This document shows positions 1-64,000 of a stretch of DNA of 64,000 nt, piece by piece. This DNA comes from an uncultured Acidimicrobiia bacterium (GTDB lineage Bacteria; Acidobacteriota; Terriglobia; Versatilivoradales; Versatilivoraceae), in NCBI GenBank assembly GCA_963786955.1, contig CAWBAT010000004.1, positions 384,001 to 448,000 of the forward strand. Reading direction: 5' to 3'. Each line of letters begins with the position of its first letter. Within the stretch, counting starts at the first letter, position 1. Under the pieces are notes generated by a model. It ran no database searches and was not told where the DNA came from. It saw nothing but the letters and a program-made list of their open reading frames with translations. Made by a program: the position numbers and the translations under genes.

Positions 1-1
1 C

Positions 2-196
2 GGAATGGGACAGTTCGATATCGCCGTCATAGCTTTACTTGGATTATCGCTCACAGTGTTTATTCTCGTGGCATTGGCTGCAGCGTTTGTATTGCGATTG
101 CGAGCGCAGTGGGGACGAATCGCCATGCGGGTCGTGGGTAGTTGGATTGCAGCGAGCGGACTGCTGATGCTCGGTTGGGCGATACGCGGAGGTTGA
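2..196 (+). CDS. C-terminal part of a HupE/UreJ-like membrane protein (truncated by window edge)
   Basis: Hydrophobic helices ending in RVVGSWIAASGLLMLGW, resembling HupE/UreJ-2 C-termini; frame open from window start. Confidence 0.55.
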   Translation, partial: GMGQFDIAVIALLGLSLTVFILVALAAAFVLRLRAQWGRIAMRVVGSWIAASGLLMLGWAIRGG

Positions 197-443
197 GGCG
201 ACTTGGCGTTCTGCCGCACGTTTTATGGCACCATGCCGTGCGAGTTCTTTCAATAACTTGTCATCCATCCCTCACTTGAGCCTTCACCGATTCACAGACT
301 CTCGCCTAAAATTATTTTAAAAAAACTCAAACTGGCGAAGTTGGGCGAATTGCGTGGCCGTCGGCATGAAACGAAACACTGAGGGCTCGCAATCTCTGTT
401 CAATGCATCAAAAATTGCCAAGAGTCAAATCCCAGCCAATGAT

Positions 444-2267
444 TTATTCCCAAGTGGCTGAGATCGTTCGAAATGTCCCCGGTTCTGACCTAAGGATCAA
501 GGTGTCCCCTGATCGTATCACTTGCCCGCGGATTTCAATCGGTTCGGCAACCCGATCTAAGATCTCATTACTAACCGGATGGCCGTCCACTCCCTGAAGC
601 AGCAAGACAGTTGCTTCCCCTTTTTGTTTTCTGACCAGAAAACCAGGAGGAATCCCTCCACTGATACAGCGAACGGCGCAGTCGCGATGAACCTTTCCAC
701 TTCCCGGGTTCATCACCCCGAAATAGCACTTGCTATCTATAATCTCACCCTTCAAGGTGTAGGTTCCCAGATCCTCAGTGCTCGGAGATTTGAGCTCACT
801 GACGACGTTGCCCACTAAATGCAGGCTCGCGGGAAGCAGTTCAATCATCGTCAGCCCATCGCGATAAATGAGGGCCCCTTGAAGCTGAACTTTCTTGCCC
901 TGATATTCAGCTAGTTTTCGATCAACGCCATGTTTTCCCGGTGCAACCAAAAGATAACGTGAGAAAGCCTGAGCAGACTCCCAAACTCCAGGGCGTTCGG
1001 CCAAGAGGCTGGGTGTTGGAAAGTTTTGAAATACTCCTTCAAAGTTCCGGTAAATTTGAAACTCAAATGCACTCGCCTCAAACGGCTGCTGAGCCAAAAC
1101 AAGAACAAGGGCGACAACCAGAGCGCCGGCGCCAATGCCAAATACAGTTCGTCTGAGAAGGACTGCCAACCGAGCAGGCACTTTGGGTTCATAGCCAATG
1201 TAAAATTCATCTTGACCATGAGATTCTGACCTCAAGTCCACGAGCACCGGTTGCTGGGTTGAACCCGAAAGGTTAGGCTGGGGATGGACAAACACATTAC
1301 CATCGATCACTCTCGTAGGAAATGTGGCCACTTTCTCGTGGAAGGGAGGGGGAGAAGCTCCAGTTTCTGGAAGGTACTGGTAACCATGCCAAGGACAAGT
1401 GACGCACCCGTCAATGATTTTCCCTTCCCCCAAGGGCCCGTTTTGATGCACACAAACGTTTGATAGAGCAGTAACCTTACCGTCATAATGAAAGACGGCA
1501 ATTCGCTCTCCCCCGAGCGAAATCACCTTTGCCCTGTTGTTCGGGATGCCGCTTAAAGTGCATACTTTGGTGAATCCCTCCCCATCTGCAATATGCTTAA
1601 GGTTGTCAATCCGACGCTCCCGGACGGCGGCAGCAAGATGAAGCCCCAGGACTACGGCTAACCCAAGTCCGACAATCCATCCCAAAACGGGATTTGTTTC
1701 GGATTGCAGCACACCCAAAGTGACATGCCCCACCAGAAGCCCATAAGCCAGGTACACTCCCATGTGAAGCCGTTTCCATACTGGGGGAGTCAGGTTAGAC
1801 AGCCAGAAATCATGACTGGTGGCGGCCATCAAGAACAGAATCAATAGCGCCATCAACCCGAGCTGTTGAAAGGGGAAATCAGGCAAACTGTTGTACCGCA
1901 GATTACTCACCAGCAGGCTAACTAACGGGTTCAAGTTCCCAAAGCCATGGAACTGAATTAGCGCAAACATCCCGTGTGCAAGCGCCAGCAAGAACATGGT
2001 CACACCCAAGTGACGCCGGTTGTAGAGCAACGGAAGAGAACGGGGATCTAGCCGGCACAGGGGCCCGATGCAAAGGATGATGTGCAGCAAGAAGAAACTG
2101 GCCGTTCCGAGACCTCGAATCAACAAGGTCTCAAACGTCGCATACGGATGAATCCAAGCACCAATCCCAACGAAGACCGCAAGAAAGCCTGTTATCAAGC
2201 ACACAAGCACCAAATCATAGATCCGCTTTTGATGATTCCATCCAATAGCCCGGTATTGCAAGCTCAT
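444..2267 (-). CDS. Ferric-reductase-like (MsrQ-type) transmembrane domain + Rieske 2Fe-2S + Cys-rich C-terminal domain fusion
   Basis: NRRHLGV, ATSHD and WKRLH heme-b His motifs in about six TM helices; Rieske CVHQNGPL...CPWHG; C-terminal DSKCYFGVM...HRDCAVRCISGG. Confidence 0.85.
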   Translation of the reverse strand: MSLQYRAIGWNHQKRIYDLVLVCLITGFLAVFVGIGAWIHPYATFETLLIRGLGTASFFLLHIILCIGPLCRLDPRSLPLLYNRRHLGVTMFLLALAHGMFALIQFHGFGNLNPLVSLLVSNLRYNSLPDFPFQQLGLMALLILFLMAATSHDFWLSNLTPPVWKRLHMGVYLAYGLLVGHVTLGVLQSETNPVLGWIVGLGLAVVLGLHLAAAVRERRIDNLKHIADGEGFTKVCTLSGIPNNRAKVISLGGERIAVFHYDGKVTALSNVCVHQNGPLGEGKIIDGCVTCPWHGYQYLPETGASPPPFHEKVATFPTRVIDGNVFVHPQPNLSGSTQQPVLVDLRSESHGQDEFYIGYEPKVPARLAVLLRRTVFGIGAGALVVALVLVLAQQPFEASAFEFQIYRNFEGVFQNFPTPSLLAERPGVWESAQAFSRYLLVAPGKHGVDRKLAEYQGKKVQLQGALIYRDGLTMIELLPASLHLVGNVVSELKSPSTEDLGTYTLKGEIIDSKCYFGVMNPGSGKVHRDCAVRCISGGIPPGFLVRKQKGEATVLLLQGVDGHPVSNEILDRVAEPIEIRGQVIRSGDTLILRSEPGTFRTISATWE

Positions 2268-2653
2268 GGCAGTTTCTCTTTCCTGGTGACTGGCCTGGCC
2301 TCAATCACCTTTTGCTGAGCAAGGCTATACAATAGAACATAGCCATCCGAAGGGAGCGGCGCATTTGAAACGTACCCGCCGTGGAGAGCTCCTAGGAGGC
2401 GCGCTTCCGGCACTAATCCTTGACTTGCCGGACTGACAGGCGACCAGTAAACCAGTGCGTCTGGGGTAAGCGTTTCTTTAAATGATTTCAGGTATCCCGA
2501 GAACTCTGCAGGCCAGTCACACTGCCGCGGAAGTTGAATTTCGACGGGCGGGAAGGGCCTCCGAACCAGCATTCCCATAAGGAAGACGAGTGGCAAGACA
2601 ACAGCAGCAGTGATAACGATCCGAAGATGCAGACGTCGTAAAGGTTGAATCAT
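2264..2653 (-). CDS. Hypothetical membrane-anchored protein (start likely MIQPLRR)
   Basis: Single TM helix; 4-bp overlaps with both neighbours suggest an operon. Confidence 0.65.
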   Translation of the reverse strand: MIQPLRRLHLRIVITAAVVLPLVFLMGMLVRRPFPPVEIQLPRQCDWPAEFSGYLKSFKETLTPDALVYWSPVSPASQGLVPEARLLGALHGGYVSNAPLPSDGYVLLYSLAQQKVIEARPVTRKEKLP

Positions 2654-2868
2654 TCTGACGGCCTTCGGCGCCATGAGCGGTGGAGCAGTAGCGGCCACAT
2701 TGCTACAACGCCCGGGAATACAATCAATCGGAACGGCAATCCCGCTCCATTGGCCCTTGGATCCATTCTGCCAATTCCGATCATCATGAATGGGACAGCA
2801 AAAAGTACTCCCAGGACCCCATAGGCAATAAGTAAACCCACGATGAATTCAGCCATGTTAACGGACAT
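2650..2868 (-). CDS. Small two-TM hypothetical membrane protein
   Basis: 72 aa hydrophobic ORF tightly packed between the SDR and the next gene. Confidence 0.7.
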   Translation of the reverse strand: MSVNMAEFIVGLLIAYGVLGVLFAVPFMMIGIGRMDPRANGAGLPFRLIVFPGVVAMWPLLLHRSWRRRPSE

Positions 2869-2870
2869 CG

Positions 2871-3575
2871 CTAAAGACCCGCACCATAGACAGGAATGAG
2901 TGCACCACTGATTTCGGAAGCCTCGTCAGAGGCCAGCCATAGCGCCACACGAGCCACTTTTGACGGCGGTACCCACTTTGAGGGATCAGCAGACGGAGAC
3001 TCGGTCCGATTGGCCGGAGTATCCATGGTCCCAGGTAAGATGACATTGGCCGTAATGCCGTCGTCCTTACCTTCGAGTGCAACCGTGCGAATCAGCGAGA
3101 CCAGAGCAGCCTTTGATGCGCAATAAGCCGAGAGATAGGCTTTCGGTTCCACGGCCGAACGAGCCCCGATGGCAATCACCCTGCCCCACTTCGCCTTTCG
3201 CATAGGGGGAAGGACGGCACGCGTCATATTGAAAGCAGACCGCACATTGAGGTTCATCATTTTGTCCCAGGTGGCATCATCTGTGTCGTCGACCAGTTCA
3301 CCCCCCGCAAAACCACCCATGACATGAACCAGCACATCAATTCTCCCGAACTTGGCAACCACATTGGCAGCCAGTTCCTTAGAAGAATCTCCGCGTGTCA
3401 AGTCAGCGGGTAGGGCAAGGAATTTTGGATGAGAAAAGGCAGATTGTTGGATCGACCGGGCCACTCCGAAGACCACAGCCCCAGCAGCAAGAAACTCTTC
3501 AGTCATGAAGGACCCGAGACCACCTTGGGCACCGGTAATTACCACAACTTTGTTTTCTAGAGTATTCGTCATCAT
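2871..3575 (-). CDS. SDR family NAD(P)-dependent oxidoreductase
   Basis: TGAQGGLG Rossmann motif, YCASK catalytic motif, AGGAG RBS. Confidence 0.95.
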   Translation of the reverse strand: MMTNTLENKVVVITGAQGGLGSFMTEEFLAAGAVVFGVARSIQQSAFSHPKFLALPADLTRGDSSKELAANVVAKFGRIDVLVHVMGGFAGGELVDDTDDATWDKMMNLNVRSAFNMTRAVLPPMRKAKWGRVIAIGARSAVEPKAYLSAYCASKAALVSLIRTVALEGKDDGITANVILPGTMDTPANRTESPSADPSKWVPPSKVARVALWLASDEASEISGALIPVYGAGL

Positions 3576-3881
3576 GACTCCTTAGCATTCAGGAATGCTC
3601 GATTTCAATATGATCTTGAGCGTTCAACCCAGTCTAAACAGCTAAATGCCAACGGTTCCCCAAAATATTCCGAGACGATAGAATCACCCATCGAATTGTG
3701 AGGGCCGCTTTTGAACTGTTGCCGTGGTTTAAAAGGTGAATGGAACGGATGGAACACCCATCTCCACTTCAACGGTAAAGGGTACGATTTGATTGAACCC
3801 TGCGGCGAGAAGGATAGAAAGTCGGCGGCAATCCATTCGCTCGTGGTCTGATGGGAAATCTATCAGCAAGAAAGGATGAGA

Positions 3882-3908
3882 CCTGGGGAAGTCTTAGATT
3901 TCCCCAGG
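3882..3908. terminator. Hairpin downstream of sodC (possible terminator)
   Basis: cctggggaagtc-tta-gatttccccagg inverted repeat. Confidence 0.4.
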
Positions 3909-3974
3909 ATCTTTGATGAACCCGCAACTATAGGCAGGCACTGAAAACTAATTTGGCCTCAGCAATTCTGCAAG

Positions 3975-4109
3975 CTTAATACCGCCATTCGTAATTGCTG
4001 TGACGTATCTTAGGATAGGCGCCGCGCGGGGTCACGCGGCCTACAAAGTTGTAGGCCGGGGCACCGACCCGGCGTTAATGTCACCGTAATTATGAAAAAC
4101 AGCACTTAG
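3975..4109. repeat. MITE-like element containing GTAG-type REP hairpins (copy A)
   Basis: Imperfect ~32-bp terminal inverted repeats; internal ggcctacaaagttgtaggccggggcaccgacccggc; similar copy at 55455-55605. Confidence 0.75.
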
Positions 4110-4132
4110 TTTGGATTTGCGCTCATTAAGTC

Positions 4133-4654
4133 TTACTTCATGATTACTCCGCAAGCAATTCGATTCCCGGCATTGCCCGTAGGATCGGTTGTTTCGTCGT
4201 CTGCCTTCTCGTGAATAATGAGTGCCGTACCGCCTTCATGAAAAAGGGAGTTGGAACCCGGAGTTAGAGTTACTCGCTTGTTCAGTAACACGGCCTTCCC
4301 CTTGCCATTTTTGCCGACCGTGATGTTGGGCAAGTCGCCGGCATGAGGTCCTGAAGGGTTTTTCAAGCCGTGTTTCATGTTCTGAGGATTGAGGTGTCCA
4401 CCAGCCGTTTTGAAGTCGGGGGGATCACATTTGCCTACTGTGTGGATGTGGAAAGCGTGCTGGCCGGGAGGCAGGTTGAATACCTTAAGCGAAATGTCAA
4501 TTCCATCGATAGCCTGCTTGAAAGTGACATTCCCCACTTTCTGACCCTGCGCATTTTTTAGTTCTGCCTTCGCTGATTTCGGCCCCTTTTCGGCGCCTAA
4601 CAGCGAACCCACAAACAGCAATAAAATCCCTAATGAACTTGTGTATTTGCTCAT
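4133..4654 (-). CDS. sodC: Cu/Zn superoxide dismutase, exported
   Basis: Signal peptide; HAFHIH, AGGHLNP, HAGDLPN, IIHEKADD and GNRIACG motifs. Confidence 0.95.
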   Translation of the reverse strand: MSKYTSSLGILLLFVGSLLGAEKGPKSAKAELKNAQGQKVGNVTFKQAIDGIDISLKVFNLPPGQHAFHIHTVGKCDPPDFKTAGGHLNPQNMKHGLKNPSGPHAGDLPNITVGKNGKGKAVLLNKRVTLTPGSNSLFHEGGTALIIHEKADDETTDPTGNAGNRIACGVIMK

Positions 4655-4910
4655 GCTCCCTCTCCTTTAAGTGGTCATTCGAACTGGTAGGTATCATCCT
4701 ACCACAGGTGGAGTAGGTAACTCGTTTGTTCTTGACTCATCTATAGCATGCCCCTCGCCTGTCGGTTCGCCATCCAGAAGAAAACGTATTATTTACAGTT
4801 TGGTTCATGCTAGTCAAACGCAAATTCGAAGCTCTTACCGATTTTCAGATTCTCTCGGAACCAGAGAGGAGAGCCGTGCTGAACTGACGGTGAGGTGTTG
4901 ATAAGAAGTC

Positions 4911-4954
4911 GTCGCGACGAGAGGATTTGAACCTCCGACCCCCTTGAACCCAAG
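4911..4954 (-). repeat. Copy of tRNA-Pro 3' half (att-like direct repeat)
   Basis: cgagaggatttgaacctccgaccccct at 4918-4944 is identical to 7772-7798 in the tRNA. Confidence 0.85.
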
Positions 4955-5194
4955 CTCGTTCTGTGAGTTGTGAATGAGCATTATCGAATGCGCTGGAATA
5001 CGTAGGTACATAGGGGCGTACCATCTAAAAAGGGTCCCCCGCTGGGCGGTTAAGGCCGTCGAGTTTAACATCCTTCGTACAGATTTGAGCCAGAAGTCTA
5101 GAACGTCTGGGAAGTCGAACCTCCAATAGGTGTGTCAAGATCATTGTCTCCCCCCGTGTTCCGCCCAGATTGAGAGTAGCTTTGGCGAAGGCTT

Positions 5195-6229
5195 TCATGA
5201 CACAGTCCTCCACTGTCTGATTTGCTGAATCAAGAGTTCAAAACCGCTGAGGAACAACATCTGGAAGCGTGCCACCGGTCCGTAACCGCGAAACTCCTCC
5301 GGCGTCAAGGCAGCCAGATCGCAAGCACGGACAAAATCCGGAAACTTGTCGCGCAATTCCCCGATTGTTTCCGGTGCCGCGGACGCCTCGATGCGACTCG
5401 CCGGGGCTGGGCACTCGCGTTGCACTGCTTCCATCAAACTGCCGCTAAGAGTAATCACCATCCCGTCTCCCCGCACCTCGGCCCAATGAAACGTCATGCC
5501 CGCGCCGCCAGAAAGGACCTGGGCAGCGTAGCCCCGATTGCGACGAACCGCATAAGCTGCCCGGGCCGTGCTGATCCCAGCCTGCCGCAGCAATTCCGGC
5601 GCGACAGTGACGCCGCGTCGTTTCGCGTCCTCGACGAGGTACTCATCGAACAGTCCCGGCAACATCGTAATCAGACATCGCGGTTTCTTTTGGGTGCGCC
5701 GCAACCCGCGTTGATGCGCCTCGGCCATTAGAATGTATTGTGCCACGGAGAAACTCATCGTGCCGATGGTGGACCAGCCGCGCGCCGTCAGTTCCTCCAT
5801 CGCCTGCGCACCAACGGGCGTGGCCGGTAGCTTGATGATGATGTTTTCACCGAGCGTGTGAAACTTCTCCGCCTCGGTCAGCAGGTACGCCAGATCGTCG
5901 TTCCGCCGCGGATTCCCTTGGATCGCAACTTGTCCGTACCGGCCTTGCGAATCTTGGAAGAGCGGATGGAATAACGCCAGAGGACGCGCCACGAATTTCT
6001 GAATCACCTGCACCGCCAACACTTCGTCGTCGCCCACGCCACAGTCCTCGACCATCGCGCGGACGAAGTCCGGTTCCGACTTGAGCAGCGCCGAGATGTA
6101 TACCGGGTTGGAAGCCACGCCGACCGCACCGTTCTGCAACGCCGCCTGCAATTCGGGGCCGGTGGGATTGTTGATCCAGAATTCGGTGCCGGCTCGCGCC
6201 AGTGTATCGCGAAAATATTCGTGATTCAT
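5195..6229 (-). CDS. Transaldolase-family protein (divergent)
   Basis: GAVGVASNP, NIIIKLP (Schiff-base Lys) and TMSFSVAQ motifs; start probably MNHEYF. Confidence 0.8.
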   Translation of the reverse strand: MNHEYFRDTLARAGTEFWINNPTGPELQAALQNGAVGVASNPVYISALLKSEPDFVRAMVEDCGVGDDEVLAVQVIQKFVARPLALFHPLFQDSQGRYGQVAIQGNPRRNDDLAYLLTEAEKFHTLGENIIIKLPATPVGAQAMEELTARGWSTIGTMSFSVAQYILMAEAHQRGLRRTQKKPRCLITMLPGLFDEYLVEDAKRRGVTVAPELLRQAGISTARAAYAVRRNRGYAAQVLSGGAGMTFHWAEVRGDGMVITLSGSLMEAVQRECPAPASRIEASAAPETIGELRDKFPDFVRACDLAALTPEEFRGYGPVARFQMLFLSGFELLIQQIRQWRTVS

Positions 6230-6769
6230 CTGCCTCTCCCTCAGATCTTTTTCAGATGCCGTGTTCGTCCGTTCCAAGTTTAGAATCTGTGGCCTGGATT
6301 ACGTGTTGTACACAGATTTCAATCCGACCGGCAAACTTAGAGCGCCAGACCTTCACTCAAATGCCGAAGTATTAGAGATCGAATCTTCACAATAAATCCA
6401 CCCACGGTGTTAGACCTCTATCCAAACCAGCAGGAAGTAAACCAAGAGAGTCATTGCACTCAGCGAAGACCAATTCTACCATTGGTCCATCTGGTAAGCT
6501 AACTGCCAGTCATAGCCGACTTCTGATAAAATAGAGGTTTGTCTGTATAAACGGTCCTTCAGTGAGGACACCAAGCGACATTTCGGTAGTATCCTAATTT
6601 GGCGCAGCCAGGAGACTGGCCTGAGGGGACGCTATGGTGTCAGGAACCTACGCGGCCAAGTAATGCAAGTAATGGAACGAAAGATTTTCGGCTCATCGTT
6701 GTGATTTCTGTCCCGCAGCCACATCGGTGTTAATCTCCCTGGACTTATGGCGTGACACGCTCAGCGAAG

Positions 6770-7250
6770 TCCAACTTCCCGTCGCCTTTGCCGTTAAATG
6801 TTTCGCCCGAAAGGCGATTTGCCCCACGTGATATCAATAATGAGCCATTTGCCGGTTGATCGCTTGCATCACAGAATGCGGCTCCGTGCGGATCGTAACC
6901 GTGCGCGTCAAGTCTACCTCCTCTAACGGCCCCAGCGCATCGAACAGAGTTTTCCAGCCAGATTCCCACATCACGATCAACTCGTCTCCGCTCCTCGGCG
7001 GCCCTTCGAATTCACAATCGCGGTTCCGGCCTGGCTTTTCTCCGTCCGTGATCAAGAAATCTGTCCACCGTGACCGCATATTCCCCGCCATGTGTTTCAC
7101 GATGATTGCAATCGAATTTGACTCGTCATCTAGCGTCGAGAATAGCCCTTCCTCTGAGCATTGTTCGATCGCCCGTGTCGGCGAGTCGCTTGTAATAGCG
7201 GAATAAGTCTATCGGTCTTTGAGATAAGAGGTGGTCAGATGATGTGCCAT
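6770..7250 (-). pseudogene. DUF1572/DinB-like pseudogene
   Basis: Fragments FRYYKRLA, KHMAGNMRSRWTDFL..DGEKP.RNRD.EF and QMAHY*YHVGQI, split by a frameshift and an in-frame stop. Confidence 0.8.
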
Positions 7251-7459
7251 GGCCGGATTGTACTGCCGGGTTACCTTGAAGGTAAGAGAGTTGGCGCGAC
7301 CGACTGCGTGTTGTCAACCCCGATGAGCCACTTGTGGTGGCCCGCCTTATCGAGGAGCATCATAACAACCACTTCATCTCGATTATGGACAAACACCTCC
7401 CTCAATAGCGGAGAGCATGGCGAAGCTTGACCAAGGCGGGGGGAGTAAAAGTGCTATGC

Positions 7460-7677
7460 TTCCACGATCTGAGACACCAAGCCATTACTGAGCTTTGCGA
7501 GGCGGGGCTGTCGATATGACTATCATGGGGATTGCGAGTCGTATTTCAAGAGAGATGTTGATGCATTACTCCCACATTCGGATAAAGACGAAGCGCGAAG
7601 CAGTTGCGATGCTGAAAACAGCGGTGCCGGTGACCTCAACCCCGGCAGAAAACTTCGAGCCGGTGAGGGTAACTTGA
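7460..7677 (+). pseudogene. Tyrosine integrase C-terminal remnant
   Basis: FHDLRHQAITEL, then a frameshift into TIMGIASRISREMLMHYSHIR (box II and catalytic Tyr region); adjacent to the tRNA. Confidence 0.8.
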
Positions 7678-7762
7678 GGGGGATTTGATGGGGTTACAGT
7701 ACAAACAACGGTACAAAGGGGGGTTGTGTTGAGTAAAATTCATCGCAAGTTGTTGATTATTC

Positions 7763-7839
<77 letters not shown>

Positions 7840-8023
7840 ACGGCTTGCTGAAACAGCGCATCACAGTAATGGATGGAGAGAAATTCTGTCAAGTGAATTT
7901 CCTGGCCCGTGCCTATCCCTGCGAGCCACAATTCCAAGCCAGGCGGGTTCTTGAAGACTCTTTCATGAGCCTCCGATTCTCGGTCCACAACAAGTGGAAA
8001 TCCATCCTGCGATTAGCCCAAGC

Positions 8024-8653
8024 TCATGTTTGGGAGCCCTTCTCCAGATTCTTGAGGAGATAACCCCGCATCGTACGAAGCGCCTTACCGCGGTGGCTTA
8101 TCTGCTCTTTCTCTTCGATCGACAACTCCGCAATCGTCCTGTGCCACGAAGGGACCAAAAAAATTGGATCGTAGCCGAAGCCTAGGTTTCCCCTCGGCTC
8201 GCGGGTGATGCTCCCCTCAAGAGTCCCACGAAACTCTCCCAGGATCTCGCCTTCCCGCGCTAAAGCAAGGCAACAAATAAAGCGCGCCATCCGCTGGGGA
8301 TCTGGGATCTCCGATAGCCGGTGAAGTACTTCCCTATAACGATCCTCGTCACTGGCCGATTCGCTGAGAAAGCGGGCGGAATGGACTCCGGGCTGGCCGT
8401 CTAATGCATCCACTTCCAAACCAGAGTCATCCGCCAAAGTCAGCCATTTTGAAAATTGGCTGTAATACAAAGCTTTTTGTCGCGCAATCAAGTCAAAACT
8501 ATCCCCAACTTCCTGATATTTAGGAATACCAGGCAACTGCCCCAGGCCTACAGAATGGAAGGTCAACCCTTCGAGAAAATGTTGAATCTCTTTAATTTTA
8601 CCAGGGTTGAAAGTTGCGATGATCAGAGGCTCGATGTTCTTTGAAGGCAGCAT
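8024..8653 (-). CDS. rdgB: dITP/XTP pyrophosphatase
   Basis: ATFNPGK, ADDSGL, GFGYDPIF and SHRGKA motifs; follows rph. Confidence 0.95.
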   Translation of the reverse strand: MLPSKNIEPLIIATFNPGKIKEIQHFLEGLTFHSVGLGQLPGIPKYQEVGDSFDLIARQKALYYSQFSKWLTLADDSGLEVDALDGQPGVHSARFLSESASDEDRYREVLHRLSEIPDPQRMARFICCLALAREGEILGEFRGTLEGSITREPRGNLGFGYDPIFLVPSWHRTIAELSIEEKEQISHRGKALRTMRGYLLKNLEKGSQT

Positions 8654-8740
8654 GGGTTGATGGATGGGTTCGCACAGGACGTTCAGGCATCGGAAAAATC
8701 GAGGCAGCTTGATAGGACGGCAAGAATTCAGGACCAGTAA

Positions 8741-8765
8741 GGGCGGGCAGGATGCCCGCCTGCCC
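8741..8765. repeat. Short GC-rich REP-like palindrome
   Basis: ggcgggca-gga-tgcccgcc between rph and rdgB. Confidence 0.5.
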
Positions 8766-8773
8766 AGGGGGGA

Positions 8774-9490
8774 TTACCACGCCACGAGTTTTTTCTGAAT
8801 TTCGATGAGTTGCCGGATGCCGGACGAAGCCAATTCGATCAACCCTTCAAGAATTTCTTTCCCAAAGGGGCTACCTTCAGCGGTGCCTTGCACTTCCACT
8901 AATGTTCCCTCACCGGTCTGCACCAGGTTCATGTCAACCTGCGCATGAGAGTCTTCCTCATAATTAAGATCCAGTAATAATTCACCCTCCACACATCCAA
9001 CGCTCGTTGCCGCCACGTAGTCTTTGAGAGGGACCTTCTCCAACGTTCCTTCATGCACCAGTTTCTGCAGGGCCAAGCCTAAGGCTACAAACCCTCCCGT
9101 AATCGAGGCCGTGCGGGTGCCACCATCCGCTTCGATCACGTCGCAATCCACCCAAAGCGTTCGTTCCCCAAGTTCCTCCATGCTGGTAACACTTCTCAAA
9201 GATCTTCCGATCAAACGCTGAATTTCCTGGGTACGGCCGGAAGGCTTCCCTTTCGTCGCTTCTCTCGCCGTCCGCGTCTGCGTCGCCCGAGGCAACATGC
9301 CATACTCACTGGTCACCCAGCCTCTTCCCTGCCCTTTCAAAAATGCTGGAACTGCATTTTCGACGCTGACCGTGCAAATGACTCGAGTGTTTCCAACTGT
9401 AATCAGCACCGAACCATCCGCATTCTTGATAAAGTACGGATGAATCTCCACTTTTCGAAGCTGATCGGCCGTTCTACCATCAACACGCAT
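8774..9490 (-). CDS. rph: Ribonuclease PH
   Basis: [21 protein letters not shown] and [12 protein letters not shown] motifs. Confidence 0.98.
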
Positions 9491-9558
9491 AAATCTCCTT
9501 CTTCAAGATCATACACTCATGAGTTGTCACTTCTCAACGCCTTGGGTTCTTCACGTCG

Positions 9559-9667
9559 CTAGTACTAACTTGCAGAAGTCCGCGTTGTAGCTAGCCCCGC
9601 TGTTTAGACCCGGGGTCAGCGACCCCGGCTACAACAATTAACGCGAATTTGTGCAACTTAGTACTAG
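9559..9667. repeat. MITE-like element with CTAGTACT termini containing a GTAG-type REP
   Basis: ctagtactaacttgcagaagtccgcgtt ... aacgcgaatttgtgcaacttagtactag inverted repeat; internal ccggggtcagcgaccccggctac. Confidence 0.75.
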
Positions 9668-9781
9668 TCAGAGCGGTAGCTCCCGGATCTGGACGAAAAG
9701 CAACTCAACACTACTTTCGCTCGTTCACAGATCGGCCATCATTGTACTCTGAACAGACCCCAAAAGCCCCGTAAGATAAGA

Positions 9782-10453
9782 TTAGAGCCGTTGTCTTTCG
9801 TGAGCCGTCGGGTTTTCTGGTTGTTCGGCCTCATTCTCCAAATGCGTAGAATGTCCAGGAGCCATGGAGGTCATCGAGAGATCCTCTGCAATAGGGCGGC
9901 TGATATCCACATGTCCTGCCAGTGTTTCTACATCAGTTCCCTCAATCAGAATTTGGACATTCTTGACGCTAGCAACATTCTGCGTCAGCGAATTGACGAT
10001 GGAATAAACAGAAGCCAATTCCTGGGTGATACCTCCTGGATGCTTGGATGAGACCTCCTTGGTGAAGTCAACCACAGCGATTCCTTCTTTTAGGATGAAG
10101 AGTTCGCGCAATTTTGTTTCCCGTGGCAACGCTGGACCACCAGCACTTCCCGGCCCTCTGATAAGCTCAGCGACTATCTGTTTGGCCTCTGTGGAGCTCA
10201 ACTCGGAGGCGCGAATCTCCCGCTCTTCGGACATGAGGAACCCTACTTTTTCCCGGGAGGGGAAAAAAAGTCTGACTTTCTTCGGAAGGGCAGAGTCAGA
10301 AATCACTGGCCCAGTGACGAGATAGGGCTGAGGTGGCTCAGCTGGCCGTTGGACGAACTCCTGAATTCGCTTGCGAAGATCGTAGTAGAAGGAAACACCC
10401 GCGAGGGTGATGATCAGTAACACAATGAGTCCAAATTTAATATGTCGGGGCAT
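9782..10453 (-). CDS. GerMN domain-containing protein
   Basis: N-terminal anchor; ELIRGP, VVDF, SIVNSLT and ETLAGHVD motifs. Confidence 0.9.
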   Translation of the reverse strand: MPRHIKFGLIVLLIITLAGVSFYYDLRKRIQEFVQRPAEPPQPYLVTGPVISDSALPKKVRLFFPSREKVGFLMSEEREIRASELSSTEAKQIVAELIRGPGSAGGPALPRETKLRELFILKEGIAVVDFTKEVSSKHPGGITQELASVYSIVNSLTQNVASVKNVQILIEGTDVETLAGHVDISRPIAEDLSMTSMAPGHSTHLENEAEQPENPTAHERQRL

Positions 10454-10455
10454 TT

Positions 10456-11652
10456 CTAATGCTTTGTCTGCTGTGAATGAAATTTTTCAACGGCTATGGA
10501 AACCGTCGCCGCGACCAGATTTTGAAACTGATTTTTGCCGGCCATTTCTTTAAATTCGGATGAACTGGCGTCGCCGATCTCAACCAGAACAGCAGGCATG
10601 GCCAATTGCGTGAGGAGTCGGAGAGGAGCCTGGCGAGAGCGAAATGAGCTGTCGCCTCCATTGAGCGATCGATTGATTTCCTGCTGAAGCAGTTCCGCAA
10701 GGCGTTCGCTCTGGAGAAGACTATTTCGTTGAGATTCTTCCCAAGGAAGAAAAAGCGGGCTGACGCCCGATCCTTCTCTCTGTTCTCCCGCTCCTGAAAT
10801 TGTCCACAGCGGTTTCAATGTATAGGCATAACTCACAGGTTCATAACCCAAATTGCTATTTCCGATGTGGAGGCTGATAAAAAGATCCGATTGAGCCTGA
10901 TTAGCAGCCAAAGCACGTTCTTCCAATGTCAATGACTGGTCCTCCGTTCGAGTCAACACGACAGGGATTCCCAACCGGGTCTGAAGCGCCCAGCGGAGCT
11001 TCTTTCCGATCGCCAATGTCACATCTTTTTCATACAGGTTTTCTTTGATCATGGCTCCTTTATCCGGGCCACCATGTCCTGCATCGATCGTGATGTGTCC
11101 CCACCTCGATGTGTCCTTCCGCGCGGGAAACGGCAATACTTCAGGATTGGGTCTTTCGCTTGAGTCCGCTGGGGGGATTTCGTGCTTCTTGAGTTCCAAA
11201 AGATAGACGTTTTGTGAATCGAAATGAGACAGCCGTGTTTGAATATCCTTGCTCGTCAATTGAATGGACAACTGGTTCAATCCTGGAGACTGATCCAGCG
11301 TAATGGAACTCACTAATGGGTCTTGGTAGTGAAAATCTCTATGAGATAATTCGACGGCATTATCGCCGAAGAGCAACAAAACCCGCAGTTCTTCCTGGCG
11401 CATGATCAATAGTAATGGAGCACCCAACTGAACGGTGATCCGCGTTCCTTGGTCATCCGCAGAAGTTGTGAGATTGATTTTGGTAGGATTTTTCCCCCTC
11501 ATCGAAGCAAATTCTACCGACGTCACGACCGAAGTTGTGGCAGGCAAGAATCGACTGAGAAAGCGATTGACCCCATTGGGTAGGCAAAGAACAACGAGCC
11601 CGATCAAAAGACAACCCAGAAACTTGGGGAATGGAAAAAGGGGCCTGGACAT
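10456..11652 (-). CDS. N-acetylmuramoyl-L-alanine amidase (Amidase_3)
   Basis: IDAGHGG, EK, LTR, ISLH and PAVLVEIG motifs; start uncertain (11652 or 11754). Confidence 0.9.
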   Translation of the reverse strand: MSRPLFPFPKFLGCLLIGLVVLCLPNGVNRFLSRFLPATTSVVTSVEFASMRGKNPTKINLTTSADDQGTRITVQLGAPLLLIMRQEELRVLLLFGDNAVELSHRDFHYQDPLVSSITLDQSPGLNQLSIQLTSKDIQTRLSHFDSQNVYLLELKKHEIPPADSSERPNPEVLPFPARKDTSRWGHITIDAGHGGPDKGAMIKENLYEKDVTLAIGKKLRWALQTRLGIPVVLTRTEDQSLTLEERALAANQAQSDLFISLHIGNSNLGYEPVSYAYTLKPLWTISGAGEQREGSGVSPLFLPWEESQRNSLLQSERLAELLQQEINRSLNGGDSSFRSRQAPLRLLTQLAMPAVLVEIGDASSSEFKEMAGKNQFQNLVAATVSIAVEKFHSQQTKH

Positions 11653-11886
11653 AGAGTTCCTGAGGTATAGAATAGGGACTGACGATTCAACGTTGAGACC
11701 GGTTTCAAGTCTGTCTCCTTTGATTATCAACAAATGCTCAACGGATGAAAACACTAAAGTCTTCCGTTCTGTGCTCTCCGAGAGATTTTTGAGATTGAGG
11801 ATCGCTTTGCAACGAGTTGCTTGGGCGATTCCCCGGCAGGCCTGCGGCTGACTTCTTTAGGCAAACTGAAGGGAGTGACCACTGCC

Positions 11887-12972
11887 ATGACCCACAAAGA
11901 AAGACTACTCACTGCTATTAACCATGAAGAACCCGATCGAGTACCCCTTTGCGCGTGGTATACCCCTGAAGCTGAACGGCGCCTTCTGCGCCATCTAGGG
12001 GTGGAATCGACAGAAACAGAGACCTACAAATCGGCCGGAGGACCCCTTCCCATTCTCATGGATCATGACTTCCTGATTTCCTGGATGGGCCCTTGCACGG
12101 GGTACTATGCAAACTCGGCCAAACAGTACACCGATGAGTGGGGAATCCGATGGAGATGGATCCAGCACATTTCGAGTGGAGCTTTCACAGAGATGGCCGA
12201 ACACCCGTTGGCCGATATCACGGATCCAGCGCAATTCACCATGCCGGATTTCTCCAACGAGGACCGCTACGACGGCATCCGGAAGCTAATTACCGAACAT
12301 GGGAAGGAATACGGCATCATGGGCGGGCTTGCCTGTACGTTGTTTGAACTCGCCTGGTACTTGCGCGGTATGGAGACCGTTTTGGAGGACCTCGTTTCCC
12401 GCAAAGATTTCGCCCATGCCTACATCGAGAAGCTGATGAGCTGGATTCGAACGGCCGGCAGGAAATTTGTTGAACTGGGTGTGGATATCATCTGGATTGG
12501 GGACGATTTTGGAACCCAAAATCGAATGCTTCTCTCGCCAGCTATTTTCCGCGAGTACTTTAAGCCGCGCTACGCCGAGCTTTTCTCGGAATGGAAGAGC
12601 ATCAACCCTCAAGTCAAAATTGCATTTCATACGGACGGATATGTCGTTCCGATCATCCCGGATCTAATTGAGATCGGACTCGATATTCTCAACCCCATCC
12701 AGCCAAAATCGATGGATCCTGCCCAAATCAAGAAAGAATTCGGAAACCACCTCACCCTTTGGGGGACTATCGATATTCAGGAGGTACTCCCATTTGGCAC
12801 TCCCGAGGACGTTGCCAATGAAGTGAAGCTACGTTTGCGCACTGCAGGGAAGGGTGGAGGATTAATCATCGCCCCGGCTCATAACCTCCAGCCAGATGTC
12901 CCTATCGAGAATATACTGACTTTTTATGAAACGGCGAAAACATACGGCCGGTACCCGCTTCGATTTAATTAG
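11887..12972 (+). CDS. Uroporphyrinogen decarboxylase-like (URO-D/MtaA/CmuA superfamily) protein
   Basis: MTHKER..HEEPDRVP, DEWG, GDDFG, FHTDG, NPIQP and APAHN motifs. Confidence 0.9.
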   Translation: MTHKERLLTAINHEEPDRVPLCAWYTPEAERRLLRHLGVESTETETYKSAGGPLPILMDHDFLISWMGPCTGYYANSAKQYTDEWGIRWRWIQHISSGAFTEMAEHPLADITDPAQFTMPDFSNEDRYDGIRKLITEHGKEYGIMGGLACTLFELAWYLRGMETVLEDLVSRKDFAHAYIEKLMSWIRTAGRKFVELGVDIIWIGDDFGTQNRMLLSPAIFREYFKPRYAELFSEWKSINPQVKIAFHTDGYVVPIIPDLIEIGLDILNPIQPKSMDPAQIKKEFGNHLTLWGTIDIQEVLPFGTPEDVANEVKLRLRTAGKGGGLIIAPAHNLQPDVPIENILTFYETAKTYGRYPLRFN

Positions 12973-13026
12973 ATTGGGATTCCTGGAAAGAGAGAATAAT
13001 CAGACTCTTGAGTGTGGCTGCTTCTT

Positions 13027-13061
13027 CGAAGACATGCAAAGGGCACATGTCTTCGCCACCC
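13027..13061 (-). repeat. REP hairpin (GGGTGG-CGAAGACATG-N9-CATGTCTTCG family)
   Basis: Same family as the repeats at the IS target, at 57295-57399 and at 59160-59268. Confidence 0.8.
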
Positions 13062-13066
13062 ACGAA

Positions 13067-13091
13067 TGGTGGGGGCTGGGGGGAGTCGAAC
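13067..13091 (-). repeat. Degenerate copy of tmRNA 3' end (att-like)
   Basis: tggtgggggctggggggagtcgaac resembles tmRNA end tggtggaggcggcgggagtcgaac. Confidence 0.55.
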
Positions 13092-13174
13092 TATCCAATT
13101 TTTTCCGTTAAAATTAACGAGTCGATTTTGATGTCAGATGCCTGAATTCATGGAGATTCTCGTTAGCTTCCCTT

Positions 13175-15942
13175 ATGGTAGCCAATCCATCTTCAAAGGC
13201 CAAAAGGACGATTGACGGACTTGTTCTTTTCGTGCTCGTTCTTCCAATCTTAACTTTTGATGGGCTCGGAGAATCTTCTGAAAAAAGTGAGTTCTTCGAA
13301 AAAAGCATTCGTCCGGTTCTTTCGACGAGTTGTTACCCATGCCACGCCAGTCTCAGGAGTGGCGGATTGCGACTCGACTCGCGCCAGAATATCCTGAAAG
13401 GTGGTAATGACGGTCCGGTCGTCGTCCCCGGTCAACCCGAAAAGAGTCTTCTCATACAAGCCATTCGTCTAACCCATGAGCGGTTCAAGATGCCGCTTGG
13501 TGGCCCGAAGCTTGATGATGAGGTAATCAAGAATTTCACTCAGTGGATTCAGAATGGACTGGCTTGGCCCGAATCGCCTGAGGAATTCTTCAGCGCCCAT
13601 GTTCGACCCGTACTTTCGAAGAGCTGTTTACCGTGTCATAGTGCTTCCCCTCACGGCCATCTTCAATTGGACACCCGCGAGCACATGCTCAAAGGGGGAG
13701 ACTCGGGACCCGCGTTGGTTGCCGGCGATCCGGCGCGGAGTCTGCTAATCCAGTCCATGGAACACAAGCACGACAAACTGAAGATGCCTCCTAGTAAACC
13801 CCTCTCAGACGAGGAGCAAGCCGACCTTGTAGCTTGGGTAAAGCAAGGTGCGCCTTGGGCCGGTGGGGCCATCACAGCGGCGGATGCTGACTACCAGATC
13901 ACCTCGGAACAAAGATCTTTTTGGTCCTTTCAGCCTTTGAAATACCCCGCTGTCCCCAAGGTCAGAGATCAAAGATGGGTTCGGACCGAGCTGGACAACT
14001 TTATTCTCGCGAAACTTGAGTCGAAGGGGCTAAAACCGACTTCGCAGGCGAGCAAGCGAGAGCTGATTCGTCGCGTGAGCTATGATTTGACCGGGCTCCC
14101 TCCAAATCCCGAAGAGGTGGAAGCCTTTATGAGCGACACATCCCCAATTGCGTTCTCTCAAGTCGTCGATCGACTGCTAGCCTCGCCCCATTATGGCGAG
14201 CGATGGGCTCGGCACTGGCTCGATCTAGTTCGATACGCAGATACTGCCGGCGACAATGCGGACTACCCTATCCCCCAGGCCCATCTCTATCGCCGTTACG
14301 TCATTGATTCTCTCAACAACGATAAATCTTACGACGAGTTCATCCGGGAACAGATCGCCGGCGATCTTCTGCCAGCGAAGACGGAACCGGAGCATTGGGA
14401 GCACATCGTTGCGACCGGTTACCTCGCCATCGCCAAACGGTTTGGGACGGAGCCAGAAAAGCAGAGGTACCTGACGATTGATGACACGATTGACAACCTG
14501 GGCAAGACCTTTCTTGGCCTGTCAGTCTCCTGCGCACGCTGTCATGATCACAAGTTCGACCCCATTTCGAACAAAGACTATTATGCCCTCTACGGTATTC
14601 TAGACAGCACGCGCTATCCCTTTTCGGGATCGGAAATGCGCAATGAGCAAAGGGATTTGGTTTTCCGGTTTCCACAGGACGAAGCCGCTTCGAAACCTTT
14701 CTATGATGAACTAAAAGATCTCGAGGAACGAATCAAGGAACTACAAAAGAAAAGGAACGCGTTGGCAACTGTAGGTACCGGAACCCAGGGCATCAAGGAT
14801 CCGACAAATTCCGCTTCAATACCCACACAGACTAGCGCTCGCACGGTTGAAGACCTCAATCTGGAAATTGCGGAATTGAAGAAGCAACGCCTGGCAATCT
14901 TGAGGGCAAGACCCCTCGTAGAAGACGCATTTGCCGTCGGGGAGGAGAAGCCCCATGACGCCCCAGTCCTCTTACGCGGAGACCCCGAGAAACCGGGCGA
15001 CCTCGTGCCACGCCGATTCCTGCAGATCCTAGGAGGAGAGCAGTTACCTGCCAATTGCAAGCAAAGTGGCCGTCTGCAACTAGCTCATTGGATTGCCAGC
15101 CCGGATAACCCACTGACAGCTCGCGTCATGGTAAACCGAATCTGGGAATACCATTTTGGCAAGAGCTTGGTCACGACTCCCAGTGACTTTGGGAAACGTG
15201 GCCGGCCTCCAACGCATCCGGAGCTTCTCGATTACCTGGCGATGCGCTTCATTGAGAGTGGATGGTCATTAAAGGCCTTACACCGTCTCATTCTGCTTTC
15301 CGCGACCTATCAACTTTCGAGTAAGGGAGGAGCGGAGAACGCCAAAAGTGACGTCTCCAATGACTTGCGCTGGAGATTCGACAGGCAGCGGCTCGATGCG
15401 GAGTCCATCCGCGATGCCATGCTAGCAGTGAGTGGTGATCTGGATCTCCGGGAGGCGAGCGCACATCCCTTCCCCCACCCGGCAGACTGGAACTGGTCGC
15501 AGCACAAGCCTTTCGAAGCTACATATCCCACCAACAAGCGGAGTGTCTATCTCATGCTCCAGCGAAGCCAGCGACATCCTTATCTCTCGATCTTCGACGG
15601 TGCCGACACAAACGTCAGCACAGCCTTGCGAACTGCCAGCATCACCCCACTGCAAGCGCTTTACATGATGAACAGCGAATTCATCCACGAACGCTCGCTG
15701 CATTTTGCTGATCGCTTGATTGCTAGCACGCCCAACGACGCGGGCCGCTTGAAGTTGGCTTTCCAGTTGGCGTTTGCCCGGCTGCCCACACGGAGGAGAG
15801 CCAACATGCGATCGAATACTGCCGCTCAAGTCGGGAAAAGCTTGCGTCTTCAGGGGTAACTATCGGCCAGCTGCCGCGTGAGGTATGGGCTAGCTTCCTT
15901 TGCGCCGTGCTTGCGAGCAACGAGTTTATTTATATTGATTGA
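13175..15942 (+). CDS. Planctomycete cytochrome c / DUF1549 (PSCyt2) / DUF1553 (PSD1) protein, frameshifted near 15790
   Basis: Two N-terminal CxxCH domains; RWARHWLD, CARCHDHKFDP and ARVMVNRIW motifs; canonical LASNEFIYID* end lies in another frame. Confidence 0.9.
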
Positions 15943-15954
15943 GGAGCGGTACAA

Positions 15955-17343
15955 ATGGTCCAGCGCAAAACTGCAGGATTTTCCCGACGCGGAGTCTTGC
16001 GTTCCCTCGTGGGAACTCCGTTGATCCTTCCGGCAATCTTGTCGGAGCTCCTTGCCGAGGCTCCCCCGGCGGAATCGGTTAACGCTAGTTCACTGGCACC
16101 CAAGGCGCCCCACTTTCCTGCACGAGCCAAGCGTGTCATTTTCCTGCACATGAGCGGCGGAGTTTCTCACGTTGATACTTTCGACCCAAAACCCAAACTC
16201 ATTGCGGACAGCGGAAAGACTGTCCAAAAGGATCAATTCCTGACCCTGCCCCAATGGAACTTCAAGCGGTACGGGAAGTCCGGCATCGAAATCAGTGATC
16301 TGTTCCCAAACATTGGCGATTGCGCAGACGACCTCTGCATCATCCGGAGCATGAAAAACGACAACGAGGATCACGTCGAGGCGACACTCGGGATCCATAC
16401 AGGCTCGGTTACCTTTACCAGGCCCAGCATTGGTGCCTGGGTGAGCTATGGGTTGGGAACATCCAACCAGAATCTGCCCTCGTTTATCGTCATTGCGCCA
16501 CAAATGCCCTACGGCGGCAGCCAGGCTTGGGGATCGGACTTTCTGCCGGCCATTCATCAGGGAACCCGAATTGTGCCCGGTGGTGACCCCATTCCTGATT
16601 TGAAGTCGCGAGCGCTTTCACCCGAGATTCAGGAGATGGAGCTTGGGCTCATTAATTTCTTCAACCAAAGGCACTTACACGAACGCGAACCGGATGTCTC
16701 CCTGGCGGCGCGAATTAAGTCTTTTGAAACCGCTTACAGCATGCAACGGGAGGCACCGGAAGCGTTTGATCTTTCGAACGAGTCCGACGCGACCTTGAAG
16801 CTTTACGGCCTCGAACGCGGATCGACGATAGGGTTTGCCTGGCAGTGTCTGGTGGCGAGACGGCTAGCGGAGCGAGGCGTGCGTTTCATTGAACTCATCG
16901 ATTCCGGTTCTTCCAAAAACTGGGACGCTCATACTGACATGCAATCGTGCGTCCCCTTAGCCAAAAACGTCGACCGACCCATTGCAGGCCTGCTCAAGGA
17001 CTTGAGATCGAGAGGACTGCTCGACGACACGCTAGTGGTGTGGACTACAGAGTTCGGCAGGAAACCATTCGCGGAATCAGTGGGTGCAAAAGGCCGAGGC
17101 CATCACCCCGGTGCTTACAGCTCTTGGCTTGCCGGTGCTGGCGTTAAAGGTGGAATGATTTACGGACAAACCGACGAGTACGGCATAGAGGTCACCTCAG
17201 ACCCCATGCACATTCACGACTTTCATGCGACCATCCTCTATCTCCTCGGCATTGAGCACACCCGATTGACTTTTCGATATGGCGGCCGCGATTTTAGACT
17301 CACCGACGTGTCGGGGCGAGCAATTAAAGAGATCCTGGTGTAA
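15955..17343 (+). CDS. DUF1501 domain protein (Tat-like N-terminus)
   Basis: SRRGVL, AKRVIFLHMSGGVSHVDTFDPKP, TEFGR and RLTDV motifs; usual partner of DUF1553 proteins. Confidence 0.92.
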   Translation: MVQRKTAGFSRRGVLRSLVGTPLILPAILSELLAEAPPAESVNASSLAPKAPHFPARAKRVIFLHMSGGVSHVDTFDPKPKLIADSGKTVQKDQFLTLPQWNFKRYGKSGIEISDLFPNIGDCADDLCIIRSMKNDNEDHVEATLGIHTGSVTFTRPSIGAWVSYGLGTSNQNLPSFIVIAPQMPYGGSQAWGSDFLPAIHQGTRIVPGGDPIPDLKSRALSPEIQEMELGLINFFNQRHLHEREPDVSLAARIKSFETAYSMQREAPEAFDLSNESDATLKLYGLERGSTIGFAWQCLVARRLAERGVRFIELIDSGSSKNWDAHTDMQSCVPLAKNVDRPIAGLLKDLRSRGLLDDTLVVWTTEFGRKPFAESVGAKGRGHHPGAYSSWLAGAGVKGGMIYGQTDEYGIEVTSDPMHIHDFHATILYLLGIEHTRLTFRYGGRDFRLTDVSGRAIKEILV

Positions 17344-17506
17344 GCCTTGCCCCTTCCCACCACTAGATTTGGCCCCTTGGGGTCATTTAAGGTTGCCCGT
17401 TTCAAGTTCGAAACGGATGTTCGGCGGGCGGGAGAGACGAGTGATTCACAGCGAGCGGCAAACGGGGCCCCCCGTGCATCATTCATTTCGACACACGGAA
17501 GAAAAA

Positions 17507-17856
17507 TGGTGGAGGCGGCGGGAGTCGAACCCGCGTCCGAAAATACTCAGCAAGAAGAATCTACGAGCGTATCCGCTTCAATTTGTTTCACGATCTGACA
17601 CGCAGAAACGGCAAGACTGCCAAACCGCTAGTCCGGTGAGTTTCGCTAGTTGTCCCCGAACAATTACAACCAGCTATCCTGTTTGTCGACGCCCCACATT
17701 CACTGCACAGGCACCAGTAAAGGAGACGGCTACCTGATTAGGCAGCTAACGCTAATTGTTGATCAGCAGTTAAGTTATGTTCCATATTTTTAACGAGGGC
17801 ATGGTCCTCGGCACGCATCTTCCGCCCTGTAATCCCGTCGAAACCGTTTCGCCCCC
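17507..17856 (-). ncRNA. ssrA: tmRNA, tag peptide ADQQLALAA
   Basis: 5' GGGGGCGAAACGGTTTCGAC; 3' GGGTTCGACTCCCGCCGCCTCCACCA; internal reading frame gctgatcaacaattagcgttagctgcctaa. Confidence 0.96.
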
Positions 17857-18174
17857 GGATTCAAAGCTTCCCTTGCATTATAAGGAGCCGTTCATTAAAG
17901 TGTCAAGCGAGACTGTCGAACGGGTACCCCTAAGAATTTTCTTTGTAACAAATTCTAAAGAAAAACACCTAAATTACCGTTTGGATAGTTCGGAAGCAAG
18001 TATTTGATGCCAGATTGCAGTTCAGGGGCGTCAATCAGGGTAGGACCCTACTTGCTGGGGTCAGCGACAAACCTGCTAGTTTGGAGTTGACATCGATTAT
18101 AATGTCCAAAGCATTCTAGCTCGGTTTTAGAAACACCATTCATTCCTCGTGCCGAGAAGGGAGATAGGCTGTCG

Positions 18175-19755
18175 ATGGAAAACGAAAACTTCAGTGAAGG
18201 CAAACTCCGCGAGATTCTGCAAAAGACCGTCACCAACCGGGTATCCACTGTTGGAAAGGACTTAATGGAGTTTCGGACCAATTTTCAGCAGTCCGCCCAG
18301 ACGATTATCGAGAATGTCAGCCAGATCCTGAGCTCTGTCGAGGAAGAATTACTGGATGACCTCAAGGCCGAGATCTCCCAGCTCGAATCGGGAATGCGGG
18401 GTAAAGTTGCGGGTGAATTACGCGGCCAATTAGAAGTTGAATTGCGCCAGGAAATAGAAGCGGAGCTGGAACCACGCCTGGGCGTGGCCAAAGAAAGTGG
18501 AATGCAGCTTGCCCAAGAGAAACTCCATACCAAGATGGAGATTCTCAACAATGCCCTTCGGGAAATTAGCCTGAACAATAGCCAGGTCGAAATCCTCACG
18601 AGCTACCTTGACAAGGCTTCTCTTTTTGCGTCTCGGGTCGCTTTGTTTGTGATGAAATCCGGAAATCTACTTGGCTGGCAAGCTCGGGGATTCGAAGGGG
18701 AGTTTAATAATGCATCCATCAAATCAGTCATCTTCTTGCCCGAACACGATAATGCGCTTCGTCGTGCAGCAGAAAGCCGCAAGCCCTTTGACGGTATGAC
18801 CGCCGGGAATCGGGACATGTTGGATCTGGTATCCCGATTCGGGCCGGTGGCTCCAGAAGTGGCTTGTGCCATCCCGCTCGTGGTTCGAGACAAGGCCGTG
18901 GCTGTTCTATATGCTGATTCCGGTATGGGGACCACACACCACGTCGATGAGCACGCCTTGAAGATTGTCACCACGGTCGTCAGCCTGACGGTTGAGTTGA
19001 GCAGCGCCAGAGCAAAACTGGGTGTGAAGCCGGCCGAATCGGCTCCCTTCACTCATGCAGCGCCCGAAAAGACAAGAGAGGTCCGTGAAGTCACCGAAGG
19101 GAGTGAACTCCATGAGGTGCCAAGACACTGGTCTGAAAGCAAGGGTGCGCCTCCAGCAGTGCCATCGCCGAAGGAAGAACCTGCTCCAGAGCCTCTTACC
19201 GCGACACCCTCAAAACGGGCTGAGACTCTGGAAGAGACAGCCAGCACTCCGTCTCCAGCAGTGCCATCGCCGAAGGAAGAACCTGCTCCAGAGCCGATTA
19301 CCGTGACACCTTCAAAACGGGCTGAGACTCTGGAAGAAACTGCCAACACTCCGTCTCCGGCCTCAAGCTCCCGATCCGCCGAATTGGAGACACCACAAGT
19401 CGAGGCAAAACCTCAACGAGAGACGCCCGCATATACACCGGTTTCCCTAGAAATTCTCAGCGAGGAGGAGCAAAAATTTCACAATGACGCACGGCGATTT
19501 GCTCGCCTTCTCGTCTCAGAAATTAAGCTCTACAACGAACAAAAAGTTCACGCCGGACGAAGAGACAAAAACCTGTATTTGTTGCTCCGAGATGATATCG
19601 ACAAGAGCCGGGAAATGTACGACAAGCGAGTGTCACCAGATGTTGCCGCTAAAGTCGATTATTTCTACGACGAACTTGTCAAGATCCTCGCTGAAAACCA
19701 GGTTGCGACGCTCGGAGCCGAATGTCCCGGACCTGTAATTTTAACGAGGCAGTAA
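18175..19755 (+). CDS. Conserved hypothetical protein: coiled coil + GAF-like domain + Pro-rich linker + C-terminal helical domain
   Basis: AIPLVVRDKAVAVLYAD (GAF-like); ARRFARLLVSEIKLYN C-terminal motif. Confidence 0.75.
   Translation: MENENFSEGKLREILQKTVTNRVSTVGKDLMEFRTNFQQSAQTIIENVSQILSSVEEELLDDLKAEISQLESGMRGKVAGELRGQLEVELRQEIEAELEPRLGVAKESGMQLAQEKLHTKMEILNNALREISLNNSQVEILTSYLDKASLFASRVALFVMKSGNLLGWQARGFEGEFNNASIKSVIFLPEHDNALRRAAESRKPFDGMTAGNRDMLDLVSRFGPVAPEVACAIPLVVRDKAVAVLYADSGMGTTHHVDEHALKIVTTVVSLTVELSSARAKLGVKPAESAPFTHAAPEKTREVREVTEGSELHEVPRHWSESKGAPPAVPSPKEEPAPEPLTATPSKRAETLEETASTPSPAVPSPKEEPAPEPITVTPSKRAETLEETANTPSPASSSRSAELETPQVEAKPQRETPAYTPVSLEILSEEEQKFHNDARRFARLLVSEIKLYNEQKVHAGRRDKNLYLLLRDDIDKSREMYDKRVSPDVAAKVDYFYDELVKILAENQVATLGAECPGPVILTRQ
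19151..19358 (+). repeat. In-frame 102-bp tandem duplication (2 copies)
   Basis: PAVPSPKEEPAPEP[L/I]T[A/V]TPSKRAETLEETA[S/N]TPS occurs twice. Confidence 0.95.
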
Positions 19756-19935
19756 AGATCCCCATCCTACCCTCTTCACGAAACTATTGCAGCCTTCCGC
19801 TTGCTGACCTACTATTTGGCCAACATTAAGAGGGTGAAACAGAATACTCCCGAAAGGGAACTCTCCCCTCTTTCACTGAAAACTTGATATTAATGGATCG
19901 TCGGAATCAAATGTTTTCCTTTTCTTGACCTCCTC

Positions 19936-22245
19936 ATGAGAAGAAGAAACTCGAAGAGATTTTCAAATCAAGGGCTTCAGGCCCAAGCGGTGGGGTGTCT
20001 ACTGGAAAATCTGAGGAGCATTATTCCTCTATTGCTGACTCTGACGTGTTTCCACTCCGAACGAGTTCTGGCAACCGTCACTCCCTTTGAAAATTCGCGC
20101 ACTTTTGAACGCCTTTGCCGGGACTTTCGTCAGAAGCAGAGTCCGGAATCCCGAACTCAGTTGCTCAAATTCTGCAAGAAGCCCGATGCCGGTGAATGGG
20201 CTGGTCTAGGGTATTTTCTGGTTGGATTTCAAGATTTCGAGAAAAACAAATTCGATTCCGCGGGAAAGTATTTCTCTTTGGCGGCGCAAGAACCTCTCAC
20301 CATTGAAGATTATACCTTCTATTACTGGGGATCCACTTTGAGCCAGCTCAATCAAAAGGACGAGAGCCAGGAGAAATTGAAACAACTGTTGAAGAATTAT
20401 CCAGACAGCCCTTTCATGCAACGAGGGCGTAAATTGTATTGGGAAAATGCCCTCGCACTTCTAAAACCCAAGCAGGTTTTGGATTCCATTTCAACTATGG
20501 CGGATCTTGAGTCGCAGCCCGAGGCCCTCTACTATCAGGCTCAGGCCTTTGAACAACTGAAGCAATGGCTTGCTGCATTGCAGAACTATACTCGGATCCA
20601 CTTTTTCTTTCCGCTCTATCCTGAACGGGACTCCGTCGACCAAAGGCTGGCACAGCTGGGGGAACAGAACCCCAGCCTGATCGTTGACGTACCGCAGGAA
20701 TGGAGAATGACCCGAATCGAAAACCTTTTTGCTGGCAAACGCTACCGAGAGACTTTGAAAGACTTGGAACATCTAGCCAGGTTGGACCCACCGTTCAGCA
20801 GGGCTGCTCAATTTCAATTTTGGCAGGGGATGTCGTTGTTCGGATCGAAAAGATATTATGAGGCGATCCAGACGCTCGGCCAGTTGAATATGCCCCAATC
20901 CGAAATGGCCGCACAGGCCGCTTTCACGGTTGGGGAATGCTATCGAAAGCTTGAGAACTACTCCCAATTCAAGGGCAGCGTTGAGAAAATGGAATTGCTT
21001 TTTCCCAACTCGCGCTGGCTGGAAGAGGCCTACTTTAGTATTGGCAATTACAATCTGGTCCAGCGGAATCTCGATGAATCCGTCCGTTACTATCAGAAAA
21101 TCGTAGAGAAATTCCCTGATGGCAGGCATGTCAAAGATGCGCTGTGGAGAATCGCCTGGCGGCTCTATCGAGAAAAGAAATATCAGCTGGCGCTCGATAT
21201 GTTTCTTGGCCAACGGGATCGCTTCCGTGAATCTGAGTATCGACTGGCCGTCATGTATTGGTCGGCGCGATGTCAAGAGCTGCTTGGAAGGACTCCTGAA
21301 GCCATTGCGCAATACCAGGAGAGTATTCAAAGATTTCCGCATCACTTCTATGGGCAAATGGCTGAGAAGCGATTGGAAGTCTTGAAACCGGGAGTTCCCA
21401 TTGAAAACCCTACGACGGTTAAAACTGACGTTTCTAGCCGGGAAACTGCCGTCGACGCTATGGTTTCAGGTCAAAAGCTCATCGAAACTTGGCCCCGGGT
21501 GAAGGCACTCGTGTCAATGCAACTTTTTGAACTGGCCGGAAGAGAGCTCATGCGGTCCCATCTTTACGGCTCTTCGCCGTCCATCGACTTTCAAGTGGCA
21601 CGTTTCTTTTACCTGGACAATAACTTTTCCCTATCAATCCAAAGGCTGCGCCGTCTGCTACCTAATTATACGGAGTTAGCCTATGCTTCTTTGCCTGAAG
21701 AGGTTTGGCAGATGTTTTATCCCATTGATTTTCAGGCCGCCGTTTCGCGTGAAGCCCAGCGCGAGCAGGTTGATCCCTACTTGGTCCTGGGATTAATTCG
21801 GCAGGAATCCATATTTAATCCTCGCGCGCTGTCTGCGGCCAATGCCCATGGACTCATGCAGCTTTTGCCCTCGACAGCCCGGAAAGTTGCGCGGGAGATG
21901 AGAATACCCCAGCCCAATGCTGCGCGGCTGCAGGATCCGGACTTGAATATCCGTATCGGAACGCGGTATTTTGCTGACCTCCTGAAGCAGTTTGGGGGGC
22001 AAGAAGATAAGGCGCTGGCCAGTTACAACGCCGGGGAACGTCGTGTCGAGTCCTGGTTAAGTGAAGGAGACTATGCTGACAGCGCGGAATTTATTGAGAC
22101 CATTCCTTTCACTGAAACTCGAAACTACGTCAAAATTATTTATCGAAATTACTGGTTTTATCGGAAACTTTATGGCGGCTCGAACGCGCCTAAACAGGGA
22201 AGGATCGCTGGGTCAGTTGAGAGCCCCTCCGCGCAAAACCAATGA
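19936..22245 (+). CDS. Soluble lytic transglycosylase (SLT domain) with TPR repeats
   Basis: IRQESIF, GLMQL, ASYNAG and ETRNYV motifs; TPR-like N-terminus. Confidence 0.93.
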   Translation: MRRRNSKRFSNQGLQAQAVGCLLENLRSIIPLLLTLTCFHSERVLATVTPFENSRTFERLCRDFRQKQSPESRTQLLKFCKKPDAGEWAGLGYFLVGFQDFEKNKFDSAGKYFSLAAQEPLTIEDYTFYYWGSTLSQLNQKDESQEKLKQLLKNYPDSPFMQRGRKLYWENALALLKPKQVLDSISTMADLESQPEALYYQAQAFEQLKQWLAALQNYTRIHFFFPLYPERDSVDQRLAQLGEQNPSLIVDVPQEWRMTRIENLFAGKRYRETLKDLEHLARLDPPFSRAAQFQFWQGMSLFGSKRYYEAIQTLGQLNMPQSEMAAQAAFTVGECYRKLENYSQFKGSVEKMELLFPNSRWLEEAYFSIGNYNLVQRNLDESVRYYQKIVEKFPDGRHVKDALWRIAWRLYREKKYQLALDMFLGQRDRFRESEYRLAVMYWSARCQELLGRTPEAIAQYQESIQRFPHHFYGQMAEKRLEVLKPGVPIENPTTVKTDVSSRETAVDAMVSGQKLIETWPRVKALVSMQLFELAGRELMRSHLYGSSPSIDFQVARFFYLDNNFSLSIQRLRRLLPNYTELAYASLPEEVWQMFYPIDFQAAVSREAQREQVDPYLVLGLIRQESIFNPRALSAANAHGLMQLLPSTARKVAREMRIPQPNAARLQDPDLNIRIGTRYFADLLKQFGGQEDKALASYNAGERRVESWLSEGDYADSAEFIETIPFTETRNYVKIIYRNYWFYRKLYGGSNAPKQGRIAGSVESPSAQNQ

Positions 22246-22363
22246 TAAAGGATACGGTAATTAGCCCATTTGCTTTCCCTGCAACCGAATGGATTGCCGC
22301 AACAGAGGCCGCCATTGTGGATGCGTCGGACACGAAACTTATTCGCCATCGGTTCCTGGGGTC

Positions 22364-23530
22364 ATGAAGCAGCTTATTTCATCGAAACCGCTACAGTTCA
22401 CTGAATCCGTCATCCGTGAGATGACTCGGCAGGCCTTACTCTACAATGCCGTTAACTTGTCGCAAGGCTATCCCGACTTCCCCGCCCCTCTCGCGGTGAA
22501 AGAAGCCGCCATCCAGGCGATTCAAAATGACATTAATCAGTACAGTATTACATGGGGAGCACCGAACCTGCGCCATGCTATTGCGGAGAGGCTAGGAGAT
22601 TTGACTGGATTGAGTTTTGATCCACAGACCGAGGTCACGGTGTGCTGCGGCTCAACCGAAGGAATGATCGCGTCGTTGCTGGCCATTATCAATCCCGGTG
22701 ATGAAGTGATTATTTTTGAGCCCTTTTATGAGAACTATAATCCGGACGCTATTCTCTCCGGGGCCACTCGCCGCTACGTCAAATTGAGTCCACCAGACTG
22801 GAGCTTCGATCCGGAAGAGCTGGCCGCTGCTTTTAATCCAAACACCAAAGCCATTATCATCAATACGCCCAATAACCCAACCGGTAAAGTTTTTCGGCGA
22901 GAGGAACTGGAACAGATTGCCGCCCTCTGTATCAAATGGGACGCGGTGGCCATTACCGATGAGATCTACGACCACATCGTTTATGACGGATGTGACCATG
23001 TGCGGATGCTGACTTTGGACGGGATGAGGGAAAGAACCATCACAATCAACAGCCTCTCAAAGACCTTCAGCGTTACAGGGTGGAGAGTGGGATATGTCGT
23101 GGCAGCCCCGAAACTCGCGTCCGCTATTCGCAAGGTACATGACTTTCTGACGGTGGGTGCCGCTCACCCACTCCAAGAGGCCGGAGCCATCGCCTTACGA
23201 TCAGGCAGAGGTTATTACCAGGAACTCCGCCGCCAATACACGGAGCGACGAGATTTATTGCTGAAGATCTTGCGCGAAGTGGGCTTCCAATGTTTCATCC
23301 CTCAGGGAGCCTACTACATCATGACCTCCATTGAGTCTTTTGAGTTCCCCAATGATGTGGCGTTTGCTGAATACCTGGTACGGGAAGTCGGTGTGGCCAC
23401 GGTTCCCGGAAGCAGTTTCTATCAAAACTCGAGTGATGGGAATCTGCAGGTCCGTTTCTGCTTCTGTAAGAAAGATGAAACGCTTCTTGAAGCCGGAAGA
23501 CGATTGCGAAAATTGCAGAAGAGGAGATGA
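22364..23530 (+). CDS. PLP-dependent aminotransferase class I/II
   Basis: NLSQGYPD, NTPNNPTG, DEIY and SKTFSVTGWRVG motifs. Confidence 0.95.
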   Translation: MKQLISSKPLQFTESVIREMTRQALLYNAVNLSQGYPDFPAPLAVKEAAIQAIQNDINQYSITWGAPNLRHAIAERLGDLTGLSFDPQTEVTVCCGSTEGMIASLLAIINPGDEVIIFEPFYENYNPDAILSGATRRYVKLSPPDWSFDPEELAAAFNPNTKAIIINTPNNPTGKVFRREELEQIAALCIKWDAVAITDEIYDHIVYDGCDHVRMLTLDGMRERTITINSLSKTFSVTGWRVGYVVAAPKLASAIRKVHDFLTVGAAHPLQEAGAIALRSGRGYYQELRRQYTERRDLLLKILREVGFQCFIPQGAYYIMTSIESFEFPNDVAFAEYLVREVGVATVPGSSFYQNSSDGNLQVRFCFCKKDETLLEAGRRLRKLQKRR

Positions 23531-23541
23531 ATGCTTCAGCG

Positions 23542-25308
23542 CTAAAACTGCAAAGGGAGCTTGTGAGTTGCGCGACGGGCTCTCGAACGTTCTGAACCCA
23601 CCAGTTCTTTGGACTCGGGGGCCCATTTCAGGAAATCAAAATCACAGCCTTCGTTGGCCTGCTGGATATGTTCAATGAACATCTTCCCGTATCCCCGGTC
23701 ATAATGAGGAGCGGGAGGTTCCCAGGTTTCCAGCCGCCGCCGAATCTCTTCTTCAGGTACGAGCAAGTTCAACTGCCGTTTGAGAACGTCGAGTTCGATC
23801 AAGTCTCCATTTTGAACCACCGCCAGAGGTCCCCCGATTGCTGCTTCTGGGCAAATATGCAAGACAGCCGTTCCATAGCTGGTTCCACTCATGCGAGCAT
23901 CGCTGATTCGAACCATATCTTCCACCCCTTCCTTCAAGAGCTTAGCAGGGATCGGGAGGTTCCCCCATTCGGGCATTCCAGGTCCCCCAACGGGCCCTCC
24001 GTACTTCAACACTAAGACACAATCGGCATCGACGTCCAGGTTGGGATCGTCCAGGCGATTCTTCAAGTCCTCATAGTCTTCAAACACGACGGCTCTCCCC
24101 GTATGCTGCATCAGTCTTGGGGAGGCGGCACTTTGCTTGATGACGGCGCTACCCGGGGCTAAGTTTCCGTAAAGAATCACGGTGCCCCCCTGCGGCTGAA
24201 TGGGGTTCTTCATCGAGCGAATCACGTCGGGGTTATGACATTGCGCATTGAGAATATTTTCCGCCATGGTTTTGCCAGTCACGGTGAGTGCCCCCCCATG
24301 CAAGAGTGGTGCTATTTCTTTCATCACGGCGGGGACACCCCCCGCGTAGTAAAAATCCTCCATCAAATGCTTTCCTGAGGGACGGATATTGGCGAGAAAT
24401 GGAGTCGTTCGAGAGATCTCGTCAAAAAGATCTAGCGGAAGCTTAAGACCCAATCGGCCCGCAAACGCAACCAGGTGAATGATGGCATTGGTGGAGCCCC
24501 CGATGGCCATGTTGACTCGTATCCCGTTCTCCAAAGCCATTCGAGTCAGGATCTTGGTCGGGCGAAGATCCTCAGCAACCATTTGAACGATGCGAGCGCC
24601 GCTCAGTTCAGCCATGGAATAACGACGTGAGTCGGCCGCCGGGATACTGGCACAACCCGTCAAGGTCATTCCCAAAGCTTCGACAATGCTGGTCATCGTC
24701 GAGGCAGTTCCCATTGTCATGCAATGACCGGCACTGCGCGACATGCAGCTTTCAATTTCACAGAATTCTTCTTCACTGATGCGTCCGGCGCGCAACTCGT
24801 CCCAGAAATGCCACACATCAGAACCGGAACCGATTTCTTGATTTTTCCAGATTCCCTTCAGCATGGGTCCGCCAGTCACCATAATTGCGGGCAGATCCGC
24901 ACTAATGGCCCCCATGAGCTGGGCCGGGGTTGTTTTATCACAACCGCAGAGCAAGACGACTCCATCCAAAGGGTTCGCACGAATCGACTCTTCGACATCC
25001 ATGGCCATGAGGTTGCGGAACATCATGGTGGAGGGCCTCATGAATGGTTCTCCCAAGGAAATTGTCGGGAACTCCAGAGGAAACCCTCCAGCAGCCCACA
25101 CCCCGCGCTTCACGGCATCGGCAACTTGTCGCAAATGAGCATTACAATTTGTCAGCTCACTCCAGGAGTTGCAGATCCCGATGACCGGCTTGTTTTGAAA
25201 CACGGCACTGCTGAACCCTTCCGTGCGCATCCAGGACCGGTGGATGAATCCGAGCTTGTCCTTCCGACCAAACCAATCCGCACTGCGAAGCTTCCTGACC
25301 TCATTCAC
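23542..25308 (-). CDS. IlvD/Edd-family dehydratase (L-arabinonate dehydratase-like)
   Basis: ELTNCN, GCDKT, GHCMTMGTASTM and SDARMSGTSYG motifs. Confidence 0.92.
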   Translation of the reverse strand: MNEVRKLRSADWFGRKDKLGFIHRSWMRTEGFSSAVFQNKPVIGICNSWSELTNCNAHLRQVADAVKRGVWAAGGFPLEFPTISLGEPFMRPSTMMFRNLMAMDVEESIRANPLDGVVLLCGCDKTTPAQLMGAISADLPAIMVTGGPMLKGIWKNQEIGSGSDVWHFWDELRAGRISEEEFCEIESCMSRSAGHCMTMGTASTMTSIVEALGMTLTGCASIPAADSRRYSMAELSGARIVQMVAEDLRPTKILTRMALENGIRVNMAIGGSTNAIIHLVAFAGRLGLKLPLDLFDEISRTTPFLANIRPSGKHLMEDFYYAGGVPAVMKEIAPLLHGGALTVTGKTMAENILNAQCHNPDVIRSMKNPIQPQGGTVILYGNLAPGSAVIKQSAASPRLMQHTGRAVVFEDYEDLKNRLDDPNLDVDADCVLVLKYGGPVGGPGMPEWGNLPIPAKLLKEGVEDMVRISDARMSGTSYGTAVLHICPEAAIGGPLAVVQNGDLIELDVLKRQLNLLVPEEEIRRRLETWEPPAPHYDRGYGKMFIEHIQQANEGCDFDFLKWAPESKELVGSERSRARRATHKLPLQF

Positions 25309-25675
25309 GCCGCCACCTCAACTGGAGAGATAAAAGCATCAGCAAAGATTTCTAAAATAGCACAAAGAGGCCCCCAGGGCATCCTTGAGTCTTCAGGTCC
25401 AAGGTCGAGGGGCTTCAAGTTTACAGAAATTGTCGAAGTTGACTCCCTGCCGATTCGAAGAGAGGGCGGGTGCTGGGCATAAACCTTTAGACTTCCATAT
25501 TGGTCCCAAAACCACTTGATTTTTAGTCCCGCACTCTAAATTTCAGAATTTGGACTTTGGGCCTTTGACCTTGGACCATTGACCTTTTTGATGAAGGCTT
25601 TTTTTCACCACTTTTTAAGCACCCTGCTTTATAATCCAGGCAAGTTTGGTGGTATTTCAAAGAGGTATCCTTCTG

Positions 25676-26965
25676 ATGAGCATAGTTCCTGACGATGTCA
25701 TGGCAATTGTATTAGGTGGGGGAAAAGGGGAACGTTTATTCCCTTTAACCCAGTACCGGTCCAAACCAGCCGTTCCGCTTGCTGGCAAGTATCGGATCGT
25801 CGACATCCCGCTCAGCAATTGTATCAACTCAAACATTCGCAGGATTTTTGTGCTGACCCAGTTCAATTCAGCCTCACTCAATCGACACCTTGCCCGGACG
25901 TATCGTTTTGATAATTTCTCGCAAGGCTTTGTAAACACTTTGGCAGCCGAGCAAACTCCGGAAAACCAGAACTGGTTTCAGGGCACGGCAGACGCTGTCC
26001 GACAAAGCATTCGCCATTTTTCGGACATTGAGGCCTCCCATGTATTGATTCTATCTGGCGACCAACTTTACCAGATGGACTTTCAAAAGCTCATACAGTT
26101 TCACTCCAGAAGCCGCGCCGATATTACTGTCTCGACAATTCCTGTACCGCGAGACCAGGCTTCGATGCTTGGCATTCTCAAAACGAGAGATGACAATCAA
26201 ATTGTCCACTTTCACGAGAAGCCTGGGGAACAAGAATTGAGCGGCTTGGAAAGCCAACTCAGTGTTGGTTCTATGACCGAGCAATTTCCCGAGGGAAAGG
26301 CCTTCCTAGCCTCAATGGGCATCTATGTTTTCAGTAAACAGATGCTGATCGAAGTCTTAAATGCCAGCATTGAACACGATTTTGGAAAACACATCATCCC
26401 GGAGTCGATTCACAAGTATCGGGTCATGAGTTATCCATTCTTTGGGTATTGGACAGATATCGGAACCATCCGGTCCTTTTATGAAGCCAACCTGGACTTA
26501 ACGTCGACCCTGCCTAAGTTCAATTTCTATAGTTCTCGCTACCCTATCTATACCCGTGCCAGGCTTCTCCCTGGCTCAAAGGTCAACGACTGCAATCTAC
26601 ATCAATGCGTTATTTCTGACGGATGTTTCCTGGATGGTGCTGATATCCGGCACTCGATTATCGGCCTCCGCAGTCGGATTGGGGCGGGAACAACGATCAC
26701 CAATTCTTACATCATGGGTGCGGATTATTATGAAACGGTAGAGGAAATCGAAGGAAATGTGCGTGCTGGACAACCGAACATTGGAATCGGGAGTAATACG
26801 GAAATCAGCGACGCGATCATCGACAAGAACGCTCGCATTGGGGATAACGTCAAGATCGTTAATTCGAAGGGGTTAGATTATTTCGATAGCGCGAATTATT
26901 ATGTGAGAGACCGAATCACTGTCATTCCAAAAGGCGCAGTCCTTTCCAACGGAACCGTGATCTGA
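25676..26965 (+). CDS. glgC: Glucose-1-phosphate adenylyltransferase
   Basis: LGGGKGERLFPLT, SKPAVP, GTADAVR and ASMGIYVF motifs. Confidence 0.97.
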   Translation: MSIVPDDVMAIVLGGGKGERLFPLTQYRSKPAVPLAGKYRIVDIPLSNCINSNIRRIFVLTQFNSASLNRHLARTYRFDNFSQGFVNTLAAEQTPENQNWFQGTADAVRQSIRHFSDIEASHVLILSGDQLYQMDFQKLIQFHSRSRADITVSTIPVPRDQASMLGILKTRDDNQIVHFHEKPGEQELSGLESQLSVGSMTEQFPEGKAFLASMGIYVFSKQMLIEVLNASIEHDFGKHIIPESIHKYRVMSYPFFGYWTDIGTIRSFYEANLDLTSTLPKFNFYSSRYPIYTRARLLPGSKVNDCNLHQCVISDGCFLDGADIRHSIIGLRSRIGAGTTITNSYIMGADYYETVEEIEGNVRAGQPNIGIGSNTEISDAIIDKNARIGDNVKIVNSKGLDYFDSANYYVRDRITVIPKGAVLSNGTVI

Positions 26966-26990
26966 ACTACATATGGATGGATCCCTGTAA

Positions 26991-27866
26991 TCACTGCATT
27001 GGAGACTGGCCTGGCCTTATAGGTCTTGGCGCTGGGGTAACAACACCTGGGTTTGAAACACCGATGCCACCCTGTCCAGGGCCAGCCTGACCGGGAGGGC
27101 GTTGGCCCTGCGGCAAGCCTCCTCCTGTCACGGAACCGCCAGTAACAAAGACGAATTCCCACTCACTATATTTTGACTTTCCGTTAAAAGTCTTAATCGA
27201 CTCCTTCTGGCTGGAACTGGCAACTCCCACGATCCCACCCAAGACTGGAGTGAATGGAGATGAGGACGATCCGCTTTGAGATTGGGTCGAAAGGCCGCCT
27301 ACATTCCCGCCAGCCTGGTTGCGGGAAGGACCTTGAGCCCCTCCTTGGTTTCCGTATCCAGATCCTGAAGCGGGTGAGCCGAATGGAGACTGAGGACCAG
27401 AACTCAAAGAATTTGACTTGGCTTGTGACGGCGAGTCATATGGCGTGGAACCCGAAGAATTGCCCCCAGACGGCAGGCTCATTCCCTGGATCGAGCCATC
27501 TGGCCCCATTTTGATGAACCGCCAATCATAGGCGTTGGTGATCGGGTCTTTCCATTTCTTTCTCAAGAACCGGGTGTTATCTGTGCTTAATAATGCATCG
27601 ACAGTCGTCGGAAACGTACCCGGGAATTTCCGGTGCCAAAGTTCAATCGCTCGCATGAATTGTTTTCCACGAAAGATCAGTTCCTCTTCCCTTTCCCGTT
27701 GAATGGCCTTTTGCCAGTTAATCACGGCTGCCGTGAGTGTCACTAGCAACACGGAAGTAAAAACGGCCACGACGGCTAGCATGTACCCGCGCTCACTTCT
27801 GACATCTCGGCAAGAATCAGATGTCAACACCTTGGCCTTTCGGATTGTTCCGGTATTTGGTTTCAA
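26991..27866 (-). CDS. Type II secretion/type IV pilus pseudopilin-like protein
   Basis: RG|YML hydrophobic N-terminus; REREEELIFRG, RFLRKKWKDP and YSEWEF motifs. Confidence 0.75.
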   Translation of the reverse strand: MKPNTGTIRKAKVLTSDSCRDVRSERGYMLAVVAVFTSVLLVTLTAAVINWQKAIQREREEELIFRGKQFMRAIELWHRKFPGTFPTTVDALLSTDNTRFLRKKWKDPITNAYDWRFIKMGPDGSIQGMSLPSGGNSSGSTPYDSPSQAKSNSLSSGPQSPFGSPASGSGYGNQGGAQGPSRNQAGGNVGGLSTQSQSGSSSSPFTPVLGGIVGVASSSQKESIKTFNGKSKYSEWEFVFVTGGSVTGGGLPQGQRPPGQAGPGQGGIGVSNPGVVTPAPRPIRPGQSPMQ

Positions 27867-27987
27867 TATTAGCCTCTATTGTCTCCGGGATGCTTCTTAG
27901 TCGCCGACCCATCCTCCGGCAAGGCTAAGGCAGACCATCCAAGTCAGGCTGCTAAGCAGAGAACCTTTGCCGAGGATCCCCATGGAT

Positions 27988-28647
27988 TCACTGGGTCGTG
28001 AGGTTGATTTGACGGCGTAATTTTGACCCAACATCCTCAATTTCAGCGGTCGTATCGCCGATCTTGATAATGCGATAACGACTCGCCAACAAATCTCCCT
28101 CAGAAGCAAAAAAAACCGTATCTCCTTCGGAAAAGAATCCCTGGCGCTTCTTTCGCATGGGATCGAAGGCAGTGCCAAAGAACTTCAGGTTAATGACGGC
28201 TGTTGGTGTCACGGGTGCTCGCCCAAACCCCGGACCAGGATTGATTGCTCCCGGAGTATCAGGTCCCTCAGGCGCAGCGGATCCAGCAGGCCTCTTATTG
28301 CGTAGGTTTCCGGCAGAAGAGATCCGCTCTGCGGGAGCCGACTCCTGGGAGAACATGTTTCTCGCATTTAATGGGCTCCCCGGGTCAAAACCTTCCAACA
28401 GTTCCAAATGAATGGTGGGATCAATGTCCTGAAACGAAGTTTCTTTTCTGCCTCCGGATTTCTTAGGGTTTCTTTTTAAATAGATATCCTTTAAATCAAG
28501 GACTGCCGGCGATTTGACTGCCTGACCAACCGAATCTTTCCCAGGAGTATCATTGGATTGGAAAAACACCCGATAGAGGGAAAACAGCAAGATGATGAAG
28601 AGTCCTCCCAAAAGGATGAGCTGCATTCTTTTTCGGTTCGCTCTCAT
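27988..28647 (-). CDS. PilP/GspC-like accessory protein (hypothetical)
   Basis: N-terminal TM; C-terminal LKFFG...EGDLLASRYRIIKI; follows pilO. Confidence 0.6.
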   Translation of the reverse strand: MRANRKRMQLILLGGLFIILLFSLYRVFFQSNDTPGKDSVGQAVKSPAVLDLKDIYLKRNPKKSGGRKETSFQDIDPTIHLELLEGFDPGSPLNARNMFSQESAPAERISSAGNLRNKRPAGSAAPEGPDTPGAINPGPGFGRAPVTPTAVINLKFFGTAFDPMRKKRQGFFSEGDTVFFASEGDLLASRYRIIKIGDTTAEIEDVGSKLRRQINLTTQ

Positions 28648-29243
28648 AGTTGTACAGGGAACAAGGTAGAGAGATTGACATCCAACCGAATGGTCCCAGT
28701 CCCTTCTCTCTCGGAAATTAAGGCCATTGAATCGATCATGATGAACTTCTCATGGGTCTCCAGCATGTTGAGAAAATTCCGGATATTCGCGTAACTGCCT
28801 TCAATAGGCAAAGTGATGGTCATCCGTTGCAAGCCAAAAACCGGTTCCTGGTCCAAGCGATAGCCGACACGATTTCTGGTTAGCCCGGCTTCGGCCGAAA
28901 TTTGGTCAAGCTCCTGGAGGAGTTCAGAAGCCATTTTCTCTTTTGGAAAAAGGAACTCATCCGTGAACCGCTGATAACGCAGATGAGACTCGTTGAATTG
29001 TCGAGCGATCTCTCGGATTGCATTTAAGGTGGCTGTTCGGCGACTCAGCTGAAGACGCATCTGTTCTCGTCGCGCAGCTTCTCCGTTGGCTGCCTCGACT
29101 TCCGTGCGTACGAGGAAAAAATACACCGGAAGGTTCAAGAAAAGCAGTCCCATCAGCACCGAGAAAGCTATCCTTTGCGTTCTGGCGTTAAGAACCATTT
29201 TCATCGGCCGCTTTCGGCTTTTTGAAATTCTAGCAGTGTCCAT
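28644..29243 (-). CDS. pilO: Type IV pilus assembly protein PilO-like
   Basis: TM + coiled coil + EGSYANIRNFL ferredoxin-like domain; synteny. Confidence 0.75.
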   Translation of the reverse strand: MDTARISKSRKRPMKMVLNARTQRIAFSVLMGLLFLNLPVYFFLVRTEVEAANGEAARREQMRLQLSRRTATLNAIREIARQFNESHLRYQRFTDEFLFPKEKMASELLQELDQISAEAGLTRNRVGYRLDQEPVFGLQRMTITLPIEGSYANIRNFLNMLETHEKFIMIDSMALISEREGTGTIRLDVNLSTLFPVQL

Positions 29244-29247
29244 CGGC

Positions 29248-29829
29248 TCAAGATTGCTTCTTGATTTGACCCAAATATTTCACGACAACTCCCATCTCTC
29301 TCCCAACGAAACCCGGATTTTTTGAAAGGTCTTCATACATGGGGCTGACATCGATAAACTTCCCGGAGTTTTCCAGGTTTAACACAAACTGAATCATCTC
29401 TTGAGTGTTTCGTCCTTTTACGACAATCTCGATCACCAGGTCTTTTCCTCGAACCTGTGGTTTTATGGAGGCAAGTTGAAGATTCGGAGGGGTCAATTTT
29501 TCAAGATCATTCAGAAGGCGTGTCCAAGAGAACGTTCGCCGGTTAATGATTTGATTAATGTACTCAACCCGGTCTAAGAAATCAGAAGTTTCGGCTGTCT
29601 GAAGTGTCCGCAACAGCTTTTCCTCTTCCTTGCCTATTGCATCCAGCCTCATTTGATCGTTCGATAAACTCTCGACAAAAACCTTACGCCGTTCGTGGCT
29701 GGACCGATATGCAGAAAAGTTCCAGGAAGACACGATCAAAAGCAGACCCAGCAGAAAACCCACAATGAGGTAGAACTTGCGGTAATTGACGAACGGTCGA
29801 GAGGAAAGGTTTATATCAATTTTCATCAA
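29248..29829 (-). CDS. pilN: PilN domain protein
   Basis: INL motif, TM, SWTRLLNDLEKLTP; synteny. Confidence 0.8.
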   Translation of the reverse strand: MMKIDINLSSRPFVNYRKFYLIVGFLLGLLLIVSSWNFSAYRSSHERRKVFVESLSNDQMRLDAIGKEEEKLLRTLQTAETSDFLDRVEYINQIINRRTFSWTRLLNDLEKLTPPNLQLASIKPQVRGKDLVIEIVVKGRNTQEMIQFVLNLENSGKFIDVSPMYEDLSKNPGFVGREMGVVVKYLGQIKKQS

Positions 29830-29830
29830 T

Positions 29831-30835
29831 TCAGTTCCTCCCTAGAGCCAGTCCTAGAGACGATAATACTTGATGTCTCAGGTTCTTCAACTCGGCATGC
29901 TGTGGAGAATGAACAAACTTCATCAGATCCAGGGCTTCAACTGGGGTTTGCAATGTTTCTGAGAGCGTGGACAATACCGTTAACGGGACTTCCTGATGGC
30001 AGGCCACGTAAATTTTGGCGAGTGGCTGTGAACTCAGCTTGTCCTGGTAATAAATGACACAAGGATAAAGTTCGTCATAGATTTCCTGGTACTGCGTTGG
30101 GGCCGGTTTGGGGGCCGTCCGAGTCATAGCGGGGTCTTCATCCCCATTTCTCTCGGAATGCCGGAAGAATGAAACTCTCCCTTCCTGCATGATCAACGAA
30201 GAGGTGTCTGTAGCCCCTAAGCGAAGCAGGAGAAGCGATTTTTGAACGCCTTCAGGATCGAGGTGCGCCAGGAATTCAAATGCCGCAAATGACGAGAGAG
30301 TAATGTACCCTATTTGAATTCCCATTTTCTGAAAAACCTCTTCAAACTGATTCAAGACTTCCCGGCAAATACAAACCGTCAGGAGAACATGCTTTCCATT
30401 TGAGGCTTTCCTTTCCCAATAGGAAAGATGGGCTTCCTCTACATTAAAAGGCACGGCTTTCTTGAGTTTCCACTTCAAGAGCTGTTGCCTTTCATTTTCG
30501 CTTGAAGGCAGCGTATCCATGATATGGATCGCAGACTTGGCTGATGCATCGGGAATGGCGAGGGACATCTTCACCGATTTGACTTCGGCTTTAGCAATCG
30601 CTGTCTTCATGGCAGCAACGAATTCAGGAATAGAAGCAATGTTGGGTTTTGTCAAAGAAGGAACAATGAGCCCTTGAGGCAAAGGAATCACGGCGAACCG
30701 ATCTATCAGCTTCGGCTGCTTCGAATCCAGGCGGACGAGTGAAACAGCCTGGCGCGAAATTTCACAGGCAACTGCAGGGAGCTGTGGTTCAAAAAACCGC
30801 TGGATTTTGCCTTTTAATCGTTGTTGGAGCATCAC
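29831..30835 (-). CDS. pilM: Type IV pilus assembly protein PilM-like
   Basis: LAIPD, KKAVPF and GLAL C-terminus; synteny. Confidence 0.75.
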   Translation of the reverse strand: MMLQQRLKGKIQRFFEPQLPAVACEISRQAVSLVRLDSKQPKLIDRFAVIPLPQGLIVPSLTKPNIASIPEFVAAMKTAIAKAEVKSVKMSLAIPDASAKSAIHIMDTLPSSENERQQLLKWKLKKAVPFNVEEAHLSYWERKASNGKHVLLTVCICREVLNQFEEVFQKMGIQIGYITLSSFAAFEFLAHLDPEGVQKSLLLLRLGATDTSSLIMQEGRVSFFRHSERNGDEDPAMTRTAPKPAPTQYQEIYDELYPCVIYYQDKLSSQPLAKIYVACHQEVPLTVLSTLSETLQTPVEALDLMKFVHSPQHAELKNLRHQVLSSLGLALGRN

Positions 30836-30963
30836 ATCCTTCTCGGCATTAGAACTTCAAGGGCTCCCCTGTACGGGGGGGGAATCCCCTCATCTTGCTT
30901 CAACTCAAGGCTAGACCCGAATTCATCTAAGTGATTTGTCAATGAGGGCAATTCCTCTTTCCG

Positions 30964-32613
30964 CTATTCAATAAACGTCACTTTGTTAATTTCCCGCATG
31001 GTCGAGATTCCCGCAAAAACTTTTTCCAAAGCAGATTCGCGCAAAAAGGTCATTCCTTCATCATGGGCCACACGCTTAATCTCGGAAGCTGGCCTGCGCT
31101 CAAGAATCATTTCCCGAATTCGATCCGAAAGATCCAGCAACTCGTGAATGGCTGTTCGCCCGCGAAAACCGGTCCCACTACAATCCAGACAGCCTGCCCC
31201 TTCGTAGAAGGTATAGTCAGAATAGACCTTGGGGTCCAAGCCTGATTCCTCCAAAATTTGCTGGGGTATTTTGGTGGGGTGTTTGCAATTCTCACAAATC
31301 ACTCGCACCAGACGCTGTGCCAGGATGCAGTTCAGTGCGGACACGAAGTTGTAAGGCTCCACACCCATGTTCAAAAATCGACCGAGCACATCCACGACAT
31401 TATTGGCATGCACCGTCGTAAAGACCAGGTGCCCTGTAAGTGCCGACTGAATTGCGATTTGCGCCGTTTCCGCATCTCGAATTTCACCCACCATGACCTT
31501 ATCCGGATCATGACGAAGAATGGATCTGAGCCCTCGGGCAAAGGTAAGTCCCTTCTTTTCGTTTACAGGAATCTGGGTGATCCCTTTGAGCTGATATTCA
31601 ACGGGGTCCTCGATCGTAATGATCTTGTGTTCAGAGCTTTTAATTTCCGAGACCGCAGCGTAGAGAGTCGTTGTTTTCCCGCTTCCGGTGGGTCCGGTCA
31701 CCAACACCATCCCGTAGGGTTCATTAATGTAGCGACGAAATTTCTTCAAGTCGGAGTCCGAGAACCCCACCACATCCAAACTGAGTTGACTAAATTTTTC
31801 ACTCATGGCTTCCTTATCCAGGACTCGGAGAACGGCGTCCTCCCCATGAATGGAAGGCATGATGGAAACACGAAAGTCGATCAGTCGCCCTTTATAACGT
31901 ACCCGGAAACGGCCGTCTTGAGGCACGCGGCGTTCGGAGATATCGAGTTCTGACATAACCTTAATCCGCGAGATGATCGTCGAGTGATGCTCCTTGGCAA
32001 TGGGCTGCATCGCCTGGAGGAGGACGCCATCGACCCGGTATTTGATCATCACATCATTGTCTTCTGTCTCTATATGAATGTCACTGGCACGTCGCTCCAG
32101 GGCATTAAAAATCGTCGAATCCACCAGCCGGATGATGGGGCTTTCACTTTCGCTTGTGAGCCTTTCAATCGAGATGGTTTCATCCCCGCTCTCATCCTCC
32201 TTGATGAGATCCAGTGTAAATCCTTCCGTGGCCTCCTCGAGGACCCGCTGCGATGATTCACTCTTCTTGAGAATGTCACTGATTTGCGACCCCGTAGCCA
32301 CCCGGACGACGATCTTCTTCCCCAACAATTCCCCTAGCTCGTCGGTCAGTAACAGCTCGCTGGGATCGGCAATCGCGATCAGAAGAGACCCGTTGAGGCT
32401 TTTCAACGGAACAAAGTTGTAGCGGAACATGAGCTCTGCCGGAATCGTCCGAAACAGCTCGGGATCGATTGCTGAATTCTTAAGATCAACATATTCACAC
32501 CGATATCGCTCCGAGAGTCGCTTTGCTGCTCTTTCTTCTTCCTCGGGATTAATTTTCTGGTCCGGCTTAGTCTGAAGTCGGACGTCCGTATTAGTGTTGA
32601 TTTTCTGGTTCAT
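30964..32613 (-). CDS. GspE/PilB assembly ATPase
   Basis: ASDIH, GPTGSGKTT, LRHDPD, VGEIRD motifs and CxxC pairs. Confidence 0.95.
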   Translation of the reverse strand: MNQKINTNTDVRLQTKPDQKINPEEEERAAKRLSERYRCEYVDLKNSAIDPELFRTIPAELMFRYNFVPLKSLNGSLLIAIADPSELLLTDELGELLGKKIVVRVATGSQISDILKKSESSQRVLEEATEGFTLDLIKEDESGDETISIERLTSESESPIIRLVDSTIFNALERRASDIHIETEDNDVMIKYRVDGVLLQAMQPIAKEHHSTIISRIKVMSELDISERRVPQDGRFRVRYKGRLIDFRVSIMPSIHGEDAVLRVLDKEAMSEKFSQLSLDVVGFSDSDLKKFRRYINEPYGMVLVTGPTGSGKTTTLYAAVSEIKSSEHKIITIEDPVEYQLKGITQIPVNEKKGLTFARGLRSILRHDPDKVMVGEIRDAETAQIAIQSALTGHLVFTTVHANNVVDVLGRFLNMGVEPYNFVSALNCILAQRLVRVICENCKHPTKIPQQILEESGLDPKVYSDYTFYEGAGCLDCSGTGFRGRTAIHELLDLSDRIREMILERRPASEIKRVAHDEGMTFLRESALEKVFAGISTMREINKVTFIE

Positions 32614-32622
32614 GCACGGTTC

Positions 32623-33837
32623 TCACGTCTGGATCATACTACTCAGATTGAAAATGGGTAAATAAAGCGCAATCAATACAAATGCGACAATCGTGGCTAA
32701 GATCACCAAGAGAACAGGCTCGATATAGGTAAATATCTGGCTCAACCGGGCATTCACTTCCTCATCGTAAAAGTCTGCCACATGCCGGAGCATTTCGCTC
32801 AAGGACCCGGTCGATTCGCCGACTTGCACCATCTCGATGGCCAATTCGGGGACTATTGGACTCGCTTCAAAACTTTTTGAGAGCGATTGACCTTCGCGTA
32901 CCGAGACTATGGCAGCGCGCATGGCATTCGTAACCAAGCGGTTTCCCGTGGAGTCTGCGACGATTTCTAAGGCATTCACCAAAGGAATTCCCCCGGACAG
33001 TAGGGTTGAGAGGGTTCGGCTCAGTTGCGAAAAAGCAAACTTGTTCCATACGTCACCGATCAAGGGCAAGTTCAATTTCAAGGTATCCAATGTCATCCCA
33101 CCTTTTGGACTTCGACTCCAGATCCGGGTGCCAATGATCAAGGCCGCTATAACCAGGATTCCCGTCAGCAATTGGGAACGAATGGCGCGAGACACGGCGA
33201 TCAATATGATTGTCGTATCCGGCAGTTTGGCGCCCAGTCCCTCATAAAATAAAGCAAATTGAGGAACAACAACTGAGAGTAGATAGGTAACCAGGACGAC
33301 CAACAGGACAGCCAAAATCAAAGGGTAAGTCACGGCAGACTTGATTTTCGATTTCGTCGTGTCAATGGTCCTCTGGTACTCAATGTAGCGTCGGATCACT
33401 TCTTCAAGGTTGCCGCTTTTCTCCCCGGCATACAAGGAAGCGGTATAGACTTTAGGGAATACCCCCTGCGCCTCGAAGGCCTCCGAAAGGAGAGCACCCG
33501 ATTTGACGCGCGCGGCGATATCAGTCAGAAGGAACTGGAAACGCGGGTTTTTGACACGCTGAGTAAGTAGATCCAAAGACTTGAGAATAGGGAGGCCGGC
33601 ATGGACAAGAGCGAGAAATTGCTGGTTATAGATTATGAAATCTGTATTCTTGATCTTTTTTGGACGAGGTTGAAAGCCAAGCCCCAGAGTAAGCATTCCG
33701 CCTTTCTCCGCGATGGAGTAGACGTAATATCCTTGCTCATTCAAACGGTGGCGGAGGTCCGCTTCAGAAGGAGAGTTAAAGGTCCCTGTCAGTATCTCCC
33801 CATTGTTACTTGCATAGCGGCAGTGAAATTCGGCCAT
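32623..33837 (-). CDS. Type II secretion system F / PilC platform protein
   Basis: AGEKSGNL, VGESTGSL, IEP and LYLPIF motifs. Confidence 0.93.
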   Translation of the reverse strand: MAEFHCRYASNNGEILTGTFNSPSEADLRHRLNEQGYYVYSIAEKGGMLTLGLGFQPRPKKIKNTDFIIYNQQFLALVHAGLPILKSLDLLTQRVKNPRFQFLLTDIAARVKSGALLSEAFEAQGVFPKVYTASLYAGEKSGNLEEVIRRYIEYQRTIDTTKSKIKSAVTYPLILAVLLVVLVTYLLSVVVPQFALFYEGLGAKLPDTTIILIAVSRAIRSQLLTGILVIAALIIGTRIWSRSPKGGMTLDTLKLNLPLIGDVWNKFAFSQLSRTLSTLLSGGIPLVNALEIVADSTGNRLVTNAMRAAIVSVREGQSLSKSFEASPIVPELAIEMVQVGESTGSLSEMLRHVADFYDEEVNARLSQIFTYIEPVLLVILATIVAFVLIALYLPIFNLSSMIQT

Positions 33838-33963
33838 AATATTCGTAATGATAGGCTCTTTTGAAGAAGCTAGGGCATTCGGACCGGATAGCCAGTCGTA
33901 TTAAAGGAGTAATGCCGGAAGTAAACCACTGAACTTACTCCCTTTCTTCTAACTTATCGGCTA

Positions 33964-34680
33964 TTATCCTCCCGAATTCATTCCAGAATGCTTTTCATTA
34001 TCCAGGACTTCGACATTTGCCGGAATCTTAAAATTAAACAAACTTGTTTTTGTACCAATATTCTCCCGAATGTTACTGAAGACGAATTCGCTCGATGCTC
34101 CGTCAATCTCGAAGACTGTAACCCGCTGTAGTTGATAATGATAGGGGTCAAATTCCATAAGGATTTTGGAAAATTCGTCGATACCTTGCTTAGGGTAGGC
34201 ATAAATCATTTTGTTTCCAGGAAAAACGGGTTCTGTGTCGGAGACCCATTCAATTTTGGAAAAATCTCTTTTTAAGTTGCCTTTGCCCAGCAGGAAGAGG
34301 AAAGGAATGCGCTGGTCGCTACTTTCGCGAACCTTGGTTTTTTGAACCTGGCGCTCTCCCGGAAGGTAGAAGTAGATCATCTTCCCATCCGAAACAAACA
34401 ATTTTTCAGTGGGAGTCTTGTATTCCCACCGCATCATCCCGGGTCGCTTCAAGAAAAGGATTCCGGCTTCCGTTTTTGGAGCACGCCTCGGATTCTTGTA
34501 ATGTTGAAAGAACTCCATCTGGAGGTCTTGGATAGCTGAGTATCTCTTCTGCAGTCCTTGGATGGAAGATTCTAAGTCTGAAACAGTTACTCCTCCCGGG
34601 ATCCAGACAGAGGAAAGCAGGAAGAGCAAGAGAATACATCGATTAAACCAGTGACCTGCCGAGAGAAGATTTAGTTTCAT
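33964..34680 (-). CDS. lolA: Outer-membrane lipoprotein carrier LolA
   Basis: KRPGMMRWEY, VSDGK and FNFKIPANVEV motifs. Confidence 0.88.
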   Translation of the reverse strand: MKLNLLSAGHWFNRCILLLFLLSSVWIPGGVTVSDLESSIQGLQKRYSAIQDLQMEFFQHYKNPRRAPKTEAGILFLKRPGMMRWEYKTPTEKLFVSDGKMIYFYLPGERQVQKTKVRESSDQRIPFLFLLGKGNLKRDFSKIEWVSDTEPVFPGNKMIYAYPKQGIDEFSKILMEFDPYHYQLQRVTVFEIDGASSEFVFSNIRENIGTKTSLFNFKIPANVEVLDNEKHSGMNSGG

Positions 34681-34801
34681 ATCTCTTCGCAGAAAGAAGT
34701 CCAGGGAAACATAGGCACAGGAAGCGCCATCAACCCATTTAACTATATCATAACCCCTTCATGGAACATTTCCGGCGCAAATCGACACAGAGGACAAGCC
34801 A

Positions 34802-36958
34802 ATGAAACAGGTCTTTATTAAGCGAGGCCAAGTCCTGGTGGAGGAGGTTCCAGCACCCATCTGTGATGACAATAGCCTGTTGATCGAGGTCGCCTATTCT
34901 TTGATCAGTTCAGGAACCGAAGCAGCCGGCATCACTCAATCTCAGCAGTCCCTCTTGGAACGGGCTCTGAAACAGCCTGAATTAGTAGAAAGAGTTGTGC
35001 ATAAGATCGCCCAGGAAGGACTTACCCGATCCTGGCAGTCCATTCGGGGTCAATTGGATTCCGGAATGCCCACCGGCTATTCCTGTTCAGGGACTGTCAT
35101 TCGAGTGGGGAGAAGCCTGAACGGTTTCCGCCCGGGAATGCAGGTGGCCTGTGCCGGGGCGGGAAAGGCGAGTCATGCCGAGATTGTATCGGTACCCGGC
35201 AATCTTTCCGTGCGTGTCCCGGAAGGCTGCGAATTGAAAGATGCCGCATCCGTCGCGTTGGGCTCAATTGCGCTTCAGGGGGTGAGGCGAACCAACCCCA
35301 ATCTGGGCGAGTCCATTGCTGTTATTGGCCTGGGTCTCGTGGGACAACTCACGGCACAATTGCTCACACTCTCCGGAGGACGGGTCATTGGTTTTGATCC
35401 GATGAGCTCGAGAGTCGCCGTCGCGAAGGCATTGGGAATCTATGTTGGATTTGACAGTGCCGAAAACCCTGTCGACCAGGTCATGCAGTTAACCGAGGGC
35501 GTGGGAGTTGATGCCACTGTGATCACCGCCGCTAGTCCCGACAGTGAAATTGTGCAGCAGGCGATGCAAATCACGCGAAAGAAGGGACGCGTTGTTGTCG
35601 TAGGGGACGTGGGTCTCTCCCTTAGACGGTCCCCTTTATATGAGAAAGAGATCGATTTCCTGATTTCGTGTTCTTACGGGCCTGGCCGTTATGATGCCGA
35701 CTTTGAGGAACGCGGCGCCGACTATCCATTGGCGTATGTGCGCTGGACGGAAACCCGAAATATGCAGGAATACCTCCGCCTATTGGCCGAGAAGCGCTTA
35801 GATTTCGCAAAATTAATTGACCGGGAATTCCCGGTCAATGAAGCAGAGAAAGCCTTCCAATCGCTCCAGAGAGACACTCCCCGCCCTCTCGCCGTCATCC
35901 TTACTTACCGCAAGGCGGATGAAACGACGCTGACTAAGAAACTTCAGTCGAGCGTAACGGTATTGCCGCAAGAAACAAAAGGAGGAAAGATCAAATTAGC
36001 GGTGATTGGAGCGGGTGCATTCGCGAAAGGGACTCACCTGCCAAATCTCCGTGCCCTCTCTCAATTCTATGATTTGGAGACCATCGTTTGTCGGAGCGGA
36101 GCCAACGCCAGAAACGCAGCTCAACACTTTGGCGCTCACAACGCCTCAACGGATTTTGAAAAAGTTCTCGAGGATCCGGCAGTTGAAGCCGTCTTGATCT
36201 GCACGAGACATGACACTCACGCAAGCCAGACTTTGCAAGCTCTGCAGGCCGGGAAGCATGTTCTGGTTGAGAAGCCCTTGGCCCTCAATCGTGATGAATT
36301 AGAGAAGATCGAGCATTTCTTCGAAGCGACGAATGGAGAGAAGAAATTTCCCGTGCTGCTCACTGGTTTTAACCGCCGGTTTTCTCCATTTGCGCGCAAG
36401 ATTGCCGATTGGCTAAAAGAACGCCGTAGTCCCATGATTTTGAATTATCGGATCAACGCCGGTTATCTCCCCTTGAATCACTGGGTTCACACTGAAGAGG
36501 GAGGTGGCCGCAATCGGGGGGAAGCCTGCCACATCTATGACCTATTTACCTTTCTGACCGGGCAACCGGTAACTCGAGTTCAAGCTCAACCCATTACTCC
36601 CGGTTCGACCCAATATGGACTCTTTGATAACTTCGTTGCCACGATGAGCTTTGCAGATGGATCGGTGGCTACTCTCACGTACACCGCGATGGGGGCGAAG
36701 GAGTATCCGAAGGAGCTTCTGGAGATCTATTGCGAAGGGAAAGTCATCCTAATGGAAGACTTCAAGAAACTTTCCTTGAAGGGTACCCGTTCGAGCCAGG
36801 AAGCATTGAGAATACAGAATAAAGGCCACCGAGAAGAGCTCCTTGCGTTTGCCACTGCCATCCGTCGGGGCGGAGAGCTTGCCGCTCCCTTCTGGCAGCA
36901 AGTGCAGGCAACCCGAATTGCCATCGAAGTTGAAGAACTTATTGCAGGGTCCCTCTAA
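34802..36958 (+). CDS. Bi-domain oxidoreductase (Zn-ADH-like + Gfo/Idh/MocA)
   Basis: ISSGTE, SCSYGPGRYD, VEKPLAL, GFNRRF and GEACH motifs. Confidence 0.93.
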   Translation: MKQVFIKRGQVLVEEVPAPICDDNSLLIEVAYSLISSGTEAAGITQSQQSLLERALKQPELVERVVHKIAQEGLTRSWQSIRGQLDSGMPTGYSCSGTVIRVGRSLNGFRPGMQVACAGAGKASHAEIVSVPGNLSVRVPEGCELKDAASVALGSIALQGVRRTNPNLGESIAVIGLGLVGQLTAQLLTLSGGRVIGFDPMSSRVAVAKALGIYVGFDSAENPVDQVMQLTEGVGVDATVITAASPDSEIVQQAMQITRKKGRVVVVGDVGLSLRRSPLYEKEIDFLISCSYGPGRYDADFEERGADYPLAYVRWTETRNMQEYLRLLAEKRLDFAKLIDREFPVNEAEKAFQSLQRDTPRPLAVILTYRKADETTLTKKLQSSVTVLPQETKGGKIKLAVIGAGAFAKGTHLPNLRALSQFYDLETIVCRSGANARNAAQHFGAHNASTDFEKVLEDPAVEAVLICTRHDTHASQTLQALQAGKHVLVEKPLALNRDELEKIEHFFEATNGEKKFPVLLTGFNRRFSPFARKIADWLKERRSPMILNYRINAGYLPLNHWVHTEEGGGRNRGEACHIYDLFTFLTGQPVTRVQAQPITPGSTQYGLFDNFVATMSFADGSVATLTYTAMGAKEYPKELLEIYCEGKVILMEDFKKLSLKGTRSSQEALRIQNKGHREELLAFATAIRRGGELAAPFWQQVQATRIAIEVEELIAGSL

Positions 36959-38857
36959 ATGTGTGGAATTGTCGGCACTCTTGTCTTCAAACAAAGTGAC
37001 TTCCGGATTGAGGAGCCCTACCTCGTCCGCATGCGCGATGCTATGCAATTGCGCGGACCGGATGGCAAGGGCGCCTGGATATCGGCCGATCGCAAGATCG
37101 GTCTGGGGCACCGCCGGCTGTCCATCATCGATCTCTCGGAGTTGGCTGCTCAGCCGATGTCAAACGAAGAGGGGAACCTCTGGGTTTCCTTCAACGGAGA
37201 AATTTACAATCACGCCGAAATCCGTGCCGAATTGGAAAAGATTGGCGGTCACCGCTGGAAAACCGACCACTCCGATACGGAAGTCATCCTTCACGCCTTT
37301 GAAGAATGGGGGATTGACTGCATTCAACGCTTTCGGGGCATGTTTGCGATCGCTCTATGGGACGCCAATCGGCAGGAGCTGTGGCTGATTCGAGACCGCA
37401 TCGGGATCAAACCTCTCTATTACAGCCTGCATCATCAACGGCTCACCTTTGCCTCTGAAATCAAGGCGTTGCTTCAGGATCCTGAACAGCCACGGGCTGT
37501 GAGTGAAGAAGCGTTTTACCATTATCTTTCTTTCCTCACCACTCCTGCTCCCCAGACACTGTTTGAGGGGATACGAAAGCTTCCCTGCGGCACATGGCTC
37601 AAAGCAGATCGAGAGGGACGAATTTCTGAACACTGTTATTGGGATGTTTGGGACCATGCTCAACCTCTCAGTACTCGGAATGACGACGAGCTAGCCGAAT
37701 TAATTCTCTCCGAACTGCGAACCGCTGTGAGGATCCACAAAGTGAGTGATGTCCCGGTGGGAGTGTTTCTTTCGGGTGGAATTGATTCCAGCACGAATGC
37801 GGCTTTATTCTCGGAAAATGGAAATGGTCAGGTAAAAACATTCAGTATCGGCTACCAAGGCAAATACCAAAGTTATCAGAACGAATTACACTATGCCCGA
37901 GTCATCGCTGAAAAGGTCCATGCCGAACATCACGAGCGTCTGCTCAATGTGAACGACTTGATTGAATTCCTCCCTGAAATGATCCGACTCCAAGACGAGC
38001 CCATTGCGGACCCCGTGTGCGTCCCTGTCTATTACGTTTCAAAGCTGGCCCGGGATCATGGAGTCAGCGTCTGTCAAGTGGGTGAAGGGGCTGATGAATT
38101 ATTCTGGGGCTATCCGGGTTGGAAGGAGTCATTGCGCTTGCAACAGTATAACGATTGGCCAGTCCCATCCGCACTCAAACGGACCGCATTGGCAATCCTT
38201 CGCTCGTCCGGCAAAGATGAAGGTTTCGCTTATGAGTGGCTTCGGCGCGGGGCAGCAGAACTGCCCATCTTCTGGGGCGGGGCCGAAGCATTCACAGAAA
38301 CCGGAAAGAAGAGGGTGCTTTCTCCGCGGTTGCGAGCAAAGTTTTCAAACTTTTCTTCCTGGGAGGCGATTCGCCCCATCTACAAACAATTTAAGGAAAA
38401 CGCCTGGGAAAAATCTCACCTGAACTGGATGAGCTATCTGGATTTAAAACTCCGGTTGCCTGAACTGCTCTTGATGCGTGTTGATAAGATGAGCATGGGC
38501 GTGAGCCTCGAGGGGCGCGTTCCTTTCCTGGATCACCAGTTTGTTGAAATGGCTTTGGGCATTCCTGAAAAAGCAAAAACTCAGCATGGGACATTGAAAT
38601 ACCTCCTCAAGAAAGCGGTGCGGGGAATCATTCCCGATGAGTTGATCGATCGCAAGAAACAAGGCTTCGGTGTCCCCATTTACGAATGGTTCTTTGGAGA
38701 ATTGGGGCAGCGGGCCAGGCAAGAGCTGAATGAGTGTTGCGAAAACAGCGACTTTCTCGACAAAACAGAGGTGAATCGTCTGCTCGATCAGGGGCAACAC
38801 TCCCAGGCATGGTACCTATTAAATTTTGCCCTGTGGTGGAAGGAATACCTGGCTTGA
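36959..38857 (+). CDS. asnB: Asparagine synthase (glutamine-hydrolysing)-like amidotransferase
   Basis: MCGI N-terminus; GHRRLSIID, NGEIYN, SGGIDS and GEGADE motifs. Confidence 0.93.
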   Translation: MCGIVGTLVFKQSDFRIEEPYLVRMRDAMQLRGPDGKGAWISADRKIGLGHRRLSIIDLSELAAQPMSNEEGNLWVSFNGEIYNHAEIRAELEKIGGHRWKTDHSDTEVILHAFEEWGIDCIQRFRGMFAIALWDANRQELWLIRDRIGIKPLYYSLHHQRLTFASEIKALLQDPEQPRAVSEEAFYHYLSFLTTPAPQTLFEGIRKLPCGTWLKADREGRISEHCYWDVWDHAQPLSTRNDDELAELILSELRTAVRIHKVSDVPVGVFLSGGIDSSTNAALFSENGNGQVKTFSIGYQGKYQSYQNELHYARVIAEKVHAEHHERLLNVNDLIEFLPEMIRLQDEPIADPVCVPVYYVSKLARDHGVSVCQVGEGADELFWGYPGWKESLRLQQYNDWPVPSALKRTALAILRSSGKDEGFAYEWLRRGAAELPIFWGGAEAFTETGKKRVLSPRLRAKFSNFSSWEAIRPIYKQFKENAWEKSHLNWMSYLDLKLRLPELLLMRVDKMSMGVSLEGRVPFLDHQFVEMALGIPEKAKTQHGTLKYLLKKAVRGIIPDELIDRKKQGFGVPIYEWFFGELGQRARQELNECCENSDFLDKTEVNRLLDQGQHSQAWYLLNFALWWKEYLA

Positions 38858-40158
38858 TGGCAAGAACAGAAACCCTGACAAGGTTGTCTCTGGTTTGGCT
38901 GCAAGAATTCATGTTCCCCTTCTTTAAGAAGGCCGCGAACTCCGACTTTTCCCAAAAAGTCATTGAGACCTTTGTCACCCGAATCCTATTGATCGGGATT
39001 GGTTTGGTCACCTCTGTCATCGTGGCTAGAATTCTCGGCCCGGAAGGCCGAGGGCTCTATGCTGTCGCACTCGCCGTGGGCGCGATTGGGATGCAGTTTG
39101 GGAATTTGGGTCTCCACGCTTCCAATACTTACTTTGTCTCTCGCGATCGTGGTTTGCTCCCTTTTCTGGTGAGTAACACTCTGCTGGTCAGCTTTGCTTG
39201 GGGAGGAACGGGGGCTCTGCTTGCCGGGTTAGCATTCTCTTTCTGGCCTCGTTTTGCGCCATTGCAAGGGAATCTCCTCACACTCGCCCTGATCTCCATC
39301 CCACTTGGCCTTGCTTACCTCTTATTTCAAAACCTCTTGATCGGGATTCAAGAAGTGCGTGTTTTCAATATGATCGAGTTGTTGAGCAAGATTCTCAGTG
39401 TTGCCTTAATCACTGCAGTCATCCTTTTTCAATGGGTCACGGTGGAGTCTATCTTTTGTTCTCAGTTGATCGCTCTGTTGGCCGCATTCCTTTGGTGCCT
39501 CGTGCATCTGGGGAAGAAATTGTCCGCCTGGTGCTGGCCCTCCATAGAGTTGCTAAGAAGCCACTTGGGGTATGGGTTTCGGTCATTTCTGGCATCCTTT
39601 GGGGCATATTTGGTCTTGAGACTGGATCTGCTCCTGGTGCAGTACATTCTGGGTGCGAAACAAGCGGGATATTATTCCATCGCCGGAACAATGGCAGACA
39701 TGGTTTATCTATTGCCTACCGTCACGGGAACCATACTTTTCCCCAAGCTCTCTGCCATGACCAATAATCGAGAGAAGTGGGCGTATGTCAAGAAAATCAC
39801 TGCCCTAATGGGCGCTGTCATGTTGGTCATCTGCAGCCTGGGAGCCCTATTTGTGAAGCCGCTGGTAATGATCTTATTCGGGAGACCTTTTTTGCCCGCC
39901 GTTCCTGCCTTTATCTGGTTGATGCCTGGGATTGTCTTCTGGGCGATTTCCACCTTTCCGTTACTCTATCTTCAAAGCTCAGGAATGCCCCGCCAAGTGA
40001 TTTACATTTGGGGGGTATTGATATCGACGAATGTTACCTTGAACGTCTTGTTCTTGGAGACATGGGGGATCGTGGGCGCAGCTATTATCTCATCGGCAAC
40101 CTACTTAATGAGCTTTCTCGCGTTTGGCGCCTATGCGCAAAAACAGAGCCATGGATAA
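38857..40158 (+). CDS. Wzx-type polysaccharide flippase
   Basis: About 12 TM helices; ARILGPEGRG; GIVGAA; TGATG coupling to asnB. Confidence 0.88.
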   Translation: MARTETLTRLSLVWLQEFMFPFFKKAANSDFSQKVIETFVTRILLIGIGLVTSVIVARILGPEGRGLYAVALAVGAIGMQFGNLGLHASNTYFVSRDRGLLPFLVSNTLLVSFAWGGTGALLAGLAFSFWPRFAPLQGNLLTLALISIPLGLAYLLFQNLLIGIQEVRVFNMIELLSKILSVALITAVILFQWVTVESIFCSQLIALLAAFLWCLVHLGKKLSAWCWPSIELLRSHLGYGFRSFLASFGAYLVLRLDLLLVQYILGAKQAGYYSIAGTMADMVYLLPTVTGTILFPKLSAMTNNREKWAYVKKITALMGAVMLVICSLGALFVKPLVMILFGRPFLPAVPAFIWLMPGIVFWAISTFPLLYLQSSGMPRQVIYIWGVLISTNVTLNVLFLETWGIVGAAIISSATYLMSFLAFGAYAQKQSHG

Positions 40159-40864
40159 AGAACTGGAAAGAATCAAGAGATCTTGGGATCTGTCCGCCGC
40201 TACCGACAATCGAATGAAGGCGGTGCACTACACGATTAACGGAGAACCGCTTCCCGAATCGATCTACGACGACATCTATGAATACATCCATCTGCAATTG
40301 GGATTCGAATCACAGGATCTCGTCCTGGATATCGGAGCCGGATCGGGCCTGCTACTGGAACGGATTGCCCGAAATGTGAAAGTGGCTATTGGCACGGACA
40401 TTTCAAGGAATATGCTTAAGTTGGCTCCCCGCAAAGAAAACCTCTTTGTCCAGCAAATGGATGCCTCAGCCCTCGCCTTTGGAGGCGAAACTTTTGACAA
40501 GGTCATTTGCAATAGCGTGATCCAATACCTGCCCAATTTGGACTATTTCGAACAGTACTTTGCTGAAATGATCCGCGTCTGCAAGCAGGGTGGCGTCATT
40601 TTTATCGGTGATCTTTTTAATGCTTATCTAAAAGATCTCTGGACCGGCTATCAATACCCCTTGAGCTGGAGGTCGCGTTTGACGAGCTTGTTGAACCAGC
40701 TAAGGGGCCAGCAAGACACAGAGTATCTTTTTATCGACCCGCGTCAGCTCATGCAGTGGTCTCGACAGTTCGGATGTCGGAATTTCAAGGCACTTTTGCA
40801 GCTAAGTCCCCAGAAGCCGATACTCCACAAAATGTTCCGATATGATGCCGTTATCACTAAGTAA
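40151..40864 (+). CDS. Class I SAM-dependent methyltransferase
   Basis: VLDIGAGSG, FDKVICNSVIQY and GGVIFIGD motifs. Confidence 0.9.
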   Translation: MDKELERIKRSWDLSAATDNRMKAVHYTINGEPLPESIYDDIYEYIHLQLGFESQDLVLDIGAGSGLLLERIARNVKVAIGTDISRNMLKLAPRKENLFVQQMDASALAFGGETFDKVICNSVIQYLPNLDYFEQYFAEMIRVCKQGGVIFIGDLFNAYLKDLWTGYQYPLSWRSRLTSLLNQLRGQQDTEYLFIDPRQLMQWSRQFGCRNFKALLQLSPQKPILHKMFRYDAVITK

Positions 40865-41969
40865 AGACCTGACCGGTGATTTTGCCTTCTATACCACCTT
40901 TGCACGGACGGCACTTTATGGCGCACTGCGAGCTTGTTTTAGCCCAGCAAGAGATTATGAAGTCATGCTACCGGCTTTTACCTGCACCGCGGTCATCGAT
41001 GCCATTGTTCAGGCTGGCGCTAAACCGATATTCGTTGATGTTATGTCCGACACGCTGAACATGAATTTGCAGGAGCTAGAGACGAAACTCACCCCGAAAA
41101 CGAGAGCCGTCATCAGCCACCATTATTATGGCGGCTTGTCCACAAACCTCGACCAACTCAATCGAATTTGTTCGCAGCGGGGGATTGTCCATATCGAGGA
41201 TTGTGCTCACTCACTCGGAGCGCGCTGGGGCAATAAAATAGCGGGTTCCTGGGGCCAATTATCCGTGTACTCCTTCTCCAAGACTATGATGAACCCGGGC
41301 GGAGGATGTATTACGACAAATGACCCGAAGATCTTTGAAACGCTTCAAGATCTTTTTCGCGAGAAAGAATTCAAGGCCGAAGTTTTCAAGAATCAGCAAG
41401 CCTTTAAACACATGGGGGATCGGTACCGTGAGATCACCGGTCAGAACCACTCCACGTCATGGCTGGTGCTGGTTTCCAGGCTTCCCCTCTCTCTGCTGCG
41501 CCGGGTTTCACATTTTGAGGTCGAAAAGGTTAACGGTCGTTTCTATCAGATCGACGAGCTCAGCGGTGGCTATTACCCAATCGAAATGGATATCTCGATG
41601 ACAAAGCTGCAATGGAAATACATTCAGCGGACACTCGAGCGAATGGACGATCTGATCCGGAGGAGAAAGGAATTGTACGCCAAATTGACGGCACGGATTC
41701 CGGCCACCTTCTTCGACAAAGAGATGGACCCCACAGGGAATTATTTCCCGCTGCAAGTGAAAGACAAAGGGTCCGTGATTCAGGCGGGCAGGCAAAGAGG
41801 GATCCGATTGCTTGAAACATGGCCCGCTTTTCAAAACTCTTGGCAAGGACAGAAAACAAATAACGTTTCCTACATGGCCAATAAGATCGTTCTCATCCAT
41901 CTGGATGAATTCCTCAATCCCAAGGAGTATGACAAGCTTGCAAGATTTGTCGAAGAATATCGAAATTAG
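40842..41969 (+). CDS. DegT/DnrJ/EryC1/StrS-family aminotransferase
   Basis: PAFTC, IEDCAHSLG and YSFSK motifs. Confidence 0.85.
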   Translation: MMPLSLSKDLTGDFAFYTTFARTALYGALRACFSPARDYEVMLPAFTCTAVIDAIVQAGAKPIFVDVMSDTLNMNLQELETKLTPKTRAVISHHYYGGLSTNLDQLNRICSQRGIVHIEDCAHSLGARWGNKIAGSWGQLSVYSFSKTMMNPGGGCITTNDPKIFETLQDLFREKEFKAEVFKNQQAFKHMGDRYREITGQNHSTSWLVLVSRLPLSLLRRVSHFEVEKVNGRFYQIDELSGGYYPIEMDISMTKLQWKYIQRTLERMDDLIRRRKELYAKLTARIPATFFDKEMDPTGNYFPLQVKDKGSVIQAGRQRGIRLLETWPAFQNSWQGQKTNNVSYMANKIVLIHLDEFLNPKEYDKLARFVEEYRN

Positions 41970-42930
41970 CATTTCCCCCACGGGAAATAGGGAAAAGGCG
42001 AGCTGGGATGAATTTGATCGCGATTCCGCCCATCCTGCCAATACGACATCCTATGCACACATTTATCGCAAGCACCTGTCTTCCCCGGTATTTCTGGAAG
42101 CTCGAATCGGAAACCAAAAAGCATCTCAATGGCTTCTTTGTAAAAGGAAAATCCTTCGGAAGTTCCTTCAATGTTACCTATTCAGCCAGTGCGGGCCGCA
42201 AGTGATGCACTCCTATGCAGGTTATTATGACGAGATCTTTTCGAGCTATATACAGTTCCTGAGACATTCATTTAATCCGATGAACATCCTCGTGCTCAAC
42301 CACGCCTTGGTGAGAGGAATTACACGAACCGCTCTTGAAAAGAGTGCATTTCAAAATATCACAGAATGTGTTCCATACATTAGCCGGCTTGATGCCAGTG
42401 ATGAGGCGATTCTTAATTCCTTTCATGCGTCGCACAGAAATGATACGCGGAAGGCAATCAAAGAGGCGTTTCGGTACGACCCTAATGTTCTAGTCAACCA
42501 ATACTTTCCGTTGTCAACCGCGACCTATGGACGTTCGGGTCTCGAGGGACATCCCAAAGATTACCTGGAAGATCTTGAGAGCCATTTGGTCTCCGATGGA
42601 AAGGGATTCATTTCGGGGGTATATGTAGAAGATAAACTGGTTGCCGCTTCGATCATCATTCACCATGGAAATAATGCCTTTTACCTTCACGGTGCGAGCG
42701 TCAGTCCGAAGCCAAGGGGTTCAACGACTTTTCTGCAATTCAAAAACATGTTGCGATTGCGCGACTTGGGTGTCAAATGCTACGACATGGGAGGCGCTAA
42801 GCTCGTCGAGAATACAGACTCCAAGACAATTACGCTGACCCGATTCAAGAGCCGATTTGGCGGGACGCCCAGTTCGGCCTTCGAAGGAAGTTTATTCCCC
42901 CTTCAAAAAGAAATGGCGGGGGCGTCATGA
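41929..42930 (+). CDS. FemAB-like GNAT-fold acyl/aminoacyl transferase
   Basis: HRNDTRKA, YLHGAS, YDMGG and RFKSRFGG motifs; AAGGAG RBS before 41929. Confidence 0.8.
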   Translation: MTSLQDLSKNIEISISPTGNREKASWDEFDRDSAHPANTTSYAHIYRKHLSSPVFLEARIGNQKASQWLLCKRKILRKFLQCYLFSQCGPQVMHSYAGYYDEIFSSYIQFLRHSFNPMNILVLNHALVRGITRTALEKSAFQNITECVPYISRLDASDEAILNSFHASHRNDTRKAIKEAFRYDPNVLVNQYFPLSTATYGRSGLEGHPKDYLEDLESHLVSDGKGFISGVYVEDKLVAASIIIHHGNNAFYLHGASVSPKPRGSTTFLQFKNMLRLRDLGVKCYDMGGAKLVENTDSKTITLTRFKSRFGGTPSSAFEGSLFPLQKEMAGAS

Positions 42931-43742
42931 GTTTAGAAATCACCGCAGCGCCTTACCAAAAAGGGATTGATTTCTTGAAGCCTCACATTACCCGTGATGT
43001 TTGCAAGAAAATAGCAGCCCTGGATTTATCAATGGATCCGGATCGACCTTTTGATTTTGTCTCGTATTTGGAACGATCGGCTATTCGGTACGACCGGATT
43101 TTTCAACAGCCATTGATGTCGGGCGCGAAGTGGCTGGAAATTGGATGTCTTTTCCCTGCGTTTCCGATTGCATTGTCTTTGATGGGAATGAACGTGTCGA
43201 TCGTCGAAGATTTTTCGTTTTATCCACCGGAAATACATCAAATGTACACTCAAGTTTCAGACACTTTTGGGATTCGTTTCCTCAATCACAATCTTTCGAC
43301 TCAAGAAAACATGGTGCTGCCGGATCGGTACGACTACACCAGCCTGATGGGAGTCATGGAACACTTACCCCATACCCCCCGATTTCTTTTGGAAAATATC
43401 CATCTGAACCTGAACCCAAATGGATTTCTATACGTCGACGTACCGAATCTTTATTTCTCCTTCAATATTCAACGTTTCTTAAAAGGCCAGCACATCCAAC
43501 AGCCCATCGCAACTCTTTACCGAAGTGGTATACCCTTTGTTGGGCATCATCGTGAATACAGCGTGTCGGATTTGCGCTATGTCCTGGGTGAAGCCGGTTT
43601 TCATGTCAACCGCCTGGAGTTGTTCAACTACAGCACGGATTTTTCACTCCGGAGAATCGCGAATCCCTCACTAATATTCCATTTGCTTTCGCAAATGCCC
43701 TCTTTCAGAGAGCTTATCTTTGTGGAGTGTCAAAAACGATAA
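42927..43742 (+). CDS. Class I SAM-dependent methyltransferase
   Basis: LEIGC, VMEHL, NPNGFLYVDVPN and HHREYS motifs. Confidence 0.85.
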   Translation: MSLEITAAPYQKGIDFLKPHITRDVCKKIAALDLSMDPDRPFDFVSYLERSAIRYDRIFQQPLMSGAKWLEIGCLFPAFPIALSLMGMNVSIVEDFSFYPPEIHQMYTQVSDTFGIRFLNHNLSTQENMVLPDRYDYTSLMGVMEHLPHTPRFLLENIHLNLNPNGFLYVDVPNLYFSFNIQRFLKGQHIQQPIATLYRSGIPFVGHHREYSVSDLRYVLGEAGFHVNRLELFNYSTDFSLRRIANPSLIFHLLSQMPSFRELIFVECQKR

Positions 43743-45997
43743 TGGCAAACGGGAGTGCACAAAACTATTTAGCCGTCACAATTGATTATGAGACTTGGCA
43801 TCCCGTGCCGGAAGGGAAACGGGTTGACTGGAATCACGACGTGCTGAAGCCAACCGAAAAACTATTAGCTTTAGCCAGTCAAGTGGGCGTCAAAATTACA
43901 CTCATGGCAGAAATGGGAGAGTATTTCTGGCTACGCACCAATCGGCCTGAAATGGCAGCTCAGATGGAGAATCAATGGGTTCAAGCGATCCAATCCGGAC
44001 ATGACGTGCAGCTGCACTTACATCCTTGCTGGCTACCCGAATTGGGCGCAAGTTTCCAGGATGGTGAGTGGTACTGGGACTGGTCGAAGAGCAAGGCGCA
44101 CGACTATCCAGGAGACCTCACTGAGTTGATCGGCCGGTGCAAGCGAGTTCTCGAGTGTTTACTGCGATCCGTCGACCCTCACTATCAAGTTTCCTGCTTT
44201 CGAGCCGGAGCCTATCAAGCCCAACCATTCAGGCGCCTTTATGACGCGCTCGTTGCCAATCAGATTTATTGTGATTCTTCTGTCTATGCGGGTGGAGTTT
44301 CTCAGGAACGAGGCTATGACTATTCCTTTGCTTATTCAGCGCATCAACCGTATTTTGCGAATGCTTATGATCCTCAACTCAAGGCCCCACCTGCCGAGCG
44401 CGGTATCGTTGAGCTGCCCGTTTTCACCTACAGCCCAGATCAACGCTGGTTTCTGGATGGATCAGAAGGAGCACACTTTGCAGGCCATTTGATGAAATTC
44501 ATGGAAGACCGCAACCCTTTGTTTCAGGACGCCAGAAGCAATCCAAAGATTCAGCGGCTTCGAGAAATGTTGTGTACGGCCTATTTTCGACTTAGGCCTG
44601 TTCATCGATGGCTGAACCAAATTTTTCCAAAACCGCTCGCTCACTTTATGACCAGCTATAGTCCTGAAACACTTGCCCTACAACAATATTTCATTCTGAT
44701 CGGGCATTCCAAATCAGATCTTCGCTTCGATGACATCCAAGCAAACCTAGAAAGGCTGAAGAACGACGGCCGCTTTAAGTTCATCACTCTTTCTGAAATG
44801 GCTTCTCTGGCTCGCGAAGAGCTTTTGGCCGGACTTCATCGCCAATCCGCTTTGGAAGAGGCCACTTACCAGGTTCAGAAGGAGCGCCGTGCCATTCTGG
44901 GTGACGCCCGAAATGAAGCCCAGTCATATTATCTTCAGGAACTCATTCCGTGGGATCGAGAGACCGTTCTCGACCTGGGTTGTGGCGCAGGGTATTGGTC
45001 GGACCGAATATCCAAGTCTTACCCATGGATGCATGTCACTGGCGTAGATTGTGGAGCTGAATTTGTTGCCAAAGCAAGGGCTATGTATGGCTCAGAGCGA
45101 GTACTTTTCAAGGTCGAAGATTTTGGTCATCTCAGCTTTGGGGACAACTCCTTCGATTGCGTTTATGCCGACAATTCCCTGGAACATGCCTTTGACGTAG
45201 AGGGTACTCTCCATGAAATCTATCGAGTCCTTCAGCGTGGCGGAGTTCTGGTGGCTGCCATTCCCAGCGATGGTCGAAATCCCCGGAAAATCTGCGAGAA
45301 CCATACCTGGAAAACAGTACCCCATGAAGTCTTGCTGCGTCTTGAGAAGGCTGGGTTTGTAAATATCGAGATTCGTGAGCTTGATATTTTTCGGGCCCTT
45401 GGAATGCCCCCTTATCCTCCATCTCAGGATAATATGATGTACGTACGAGCATGGAAAACCGAGGGGGAAGGGGCTTCAAAGTTGGACCGAGCCTTGGAGG
45501 CTACAAACTGGGTTTACCGAAAACTCTGCCCGAAGCAGTCCTCTGAAGGAAATAATCCTGTCGAAATCATTAAGAAAGGTTATGCCTTCTGTTGGGGGTA
45601 TGCCGTAGTCCTTGGCAAGTTGCTTCAGCAGGAGGGCTATCCCGTGAAGTGGTTAACCATGCTGGCTAAAGATCATCCGAAAGGTCGAGGAAAAGAGCGG
45701 ATCGACTCTCACGAAGTGGTCATCGTTGACCTAAATGGCAGACAGGTCATCCTTGACCCAATGGCCAATACCTGCATCCCCTGTTCGGTCGAAGATATCT
45801 TCCGCCGCCCGGAACTGGCTGTCCCCAAAAAGAATCCGGACCAGCGTTATATCGAAAGAGAATATTGTTTGTACGATACGGCTGCCTGGTACGGAAGAGT
45901 TTTCAAATATGCATTACGGACGGACGTCAGCCAGCGGATCTTGTTTTGGAAACGCGTTCATCATCCCCGAACTCTCCCTCAGACTGAGCGATCGTGA
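43727..45997 (+). CDS. Polysaccharide-deacetylase-like + methyltransferase + transglutaminase-like fusion
   Basis: TIDYE/QLHLHP/FRAGAY (CE4-like); VLDLGCGAG (methyltransferase); FCWGYA..SHEVV..ILDP (Cys-His-Asp). Confidence 0.75.
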   Translation: MSKTIMANGSAQNYLAVTIDYETWHPVPEGKRVDWNHDVLKPTEKLLALASQVGVKITLMAEMGEYFWLRTNRPEMAAQMENQWVQAIQSGHDVQLHLHPCWLPELGASFQDGEWYWDWSKSKAHDYPGDLTELIGRCKRVLECLLRSVDPHYQVSCFRAGAYQAQPFRRLYDALVANQIYCDSSVYAGGVSQERGYDYSFAYSAHQPYFANAYDPQLKAPPAERGIVELPVFTYSPDQRWFLDGSEGAHFAGHLMKFMEDRNPLFQDARSNPKIQRLREMLCTAYFRLRPVHRWLNQIFPKPLAHFMTSYSPETLALQQYFILIGHSKSDLRFDDIQANLERLKNDGRFKFITLSEMASLAREELLAGLHRQSALEEATYQVQKERRAILGDARNEAQSYYLQELIPWDRETVLDLGCGAGYWSDRISKSYPWMHVTGVDCGAEFVAKARAMYGSERVLFKVEDFGHLSFGDNSFDCVYADNSLEHAFDVEGTLHEIYRVLQRGGVLVAAIPSDGRNPRKICENHTWKTVPHEVLLRLEKAGFVNIEIRELDIFRALGMPPYPPSQDNMMYVRAWKTEGEGASKLDRALEATNWVYRKLCPKQSSEGNNPVEIIKKGYAFCWGYAVVLGKLLQQEGYPVKWLTMLAKDHPKGRGKERIDSHEVVIVDLNGRQVILDPMANTCIPCSVEDIFRRPELAVPKKNPDQRYIEREYCLYDTAAWYGRVFKYALRTDVSQRILFWKRVHHPRTLPQTERS

Positions 45998-47607
45998 GTT
46001 CATCGTCAATCACCATCATTAAGGGAGCATCGTCATCCGTAGAGGATTCAGGTCCTGGTCGTGTCACCTCGTTTGAAGAGGTCAAAAGGTGTTTTTCTGC
46101 CGGAAAATTTTGGCCCCACCTTTTTCGGTACAACCTGGCCCGTTTGGTCACCTATCGACTTGCGGTCTTGCCCAAACCTTTTCTTACAGCGCTGCTTCTG
46201 CGCCTTTTGTGTCATGGGGAATGTTACTTTGAAGATCGATTTGGGAGGCGAGAGAAAATTGGGGCGATCCAATGGCTACTCCTTGGTCAACGACTACTCC
46301 AAGATAGTTTCCGGAGAGCTACGTTACTGCGATCCATCCGGAAAGATGTCGAACTTCTCAGTCGTCATCGAATAGAAGAAACCTTGGGGACTCCAAAACT
46401 GGATCTCGAAGCCTCACCGGTTTATCTCCGAACCGATCTTTCTTTTGGAGTGATTTCGGGAGGGTCGGTTGGACATATCGCCGGGGTGCTCAACCAACTA
46501 GAGAGTTTCGCAAAGTCCCCCATCTTTCTGACGACGGACCCCATTCCGATGGTTTCCCCAACCGTGGAGTCTCATACCGTCAACCTTGACGCTTCGTTTT
46601 GGAATTTCCGGGAGCTTCCATCATTTCATATCAACGAAATCATTTTCAAACAAGCTTTACACGCTCTTGCGAACCGGCGGATTTCATTTGTCTATCAACG
46701 GTATAGTCTCAACAACTACGTTGGTATGAAACTAGCAAAGGAATTCGCGATCCCATTTGTCCTCGAATATAACGGCTCAGAAGTTTGGATCAATCGTCAT
46801 TGGGGACAAGCCCTTCAGTATGAACAATTGTCTAGTCAGATCGAACTGCTCAATCTTCAGGGCGCAGATGTGATTGTCGTCGTCAGTGAAGCTCTGAGGG
46901 CGGAGCTAGTCTCACGCGGAATTGAGGCCAAGAAAATTCTAGTTAACCCGAACGGTGTGGATTCCCAACGATACTCACCTGAAATTGACGGTTCTGCTCT
47001 TCGTCAGCAATTACAGCTCACGGGCAAGACAGTCATCGGATTTATTGGTACATTTGGGAGGTGGCACGGTGCAGAGGTCCTTTCTGCCGCCTTTGGTGAA
47101 TTACTGAAACGAAACCCCGCCTACCGGTCCAACGTCCGCTTGTTGATGATTGGAGACGGCATGAGGATGCCGGATGCCCGAGAAATAACTGCAAAAAGCA
47201 ATGTTACCGAGGAATGCCTTTTCACCGGGCTCATCCCTCAGGAGAAGGGTCCCCAGTATCTGGCGGCGGCCGATATCCTTGTTGCTCCCCACGTCCCGAA
47301 TCCGGACGGCACCCCTTTCTTTGGATCTCCGACGAAGCTGTTTGAGTACATGGCGATGGGGAGAGGAATTGTGGCTTCAAATCTGGATCAGATTGGAGAA
47401 GTCTTACAACACGGAAAGACTGGCTGGCTGGTGAAACCGGGAGACACTGCGTCACTTCAGATGGGCCTGAAGACACTCATTGACAACGAAAAACTCAGGA
47501 CGGAGATCGGACAGGCAGCCCGCAAAGAGGTTATTGCGAAATATACCTGGCAAGAACACACCCGCCGCATCATAGAGAAACTCAAGGAGTGTTGCGATTG
47601 CGATTGA
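45994..47607 (+). CDS. Glycosyltransferase family 4
   Basis: NPNGVD, GFIGTF, SPTKLFEYMAMG and YTW motifs. Confidence 0.92.
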   Translation: MSSSSITIIKGASSSVEDSGPGRVTSFEEVKRCFSAGKFWPHLFRYNLARLVTYRLAVLPKPFLTALLLRLLCHGECYFEDRFGRREKIGAIQWLLLGQRLLQDSFRRATLLRSIRKDVELLSRHRIEETLGTPKLDLEASPVYLRTDLSFGVISGGSVGHIAGVLNQLESFAKSPIFLTTDPIPMVSPTVESHTVNLDASFWNFRELPSFHINEIIFKQALHALANRRISFVYQRYSLNNYVGMKLAKEFAIPFVLEYNGSEVWINRHWGQALQYEQLSSQIELLNLQGADVIVVVSEALRAELVSRGIEAKKILVNPNGVDSQRYSPEIDGSALRQQLQLTGKTVIGFIGTFGRWHGAEVLSAAFGELLKRNPAYRSNVRLLMIGDGMRMPDAREITAKSNVTEECLFTGLIPQEKGPQYLAAADILVAPHVPNPDGTPFFGSPTKLFEYMAMGRGIVASNLDQIGEVLQHGKTGWLVKPGDTASLQMGLKTLIDNEKLRTEIGQAARKEVIAKYTWQEHTRRIIEKLKECCDCD

Positions 47608-49700
47608 CTCATTTCTTGAAAAAGGTCATGGCTACGCCCCCGACACGTTTGCCTAAAGTTCTCTACCGGGCAACTCATCGCCTTCTGAAAGAGTACCGCT
47701 TGCGCAGTGATGCCATGAAGCATCGCGGAGAAATCGCTGACGCTGATTTCTTCCGGGCCATTTCCGTTCCAAACCAGGAGAGAAATCCCAGCGACTCCGG
47801 GTTGCCGATGGAACCTCTCTTCTCGACTCGCCACACGACGGCTGCCGTTTTTGTCGGCGAATTTAATCGCTTGTTCCCGCGCCTCAAGGAAAACATCATT
47901 TGCCAGGCTGAAGAGGTTCTCAAGCATCACTTCGATTTGTTGGGATCTGGCAAGGTGGATCTCGGGCCGAAGATCGATTGGCACCGGGATTTTAAGTCGG
48001 GACATCGTTGGGAACCAGGGACTTATTTCAAAGATTATGTTCGGGTCCGGCTGGAGGACCACTCTGATATTAAGGTCACGCGCGAGTTGTCTCGCTTCCA
48101 ACATTTACCCCTGCTTGGGAAAGCTTACTGGTTGACCGGAGACGAAAGGTTCGCTCTAGAATTCGTGAACCAGCTCAATGATTGGATGGATGAAAACCCA
48201 CCCATGTTCAGTATCAATTGGGACTGTGCGATGGACGTGGCAATTCGCGCCGTGAACTGGGTGACCGCCTACAGTTTTTTCCAACAATCTCCTTCGCTTT
48301 CTCTTAAGTTTCAAAAGCGATTGGCAAAAAGCTTACTGAGCCACGGCCGATTCATTTATGAAAACCTTGAGTATTATGAGGCTCCTATCGACGGGGAGAT
48401 CAAACGGCTCAACAGCAACCACTATCTCTCTAATCTATCGGGATTGATTTTCATTGCCGCCGCCTGCCCTTTTTTCAAGGAATCCCGGCATTGGATTGCA
48501 TTTGCCAGCGGCGAGCTTTTTCTGGAGATCGAGGAACAGGTTTATCCATCCGGCGTGGACTATGAACACTCTGTTTCCTATCACCGTCTTGTTTTGGAGC
48601 TTTTTCTATATTCCATACTGGTGATCAAAGACCAGGGTGTTTCAGTCCCCAAGAAAGTTATACAGCGCCTCGAAAAAATGTTCGAGTACTTGCTGTACTA
48701 CACCAAACCGGATGGAACCCACCCTTTATCGGGCGATGCGGACGATGGGCGTTTGCTGATCTGGAATGAAAGCCCGATTGATTCCCATTGCTACCTCCTG
48801 TGTTTAGGGGCTTCCCTGTTTGATCGGTCCGACATGAAGGCAGTGGCAGGAGCCCTGGATGAATCCTTGGCCTGGGTGAGAGGAATCTCGGCAGCAGTTG
48901 AGTATTTAGAGTTAGAAGCAAAATCAACTCCACTTGAATCCAGAGGATTTGCTGACGCGCAGTTCTATATCATGAGGAAGGACCAGAACACCTTGTTTGT
49001 CGATGCAGCGGACATCGGGATTCGTGGCCGTGGAAGCCACGATCACAATGACCGGTTAAGCTTCGACCTATATGCGGGCAACACCACCTTCTTTAGTGAT
49101 AGTGGAGCTTACGTTTACTCCGCCAACCCCCAGGCAAGGAACTGGTTTCGCAGTACGGCTGCCCACAACACCGTTTGCGTTGACCAAGTCGAACAAAACA
49201 CGCTTGGCGAAGGTGTCAATCTATGGACAATCGGAAATGAGGCCAAAGTAAAAGTGGAGCGATGGGAATCAAACCTTCAGTCTGACGTGCTTCGCGTTTC
49301 CCATGAGGGGTACCGTCGTCTCCCGGATCCGGTGACCCACGTCCGAGAGTTTCGGTTCTCTAAGAACCCCATAGAGTGCATGATCATCGACGAGCTCATG
49401 GGGAGTCAGACCCATGACCTGGATTGGTACTTCCATCTGGGAGTCGGAGTCCGCATCGAACAGGGCGGAAAGCCGATCCTCGAATCATTTCATGAAGGGC
49501 TTACAATTCGTGGCCATCACGATGACCAGATTATCTTCCGGCTCTGTGAGCAGATGAACGGGATGACCGCCGAACTCATAGATGGCTGGATTTCTCCCCG
49601 TTATGGAGTCAAGATTCCTTCTAGCACCATTCATTTGAGAGTGCGCATGGTTTTGCCACTCCGGGTTCGATTTGAAATCACACCCCGCGGACAGGTGTGA
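47589..49700 (+). CDS. Heparinase II/III-family (alginate-lyase-like) protein
   Basis: ELSRFQH, NHY, EHSVSYHR, GDADDG, HDHND and STAAHNT motifs. Confidence 0.9.
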   Translation: MLRLRLTHFLKKVMATPPTRLPKVLYRATHRLLKEYRLRSDAMKHRGEIADADFFRAISVPNQERNPSDSGLPMEPLFSTRHTTAAVFVGEFNRLFPRLKENIICQAEEVLKHHFDLLGSGKVDLGPKIDWHRDFKSGHRWEPGTYFKDYVRVRLEDHSDIKVTRELSRFQHLPLLGKAYWLTGDERFALEFVNQLNDWMDENPPMFSINWDCAMDVAIRAVNWVTAYSFFQQSPSLSLKFQKRLAKSLLSHGRFIYENLEYYEAPIDGEIKRLNSNHYLSNLSGLIFIAAACPFFKESRHWIAFASGELFLEIEEQVYPSGVDYEHSVSYHRLVLELFLYSILVIKDQGVSVPKKVIQRLEKMFEYLLYYTKPDGTHPLSGDADDGRLLIWNESPIDSHCYLLCLGASLFDRSDMKAVAGALDESLAWVRGISAAVEYLELEAKSTPLESRGFADAQFYIMRKDQNTLFVDAADIGIRGRGSHDHNDRLSFDLYAGNTTFFSDSGAYVYSANPQARNWFRSTAAHNTVCVDQVEQNTLGEGVNLWTIGNEAKVKVERWESNLQSDVLRVSHEGYRRLPDPVTHVREFRFSKNPIECMIIDELMGSQTHDLDWYFHLGVGVRIEQGGKPILESFHEGLTIRGHHDDQIIFRLCEQMNGMTAELIDGWISPRYGVKIPSSTIHLRVRMVLPLRVRFEITPRGQV

Positions 49701-49790
49701 GAAATTTAAGCACCATCAATGGGTTTCAAGCGTCCTTCTGGAGCTGAATTCAACCCAAAAAAGTCGATCGTAACTGGCTAAGGTTAACCG

Positions 49791-51056
49791 ATGAATACGC
49801 AGCCCAAGAAAATGACCGGCACCATCCACTTCCTCTATGTTGTCTCCGAGGGGTTTCCGCCAACGGTTTTTGACTCCCAGGTCGTGGACTATCTCCATAT
49901 GATGGAAGGTCAGGGGATTCTCTTCGAGCTGGTGGTATTCGAACGATTGTTGGGAATTTTTCCAAATTGGAGGAGAAATCGGAAGCGGTTGCGTGAGGTT
50001 CGAGAACAACTCAACGGTCGCATCTACTATCGCTTTTTGATTACGACATTCCTCGGATGGGATTTTTGGGTTCCCCAGCAGCAGCTTTATTTAATCGCTA
50101 AACCGTCTGACCCGTCCGTTCGAACCGTCATCCACGCCAGGACGCAAACATCTGCAGCGATTGCCCTTCGGTTGAAAAGTTGGATTCCGGAAACAAAAGT
50201 CGTCTTTGATATGCGCGGAGACACTCCAGCCGAGTACCTGCTCAGCGTTGAAAAGTCAGGGGGGGACCTTCGTTCGAGAGCCGTCCGAAGAAAATACGAA
50301 AAGCTCAAAAGTATTGAAATGCGCGCCGTAAAGGAATCAGACGCAATCCTTTGCGTCTCGGGGGTCATGCGAGACAAGATCGTCGGAGAATACCGGGTCC
50401 CTTCCCAGAAAATCCACGTGATCCCCACCGTAGCCAACACTCGAAAGTTCTACTGGGATCCACAACTGCGCAGTGTGGTACGGAAAGAGTTAGGCATTGA
50501 AGATAAGTTCACATTTGTTTATGCGGGATCTATTCGGGCTTATCAGTCTATAGAGATTCTGCTGGAATTTTTCCGCAAGACCCAGGTGAAACGATCTGAA
50601 GTGCATCTGTTGTTGATTACACCTCAAAGCACCGAAGCTGAACAATACCTTCACAGATTACTTTCACCAGGCACTTGCACCGTTCGAAGCGCTAGCCATA
50701 ACGAGATGGCTCGCTGGCTGAACGCCGCAGATGCGGGACTATTGCTAAGGGAACCCAATCCTGTCAATCAAGTCGCTGCACCTACTAAGTTTGCTGAATA
50801 CTTGTTGTGCGGACTTCCCGTCGTGATGACCGAAGGCATTGGCGACTTCAGTGAACTCGCCAAGAAGGAAAAGATAGGAATTGTGTTAGAACGGAGCCAA
50901 TGGGAAGAAGAGCTCCATGCACGATGGAATGAATTGGTTTTCCTGACCGATTCCATCCAGAGAGAGCGTATAGCCCAAAAAGGTAAACAAATGTTCAGCA
51001 ATGAACACTTTGCAGAATTACTCCCCCCCTTATATTCAACACTATCTGAGGGGTGA
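49791..51056 (+). CDS. Glycosyltransferase family 4
   Basis: FDMRG, YAGS and PTKFAEYLLCGLPV motifs. Confidence 0.88.
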   Translation: MNTQPKKMTGTIHFLYVVSEGFPPTVFDSQVVDYLHMMEGQGILFELVVFERLLGIFPNWRRNRKRLREVREQLNGRIYYRFLITTFLGWDFWVPQQQLYLIAKPSDPSVRTVIHARTQTSAAIALRLKSWIPETKVVFDMRGDTPAEYLLSVEKSGGDLRSRAVRRKYEKLKSIEMRAVKESDAILCVSGVMRDKIVGEYRVPSQKIHVIPTVANTRKFYWDPQLRSVVRKELGIEDKFTFVYAGSIRAYQSIEILLEFFRKTQVKRSEVHLLLITPQSTEAEQYLHRLLSPGTCTVRSASHNEMARWLNAADAGLLLREPNPVNQVAAPTKFAEYLLCGLPVVMTEGIGDFSELAKKEKIGIVLERSQWEEELHARWNELVFLTDSIQRERIAQKGKQMFSNEHFAELLPPLYSTLSEG

Positions 51057-51372
51057 ATTTTTCCAGCTTCCAGTGAACACCAATGGTTTGAAAGTATTAG
51101 GAGTCATCGATTTCTCACCCGGAGCTCTGCCGTTCTGCAGGACTTATGGTGCCCTTAAGTTAAAAAAAACTAAAATTCCGCTAACTATTTGCCGAATAAA
51201 GGATTAGACTCAAATAGAAGATGCCAAGTTAGAGAGAGCGCGGTCCATGGAAAAAAGTCAAGGCAGGTTTGGCAAAAGGGTAGCAAATTTATTTTCAGAT
51301 CTCCAGACTTCTTGACAATATTGGACTTGTTCTCTAGACTGGCGTTTGAACTCAGATGAAGGAAGGTCTGTC

Positions 51373-51639
51373 GTGATCAAGTTAGATATCATCAATCAGG
51401 TGGTTGAGCGAACCGGCATCCCCAGAGCGAAAGCAGAGCTTGCTGTTGACACCGTCTTTGATGCGATGAAAGTTGCATTAAAGGGCGAAGATCGTATTGA
51501 ACTTCGCGGGTTCGGTGTCTTCACGATCAAACCTCGCAAGACCGGGATTGGTAGAAACCCCCGAACCGGTGAAGAAGTTTCTATTCCTCCTGGGAAAGCT
51601 GTGAGGTTTAAACCGGGTAAGGATTTGCAGTCGGTTTGA
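51373..51639 (+). CDS. HU/IHF DNA-binding protein
   Basis: IELRGFGVF, GRNPRTGE and FKPGK motifs. Confidence 0.95.
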   Translation: MIKLDIINQVVERTGIPRAKAELAVDTVFDAMKVALKGEDRIELRGFGVFTIKPRKTGIGRNPRTGEEVSIPPGKAVRFKPGKDLQSV

Positions 51640-51710
51640 TCTCGTTTAGATTCAGTCGTTGCAACACCTCTTTATAGAGTTTACCCCTACCAAACAATCC
51701 TGCTATTCAC

Positions 51711-51736
51711 GAGGCGAGTTAAGAGCTCGCCTTTTT
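51711..51736 (+). terminator. Rho-independent terminator after the HU gene
   Basis: aggcgagtt-aag-agctcgcct followed by a T run. Confidence 0.7.
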
Positions 51737-51756
51737 AGATAGCTTTTTTTCTTTTC

Positions 51757-52716
51757 ATGCCCGAAATTCCCCAGCCTCCTCTTGACGGATTTCAACCCTT
51801 GGTCCAGACACACCCGGTAACTGTGTATGAGCCAGCGTATCGTCCGAAGTACAAGCTAAGCCTTTTGCTTTTCGTCATTACGGCAATTTCGACTCTATCC
51901 GTGGGCGCAGAGTACAACTACTATTACAAAATCAACGGCCCGAGCGATGAAGCCATTGGTGCACTGGGACATCTGATAAAGCAACCGTCCATGCTTCTGA
52001 GTGGTTTTCCTTTTGTACTCACTCTGTTGGGGTTCTTGATGGCTCACGAAATGGGACATTTTCTGGCCTGCCAGTACTACGGGATTCGCTCAACCCTGCC
52101 GTATTTCATTCCTTTTCCGAATCTTATCGGAACATTGGGGGCATTCATTCGGATTCGCTCACCCTTTGAAAATCGAAAGGCTCTTTTTGACGTCGGGATC
52201 GCAGGACCTATTGCCGGATTCGTTGTCGCCGTTCCTGCTTTGATCATGTCACTTCCTTTTTCAAAAGTAACTCCCATGAAACCCGGATTCTCTTATTTTC
52301 TATTCGGCGAGTCCCTCATGTTTAAGTTTGTGGCGTGGATTTTCGGGCTGCATTTCCCGGCGGGCATGGACATCAATTATCACCCAGTGGCATTTGCGGC
52401 TTTAGTTGGTCTGTTTGCCACCGCACTCAATCTTTTGCCGGTCGGCCAATTAGATGGCGGGCACATCATCTACGCTTTATTTGGACGCCGACATCGACTG
52501 ATATCCAAAGTTTTTGTGTTTGGGGTGATTCCGTTGTTGATGTTCTTCTGGACAGCCTGGCTCATGTGGGCTGTAATCCCATTGATTCTGGGAATCAACC
52601 ATCCGCCGACTATGGATGATGAAGCTCCTCTCGGGACCAAGCGCAAGGTCGTGGCTGTGCTGGGCCTCATCATCTTTCTCCTCAGTTTTTCTCCCACCCC
52701 GATTCGACTGATTTGA
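51757..52716 (+). CDS. Site-2 protease (M50) family
   Basis: HEMGH, AGP and NLLPVGQLDGGH motifs. Confidence 0.93.
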   Translation: MPEIPQPPLDGFQPLVQTHPVTVYEPAYRPKYKLSLLLFVITAISTLSVGAEYNYYYKINGPSDEAIGALGHLIKQPSMLLSGFPFVLTLLGFLMAHEMGHFLACQYYGIRSTLPYFIPFPNLIGTLGAFIRIRSPFENRKALFDVGIAGPIAGFVVAVPALIMSLPFSKVTPMKPGFSYFLFGESLMFKFVAWIFGLHFPAGMDINYHPVAFAALVGLFATALNLLPVGQLDGGHIIYALFGRRHRLISKVFVFGVIPLLMFFWTAWLMWAVIPLILGINHPPTMDDEAPLGTKRKVVAVLGLIIFLLSFSPTPIRLI

Positions 52717-52723
52717 TTTTTCT

Positions 52724-55177
52724 TCACATCAAGTCGATGGGATCAATATCGATTTGCAGCCGGCTAAAATCGATTCCTTGCTTTTCACCTTGTGCCAGGC
52801 ATCGTTGCAGCAATTCTTTGAGCGTCTGGCGGGTTTTCGCTTTGATGAGGATCTGGTAGCGATGCTCGTTCTTCAGCCTTGCCAACGGAGAGAGAGCCGG
52901 CCCGAAAATACGAGTTTCGGTGTTTACGAGGCCGGATAAGACATCTGCGAAGCTATTAATCAGCCTGACCGCTCGATCCAGGTTGCGGTCGCGGGACAAA
53001 ATATTCGCCATGGCCGTAAAGGGTGGATAGTGCATCAACTTTCGGAACTTGAGTTCTTTTTCGAAAAACCCTTCATAGTCATGTTTCCGGACAAATTGCA
53101 GGCAGTAATGTTCCGGGAAGTAGGTTTGAATCAAGACCTGTCCCATGAGCTCACCACGGCCAGCCCGTCCTGACATCTGGGTAAATAACTGAAAGGTCCG
53201 CTCGGCGCTCCGAAAATCGGGTAACGAGAGCACACTGTCAGCCGAAAGGATTCCCACCAGGGTGACCTGATGAAAATCGTGTCCTTTCGAAATCATCTGC
53301 GTTCCGGTCAGAATATCAATCTCTCCAGTCTGCACCTGCCGCAGGATCTTCAGATGGGCATTCTTCTTCCGCGCGGTATCTCGATCCAAGCGCGCAATTC
53401 GAGCCTGTGGGAAAATCTTATCCAAGACTGCTTCAATCTTCTCTGTCCCCTCCCCCAGAAAATGAAGATGCTCACTGCCACAAGCCGGACAATTTCCCGG
53501 AACCGCTTGTTCGTAGGAACAATAGTGACACACCAGGCCATTCTTAGATTTATGATAAGTGAGGGTGATGCTGCAATTCCGGCAGCGAATGCTCTGTCCA
53601 CAATGCCGGCAGAGTAAGCTCGCTGAGTACCCTCTCCGGTTGAGGAGCACGAGAGTCTGCTCCTTTCGGGCAAGACGCACTTGGATCTGCTCTTTGAGAA
53701 CACTGGAGAGCGTTGGCTTCTTCCCTCCGATCTTGAACTCTTCTCTCATATCCACTAGGGTGACTTCTGGAAGGGGGCGGTCTTGAACCCGTGACGCTAG
53801 CCGGAGGTATTGATATTTCCCGTTCTTCGCATTGTAAAAAGTCTCAACGGAGGGAGTCGCGGACCCTAAGATGACCACCGCATTTTCCTGCTTTCCTCGC
53901 ACCAACGCTGTATCCCGCCCGTTATAACGTGGGCTTTCGTGTTGCTTAAAGGAAGGATCATGCTCTTCGTCCACGACAATGAGGCCAATGTTGTGGAGCG
54001 GAGCAAAAACGGCCGAGCGGGTTCCGATCACAACCTTGGCTTCTCCTCGACGAATTCTCCACCACTCATCAAAGCGCTCGCCATCAGACAATCCGCTGTG
54101 AAGAATTGCTGAGGCATTTTTCAAGCGCCCGCGAAACTCCTGGGCTACCCGGGGAGTAAGTCCGATTTCCGGCATTAATATCAGGCAAGTTTTCCCCATT
54201 GCCAGGGACTGCTCAATGAGCGTCAAGTAAATTTCGGTTTTTCCGCTTCCGGTCACGCCGTGGAGAAGCCAGGAGGAAAAAGAAGTGGCTTGCAGAGCCT
54301 TGCTTAGTTCCGTGATGGCAGCTTTTTGCTCGATGGTGTGTTCAGGCACAACGGAGAAAGAGGGCTGAGGCATCTCTCGATAGGGGTCACGCTGGAGGCG
54401 TTCTGAGGTGATTCGAATCAGACCCTTTTTCTCCAAGGTGTTGACGGTTGATCGAGAAACCTTCTGCTGAGCGAGTAACTCGGTAAGAGCGATCGGCTCT
54501 TTTCTTTTCTGAAGACACTCCAGAATTTCAAGTTGCCTGGCGGTGAGCTTCAAAGTCCCCGTTTTGGATAAATCCGAAAAAGCCAGAGATACTTGAAGCT
54601 GTGTTTTTTCTGAACAGCTGCTTGGGCTAAAAGAGTGGTCGATCCTCACCCATTGGTTTGAGACAAGTTTCGGCAACATTCGATCGGCCGAGGCAATGCC
54701 GGTTTCATTTTTGAGCTCGAGTGAAGTCAGCGATTTCTTTTGTGCAAGGATCCTGAGAACGCGTGTTTCTTGTTCATTGAGGCCGGGCAATGCCTCAGCC
54801 TTGGCCACCTCTTCTCCTTGACTGGTAATGACTGCGTGTTTGTGGCTTTTGAGGCTGCCCCCCGGCGGTAGACAAGCTTTAAGCACTTCCCCTAAGGAGG
54901 CAAAATAGTAATCCGCAATCCATTGGCTGAGTTTGAACAGGCTGGCTGGAATCACCGGAACCGGGTCGACGACCTTGAGAATGTCCTTGATGGCGACACT
55001 GCTCTGGATTTCTACGGGAAGCTGCGCGTGGGTTTTCACCACAAATCCCATCATCTTCCGGTTTTGAAAAGGGACGAGGACTCTTTGGGCGGGCTGGGCC
55101 GATTCAAAGATTTCTTGCTCACATCGGTAGTAAAAAGTCCGATGAAGTGGTAACGGCAGGGCGACTTCGAGGAACAT
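52724..55177 (-). CDS. priA: Primosomal protein N'
   Basis: GVTGSGKTE, DEEH, Cys-rich Zn region and GRAGR motifs. Confidence 0.97.
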   Translation of the reverse strand: MFLEVALPLPLHRTFYYRCEQEIFESAQPAQRVLVPFQNRKMMGFVVKTHAQLPVEIQSSVAIKDILKVVDPVPVIPASLFKLSQWIADYYFASLGEVLKACLPPGGSLKSHKHAVITSQGEEVAKAEALPGLNEQETRVLRILAQKKSLTSLELKNETGIASADRMLPKLVSNQWVRIDHSFSPSSCSEKTQLQVSLAFSDLSKTGTLKLTARQLEILECLQKRKEPIALTELLAQQKVSRSTVNTLEKKGLIRITSERLQRDPYREMPQPSFSVVPEHTIEQKAAITELSKALQATSFSSWLLHGVTGSGKTEIYLTLIEQSLAMGKTCLILMPEIGLTPRVAQEFRGRLKNASAILHSGLSDGERFDEWWRIRRGEAKVVIGTRSAVFAPLHNIGLIVVDEEHDPSFKQHESPRYNGRDTALVRGKQENAVVILGSATPSVETFYNAKNGKYQYLRLASRVQDRPLPEVTLVDMREEFKIGGKKPTLSSVLKEQIQVRLARKEQTLVLLNRRGYSASLLCRHCGQSIRCRNCSITLTYHKSKNGLVCHYCSYEQAVPGNCPACGSEHLHFLGEGTEKIEAVLDKIFPQARIARLDRDTARKKNAHLKILRQVQTGEIDILTGTQMISKGHDFHQVTLVGILSADSVLSLPDFRSAERTFQLFTQMSGRAGRGELMGQVLIQTYFPEHYCLQFVRKHDYEGFFEKELKFRKLMHYPPFTAMANILSRDRNLDRAVRLINSFADVLSGLVNTETRIFGPALSPLARLKNEHRYQILIKAKTRQTLKELLQRCLAQGEKQGIDFSRLQIDIDPIDLM

Positions 55178-55454
55178 GCCTTATGGACTTTTGAGTTTAG
55201 GAATGGCTGAGTAAGGGATCACAGCTTTGATATTCGCTTGGCAAACGGCTGCATGAACAATTCTACTGCATCAGAATTGCAGACCTGATTTCCCTACTGC
55301 GCAGTTATTGCCAAACTGTGTTCGTTGAGTTTCACGCGGTTGTGAATCTAATTTCATGCGCTTCATGATAACTTTCATGAGTTTTCATTATGGCCCTGTC
55401 AATAGGCTGGCTCAAGGGATTTCTGCTTGACCGTTGGTCGATGTGTCATTCAGC

Positions 55455-55605
55455 CTAAGGACTACTATTCGTAATTACGGTGAGCCGTCTTTGGATAGGC
55501 GCCGCGTGAGGTTGGAGCTTTGAGAAAGCCCCAAGCCTACAAAATTGTAGGCCGGGTCACCGACCCGGCGTAACGGTCACTGTATTTATGAAAAGCATTA
55601 CTTAG
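55455..55605. repeat. MITE-like element containing GTAG-type REP hairpins (copy B)
   Basis: Shares attcgtaatt, ggataggcgccgcg, gcctacaaa.ttgtaggccggg.caccgacccggcgt and the cttag end with 3975-4109. Confidence 0.75.
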
Positions 55606-55642
55606 TTTCGGGGTGGCGCACCCATTAGAAGGCCTTTGTCAA

Positions 55643-56180
55643 TAGAACAAACTACCCCTTGAGTGCGACGTAGACTTTTTTGCAAAGGCTCCCTTGCCAG
55701 ATTCCTTTCTCGATCTTCAGAGCTAGCGGCTCATCGAGGACCGTACGCTGTCTACCGGCGGCCTTAGCTGGGTCTACGGGCTAAATTCCTTAGCTTTCTC
55801 CAGCCATGATTCGAACTGGAGAAGGCGGAAGGATCCCGGCCGAGTTTTTGAACCACGCACCCAGGGTTTTCTTGCTTGAGGATCGGCTCGTATCGAGTCC
55901 GTCCATGCACCCATCAGGATCAAGGCTATCGAGGACCATTGGCCTCATTAGCCCCTGGCGCCGTGCGGCGCCCCAGAAAATCGTTGGTACCAGACCGTGT
56001 CCAATGGGCGTGACCGGGTCACAGAATCGGTGGTTCTCCAAGCCAACCGGCTTGGACCAGCGCCGGGCAGGCTCGCGGTCTGGGCGTGCTCGAAAACATC
56101 AGCCTATATCGGGACGGGGACTGTGTCCAATCAGACAGCTGGATTTACACCAGCGCCACCCAAGGCTCACAGCCCCCACC
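55643..56180 (-). ncRNA. Putative bridge RNA / seekRNA region of the IS1111-type element
   Basis: Stem-loop at 56116-56176 carries GGGTGGCGC and TGTCTG matching the two halves of the target; scaffold repeated downstream; transcript ends unknown. Confidence 0.8.
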
Positions 56181-56185
56181 CAGCT

Positions 56186-57205
56186 TTAGCTGCTGAACAA
56201 GCGGGTCGGTTCAAACCGCACCTGATCTCGCAGCACATAATAACAGGCCCGCGCCAGCTTGTGAGCCAGGGCCTTAATTGCCAGCGTCCGATTGACGGCG
56301 GCTGTTTTCCGTTCCACAAATCGTCGGGCTGACCCATACGACCGGGCCGCGTGGGTCGCTGCCTCCACAAAGGCCCAGGCCAGATACCGGTTGCCGTTAT
56401 GGCGGTTGTTCTCCCCTTTCTTCTTCTGGTTGCTCAACCGGGTGCTGGCGACACAGCGGCAGTAAGAGGCGTAATCACCGACTTGAGGGAATCGCCCGAT
56501 GTCGCCGGTCTCCAGCCAGATGGTCAGGGCGAGAATTGGTCCCACCCCATAGACACTTTGCAACAACTCAAAGGAGGCTTCCGGCTTGGCCTGGCTCTTG
56601 AGCTGTTTCTCAATGACCGCAATCTGTTTGTCCAGAGCCTGGATCACCAGCAGCGAACTCTCCACCGCCAGCCTCCGTTCCCGGTCGGGAAACAACTCCC
56701 GAACCTCGGCGACACTCAGCTGCCGAATCGGGGTGTCGGGACTGCGCCGTCCCTGGTGGCGACTCAACAGATTGTTGACGTGCAATAACTGACTGGTGCA
56801 TTGCCTCACCAGAAAACTGCGTTGTCGCAACAGATCTCTCAGTGGCCGCTGCCCAGCCGGGTAAATGTAGCCGGTTGGCAAAAGCTTCAGCCGCAGCATC
56901 TCCCCCAGCCAGCGCGCATCTGACTTGTCGTCACTGTACTTGAGCCCCTGGTACTGCTGCATCGCATTCGGGTTGGCCAGCTTCACCGAGTAGCCCGCTT
57001 CCTTCAGTCCATCCACCAACCAGTACCAGTTGTAGGTCGACTCCACGGCCAGCTCCACAATCTGCTCTCGATACGGCTCTAGTTGCTCTAGCACCACCAT
57101 CATCTCATTGGGCAACCGACACCGATGCACCACGATTCCTCCTTCGTCCAGCAGCACCAGATAACTGTTGTTGGCATGCAGATCGATTCCGCCATATAGT
57201 TTCAT
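56186..57205 (-). CDS. IS110-family transposase (bridge recombinase)
   Basis: GIDLH, VEST and SDDKSDA DEDD RuvC-like motifs; GVGPI and SYC...S motifs. Confidence 0.96.
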   Translation of the reverse strand: MKLYGGIDLHANNSYLVLLDEGGIVVHRCRLPNEMMVVLEQLEPYREQIVELAVESTYNWYWLVDGLKEAGYSVKLANPNAMQQYQGLKYSDDKSDARWLGEMLRLKLLPTGYIYPAGQRPLRDLLRQRSFLVRQCTSQLLHVNNLLSRHQGRRSPDTPIRQLSVAEVRELFPDRERRLAVESSLLVIQALDKQIAVIEKQLKSQAKPEASFELLQSVYGVGPILALTIWLETGDIGRFPQVGDYASYCRCVASTRLSNQKKKGENNRHNGNRYLAWAFVEAATHAARSYGSARRFVERKTAAVNRTLAIKALAHKLARACYYVLRDQVRFEPTRLFSS

Positions 57206-57242
57206 CAGAGGTCTCCTTTCGGGATTAAGTTCGGTACTTAAC

Positions 57243-57273
57243 CCTGAGTCTATCCCATTCGGATAGACTCAGG
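57243..57273. other. Perfect 13-bp hairpin in the IS 5' leader
   Basis: cctgagtctatcc-cattc-ggatagactcagg. Confidence 0.7.
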
Positions 57274-57294
57274 AGGCCTTCTAGATGATTATCA

Positions 57295-57399
57295 GACATG
57301 TGGTTTTTGCATGTCTGCGCCAGTCGACAATCGAAAGGCCTGGCCTCAGCGCATGCATTCAATTCGAAGACATGCACACAGCGCATATCTTCACCACCC
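57295..57399. repeat. REPIN-like inverted REP doublet (copy 1; left arm split by the IS, first 10 bp at 55611-55620)
   Basis: Close direct repeat at 59160-59268. Confidence 0.85.
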
Positions 57400-57472
57400 A
57401 GCGAAATCTATGGAGCAACATAATACAGGCCATTCGCTGATGCCGAAGTCTGTTGCCAACTGAACTAGCTGG

Positions 57473-58827
57473 TCAATCCTTGATGGCCTGGTAAGCCAAA
57501 TTCAATGTCTTTGAGGCCAGGTTCAGGCCTCCGGTTGGATGTAGCTGTCCCATAAAGATTGCAATCATGTCTTCTTTGGGGTCGATCACGAACGAAGTAT
57601 AGAAGAATCCCCCCCAATAATAGGCCCCGAGCGAGCCCAATTCGGTCAGATGTCTAGGCTCGCCGTTGACGCCAAAACCAAGCCCATAGCCCATGTCGTC
57701 GAGCTTTCCCTGGACGTGATTTTGCGAGACGAGTTCAACAGACTTCCGGCTCAGCAGGCGTACACCATTCAACTCACCGCCCTTCAGCAGCATCTGGCAA
57801 AACCGGTAATAATCTTCGGCTGTTGAGCACAGCCCCCCCCACCGGAAAAGTAAGTCCGGGGCCCATGGTAGGGATAATCGGAAGAATAGACAAACGCTCC
57901 TTCTTCAACGACCTGTTTCTCGGCAAATGGCTGGAGCCCCTTTGCAGGATAGTAGGTATAGGCGGTTGCCAGCCGTGTTAGTTTCTCTTCCGGCACAAAG
58001 AAACAGGTGTCCTTCATCCCCATTGGTTTAAAGATCCGTTCCCGGAAGAACTGGTCAAGCGTCATCCCTGAAATCACTTCGACCAGGTATCCCAACACAT
58101 CGTCCGAAAGACTGTATTCCCAGGCCTCACCAGGCTGAAAGAGGAGAGGGAGAGAAGCGAGCTTCCTTACCGCATCACCGATGCTCCCTTCCTGCGGGAA
58201 CAGGCCGTGACCAATACTGGCTTCCCGATATCCCTTACCCAGACGATCGTTCCAGTGGTAGGTGAGTCCGGAAGTATGCGTGAGCAGGTGGCGGATCGTG
58301 ATGGGGCGTCTGGCATCTGTCAGGAATCCCGGAGGGGAGGTCTTGTCCTGAGGAAAGGGGGGGTCCAGAACCTTCATATTCTTGAATTCCGGGATAAAGT
58401 TGGAGACGGGATCGTTCAACAGGAAACGTCCTTCCTCGTAGAGCATCATCACGGCCACACTGGTAATAGGCTTGGTCATGGAGCAGATCCGAAAGATCTG
58501 GTCCGTGTGCATGGGCGTCCTGGCCTCCCGGTTCGCCATGCCGAACGCTTTGAAATAGGCAACCTTGCCGTGGCGAGCAACAAGTGTGACGGCGCCAGCG
58601 ATGCGGCTGTCGTCAATGCTTTTCTGGACTACATTGTCGATTCGTTCAAGGCGCTCCGATGAAAGTTCTACATCTTCTGGAGAACCGGCCGATGCGACTG
58701 TTTCAGAATGAAGTGAGGTTGTTTTGGATACAGCCAACTTCTTGGCTGACGATTCGGGGCGGACTACGAGTCCCAGGGAGATTACTAACAGCAGGGAGAA
58801 CGATAATTTCCGAGCGAAATTGTTCAT
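57473..58827 (-). pseudogene. Serine hydrolase (beta-lactamase class C-like), split by a frameshift in a G8 run
   Basis: SMTK, LLTHTSG, WEYS and WGG motifs; G9 at 57833-57840 would restore SGGGGLCSTAEDY and fuse the two ORFs. Confidence 0.85.
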
Positions 58828-59159
58828 CGAAGTTGCTCCTCATATTTTGTTACTTCTTCGCCTACTGCTGCCGTGGTCAGGTTGGTAAACAGTTTTAGGA
58901 CGAAGAAAGATTTGCCCATTTCTTGCCGACTTCCCCTGACTCACTGAGAACGTCAAGGAAAATGCAATGTTGATTCCTGACCTATATTCCCCTTGGACCT
59001 AATTTCTGAGAAAAAAAAGTGGTTCTAGGCAAACAAATAAGTCAAATATTCAAGCTTACTCAAAACAAATGAGCTGACTCGTCTGGTCCGCCCCCAGCTC
59101 CAATCGCTAGGATTTGAGTCTTGTTGTTAAAGACGTTCTGTCCATGTAATTTGATTCCA

Positions 59160-59268
59160 CGCAGACATGTGCTTCTTACATGCCTGCGTCAGTCGACAAT
59201 CGAAAGGCCTGGCCTCAGCGCGTGAATTCAATTCGAAGACATGCATACAACGCATGTCTTCACCACCC
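59160..59268. repeat. REPIN-like inverted REP doublet (copy 2)
   Basis: gcagacatg...cagtcgacaatcgaaaggcctggcctcagcgc...cgaagacatgca...caccaccc. Confidence 0.85.
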
Positions 59269-59347
59269 GCCGGATTAGTGGAACTTCCACAGTAGGGTTA
59301 GGAAGCCCCTTCAAGGCTTCATCTTTTGCTGCGGGGGGTCTTGCCGG

Positions 59348-60196
59348 CTATCCTTTGCTCTCGGGCCCGGGTGCCGACTGGTCCAGCAAGTCACGAACCT
59401 TCTTCATGTCTTCCCAGACATCGCGTTTGGCTTCGGGGTTCCGCAGTAGGTAAGAGGGATGAAAGGTAGGCATGACCTTGGTTCCCAAACAATCATGGAA
59501 ACGTCCGCGGAGTCGGCCGATTGGGACTTTGGTCTGCAGGATCGTCTGAGCCGCAGCAGCCCCAAGACAACAAATAACGGTCGGCCGGATGGATTCCAGC
59601 TGACGGAGCAAGAAAGGGGAGCAGGCCGCCACTTCATCCGGTTCCGGATATCGATTATTGGGGGGACGACATTTGACAACGTTGCAGATATAGACTTGGT
59701 CACGGGTGAGCTGAATGGCTTCAATGATTTTCGTCAAGAGCTGCCCGGCCCGGCCGACAAATGGGAGTCCTGCTTCGTCTTCATCAGCTCCCGGCCCTTC
59801 TCCCACAAAGACGAGACGTGCCTTGGCGTCTCCCGCTCCGAAAACAATATTCATTCGCGTGGAGCAGAGCTTGCACCGTTTGCAGTCTCCAAGGCCTGTC
59901 TGGATTTCTTCCAGTGTCTCTTGCTTGCCCGTTACAGGAGAAGAAAGGGCAGAAAGAGATGGACTCGACTCTTGAACTTCGCGTGTTTTTTCTTTGGACT
60001 CGGGATAAGGTGTCTTGGGTGTCATAAATTGAGAGGAGATGGACGGTTCGGTGACAAGAGGATGGGTTACAGAAGGTTCCGGAGATTGTGCCCGTCCTGG
60101 CTTTTGGACTTTGAGGCCATCGATGCCAATCTCCCGGTAATACTCAAGGCGCGCCTTGAGTTGATCGAGATAGAATTGTTGGGATTGCTCAGCCAC
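59348..60196 (-). CDS. Uracil-DNA glycosylase family 4
   Basis: CKRCKL, VGEGPG, PFVGRAG, NVVKCRPP and HPSYLLR motifs. Confidence 0.95.
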   Translation of the reverse strand: MAEQSQQFYLDQLKARLEYYREIGIDGLKVQKPGRAQSPEPSVTHPLVTEPSISSQFMTPKTPYPESKEKTREVQESSPSLSALSSPVTGKQETLEEIQTGLGDCKRCKLCSTRMNIVFGAGDAKARLVFVGEGPGADEDEAGLPFVGRAGQLLTKIIEAIQLTRDQVYICNVVKCRPPNNRYPEPDEVAACSPFLLRQLESIRPTVICCLGAAAAQTILQTKVPIGRLRGRFHDCLGTKVMPTFHPSYLLRNPEAKRDVWEDMKKVRDLLDQSAPGPESKG

Positions 60197-61424
60197 GTTG
60201 TTGCTTCAGTTCGATAACCTTGTCCAGTATGAGATGGGCAATTTTTGATTTGGGAAGCTTATCGGAATGAAACCGCTGGCCCTCCTTGCTCAGGATGGTC
60301 ACGATATTCGTGTCCACATCAAATCCCGCCCCTTCTTGAGTGACGTCATTTAAGACCAGGAGATCTAATTTCTTGGAGTTCAACTTCTTCTCCGCATTTT
60401 CCAGCGGGTTGTCGGTCTCGACGGCAAACCCGACGATAATCTGATCCTTCTTTTGCTGGCCGAGTTCAGCAAGAATATCGACCGTAGGGACTAACTCAAG
60501 AGTCATGGACTGCGCCGATTTCTTGATCTTCCCAGTCGCGGTGTTCTTGGGCCGGAAATCCGATACAGCCGCCGCTTTAACCAGAATGCTGGCTCGCGAA
60601 AACTCTCGCGAGACCGCTACGCGCATCTGTTCGGCGCTGCGGACTGAGATCCATTCGACATTTTCAGGGGGCTGCAGGTGCGTTGGGCCGCTGACCAGAA
60701 TAGTCTTCGCCCCTCGCAGTTGAGCGGCTCTGGCAATTTCGTAGCCCATTTTCCCCGACGAGCGATTCGTGATGTATCGCACCGGATCAATCTCCTCGCA
60801 AGTGGGGCCAGCTGTGACCAGTACGGTTTCTCCTGCCAGATCCTGAATCGGGGAACCGAGGGCAACGACGGCTTCAACGATACGCTCCAGGGCTGCCAGA
60901 CGACCTATGCCGATGATCCCCTCCGCCAGATAACCTTCCTCCGGGGGGATGATTGTGACTTTAAGGGAGCGAAGCTTTTCCAGATTCGCCTGGACAGCGG
61001 CATGGTGCCACATATTGACGTTCATCGCCGGGGCAAGAACAACCGGCGAAGTCACCGCTAGATAAAGCGTTGAGAGCAGGTCGTCGGCAATTCCGTGGGC
61101 CAGTTTTGCGATGATATTCGCCGTGGCAGGAGCTACCAGCAAAAGGTCTGCAGACCGGGCCAGGTGGATATGATCGATTGCCACCTGAAGACCCGCTTCG
61201 GATTCGTCATTCGGGAAAGTATAAGTATAGACACGATTCTTACTGAGAGCCGCCAGAGTGGTTGCCGTGACAAACTTCCGAGCATTTTCGGTCAGCACGA
61301 CGGTGACATCACAACCTTGTTTTTGCAGCAGCCGGACCAGTTCGGCCGACTTATAGGCCGCGACTCCACCACTCACTCCCAGTAGCACTCTCATAGTGAC
61401 CCCAGGTCTCAGGTCGACCGGCAA
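60189..61424 (-). CDS. coaBC: Bifunctional phosphopantothenoylcysteine decarboxylase/ligase
   Basis: GGVAAYK, APAMN, TAGPT and NRSSGKMG motifs. Confidence 0.97.
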   Translation of the reverse strand: MPVDLRPGVTMRVLLGVSGGVAAYKSAELVRLLQKQGCDVTVVLTENARKFVTATTLAALSKNRVYTYTFPNDESEAGLQVAIDHIHLARSADLLLVAPATANIIAKLAHGIADDLLSTLYLAVTSPVVLAPAMNVNMWHHAAVQANLEKLRSLKVTIIPPEEGYLAEGIIGIGRLAALERIVEAVVALGSPIQDLAGETVLVTAGPTCEEIDPVRYITNRSSGKMGYEIARAAQLRGAKTILVSGPTHLQPPENVEWISVRSAEQMRVAVSREFSRASILVKAAAVSDFRPKNTATGKIKKSAQSMTLELVPTVDILAELGQQKKDQIIVGFAVETDNPLENAEKKLNSKKLDLLVLNDVTQEGAGFDVDTNIVTILSKEGQRFHSDKLPKSKIAHLILDKVIELKQQRG

Positions 61425-61429
61425 AGAAA

Positions 61430-61657
61430 TTAGTGTCCTTTACTTCCTCTCTGGCTCTTCTTTTTTGCCGGTATAGGACCCACTTTAACCTCGTATTCCA
61501 CCAAACCTCGCGATACCTCTTCTTGAGCCACTTGGGTCATTTTCCGCCCTGGTAACTCAATCAAAGCCTGAGCCCCTGCTTGGAGCTGGCGAGTTCGTCT
61601 GGCTGCGATAATCACAAACCGGTATTTGCTGTCAATTTTGCCTATATTGCGAATCAA
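61430..61657 (-). CDS. rpoZ: RNA polymerase omega subunit
   Basis: SKYRFVIIAARRTRQL; lies between gmk and coaBC. Confidence 0.92.
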   Translation of the reverse strand: MIRNIGKIDSKYRFVIIAARRTRQLQAGAQALIELPGRKMTQVAQEEVSRGLVEYEVKVGPIPAKKKSQRGSKGH

Positions 61658-61658
61658 G

Positions 61659-62279
61659 TTATGTACCTCCGAAGGTTTTAATGATGGATTGAATCCGATG
61701 GGTCATGCGCCCTTTCCGGCATCGTTCAGCCAGGACGATGCTGCGCATCGATTCCATCGCCTGGGAAAAATCGTCGTTAATGATGACATAGTCATAGTTA
61801 TCGTATTGATAAATTTCTTTTTCTGCGGCCCACTGGAGCCGCTTCTGGATGGTTTCGGGATTATCCTGTTTGCGGAGTTCCAGTCGTTTCCGAAGCACTT
61901 CGTAGGAGGGTGGCATGATGAAGATGGAAACCACTTCGGGAAGCTTCTTTCTTACTTGAGCTGCGCCTGCGGTATCAATATCAAGCAGGATATCCTTCCC
62001 CTTTTCCACAACATCTTCCAGCGACACGCTGGCCGTCCCGTAATAGTGATCAAAAACCTTCGCGTATTCAACAAACTTATCCTCTTCAATCATTTTCTCG
62101 AAAACCATTCGATCGACAAAGTGATACTCTTTTCCAGTTAATTCCTGCCCTCGCGGCTGCCGGGTCGTGTAGGAAACAGAGAAAACCAGATTGGAAACAA
62201 GCTGGATTAAGCCTTTGACAAGGGTCGATTTCCCTGCCCCTGATGGTGCTGAAACAATATAAACTTTCCCTCGCTCCAC
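61659..62279 (-). CDS. gmk: Guanylate kinase
   Basis: APSGAGKST, SYTTR and YYGT motifs. Confidence 0.97.
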   Translation of the reverse strand: MERGKVYIVSAPSGAGKSTLVKGLIQLVSNLVFSVSYTTRQPRGQELTGKEYHFVDRMVFEKMIEEDKFVEYAKVFDHYYGTASVSLEDVVEKGKDILLDIDTAGAAQVRKKLPEVVSIFIMPPSYEVLRKRLELRKQDNPETIQKRLQWAAEKEIYQYDNYDYVIINDDFSQAMESMRSIVLAERCRKGRMTHRIQSIIKTFGGT

Positions 62280-62304
62280 GATTTTTCTGCCTTTGAACCC
62301 TGGC

Positions 62305-63201
62305 TTATTCTACATTTTGAATCTGTTCGCGAATTTTTTCGACATCCGTCTTAATGCCGATGGCCGCGGTGGCGATCTCCAAACCATTTCCGGTGATTCC
62401 GGTCGTCTTGGAAAGGATGGTATTGGCCTCCCGATTCATCTCTTGAGACAGGAAATCCAGAGTTTTCCCCACCTCCTCTCCGTTCCTGACCATCTCGGCA
62501 AACTGGTTTGTGTGGCTGTGGAGACGAGTCATTTCCTCCGTGATATCGCTCCGCTCAACATAGAGGGCCGCTTCTTGAGCAATCCGGTTGGAATCCAGAG
62601 AGACACCGCGCAAGAGATCCGTCAGACGGGTCCTCAGCCTGTCCTGGTAAGCCTCCAAAGTTCCTTCCATGAGAAGGCTAATCTTGGTGACTTTTTCCTG
62701 AATGGACGCCAATCGGCCAAGAATATCAGCTTCCAATTGATGGCCTTCCTCAATTCGCATTTGTTCGAGATTCCCCACTGCTGCTTCGGTGGCATTCTCA
62801 ATCGTCTCTTCCAAGACACTCGAGGCATCTTCTTGAATGGTCACCGCCTCGAGATTCAGCATCCCGGGGATACGCAAGAGTTGAATCAAATCAATCTCTC
62901 CCGAAAGTCCATATTCTTTTCGGAGCTTCTCCATGGCCCCGAGGTAGGCCCGTAGGAGCGATTCATTTATGGAAACGTCTGACACCCGATTTTGTTCAAG
63001 GGTCACCGTTACATCCAGCCGTCCGCGCTTGATTCGCGACTGGACGAGTTTCTTGATCTTGTTTTCAAAACTAGCCAGTTCGACAGGCAGCCGGATATGA
63101 ATGTCCAGGAAACGATGGTTAACCGCGCGGATTTCAGCGGCGCACACAAATCGTTCCCCTTCGAAACGTCCTCGCCCAAAACCCGTCATGCTTTTGATCA
63201 C
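62305..63201 (-). CDS. YicC/YloC family endoribonuclease
   Basis: SMTGFGR, VNHRFLD, QEMNREANT and REQIQNVE motifs. Confidence 0.95.
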   Translation of the reverse strand: MIKSMTGFGRGRFEGERFVCAAEIRAVNHRFLDIHIRLPVELASFENKIKKLVQSRIKRGRLDVTVTLEQNRVSDVSINESLLRAYLGAMEKLRKEYGLSGEIDLIQLLRIPGMLNLEAVTIQEDASSVLEETIENATEAAVGNLEQMRIEEGHQLEADILGRLASIQEKVTKISLLMEGTLEAYQDRLRTRLTDLLRGVSLDSNRIAQEAALYVERSDITEEMTRLHSHTNQFAEMVRNGEEVGKTLDFLSQEMNREANTILSKTTGITGNGLEIATAAIGIKTDVEKIREQIQNVE

Positions 63202-63216
63202 AGTCTAAAGCTCCAG

Positions 63217-64000
63217 TTAACTTACCCAGGATGAGTCCAAATCGGCAAATTGCAAATCATGCAGCCGACGATAAATTCCTCCTCGCTCTACCAAATCAGC
63301 GTGTGTGCCAATCTCGCTGATCTGGCCTTGATCAATCACAATGATCTTATCTGCTTGCCGGATCGTCGAGAGGCGATGCGCAATGACAAAAACGGTTCGC
63401 CCTTTGATGAGGTTCGAGAGAGCCTTCTGCACCATAATTTCAGATTCTGAATCGAGGGAGGAAGTCGCTTCGTCCAGAATCAGAATGGGGGAATTCTTGA
63501 GAATAGCGCGAGCAATGGCAATCCTCTGGCGCTGCCCTCCGGAAAGATTCTGCCCGCGTTCGCCGATCACCGATTCGTATCCATTCGGTAGTTGTTGGAC
63601 GAACTCGTGTGCCAGTGCGGCATTGGCCGCCTCAATCATTTCTTCCTCGCTCACCTGATCTCTTCCGTAACAGATATTGTTGCGGACCGTATCATTGAAA
63701 AGCACCGTTTCCTGCGTGACCATCCCAATGAGGGATCGCAAAGAACTCAAAGAAACATCGCGAATGTCAATCCCATCAAAGAGAATTTGACCTGAAGTGG
63801 GATCGAAAAATCGCGGGATCAAATTCGCCAAGGTAGTTTTCCCCGAGCCACTGGATCCTACCAGGGCAATCACTTGTCCTGAAGTGACGCAGAGGTCGAC
63901 ATTTTTCAGGACCGGCATATCGCTATCACTGTAGTTGAAGCTGACATCGCGAAATTCTATTTCATCCCGGAATCCTTTCAAGGTGCGAGCTCCGGGTTTC
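63217..64000 (-). CDS. MsbA-like ABC transporter, C-terminal ATPase part (truncated by window edge)
   Basis: GSSGSGKTT, LSGGQRQR, ILDEAT and IAHRLST motifs. Confidence 0.9.
   Translation of the reverse strand, partial: KPGARTLKGFRDEIEFRDVSFNYSDSDMPVLKNVDLCVTSGQVIALVGSSGSGKTTLANLIPRFFDPTSGQILFDGIDIRDVSLSSLRSLIGMVTQETVLFNDTVRNNICYGRDQVSEEEMIEAANAALAHEFVQQLPNGYESVIGERGQNLSGGQRQRIAIARAILKNSPILILDEATSSLDSESEIMVQKALSNLIKGRTVFVIAHRLSTIRQADKIIVIDQGQISEIGTHADLVERGGIYRRLHDLQFADLDSSWVS

Follow-up and report, generated by a model that had tools for sequence, protein, structure and literature searches.

The window analysed here, a stretch of 64,000 nt from the genome of an uncultured bacterium (GCA_963786955.1), carries on its minus strand an insertion sequence with a body of 1672 bp (55621-57292) plus one copy of the core dinucleotide TG, which is found at both edges (57293-57294 and 55619-55620). 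Its transposase or recombinase gene (56186-57205, minus strand) is an ORF for 339 amino acids that matches the Pfam families DEDD_Tnp_IS110 (PF01548; E 1.4e-13, 51.4 bits, cut-off 29) and Transposase_20 (PF02371; E 1.5e-13, 51.4 bits, cut-off 21.3). The protein combines a DEDD (RuvC-like) N-terminal domain with a PF02371 C-terminal domain, as is the case in the IS1111 group. The gene is preceded by 87 nt that comprise a short left end and the 5' UTR (57206-57292, minus strand) and followed by a long non-coding stretch, which spans 567 nt between the stop codon (56186) and the core dinucleotide (55619). Subterminal inverted repeats of 10 bp, within the 7-17 bp that define the group, are located 9 bp inside the left end (TAGAAGGCCT, 57274-57283) and 5 bp inside the right end (AGGCCTTCTA, 55626-55635). 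Because of this 10-bp repeat and the long non-coding region downstream of the gene, we place the element in the IS1111 group. Moreover, insertion is sequence-specific and nothing is duplicated beyond the shared core dinucleotide, another property of the group, and in relatives with the core CG the core co-varies on both sides. The nearest named relatives reside on plasmids and bear the PGAP label 'ISGsu4 family', a name for which our literature search returned nothing relevant.

The ends of the element were set by comparison with 46 relatives, all of which (46/46) have (flank)-YG-ATAATCAT... at the left edge and ...CTAATGGG-YG-(flank) at the right edge. The right end (55619-55642, minus strand) is composed of TTGACA (55637-55642), the inverted repeat, ATGGG (55621-55625) and the core TG, and both TTGAC and CTAATGGGTG are kept across 42 aligned relatives. 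The left end contains GATAAT (57288-57293, core G included). When the ends are joined in silico, they yield TTGACA-17 nt-GATAAT, a candidate junction promoter in which TTGACA would serve as the -35 and GATAAT as the -10 element of an excised circle. A junction promoter has been described for the IS1111 group (PMC11187229). No circle junction was present in the contigs from sequencing runs that were aligned to the element.

The genome contains three near-identical copies of the minus-strand segment 55611-57319, one in the window and two on another contig, where they lie head to head at a distance of 574 bp. The copies differ at bases 12-19 of the left edge, which are target-derived, and at a single base at window position 55836. 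All three read CATGTC-TG-IS-TG-CGCCACCC, with CATGTC (57295-57300, minus strand) as the left target half and CGCCACCC (55611-55618, minus strand) as the right half, beyond which the flanks diverge. The variable bases form the loop of a REP-type hairpin, CAGACATG-N9-CATGTCTG, which in the window (57293-57319, minus strand) reads CGCAGACATG, loop, CATGTC and core TG. Seventeen such hairpins are found in the genome and only three carry the element; hence, the hairpin belongs to the target. The window element is an ordinary, recently active copy.

Modules of the non-coding region and the target site

An earlier note on this DNA described the region downstream of the gene as an IS1111-type non-coding region with four guide-bearing units, possibly an array that gives one recombinase more than one target or donor specificity. 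The strings it listed are all found on the minus strand, at or close to where it placed them, and several guide-bearing modules do exist, but the additional specificity is not borne out by the data described below. In most relatives (designated here by L numbers) the non-coding region measures 412-492 nt. The surplus of the window element falls after unit 4, in a distal stretch (55643-55855, minus strand) that is about 100-130 nt longer than in most relatives. This surplus is common only to L025 and L021, the two closest relatives (63 and 70% amino acid identity), whose non-coding regions align in full with that of the window element and finish at the same right end. A hairpin in the distal stretch (55794-55824) keeps its pairing via double changes in 4 of 11 pairs among three sequences.

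The order of the blocks is the same in 42 aligned relatives. The region starts with unit 1, a variable linker hairpin and unit 2, continues with GGTTTTCTGGGGC, a hairpin, GCCAGGGGC, a variable hairpin and GCCTTGATCCTG-ATGGGTG-AC-TGGTGCG, and ends with a hairpin, CGACACC ... GAAAAC..GGGYGCG, a variable A-rich part and finally TTGAC, the inverted repeat and CTAATGGGTG. The recurrence of GGTCCTCGAT, to which the earlier note had drawn attention, is real in that the 10-mer is present twice (55928-55937 and 55733-55742), but it is probably due to chance: 14 of its 20 genomic occurrences are located outside the three IS copies, and the second copy is absent from the two closest relatives in the alignment. 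ORFs are predicted within the non-coding region, where the alignment with the closest relatives shows indels that are not multiples of three. In an Rfam scan of 55300-57600 with an E-value limit of 10, there were three matches, all at chance level (E 1.1-3.1) and none to a bridge RNA family.

Relatives were collected by a scan with one genome per species, which yielded 538, and the best 80 of these 538 (transposase 48-70% identical) were fetched. Among 400 other genomes of the same phylum, nine contained a relative, all with at most 54% identity, and none of them added a closer member of the window clade. Covariance models of unit 1 (R1, from 37 sequences) and unit 2 (R2, from 38 sequences) were searched over 83 sources. 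R1 has 79 matches with E<1e-3 in 76 of the 83 sources, 73 of which have one match and three have two; the window (59.2 bits) and the other two copies have one match each. Sources without a strong R1 match are L032, L050, L079, L080, L083, L098 and L099, of which at least L050 and L098 are incomplete sequences. R2 finds exactly one match in 75 of the 83 sources (61.8 bits in the window) and never two, and those lacking a strong match are L053 (module lost), L032, L050, L057 (cut off), L079, L080, L095 and L098 (weak). The genome of L053, the relative without unit 2, holds a single full copy and fragments. Each model weakly matches the module of the other, and units 1 and 2 hence share a scaffold. 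Counting model matches per element had been proposed in the earlier note as a check, and the outcome is single-copy modules in a constant order among the relatives. Judged from these matches, one unit 1 plus one unit 2 is the norm of the family and not an expansion in the window element.

Three relatives (L082, L093 and L075) carry two tandem loops of the unit-1 type with different guides, and unit 2 stays single where unit 1 is duplicated. Both copies of the L093 element occupy a site that fits the first of its target loops. Of the sites predicted for the two L082 loops, neither was located in its incomplete 1.2-Mb genome.

Unit 1 (56112-56183, minus strand) consists of an outer stem that encloses GAGCC, TTGGGTGGCG, the hairpin GCTGG-loop-CCAGC, TGTCTG and ATTGGACAC. 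It folds with -35.4 kcal/mol (z -3.43; 0/200 shuffles as good), and its stem shows compensatory changes in 12 of 14 pairs among the relatives. The 5' guide GGGTGGCG (56154-56161, minus strand) reads as the right target half CGCCACCC in reverse complement, with 8/8 positions matching, and the 3' guide TGTCTG (56132-56137, minus strand) fits the left flank plus core, TGTC-TG, in 6/6. The same holds for the flanks of all three copies, which confirms the match of unit 1 to a real site, as had been claimed before. Across 41 relatives, the 3' guide has on average 4.05 matches to the left flank (2.49 permuted) and the 5' guide 4.88 matches to the right flank (3.89 permuted), with 0/5000 permutations as good in either case, counts that overstate independence since the elements are related. 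Guides also switch together with the DNA: L071 and L085 match unusual right flanks in 9/9 positions, in L021 flank and guide differ together, and the variants with core CG (L054, L060, L071, L085) have CG in the unit-1 guide. The AT that follows the 3' guide (56130-56131) is also the start of the left end, and this identity holds in all aligned elements, as expected of a handshake.

As in the target loop of a bridge or seek RNA, the two sides of unit 1 match opposite strands of the two target halves and co-vary with the flanks. In IS1111 seekRNAs, the top-strand match is located 5' of the bottom-strand match and the RNA starts just after the stop codon of the transposase gene (PMC11187229). 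At the level of sequence, we consider the predicted role of unit 1 as the target-binding loop verified. Sites in the genome are occupied only where both unit-1 guides fit. At 59162-59268 in the window, a paralogue of the left flank that carries no copy agrees with the left half and continues with CGTGGAAT in place of the right half, and hairpins with the correct right half carry ...CATG-TG on the left. There is no second target class for the element in its genome.

Units 3 and 4 and the ends of the element

Units 3 (AGCCTTGATCCTGATGGGTGCATGG, 55903-55927, minus strand) and 4 (AGCCGATCCT...CCTGGGTGCGTGG, 55853-55888, minus strand) had been read as two further units of the array. The fold and a closing helix contradict this and make them two sides of one multi-helix domain (55856-55982, minus strand), in which GATTTTC (55976-55982) pairs with GAAAAC (55866-55871). 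In the minimum-energy fold, GAUUUUC/GAAAAC closes a multiloop with four branches (z -3.04; 0/200 shuffles as good). RNAalifold by itself recovered only 13 pairs on this stretch, and the closing helix was tested separately. In 36 relatives its mean longest helix is 6.1 as compared to 4.85 after shuffling (shuffle maximum 5.33), and it is kept partly through double changes (GG/CC, GA/TC, AATTTC/GAAATT). The conserved TGGGTGCG in unit 4 (55856-55863, minus strand) matches the right junction over 8 nt. We regard this match as a coincidence, given that GGGYGCR is kept in relatives with the flank ACCCC.

The domain contains ATGGGTG (55908-55914, minus strand), followed by CA (55906-55907). In a 7-mer scan of 42 non-coding regions, ATGGGTG is the sole string of the joined ends that recurs there, and the match of TGGGTG to the right end of the element (...CTAATGGG-TG) seen by the earlier note is correct. 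A scan of 90 loci found the motif in 72, and the right end with its flank is also readable in 48. The first five bases of the string equal the right end in 48/48 loci, including three with ATGAG. The dinucleotide after the string equals the right flank in 44/48 (39 AC and CC, CA, CG, GC and TC once each), and these include all five loci with a fully different flank. The remaining 4/48 are partial cases, namely the window, L021, L025 (CA vs flank CG) and L029, and in the window only the first base matches. By analogy with the handshake dinucleotides described for IS621 (PMC13626964), this flank-tracking dinucleotide behaves like a handshake guide.

A guide for the left end is not evident, in line with what had been stated before: none of the left-end 7-mers recurs on either strand of the 42 non-coding regions, and a scan with 5- and 6-mers found only TGATT(A) in unit 1, which is unchanged in relatives with a differing left end. 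A donor loop of the IS621 type is accordingly not found in this region, which has only a right-end string, set in a multi-branch domain, and no guide for the left half. For many IS1111 orthologues, donor-binding nucleotides have been predicted in a multi-loop (PMC11208160).

The conserved strings might alternatively act as DNA sites: ATGGGTG of unit 3 could be a pseudo right end inside the element, and proteins could bind at units 1 and 2. In favour of this, the internal string repeats the right end exactly, several genomes have solo right-end fragments close to copies, and alternative end boxes of ISPpu9 make different circles (PMC12288879). However, compensatory changes preserve the pairing of the closing helix and of the stems in units 1 and 2, indicating RNA structure, and the dinucleotide after the internal string follows the flank of the true right end, for which a pseudo-end would offer no reason. 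Furthermore, the homologous regions are RNA in the IS1111 members characterised in PMC11187229. Such a function at the DNA level is thus highly improbable.

Unit 2

Unit 2 (55984-56088, minus strand) is built from an outer stem CCAGACCG/CGGTCTGG and GAGCC ... ATTGGACA, i.e., the scaffold of unit 1 with two extra inner hairpins. The earlier note was right about the constant parts and had counted a single extra hairpin. The fold is weaker than that of unit 1 (z -1.91; 10/200 shuffles as good), and compensatory changes are seen in 8 of 11 consensus pairs of the outer stem. On one side, unit 2 adjoins the donor domain via the conserved GGTACCAA; on the other, the linker to unit 1 is variable. Unit 2 was considered as the donor loop. 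It has the scaffold but lacks a donor match: complementarity to the donor was not found, and no 7-mer of the circle junction recurs in unit 2.

The guide positions of unit 2 face the flanks of the element instead. In the window GGCG faces the flank CGCC and TC-TG faces GTC-TG, which amounts to only 4+4 bases. Among 41 elements, the 3' guide of unit 2 has 3.05 matches to the left flank of its own element (2.32 permuted; 0/5000 as good), and the 5' guide has 4.15 matches to the right flank (3.73 permuted; 2/5000 as good), a slight excess. Here too, the kinship of the elements makes the permutation counts look more independent than they are. Many elements hold the consensus GGATC-TG in unit 2 whatever their flank, and at least nine lineages have shifted toward their own flank. 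A self-occupied loop, in which the 5' guide would pair with the stretch before TTGGACA, was also considered and dismissed. The mean longest helix is 4.03 as compared to 3.88 permuted (185/1000 as good), in a test for which some extractions were off register.

These observations bear on the proposal of a multi-specificity guide array, in which units 1-4 would be separate modules and one recombinase would have more than one target or donor. In its favour, units 1 and 2 are built on a common scaffold with different variable segments, and the tandem target loops of L082, L093 and L075 suggest that the family can evolve extra ones. However, the window has one unit-1 and one unit-2 match like nearly all relatives, units 3 and 4 form one domain, and all three copies are found in one target class. 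An exact search of the genome for a site derived from unit 2 gave 0 matches, and a looser form gave 10, none of which is occupied. The test pattern GCCCGGC..GGGCGTG, which the earlier note had suggested looking for beside copies of the element, occurs two to three times and never adjoins a copy. Moreover, the guide positions of unit 2 resemble weak copies of the unit-1 target rather than a second specificity. Since no insertion or genomic site fits a separate unit-2 target, the array is unsupported, and we consider it very improbable. The earlier note had named as refuting outcomes a unit 2 that is unconserved, or one that proves to be the ordinary donor loop with no second target class. The outcome agrees with this only in part: the second target class is indeed absent, but unit 2 is conserved among the relatives and does not have the look of a donor loop.

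A different role for unit 2 would be that of a working second target-type loop which holds the flanks of the resident copy, the old target, with a new target bound by unit 1 and the right end by the multi-helix domain, so that one RNA bridges three DNA sites during excision or direct transfer. The permutations show that its guide positions track the flanks of the own element, and among the lineages that leave GGATC for their own left flank are L047 (8/8), L093 (7/7), L094 (7/7) and L067 (6/7). In L047 and L065 unit 2 even fits the flank better than unit 1. Furthermore, excision of IS1111 elements requires the correct target flanks on both sides (PMC11187229), and in the IS110 group an RNA with only a target loop cooperates with a full bridge RNA in direct transfer (bioRxiv 10.1101/2025.10.25.684509). 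However, many elements with diverged flanks retain the consensus guide (L022, L026, L038), the match in the window is limited to the 4+4 bases, and the correlation could also arise from common ancestry or from concerted evolution with unit 1. We regard this holding of the resident flanks as quite unlikely. The broader version, in which a working second loop would allow a three-site bridge for excision or direct transfer in cis and the scaffold could be duplicated again for extra specificities, as the tandem loops of L082, L093 and L075 suggest, is a minor possibility of slightly greater weight.

Most likely, unit 2 provides a platform for a second recombinase dimer on the donor side. We favour this role, which is read from the position and scaffold of the unit, because its junction to the donor domain is conserved and because it stays single in elements with a duplicated unit 1.

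The proposed long RNA and known systems

We consider it highly probable that the 3' non-coding part of this IS1111-group element encodes one long bridge or seek RNA of the build standard in this family, and not a set of alternative guides. In such an element, the joined ends of the excised form would create the promoter TTGACA-17-GATAAT, from which transcription would proceed through the recombinase gene into the RNA; the RNA may subsequently be processed and bound by the protein. Of the two guides of unit 1, the 5' one would pair with the right target half CGCCACCC on the top strand and the 3' one with the left half and core (TGTC-TG) on the bottom strand, after which AT would match the start of the left end. 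The domain of units 3 and 4 would present ATGGGTG, equal to the right end plus core, together with two bases that copy the start of the right flank in relatives, and would combine a donor-side guide with a handshake. Unit 2 would be an old duplicate of the unit-1 scaffold placed against the donor domain, most likely serving as the platform for the second dimer and only weakly complementary to the target flanks.

Contigs from three RNA libraries, derived from relatives that are 90-95% alike, span units 1 and 2 joined to the end of the transposase gene, and one of them covers the distal part. These are Logan contigs that may stem from DNA carry-over, and they provide a weak hint at co-transcription of the gene with units 1 and 2. 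Contig ends at 55970 coincide with a variable hairpin at which the relatives diverge and, like the parts without cover, are not informative on transcript ends. In the case of ISEc11, a short seekRNA of 82 nt is by itself enough for transposition (PMC11187229), and units 2-4 may therefore be accessory.

The analysis corrects an attractive but wrong reading, as the repeats appear to be parts of one RNA, and it shows by comparison how a long IS1111-type bridge RNA is built in a subfamily without a described member in the literature searched. Worth keeping from this anatomy are the target loop, the paralogous loop, which is conserved and tracks the target instead of the donor, and a multi-helix donor domain with a flank-tracking dinucleotide. 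For the engineering of bridge recombinases, the place of donor recognition in IS1111-type RNAs, the function of the second loop and natural elements with tandem target loops are possible leads. Our search of the literature, which covered main texts, found no report on second or tandem target-binding loops or tandem seekRNAs, and no cryo-EM structure of an IS1111 system.

The element most closely resembles the IS1111 members ISEc11, ISPa11, ISKpn4 and ISPst6 as they are described by Siddiquee et al. (2024; PMC11187229). Their seekRNA is likewise located just downstream of the transposase gene and is one stem-loop in which the top-strand match precedes the bottom-strand match. They also share subterminal inverted repeats, a junction promoter, a transposase of about 339 amino acids and site-specific insertion without duplication, often at REP or other hairpin sites. 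In contrast, their non-coding regions are shorter, about 270 bp in ISEc11, as compared to 567 nt here and 412-492 nt in most relatives. The RNAs that co-purify with these transposases are 82-96 and 148-172 nt long, whereas a conserved second loop and a donor domain of about 130 nt are present here. Among the 10 commonest organism names listed for 775 plasmid records that match the window transposase, there is no Escherichia or Klebsiella. Because the transposases of ISEc11, ISPa11, ISKpn4 and ISPst6 are not among the plasmid matches listed, the window element would belong to a different subfamily. The predicted IS1111 bridge RNAs of ISPa11, ISAzs32 and ISCARN28 (PMC11208160), compared by text and legends, are alike in that the RNA is located in the right end and the donor nucleotides in a multi-loop.

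The bridge RNA of IS621 (Durrant et al., 2024; Hiraizumi et al., 2024, 2026) is described as carrying two similar loops on one RNA. It resembles the window element in this respect and also in the guides for both strands in each loop, the core dinucleotide common to donor and target and the handshake dinucleotides. However, the IS621 RNA is encoded upstream of the gene, and downstream in the window element, and the order of the guides is reversed. Moreover, the donor guide of IS621 lies in a simple internal loop, whereas the window element has only a right-end guide in a multi-branch domain, and the second scaffold loop here has target-like and not donor-like bases. A precedent for two target-type loops in one transposition pathway is CazIS110-1 (Sun et al., 2025). 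There, the loops are reported on separate RNAs of an IS110-group element, whereas in the window element the two loops would share one transcript.

Junctions and flanking sequence

In the window, the right junction of the IS1111-group element (55608-55625) forms the near-palindrome GGGTG-CGC-CACCC, and in relatives with the flank ACCCC the corresponding junction is GGGTGACCC. Hence, family-wide, the right target half is similar in sequence to the right end's reverse complement. Five bases past the right target half begins a repeat of ~106 bp (55500-55605), with a terminator-like hairpin at 55549-55566. Elsewhere in the genome, 38 further copies of it share 81-95% identity. A comparison of this repeat with Rfam gave a sole match, at chance level. 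On the other side of the element, the left flank including the REP hairpin (57293-57399) is matched at 91% by a paralogue lying at a distance of 1.9 kb (59162-59268). No element is inserted in this paralogue, and its right half mismatches the guide of the target-binding loop, unit 1.

Some full copies, of this element and of a relative, are also adjoined by solo right-end fragments. Beside IS copy C, one of the three near-identical copies in the source genome, a 15-base string of ATGGGTG plus flank (G000 contig C3, ~300866-300883) lies 18 bases away from the hairpin bearing this copy. In L114, the second copy of the element found at the related locus L093, a 23-base right-end fragment immediately follows the full copy.

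Candidate promoter and distal hairpin

A promoter-like site on the minus strand (56237-56265) comprises CTCACA and TATTAT, spaced by 17 nt, with an upstream TG. It lies within the end of the transposase gene, ~50 nt ahead of the stop codon, and is a candidate that could drive the guide RNA from an integrated copy. Within the clade-specific distal extension, CTTCTCCAG and CTGGAGAAAG enclose a 12-nt loop to form a hairpin (55794-55824), the pairing of which is preserved by double changes in the relative L025.

Variation in loop number and arrangement among relatives

In a few relatives, the arrangement of unit 1 and unit 2, the second loop on the same scaffold, departs from the family norm. Unit 2 is lost in L053 (3512-4116), while unit 1 and the donor domain are retained. 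L053 comes from a complete Methylomicrobium genome, where it is the single full copy and right-end fragments are numerous. In L068 (3523-5278), ~1.6 kb separates the two units, and this linker seems to hold some insertion. L078 carries a partial tandem repeat that starts within unit 2.

Three relatives possess two unit-1-type target loops in tandem with guides unlike each other (L082:1142-1295, L093:3523-3701 and L075:1015-1202). All three share a layout of two target loops followed by one unit 2 and one donor domain, and the two target loops of L082 differ in the core that they specify, CG for one and TG for the other. A literature search with terms for such tandem or multiple target loops found no paper. 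These tandem loops are the closest natural counterpart of a multi-target bridge RNA.

Follow-up and report, generated by a model that had tools for sequence, protein, structure and literature searches.

The window analysed here, a stretch of 64,000 nucleotides, carries an intact IS1111-type element of the IS110 family whose 3' non-coding region very probably encodes a guide RNA of the seekRNA/bridge type, with the hairpin at 56176..56116 on the minus strand as its target-binding loop. The observations that bear on this directly are the matches between guide and flanking sequences, the conserved structure of the hairpin, the covariation of guides and flanks among relatives, the common target of the copies and the existence of that target in uninterrupted form. 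The features of the element, its flanks and the putative guide RNA are listed in Table 1.

Table 1. Location of the features of the element, its flanks and the putative guide RNA in the window
Feature	Position	Strand	Content or basis
Left flank, REP-like hairpin	57295..57321	-	5' arm GGCGCAGACATG (57321-57310), loop 57309-57301
Left flank, start of REP 3' arm	57300-57295	-	CATGTC; read from sequence
Core dinucleotide, left copy	57293..57294	-	TG (CA on the + strand); TG alone is common to both junctions
Left end, 87 nt	57206..57292	-	Terminal ATAATCATCTAG (57292-57281) kept across the family
Subterminal inverted repeat, left	57280-57275	-	AAGGCC; preceded by CTAG
Transposase gene, 339 aa	56186..57205	-	DEDD/RuvC-like N-terminal domain and Transposase_20 C-terminal domain
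Putative target-binding stem-loop (short seekRNA equivalent)	56116..56176	-	Fold, family consensus, covariance model
5' guide	56153..56161	-	GGGTGGCG plus C; flank match, family covariation
3' guide, 8 nt	56130..56137	-	TGTCTGAT; TGTC = left flank, TG = core, AT = first two left-end bases
Second stem-loop	55990..56083	-	GAGCC / TGCCCGGCG / CTGG..CCA / CCGATTC-TG / ..TTGGAC, closed by CCAGACCG:CGGTCTGG
Candidate right-donor guide	55976..55984	-	ACGATTTTC; discontinuous pairing with left-end top strand (G)ATAATCAT
Candidate left-donor guide	55907..55915	-	GATGGGTG plus C; mirrors right end AATGGG, core TG and first right-flank base
Right end	55621..55642	-	-35-like TTGACA (55642-55637), terminal CTAATGGG (55628-55621)
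Subterminal inverted repeat, right	55634-55629	-	GGCCTT; then CTAA
Core dinucleotide, right copy	55619..55620	-	TG (CA on the + strand); read from sequence
Right flank	55611..55618	-	CGCCACCC; remainder of REP 3' arm (CGCC) and ACCC tail

The element and its insertion site

The body of the IS1111-type element spans 57292..55621 on the minus strand (1,672 bp), and the dinucleotide TG flanks both junctions. The non-coding ends are unequal, with 87 nt upstream and 565 nt downstream of the transposase gene. The transposase yielded hits to the Pfam domains PF01548 (1.4e-13) and PF02371 (1.5e-13) and scored 180.9 bits (cut-off 140) against the NCBIfam model NF033542 ('IS110 family RNA-guided transposase'). 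The subterminal inverted repeats are about 9 bp long including a CTA extension and start 8-12 nt from the element ends; those of relatives occupy the same position and have mutually complementary sequences. By its domains, the protein length of 339 aa, the long 3' end, the subterminal repeats (7-17 bp and set back from the ends in the IS1111 group) and the fixed site, the element is assigned on sequence traits to the IS1111 group of the IS110 family. The traits dividing this group from the IS110 group are described in PMC11208160 and PMC11187229, the latter giving a transposase size of ~330-350 aa for IS1111 members.

An earlier note on this DNA had described the recombinase as complete and apparently intact, and this description held: the protein retains every position that is invariant in 18 aligned proteins (its own and those of 17 relatives), including the motifs GIDLH, VESTYNWYW and DD..DA and the serine of the C-terminal LSN, and the genome holds three copies of the element, which were 100% identical in the search output. 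It is reasonable to regard the whole element as complete and apparently intact; the recombinase is apparently active, and the identity of the three copies points to recent activity. The nearest proteins in the genome collections showed an identity of 63% over the full length and of 70% over residues 11-330, whereas in the plasmid collection the best matches with an annotation were full-length at 46-52% identity and labelled 'IS110 family transposase' or 'IS110-like element ISGsu4 family transposase'.

If joined in a circle, the ends of the element would read TTGACA-17 nt-GATAAT, and the TTGAC box is kept at the same distance from the end in relatives. A promoter-like CAGACA-18-GATAAT (consensus match only) is made by the left flank together with the left end at 57288-57317. 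The left end also holds a 9-bp inverted repeat, GAGTCTATC..GATAGACTC, at ~57269-57245 directly before the ribosome-binding site of the transposase gene; it appeared as a self-match in the element search of the genome as well and could form a hairpin in the 5' UTR. The right non-coding end is longer by ~110-200 nt in the window element and in locus L010 (565-599 nt) than in most relatives (~400-480 nt), the extra sequence of the window element lying at about 55660-55860.

On the + strand, the flanks read GGGTGGCG (55611-55618) and CA (55619-55620) on one side and, beyond the end of the element at 57292, CA (57293-57294) and GACATG (57295-57300) on the other; in the orientation of the element, the junctions are ...CATGTC/TG/element/TG/CGCCACCC... 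When the site is restored without the element, the other arm becomes CATGTCTGCGCC, which forms a perfect 12-bp palindrome with GGCGCAGACATG around a 9-nt loop and is followed by ACCC. As read from the restored site, the element in nature targets a REP-like palindrome in its 3' arm, CGCAGACATG-N9-CATGTC/TG/CGCC-ACCC. The expectation that other insertions share this target was borne out by all three copies in the genome (CGCAGACATG-N9-CATGTC/TG/.../TG/CGCCACCC), whose outer flanks and hairpin loops differ, and by the 82%-identical element L091 in a genome of the same genus. Insertion is site-specific and proceeds without a long target duplication, in that the three copies lie at the same position of the palindrome and the junctions share only TG.

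The uninterrupted 16-mer target had no occurrence in the element's own genome and 38 occurrences in nine of 40 related genomes, where a reversed control pattern yielded none; in all 20 instances displayed from relatives, the uninterrupted target was surrounded by the REP-like hairpin. In the own genome, ACCC is missing from 13 sites that have the left half, the core and CGCC, and another 18 sites combine TG-CGCCACCC with a different left side; none of all these is occupied. A need for both guides fits the vacancy of all these half-matching sites and would explain why one arm of the palindrome only is used. Searches with the flanks in the genomes G001, G002, G004 and G011 did not find an orthologous empty site; G002 has the neighbouring genes, and the hairpin is entirely missing from its matching intergenic region.

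The stretches adjoining the insertion (~55455-55610 and 57329-57405) are dispersed repeats, parts of which match many places in G002 and G011, so that the element sits in a cluster of small repeats between a priA-like and a serine-hydrolase-like gene. The latter, a beta-lactamase/serine-hydrolase-like gene at 57473-58827 on the minus strand, is present as two overlapping open reading frames (57784..58827 and 57473..57793), which may reflect a frameshift. The other two copies in the genome, L002 and L003 (G000:C3:299144-303135), lie head to head, 575 bp apart and with diverging transposase genes, an arrangement that could permit inversion or deletion between them. One of the two is adjoined by a REP variant, CATGGG-TG-CGCCACCC, which resembles the junction of right end and flank.

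The stem-loop behind the transposase gene and its relatives

The first stem-loop after the stop codon of the transposase gene contains, on the minus strand, GGGTGGCGC at 56161..56153 and TGTCTG at 56137..56132; the positions that the earlier note had given for these stretches were confirmed, as were the flanks that it had read. The 5' guide forms the complement of the right flank CGCCACCC together with the core G. The 3' guide TGTC-TG has the same sequence as the core and the four left-flank bases that precede it, a match that grows from 6 to 8 nt when the first two left-end bases of the element are counted. In the window, only four bases of the left guide lie outside the core, and of the two core bases just one falls within the 5' guide. 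Positions 56176-56168 pair with 56125-56116 to form the outer stem, CC (56165-56164) and GG (56128-56127) make up a 2-bp helix, and the inner hairpin is CTGG-TGTAAAT-CCAG (56153-56139). The proposed placement of the guides on opposite sides of an internal loop was recovered both in the single-sequence fold (-40.1 kcal/mol, z = -3.0, with none of 200 shuffles as stable) and in the family consensus.

The probability of such matches in a single sequence was estimated from 5,000 dinucleotide shuffles of the 541-nt non-coding region. An 8-nt complement of core and right flank was present in 418 of them, and 14 (~0.3%) had in addition a 6-nt match to left flank and core at most 45 nt downstream. This chance is small yet not negligible, and the guide match by itself is suggestive, not decisive; the case therefore draws its weight from the comparison with relatives.

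A scan of 55000-58000 against Rfam with E-values up to 1 yielded no matches, which means either that the library holds no model of this kind or that its model fails to recognise the RNA. Contigs from RNA libraries (three studies) cover the loop region (X1, X2, X3) at 90-98% likeness, and one search of RNA libraries returned four runs with small shares of the stretch, the contigs spanning parts of the element. Because these metatranscriptome contigs stem from relatives and could derive from DNA, they prove neither transcription of the window copy nor the ends of the RNA, and gaps in their cover carry no information. A promoter-like CTCACA-17-TATTAT (consensus match only) at 56237-56265 on the minus strand, inside the 3' end of the transposase gene and ~50 nt before the loop, could drive a guide RNA.

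Relatives were collected by a scan of one genome per species, from which 80 loci of 538 confirmed ones were kept (48-70% identity); both element ends were mapped in 40 of them via conserved terminal motifs. Left out of the alignment were L039 (ending at the stop codon), L021 (no motif), L014, the duplicates L013, L023, L024 and L073, and L068, L069 and L083, which looked truncated or mis-anchored. In nearly all relatives the stop codon is followed by the same layout, namely a variable outer stem, GAGCC, a variable stretch, YTGG-loop-CCA, a second variable stretch, TGATTGG and the other strand of the outer stem. The 71 aligned sequences share the outer stem, the 2-bp helix and the inner hairpin, and 10 of the 13 pairs of their consensus structure show compensatory changes. 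Paired cells amounted to 88.1%, compared with 70.3% in shuffles and 28-51% when the 3' partners were slid by 1-3 columns; changes on both sides of a pair were found in 200 cells against 67 in shuffles, and none of 500 shuffles reached 200. A covariance model built from the alignment matched 76 of the 80 loci, including L014 and L083, which were absent from the build, and gave no match in L021, L039, L068 and L069. In the element's own genome it matched only the three copies.

The variable stretches of this scaffold follow the DNA next to each element. Regarding the left side (54 loci), the mean contiguous match was 2.80 to the own flank and 0.96 to the flanks of others; regarding the right side (45 loci), the corresponding means were 5.38 and 3.16. 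Neither own-flank mean was attained in any of 10,000 permutations, which overstate independence, the loci being related to each other. The covariation of guides and flanks stands despite this kinship, because guides outside the common GGGG type still match their own flanks, with right-side matches of 9 in L060, L074 and L061, 8 in L076 and L085 and 10 in L027. The left contiguous match was 0 or 1 in 19 of the 54 loci, and many relatives have a mismatch beside the core on this side.

Within the conserved TGAT behind the second variable stretch, the first base is C where the core is CG (L043, L049, L051, L060, L074 and L078), and the fourth base changes with base 2 of the element's own left end (L072, L081, L085 and L088). 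Since both positions covary with the element's own junction, TG represents the core and AT looks like a handshake dinucleotide, as described for IS621 (PMC13626964). A reading of TGATT in the target loop as the complement of left-end AATCA was rejected, as L072, L081, L085 and L088 fit identity, not complementarity.

The only close relative found, L091 (G002; 82% nucleotide identity), occupies the same target with imperfect guides: its 5' guide GGTGTAGCG mismatches CGCCACCC at two positions, its 3' guide reads CAGGTC against ATGTC in the flank, and its protein match spans residues 11-330 only. As the guides of L091 mismatch its own target, strict matching is not universal or L091 is decaying. 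In two further loci (L082:3517-3711 and L064:1011-1212), the target-loop model gave two strong matches each, in tandem ~110 nt apart, which looks like a duplication of the target loop.

In all IS1111 seekRNAs tested in the published work, the match to the top strand lies 5' of the match to the bottom strand, and the IS110 type shows the opposite order (PMC11187229). The guides in the window, with the top-strand match first, have the IS1111 arrangement (PMC11187229). The identification of the stem-loop as a target-binding loop, first proposed from the window sequence, is thus upheld by compensatory structure, by guide-flank covariation and by the published IS1111 strand order.

Donor-matching segments and a second stem-loop

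The earlier note also held that the donor could be read from the locus. Donor-matching segments were indeed found, further downstream and not in the target loop itself. The full left-donor segment is GATGGGTGC (55915-55907). A motif of this type was present in 39 of the 40 mapped loci, its last base equalling the first right-flank base in all 39 (6 C, 33 A), and three of three elements with the right end AATGAG mirror it as GATGAG, so that the identification of this candidate segment is well supported by comparison. That of the right-donor segment is tentative; its pairing with the left end shows compensatory changes in L028 (two) and L082 (one) and none in L029 and L045. A mutual-information scan of the whole non-coding region against the junction positions, which was dominated by clade effects, recovered the left guide and no clean donor signal. 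CCCATT at 56008-56003 was also considered as a reader of the right end and was discarded, as it is not conserved in relatives.

Together, the donor-matching segments would make the RNA a full bridge-type RNA. They are located between hairpins, which agrees with the remark of Durrant et al. (PMC11208160) that the donor-binding nucleotides of many IS1111 elements sit in a multi-loop structure.

A second stem-loop, which has the architecture of a target loop and is conserved in the family, occupies the region from the target loop to the donor segments; parsing of this stem-loop succeeded in 35 of 38 relatives. Its right stretch matched the own flanks with a mean of 3.09 and those of others with 2.42 (6 of 10,000 permutations), its left stretch with 1.71 and 0.67 (0 of 10,000), a result that is inflated by the kinship of the loci. 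The target-loop model matched this stem-loop as a second copy in five relatives, and the second loop is a better fit to the flanks than the first in L016 and L085. For the window element, its matches to the flanks are limited to GGCG(C) and TC-TG. An assignment as a donor loop was rejected, as its stretches match neither element end and are variable, in contrast to the conserved ends. The second stem-loop may be the extra part of the 'long seekRNA' (148-172 nt) of the published account, and this module may already be described in the supplementary figures of the seekRNA or bridge RNA papers. It is conceivable, if doubtful, that the clade makes a three-part guide RNA composed of a target loop, a target-like paralogue of this loop and a donor part of several hairpins that has handshake bases.

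Mechanism, alternatives and known systems

By the preferred reading, the guide RNA would be transcribed with the transposase gene or right behind it and would be bound by the transposase. The 3' side UGUC-UG would pair with the bottom strand left of and across the crossover, the segments 55984-55976 and 55915-55907, which match the element's own left and right ends, would hold the donor, and the recombinase would exchange strands at the TG core between the target site and the excised circle, in which the two ends of the element are joined. RNA production, protein binding and strand exchange via a circle are proposed by analogy with ISEc11, ISPa11, ISKpn4 and IS621, and programmability of the recombinase by homology with the elements that have been tested.

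It is hardly credible that the guide matches are a by-product, with a REP fragment captured by the element or shared by descent and the hairpin having no guiding role. Such an origin can draw on a target that is a multi-copy repeat in this bacterial family and on the single-sequence chance of just ~0.3%; it is opposed by a scaffold that relatives from many phyla share (76 of 80), with loop stretches that change along with the own flanks, and a captured REP fragment would not occupy corresponding loop positions in elements whose targets are unrelated (L060, L074, L076 and L085). The same covariation of guides and flanks would be left without explanation if the REP hairpin were recognised by protein-DNA contacts alone and the stem-loop served the transposase mRNA as a 3'-UTR terminator, stabiliser or translational regulator. 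That role would suit the first structure after a stop codon, and a DNA palindrome is readable by protein; however, no T-run follows the stem of the target loop, a terminator scan made no call there, and in the IS1111 members tested transposition depends on a homologous RNA that co-purifies with the transposase (PMC11187229). This 3'-UTR role is accordingly regarded as very improbable.

Recognition could also be RNA-guided with the first hairpin providing half of the reader, the target being chosen jointly with the second module at 56083-55990. The shared architecture of the module, the better match of its stretches to own than to others' flanks, its better fit in L016 and L085 and the matches of the target-loop model to it in five relatives speak for such a division of labour. 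It is nevertheless unlikely for the window element, given the short matches of its second loop, the effect of kinship on the permutation result and the behaviour of ISEc11, in which transposition worked better with the 82-nt short seekRNA on its own than with the form of 154 nt (PMC11187229).

Regarding known systems, ISEc11 (IS1111 family; Siddiquee et al. 2024, PMC11187229) shares with the window element a transposase of 339 aa, a long non-coding region downstream of the gene, subterminal inverted repeats, ends that would form a promoter when joined, and an RNA hairpin of ~80 nt directly after the stop codon, whose two matches overlap at the insertion point. In ISEc11, an 82-nt RNA at this same position sufficed for transposition and could be reprogrammed (PMC11187229). 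The window element differs in its target, a REP-like palindrome of an environmental bacterium, and in its much longer non-coding region (565 nt), the likeness being judged by the published description. ISPa11, also of the IS1111 family, resembles the window element in inserting at a fixed point of a REP, that of Pseudomonas aeruginosa, and in having a seekRNA (PMC11187229), whereas host, REP and guide sequences differ, likewise as compared by description.

The bridge RNA of IS621 (IS110 group; Durrant et al. 2024, PMC11208160; structures 8WT6-8WT9) belongs to a DEDD recombinase, as does the putative RNA of the window element. Common to both are internal-loop guides that read both strands around a 2-bp core, separate segments for target and donor, the latter being candidates in the window, and handshake bases matching the partner DNA; IS621 likewise inserts in REPs. 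In contrast, the IS621 RNA lies upstream of the gene with the bottom-strand guide first, whereas the RNA in the window lies downstream and has the reversed order, and the donor part of IS621 is one simple loop, whereas the candidate donor segments of the window are spread among several hairpins. The similarity of the two proteins is remote (E = 2.3e-7 over residues 51-140).

The mechanism itself, of which the locus is a sound new example, was already described in 2024 and is unchanged by this finding. It represents a clean natural case of RNA-guided recombination, in that target, core, donor ends, guide RNA and recombinase are all readable, and it contributes an orthologue whose nearest database relatives are no more than 63-70% identical, together with a defined REP target. 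The data set of 40 end-mapped relatives shows which RNA bases follow which DNA bases. The sole point of wider interest here is the second target-like loop: if the three-part reading were true, the guide RNA would contain a module missing from the IS621 model, and this loop would read the target flanks again and might hold the flanks of the integrated copy at excision or proof-read the target.
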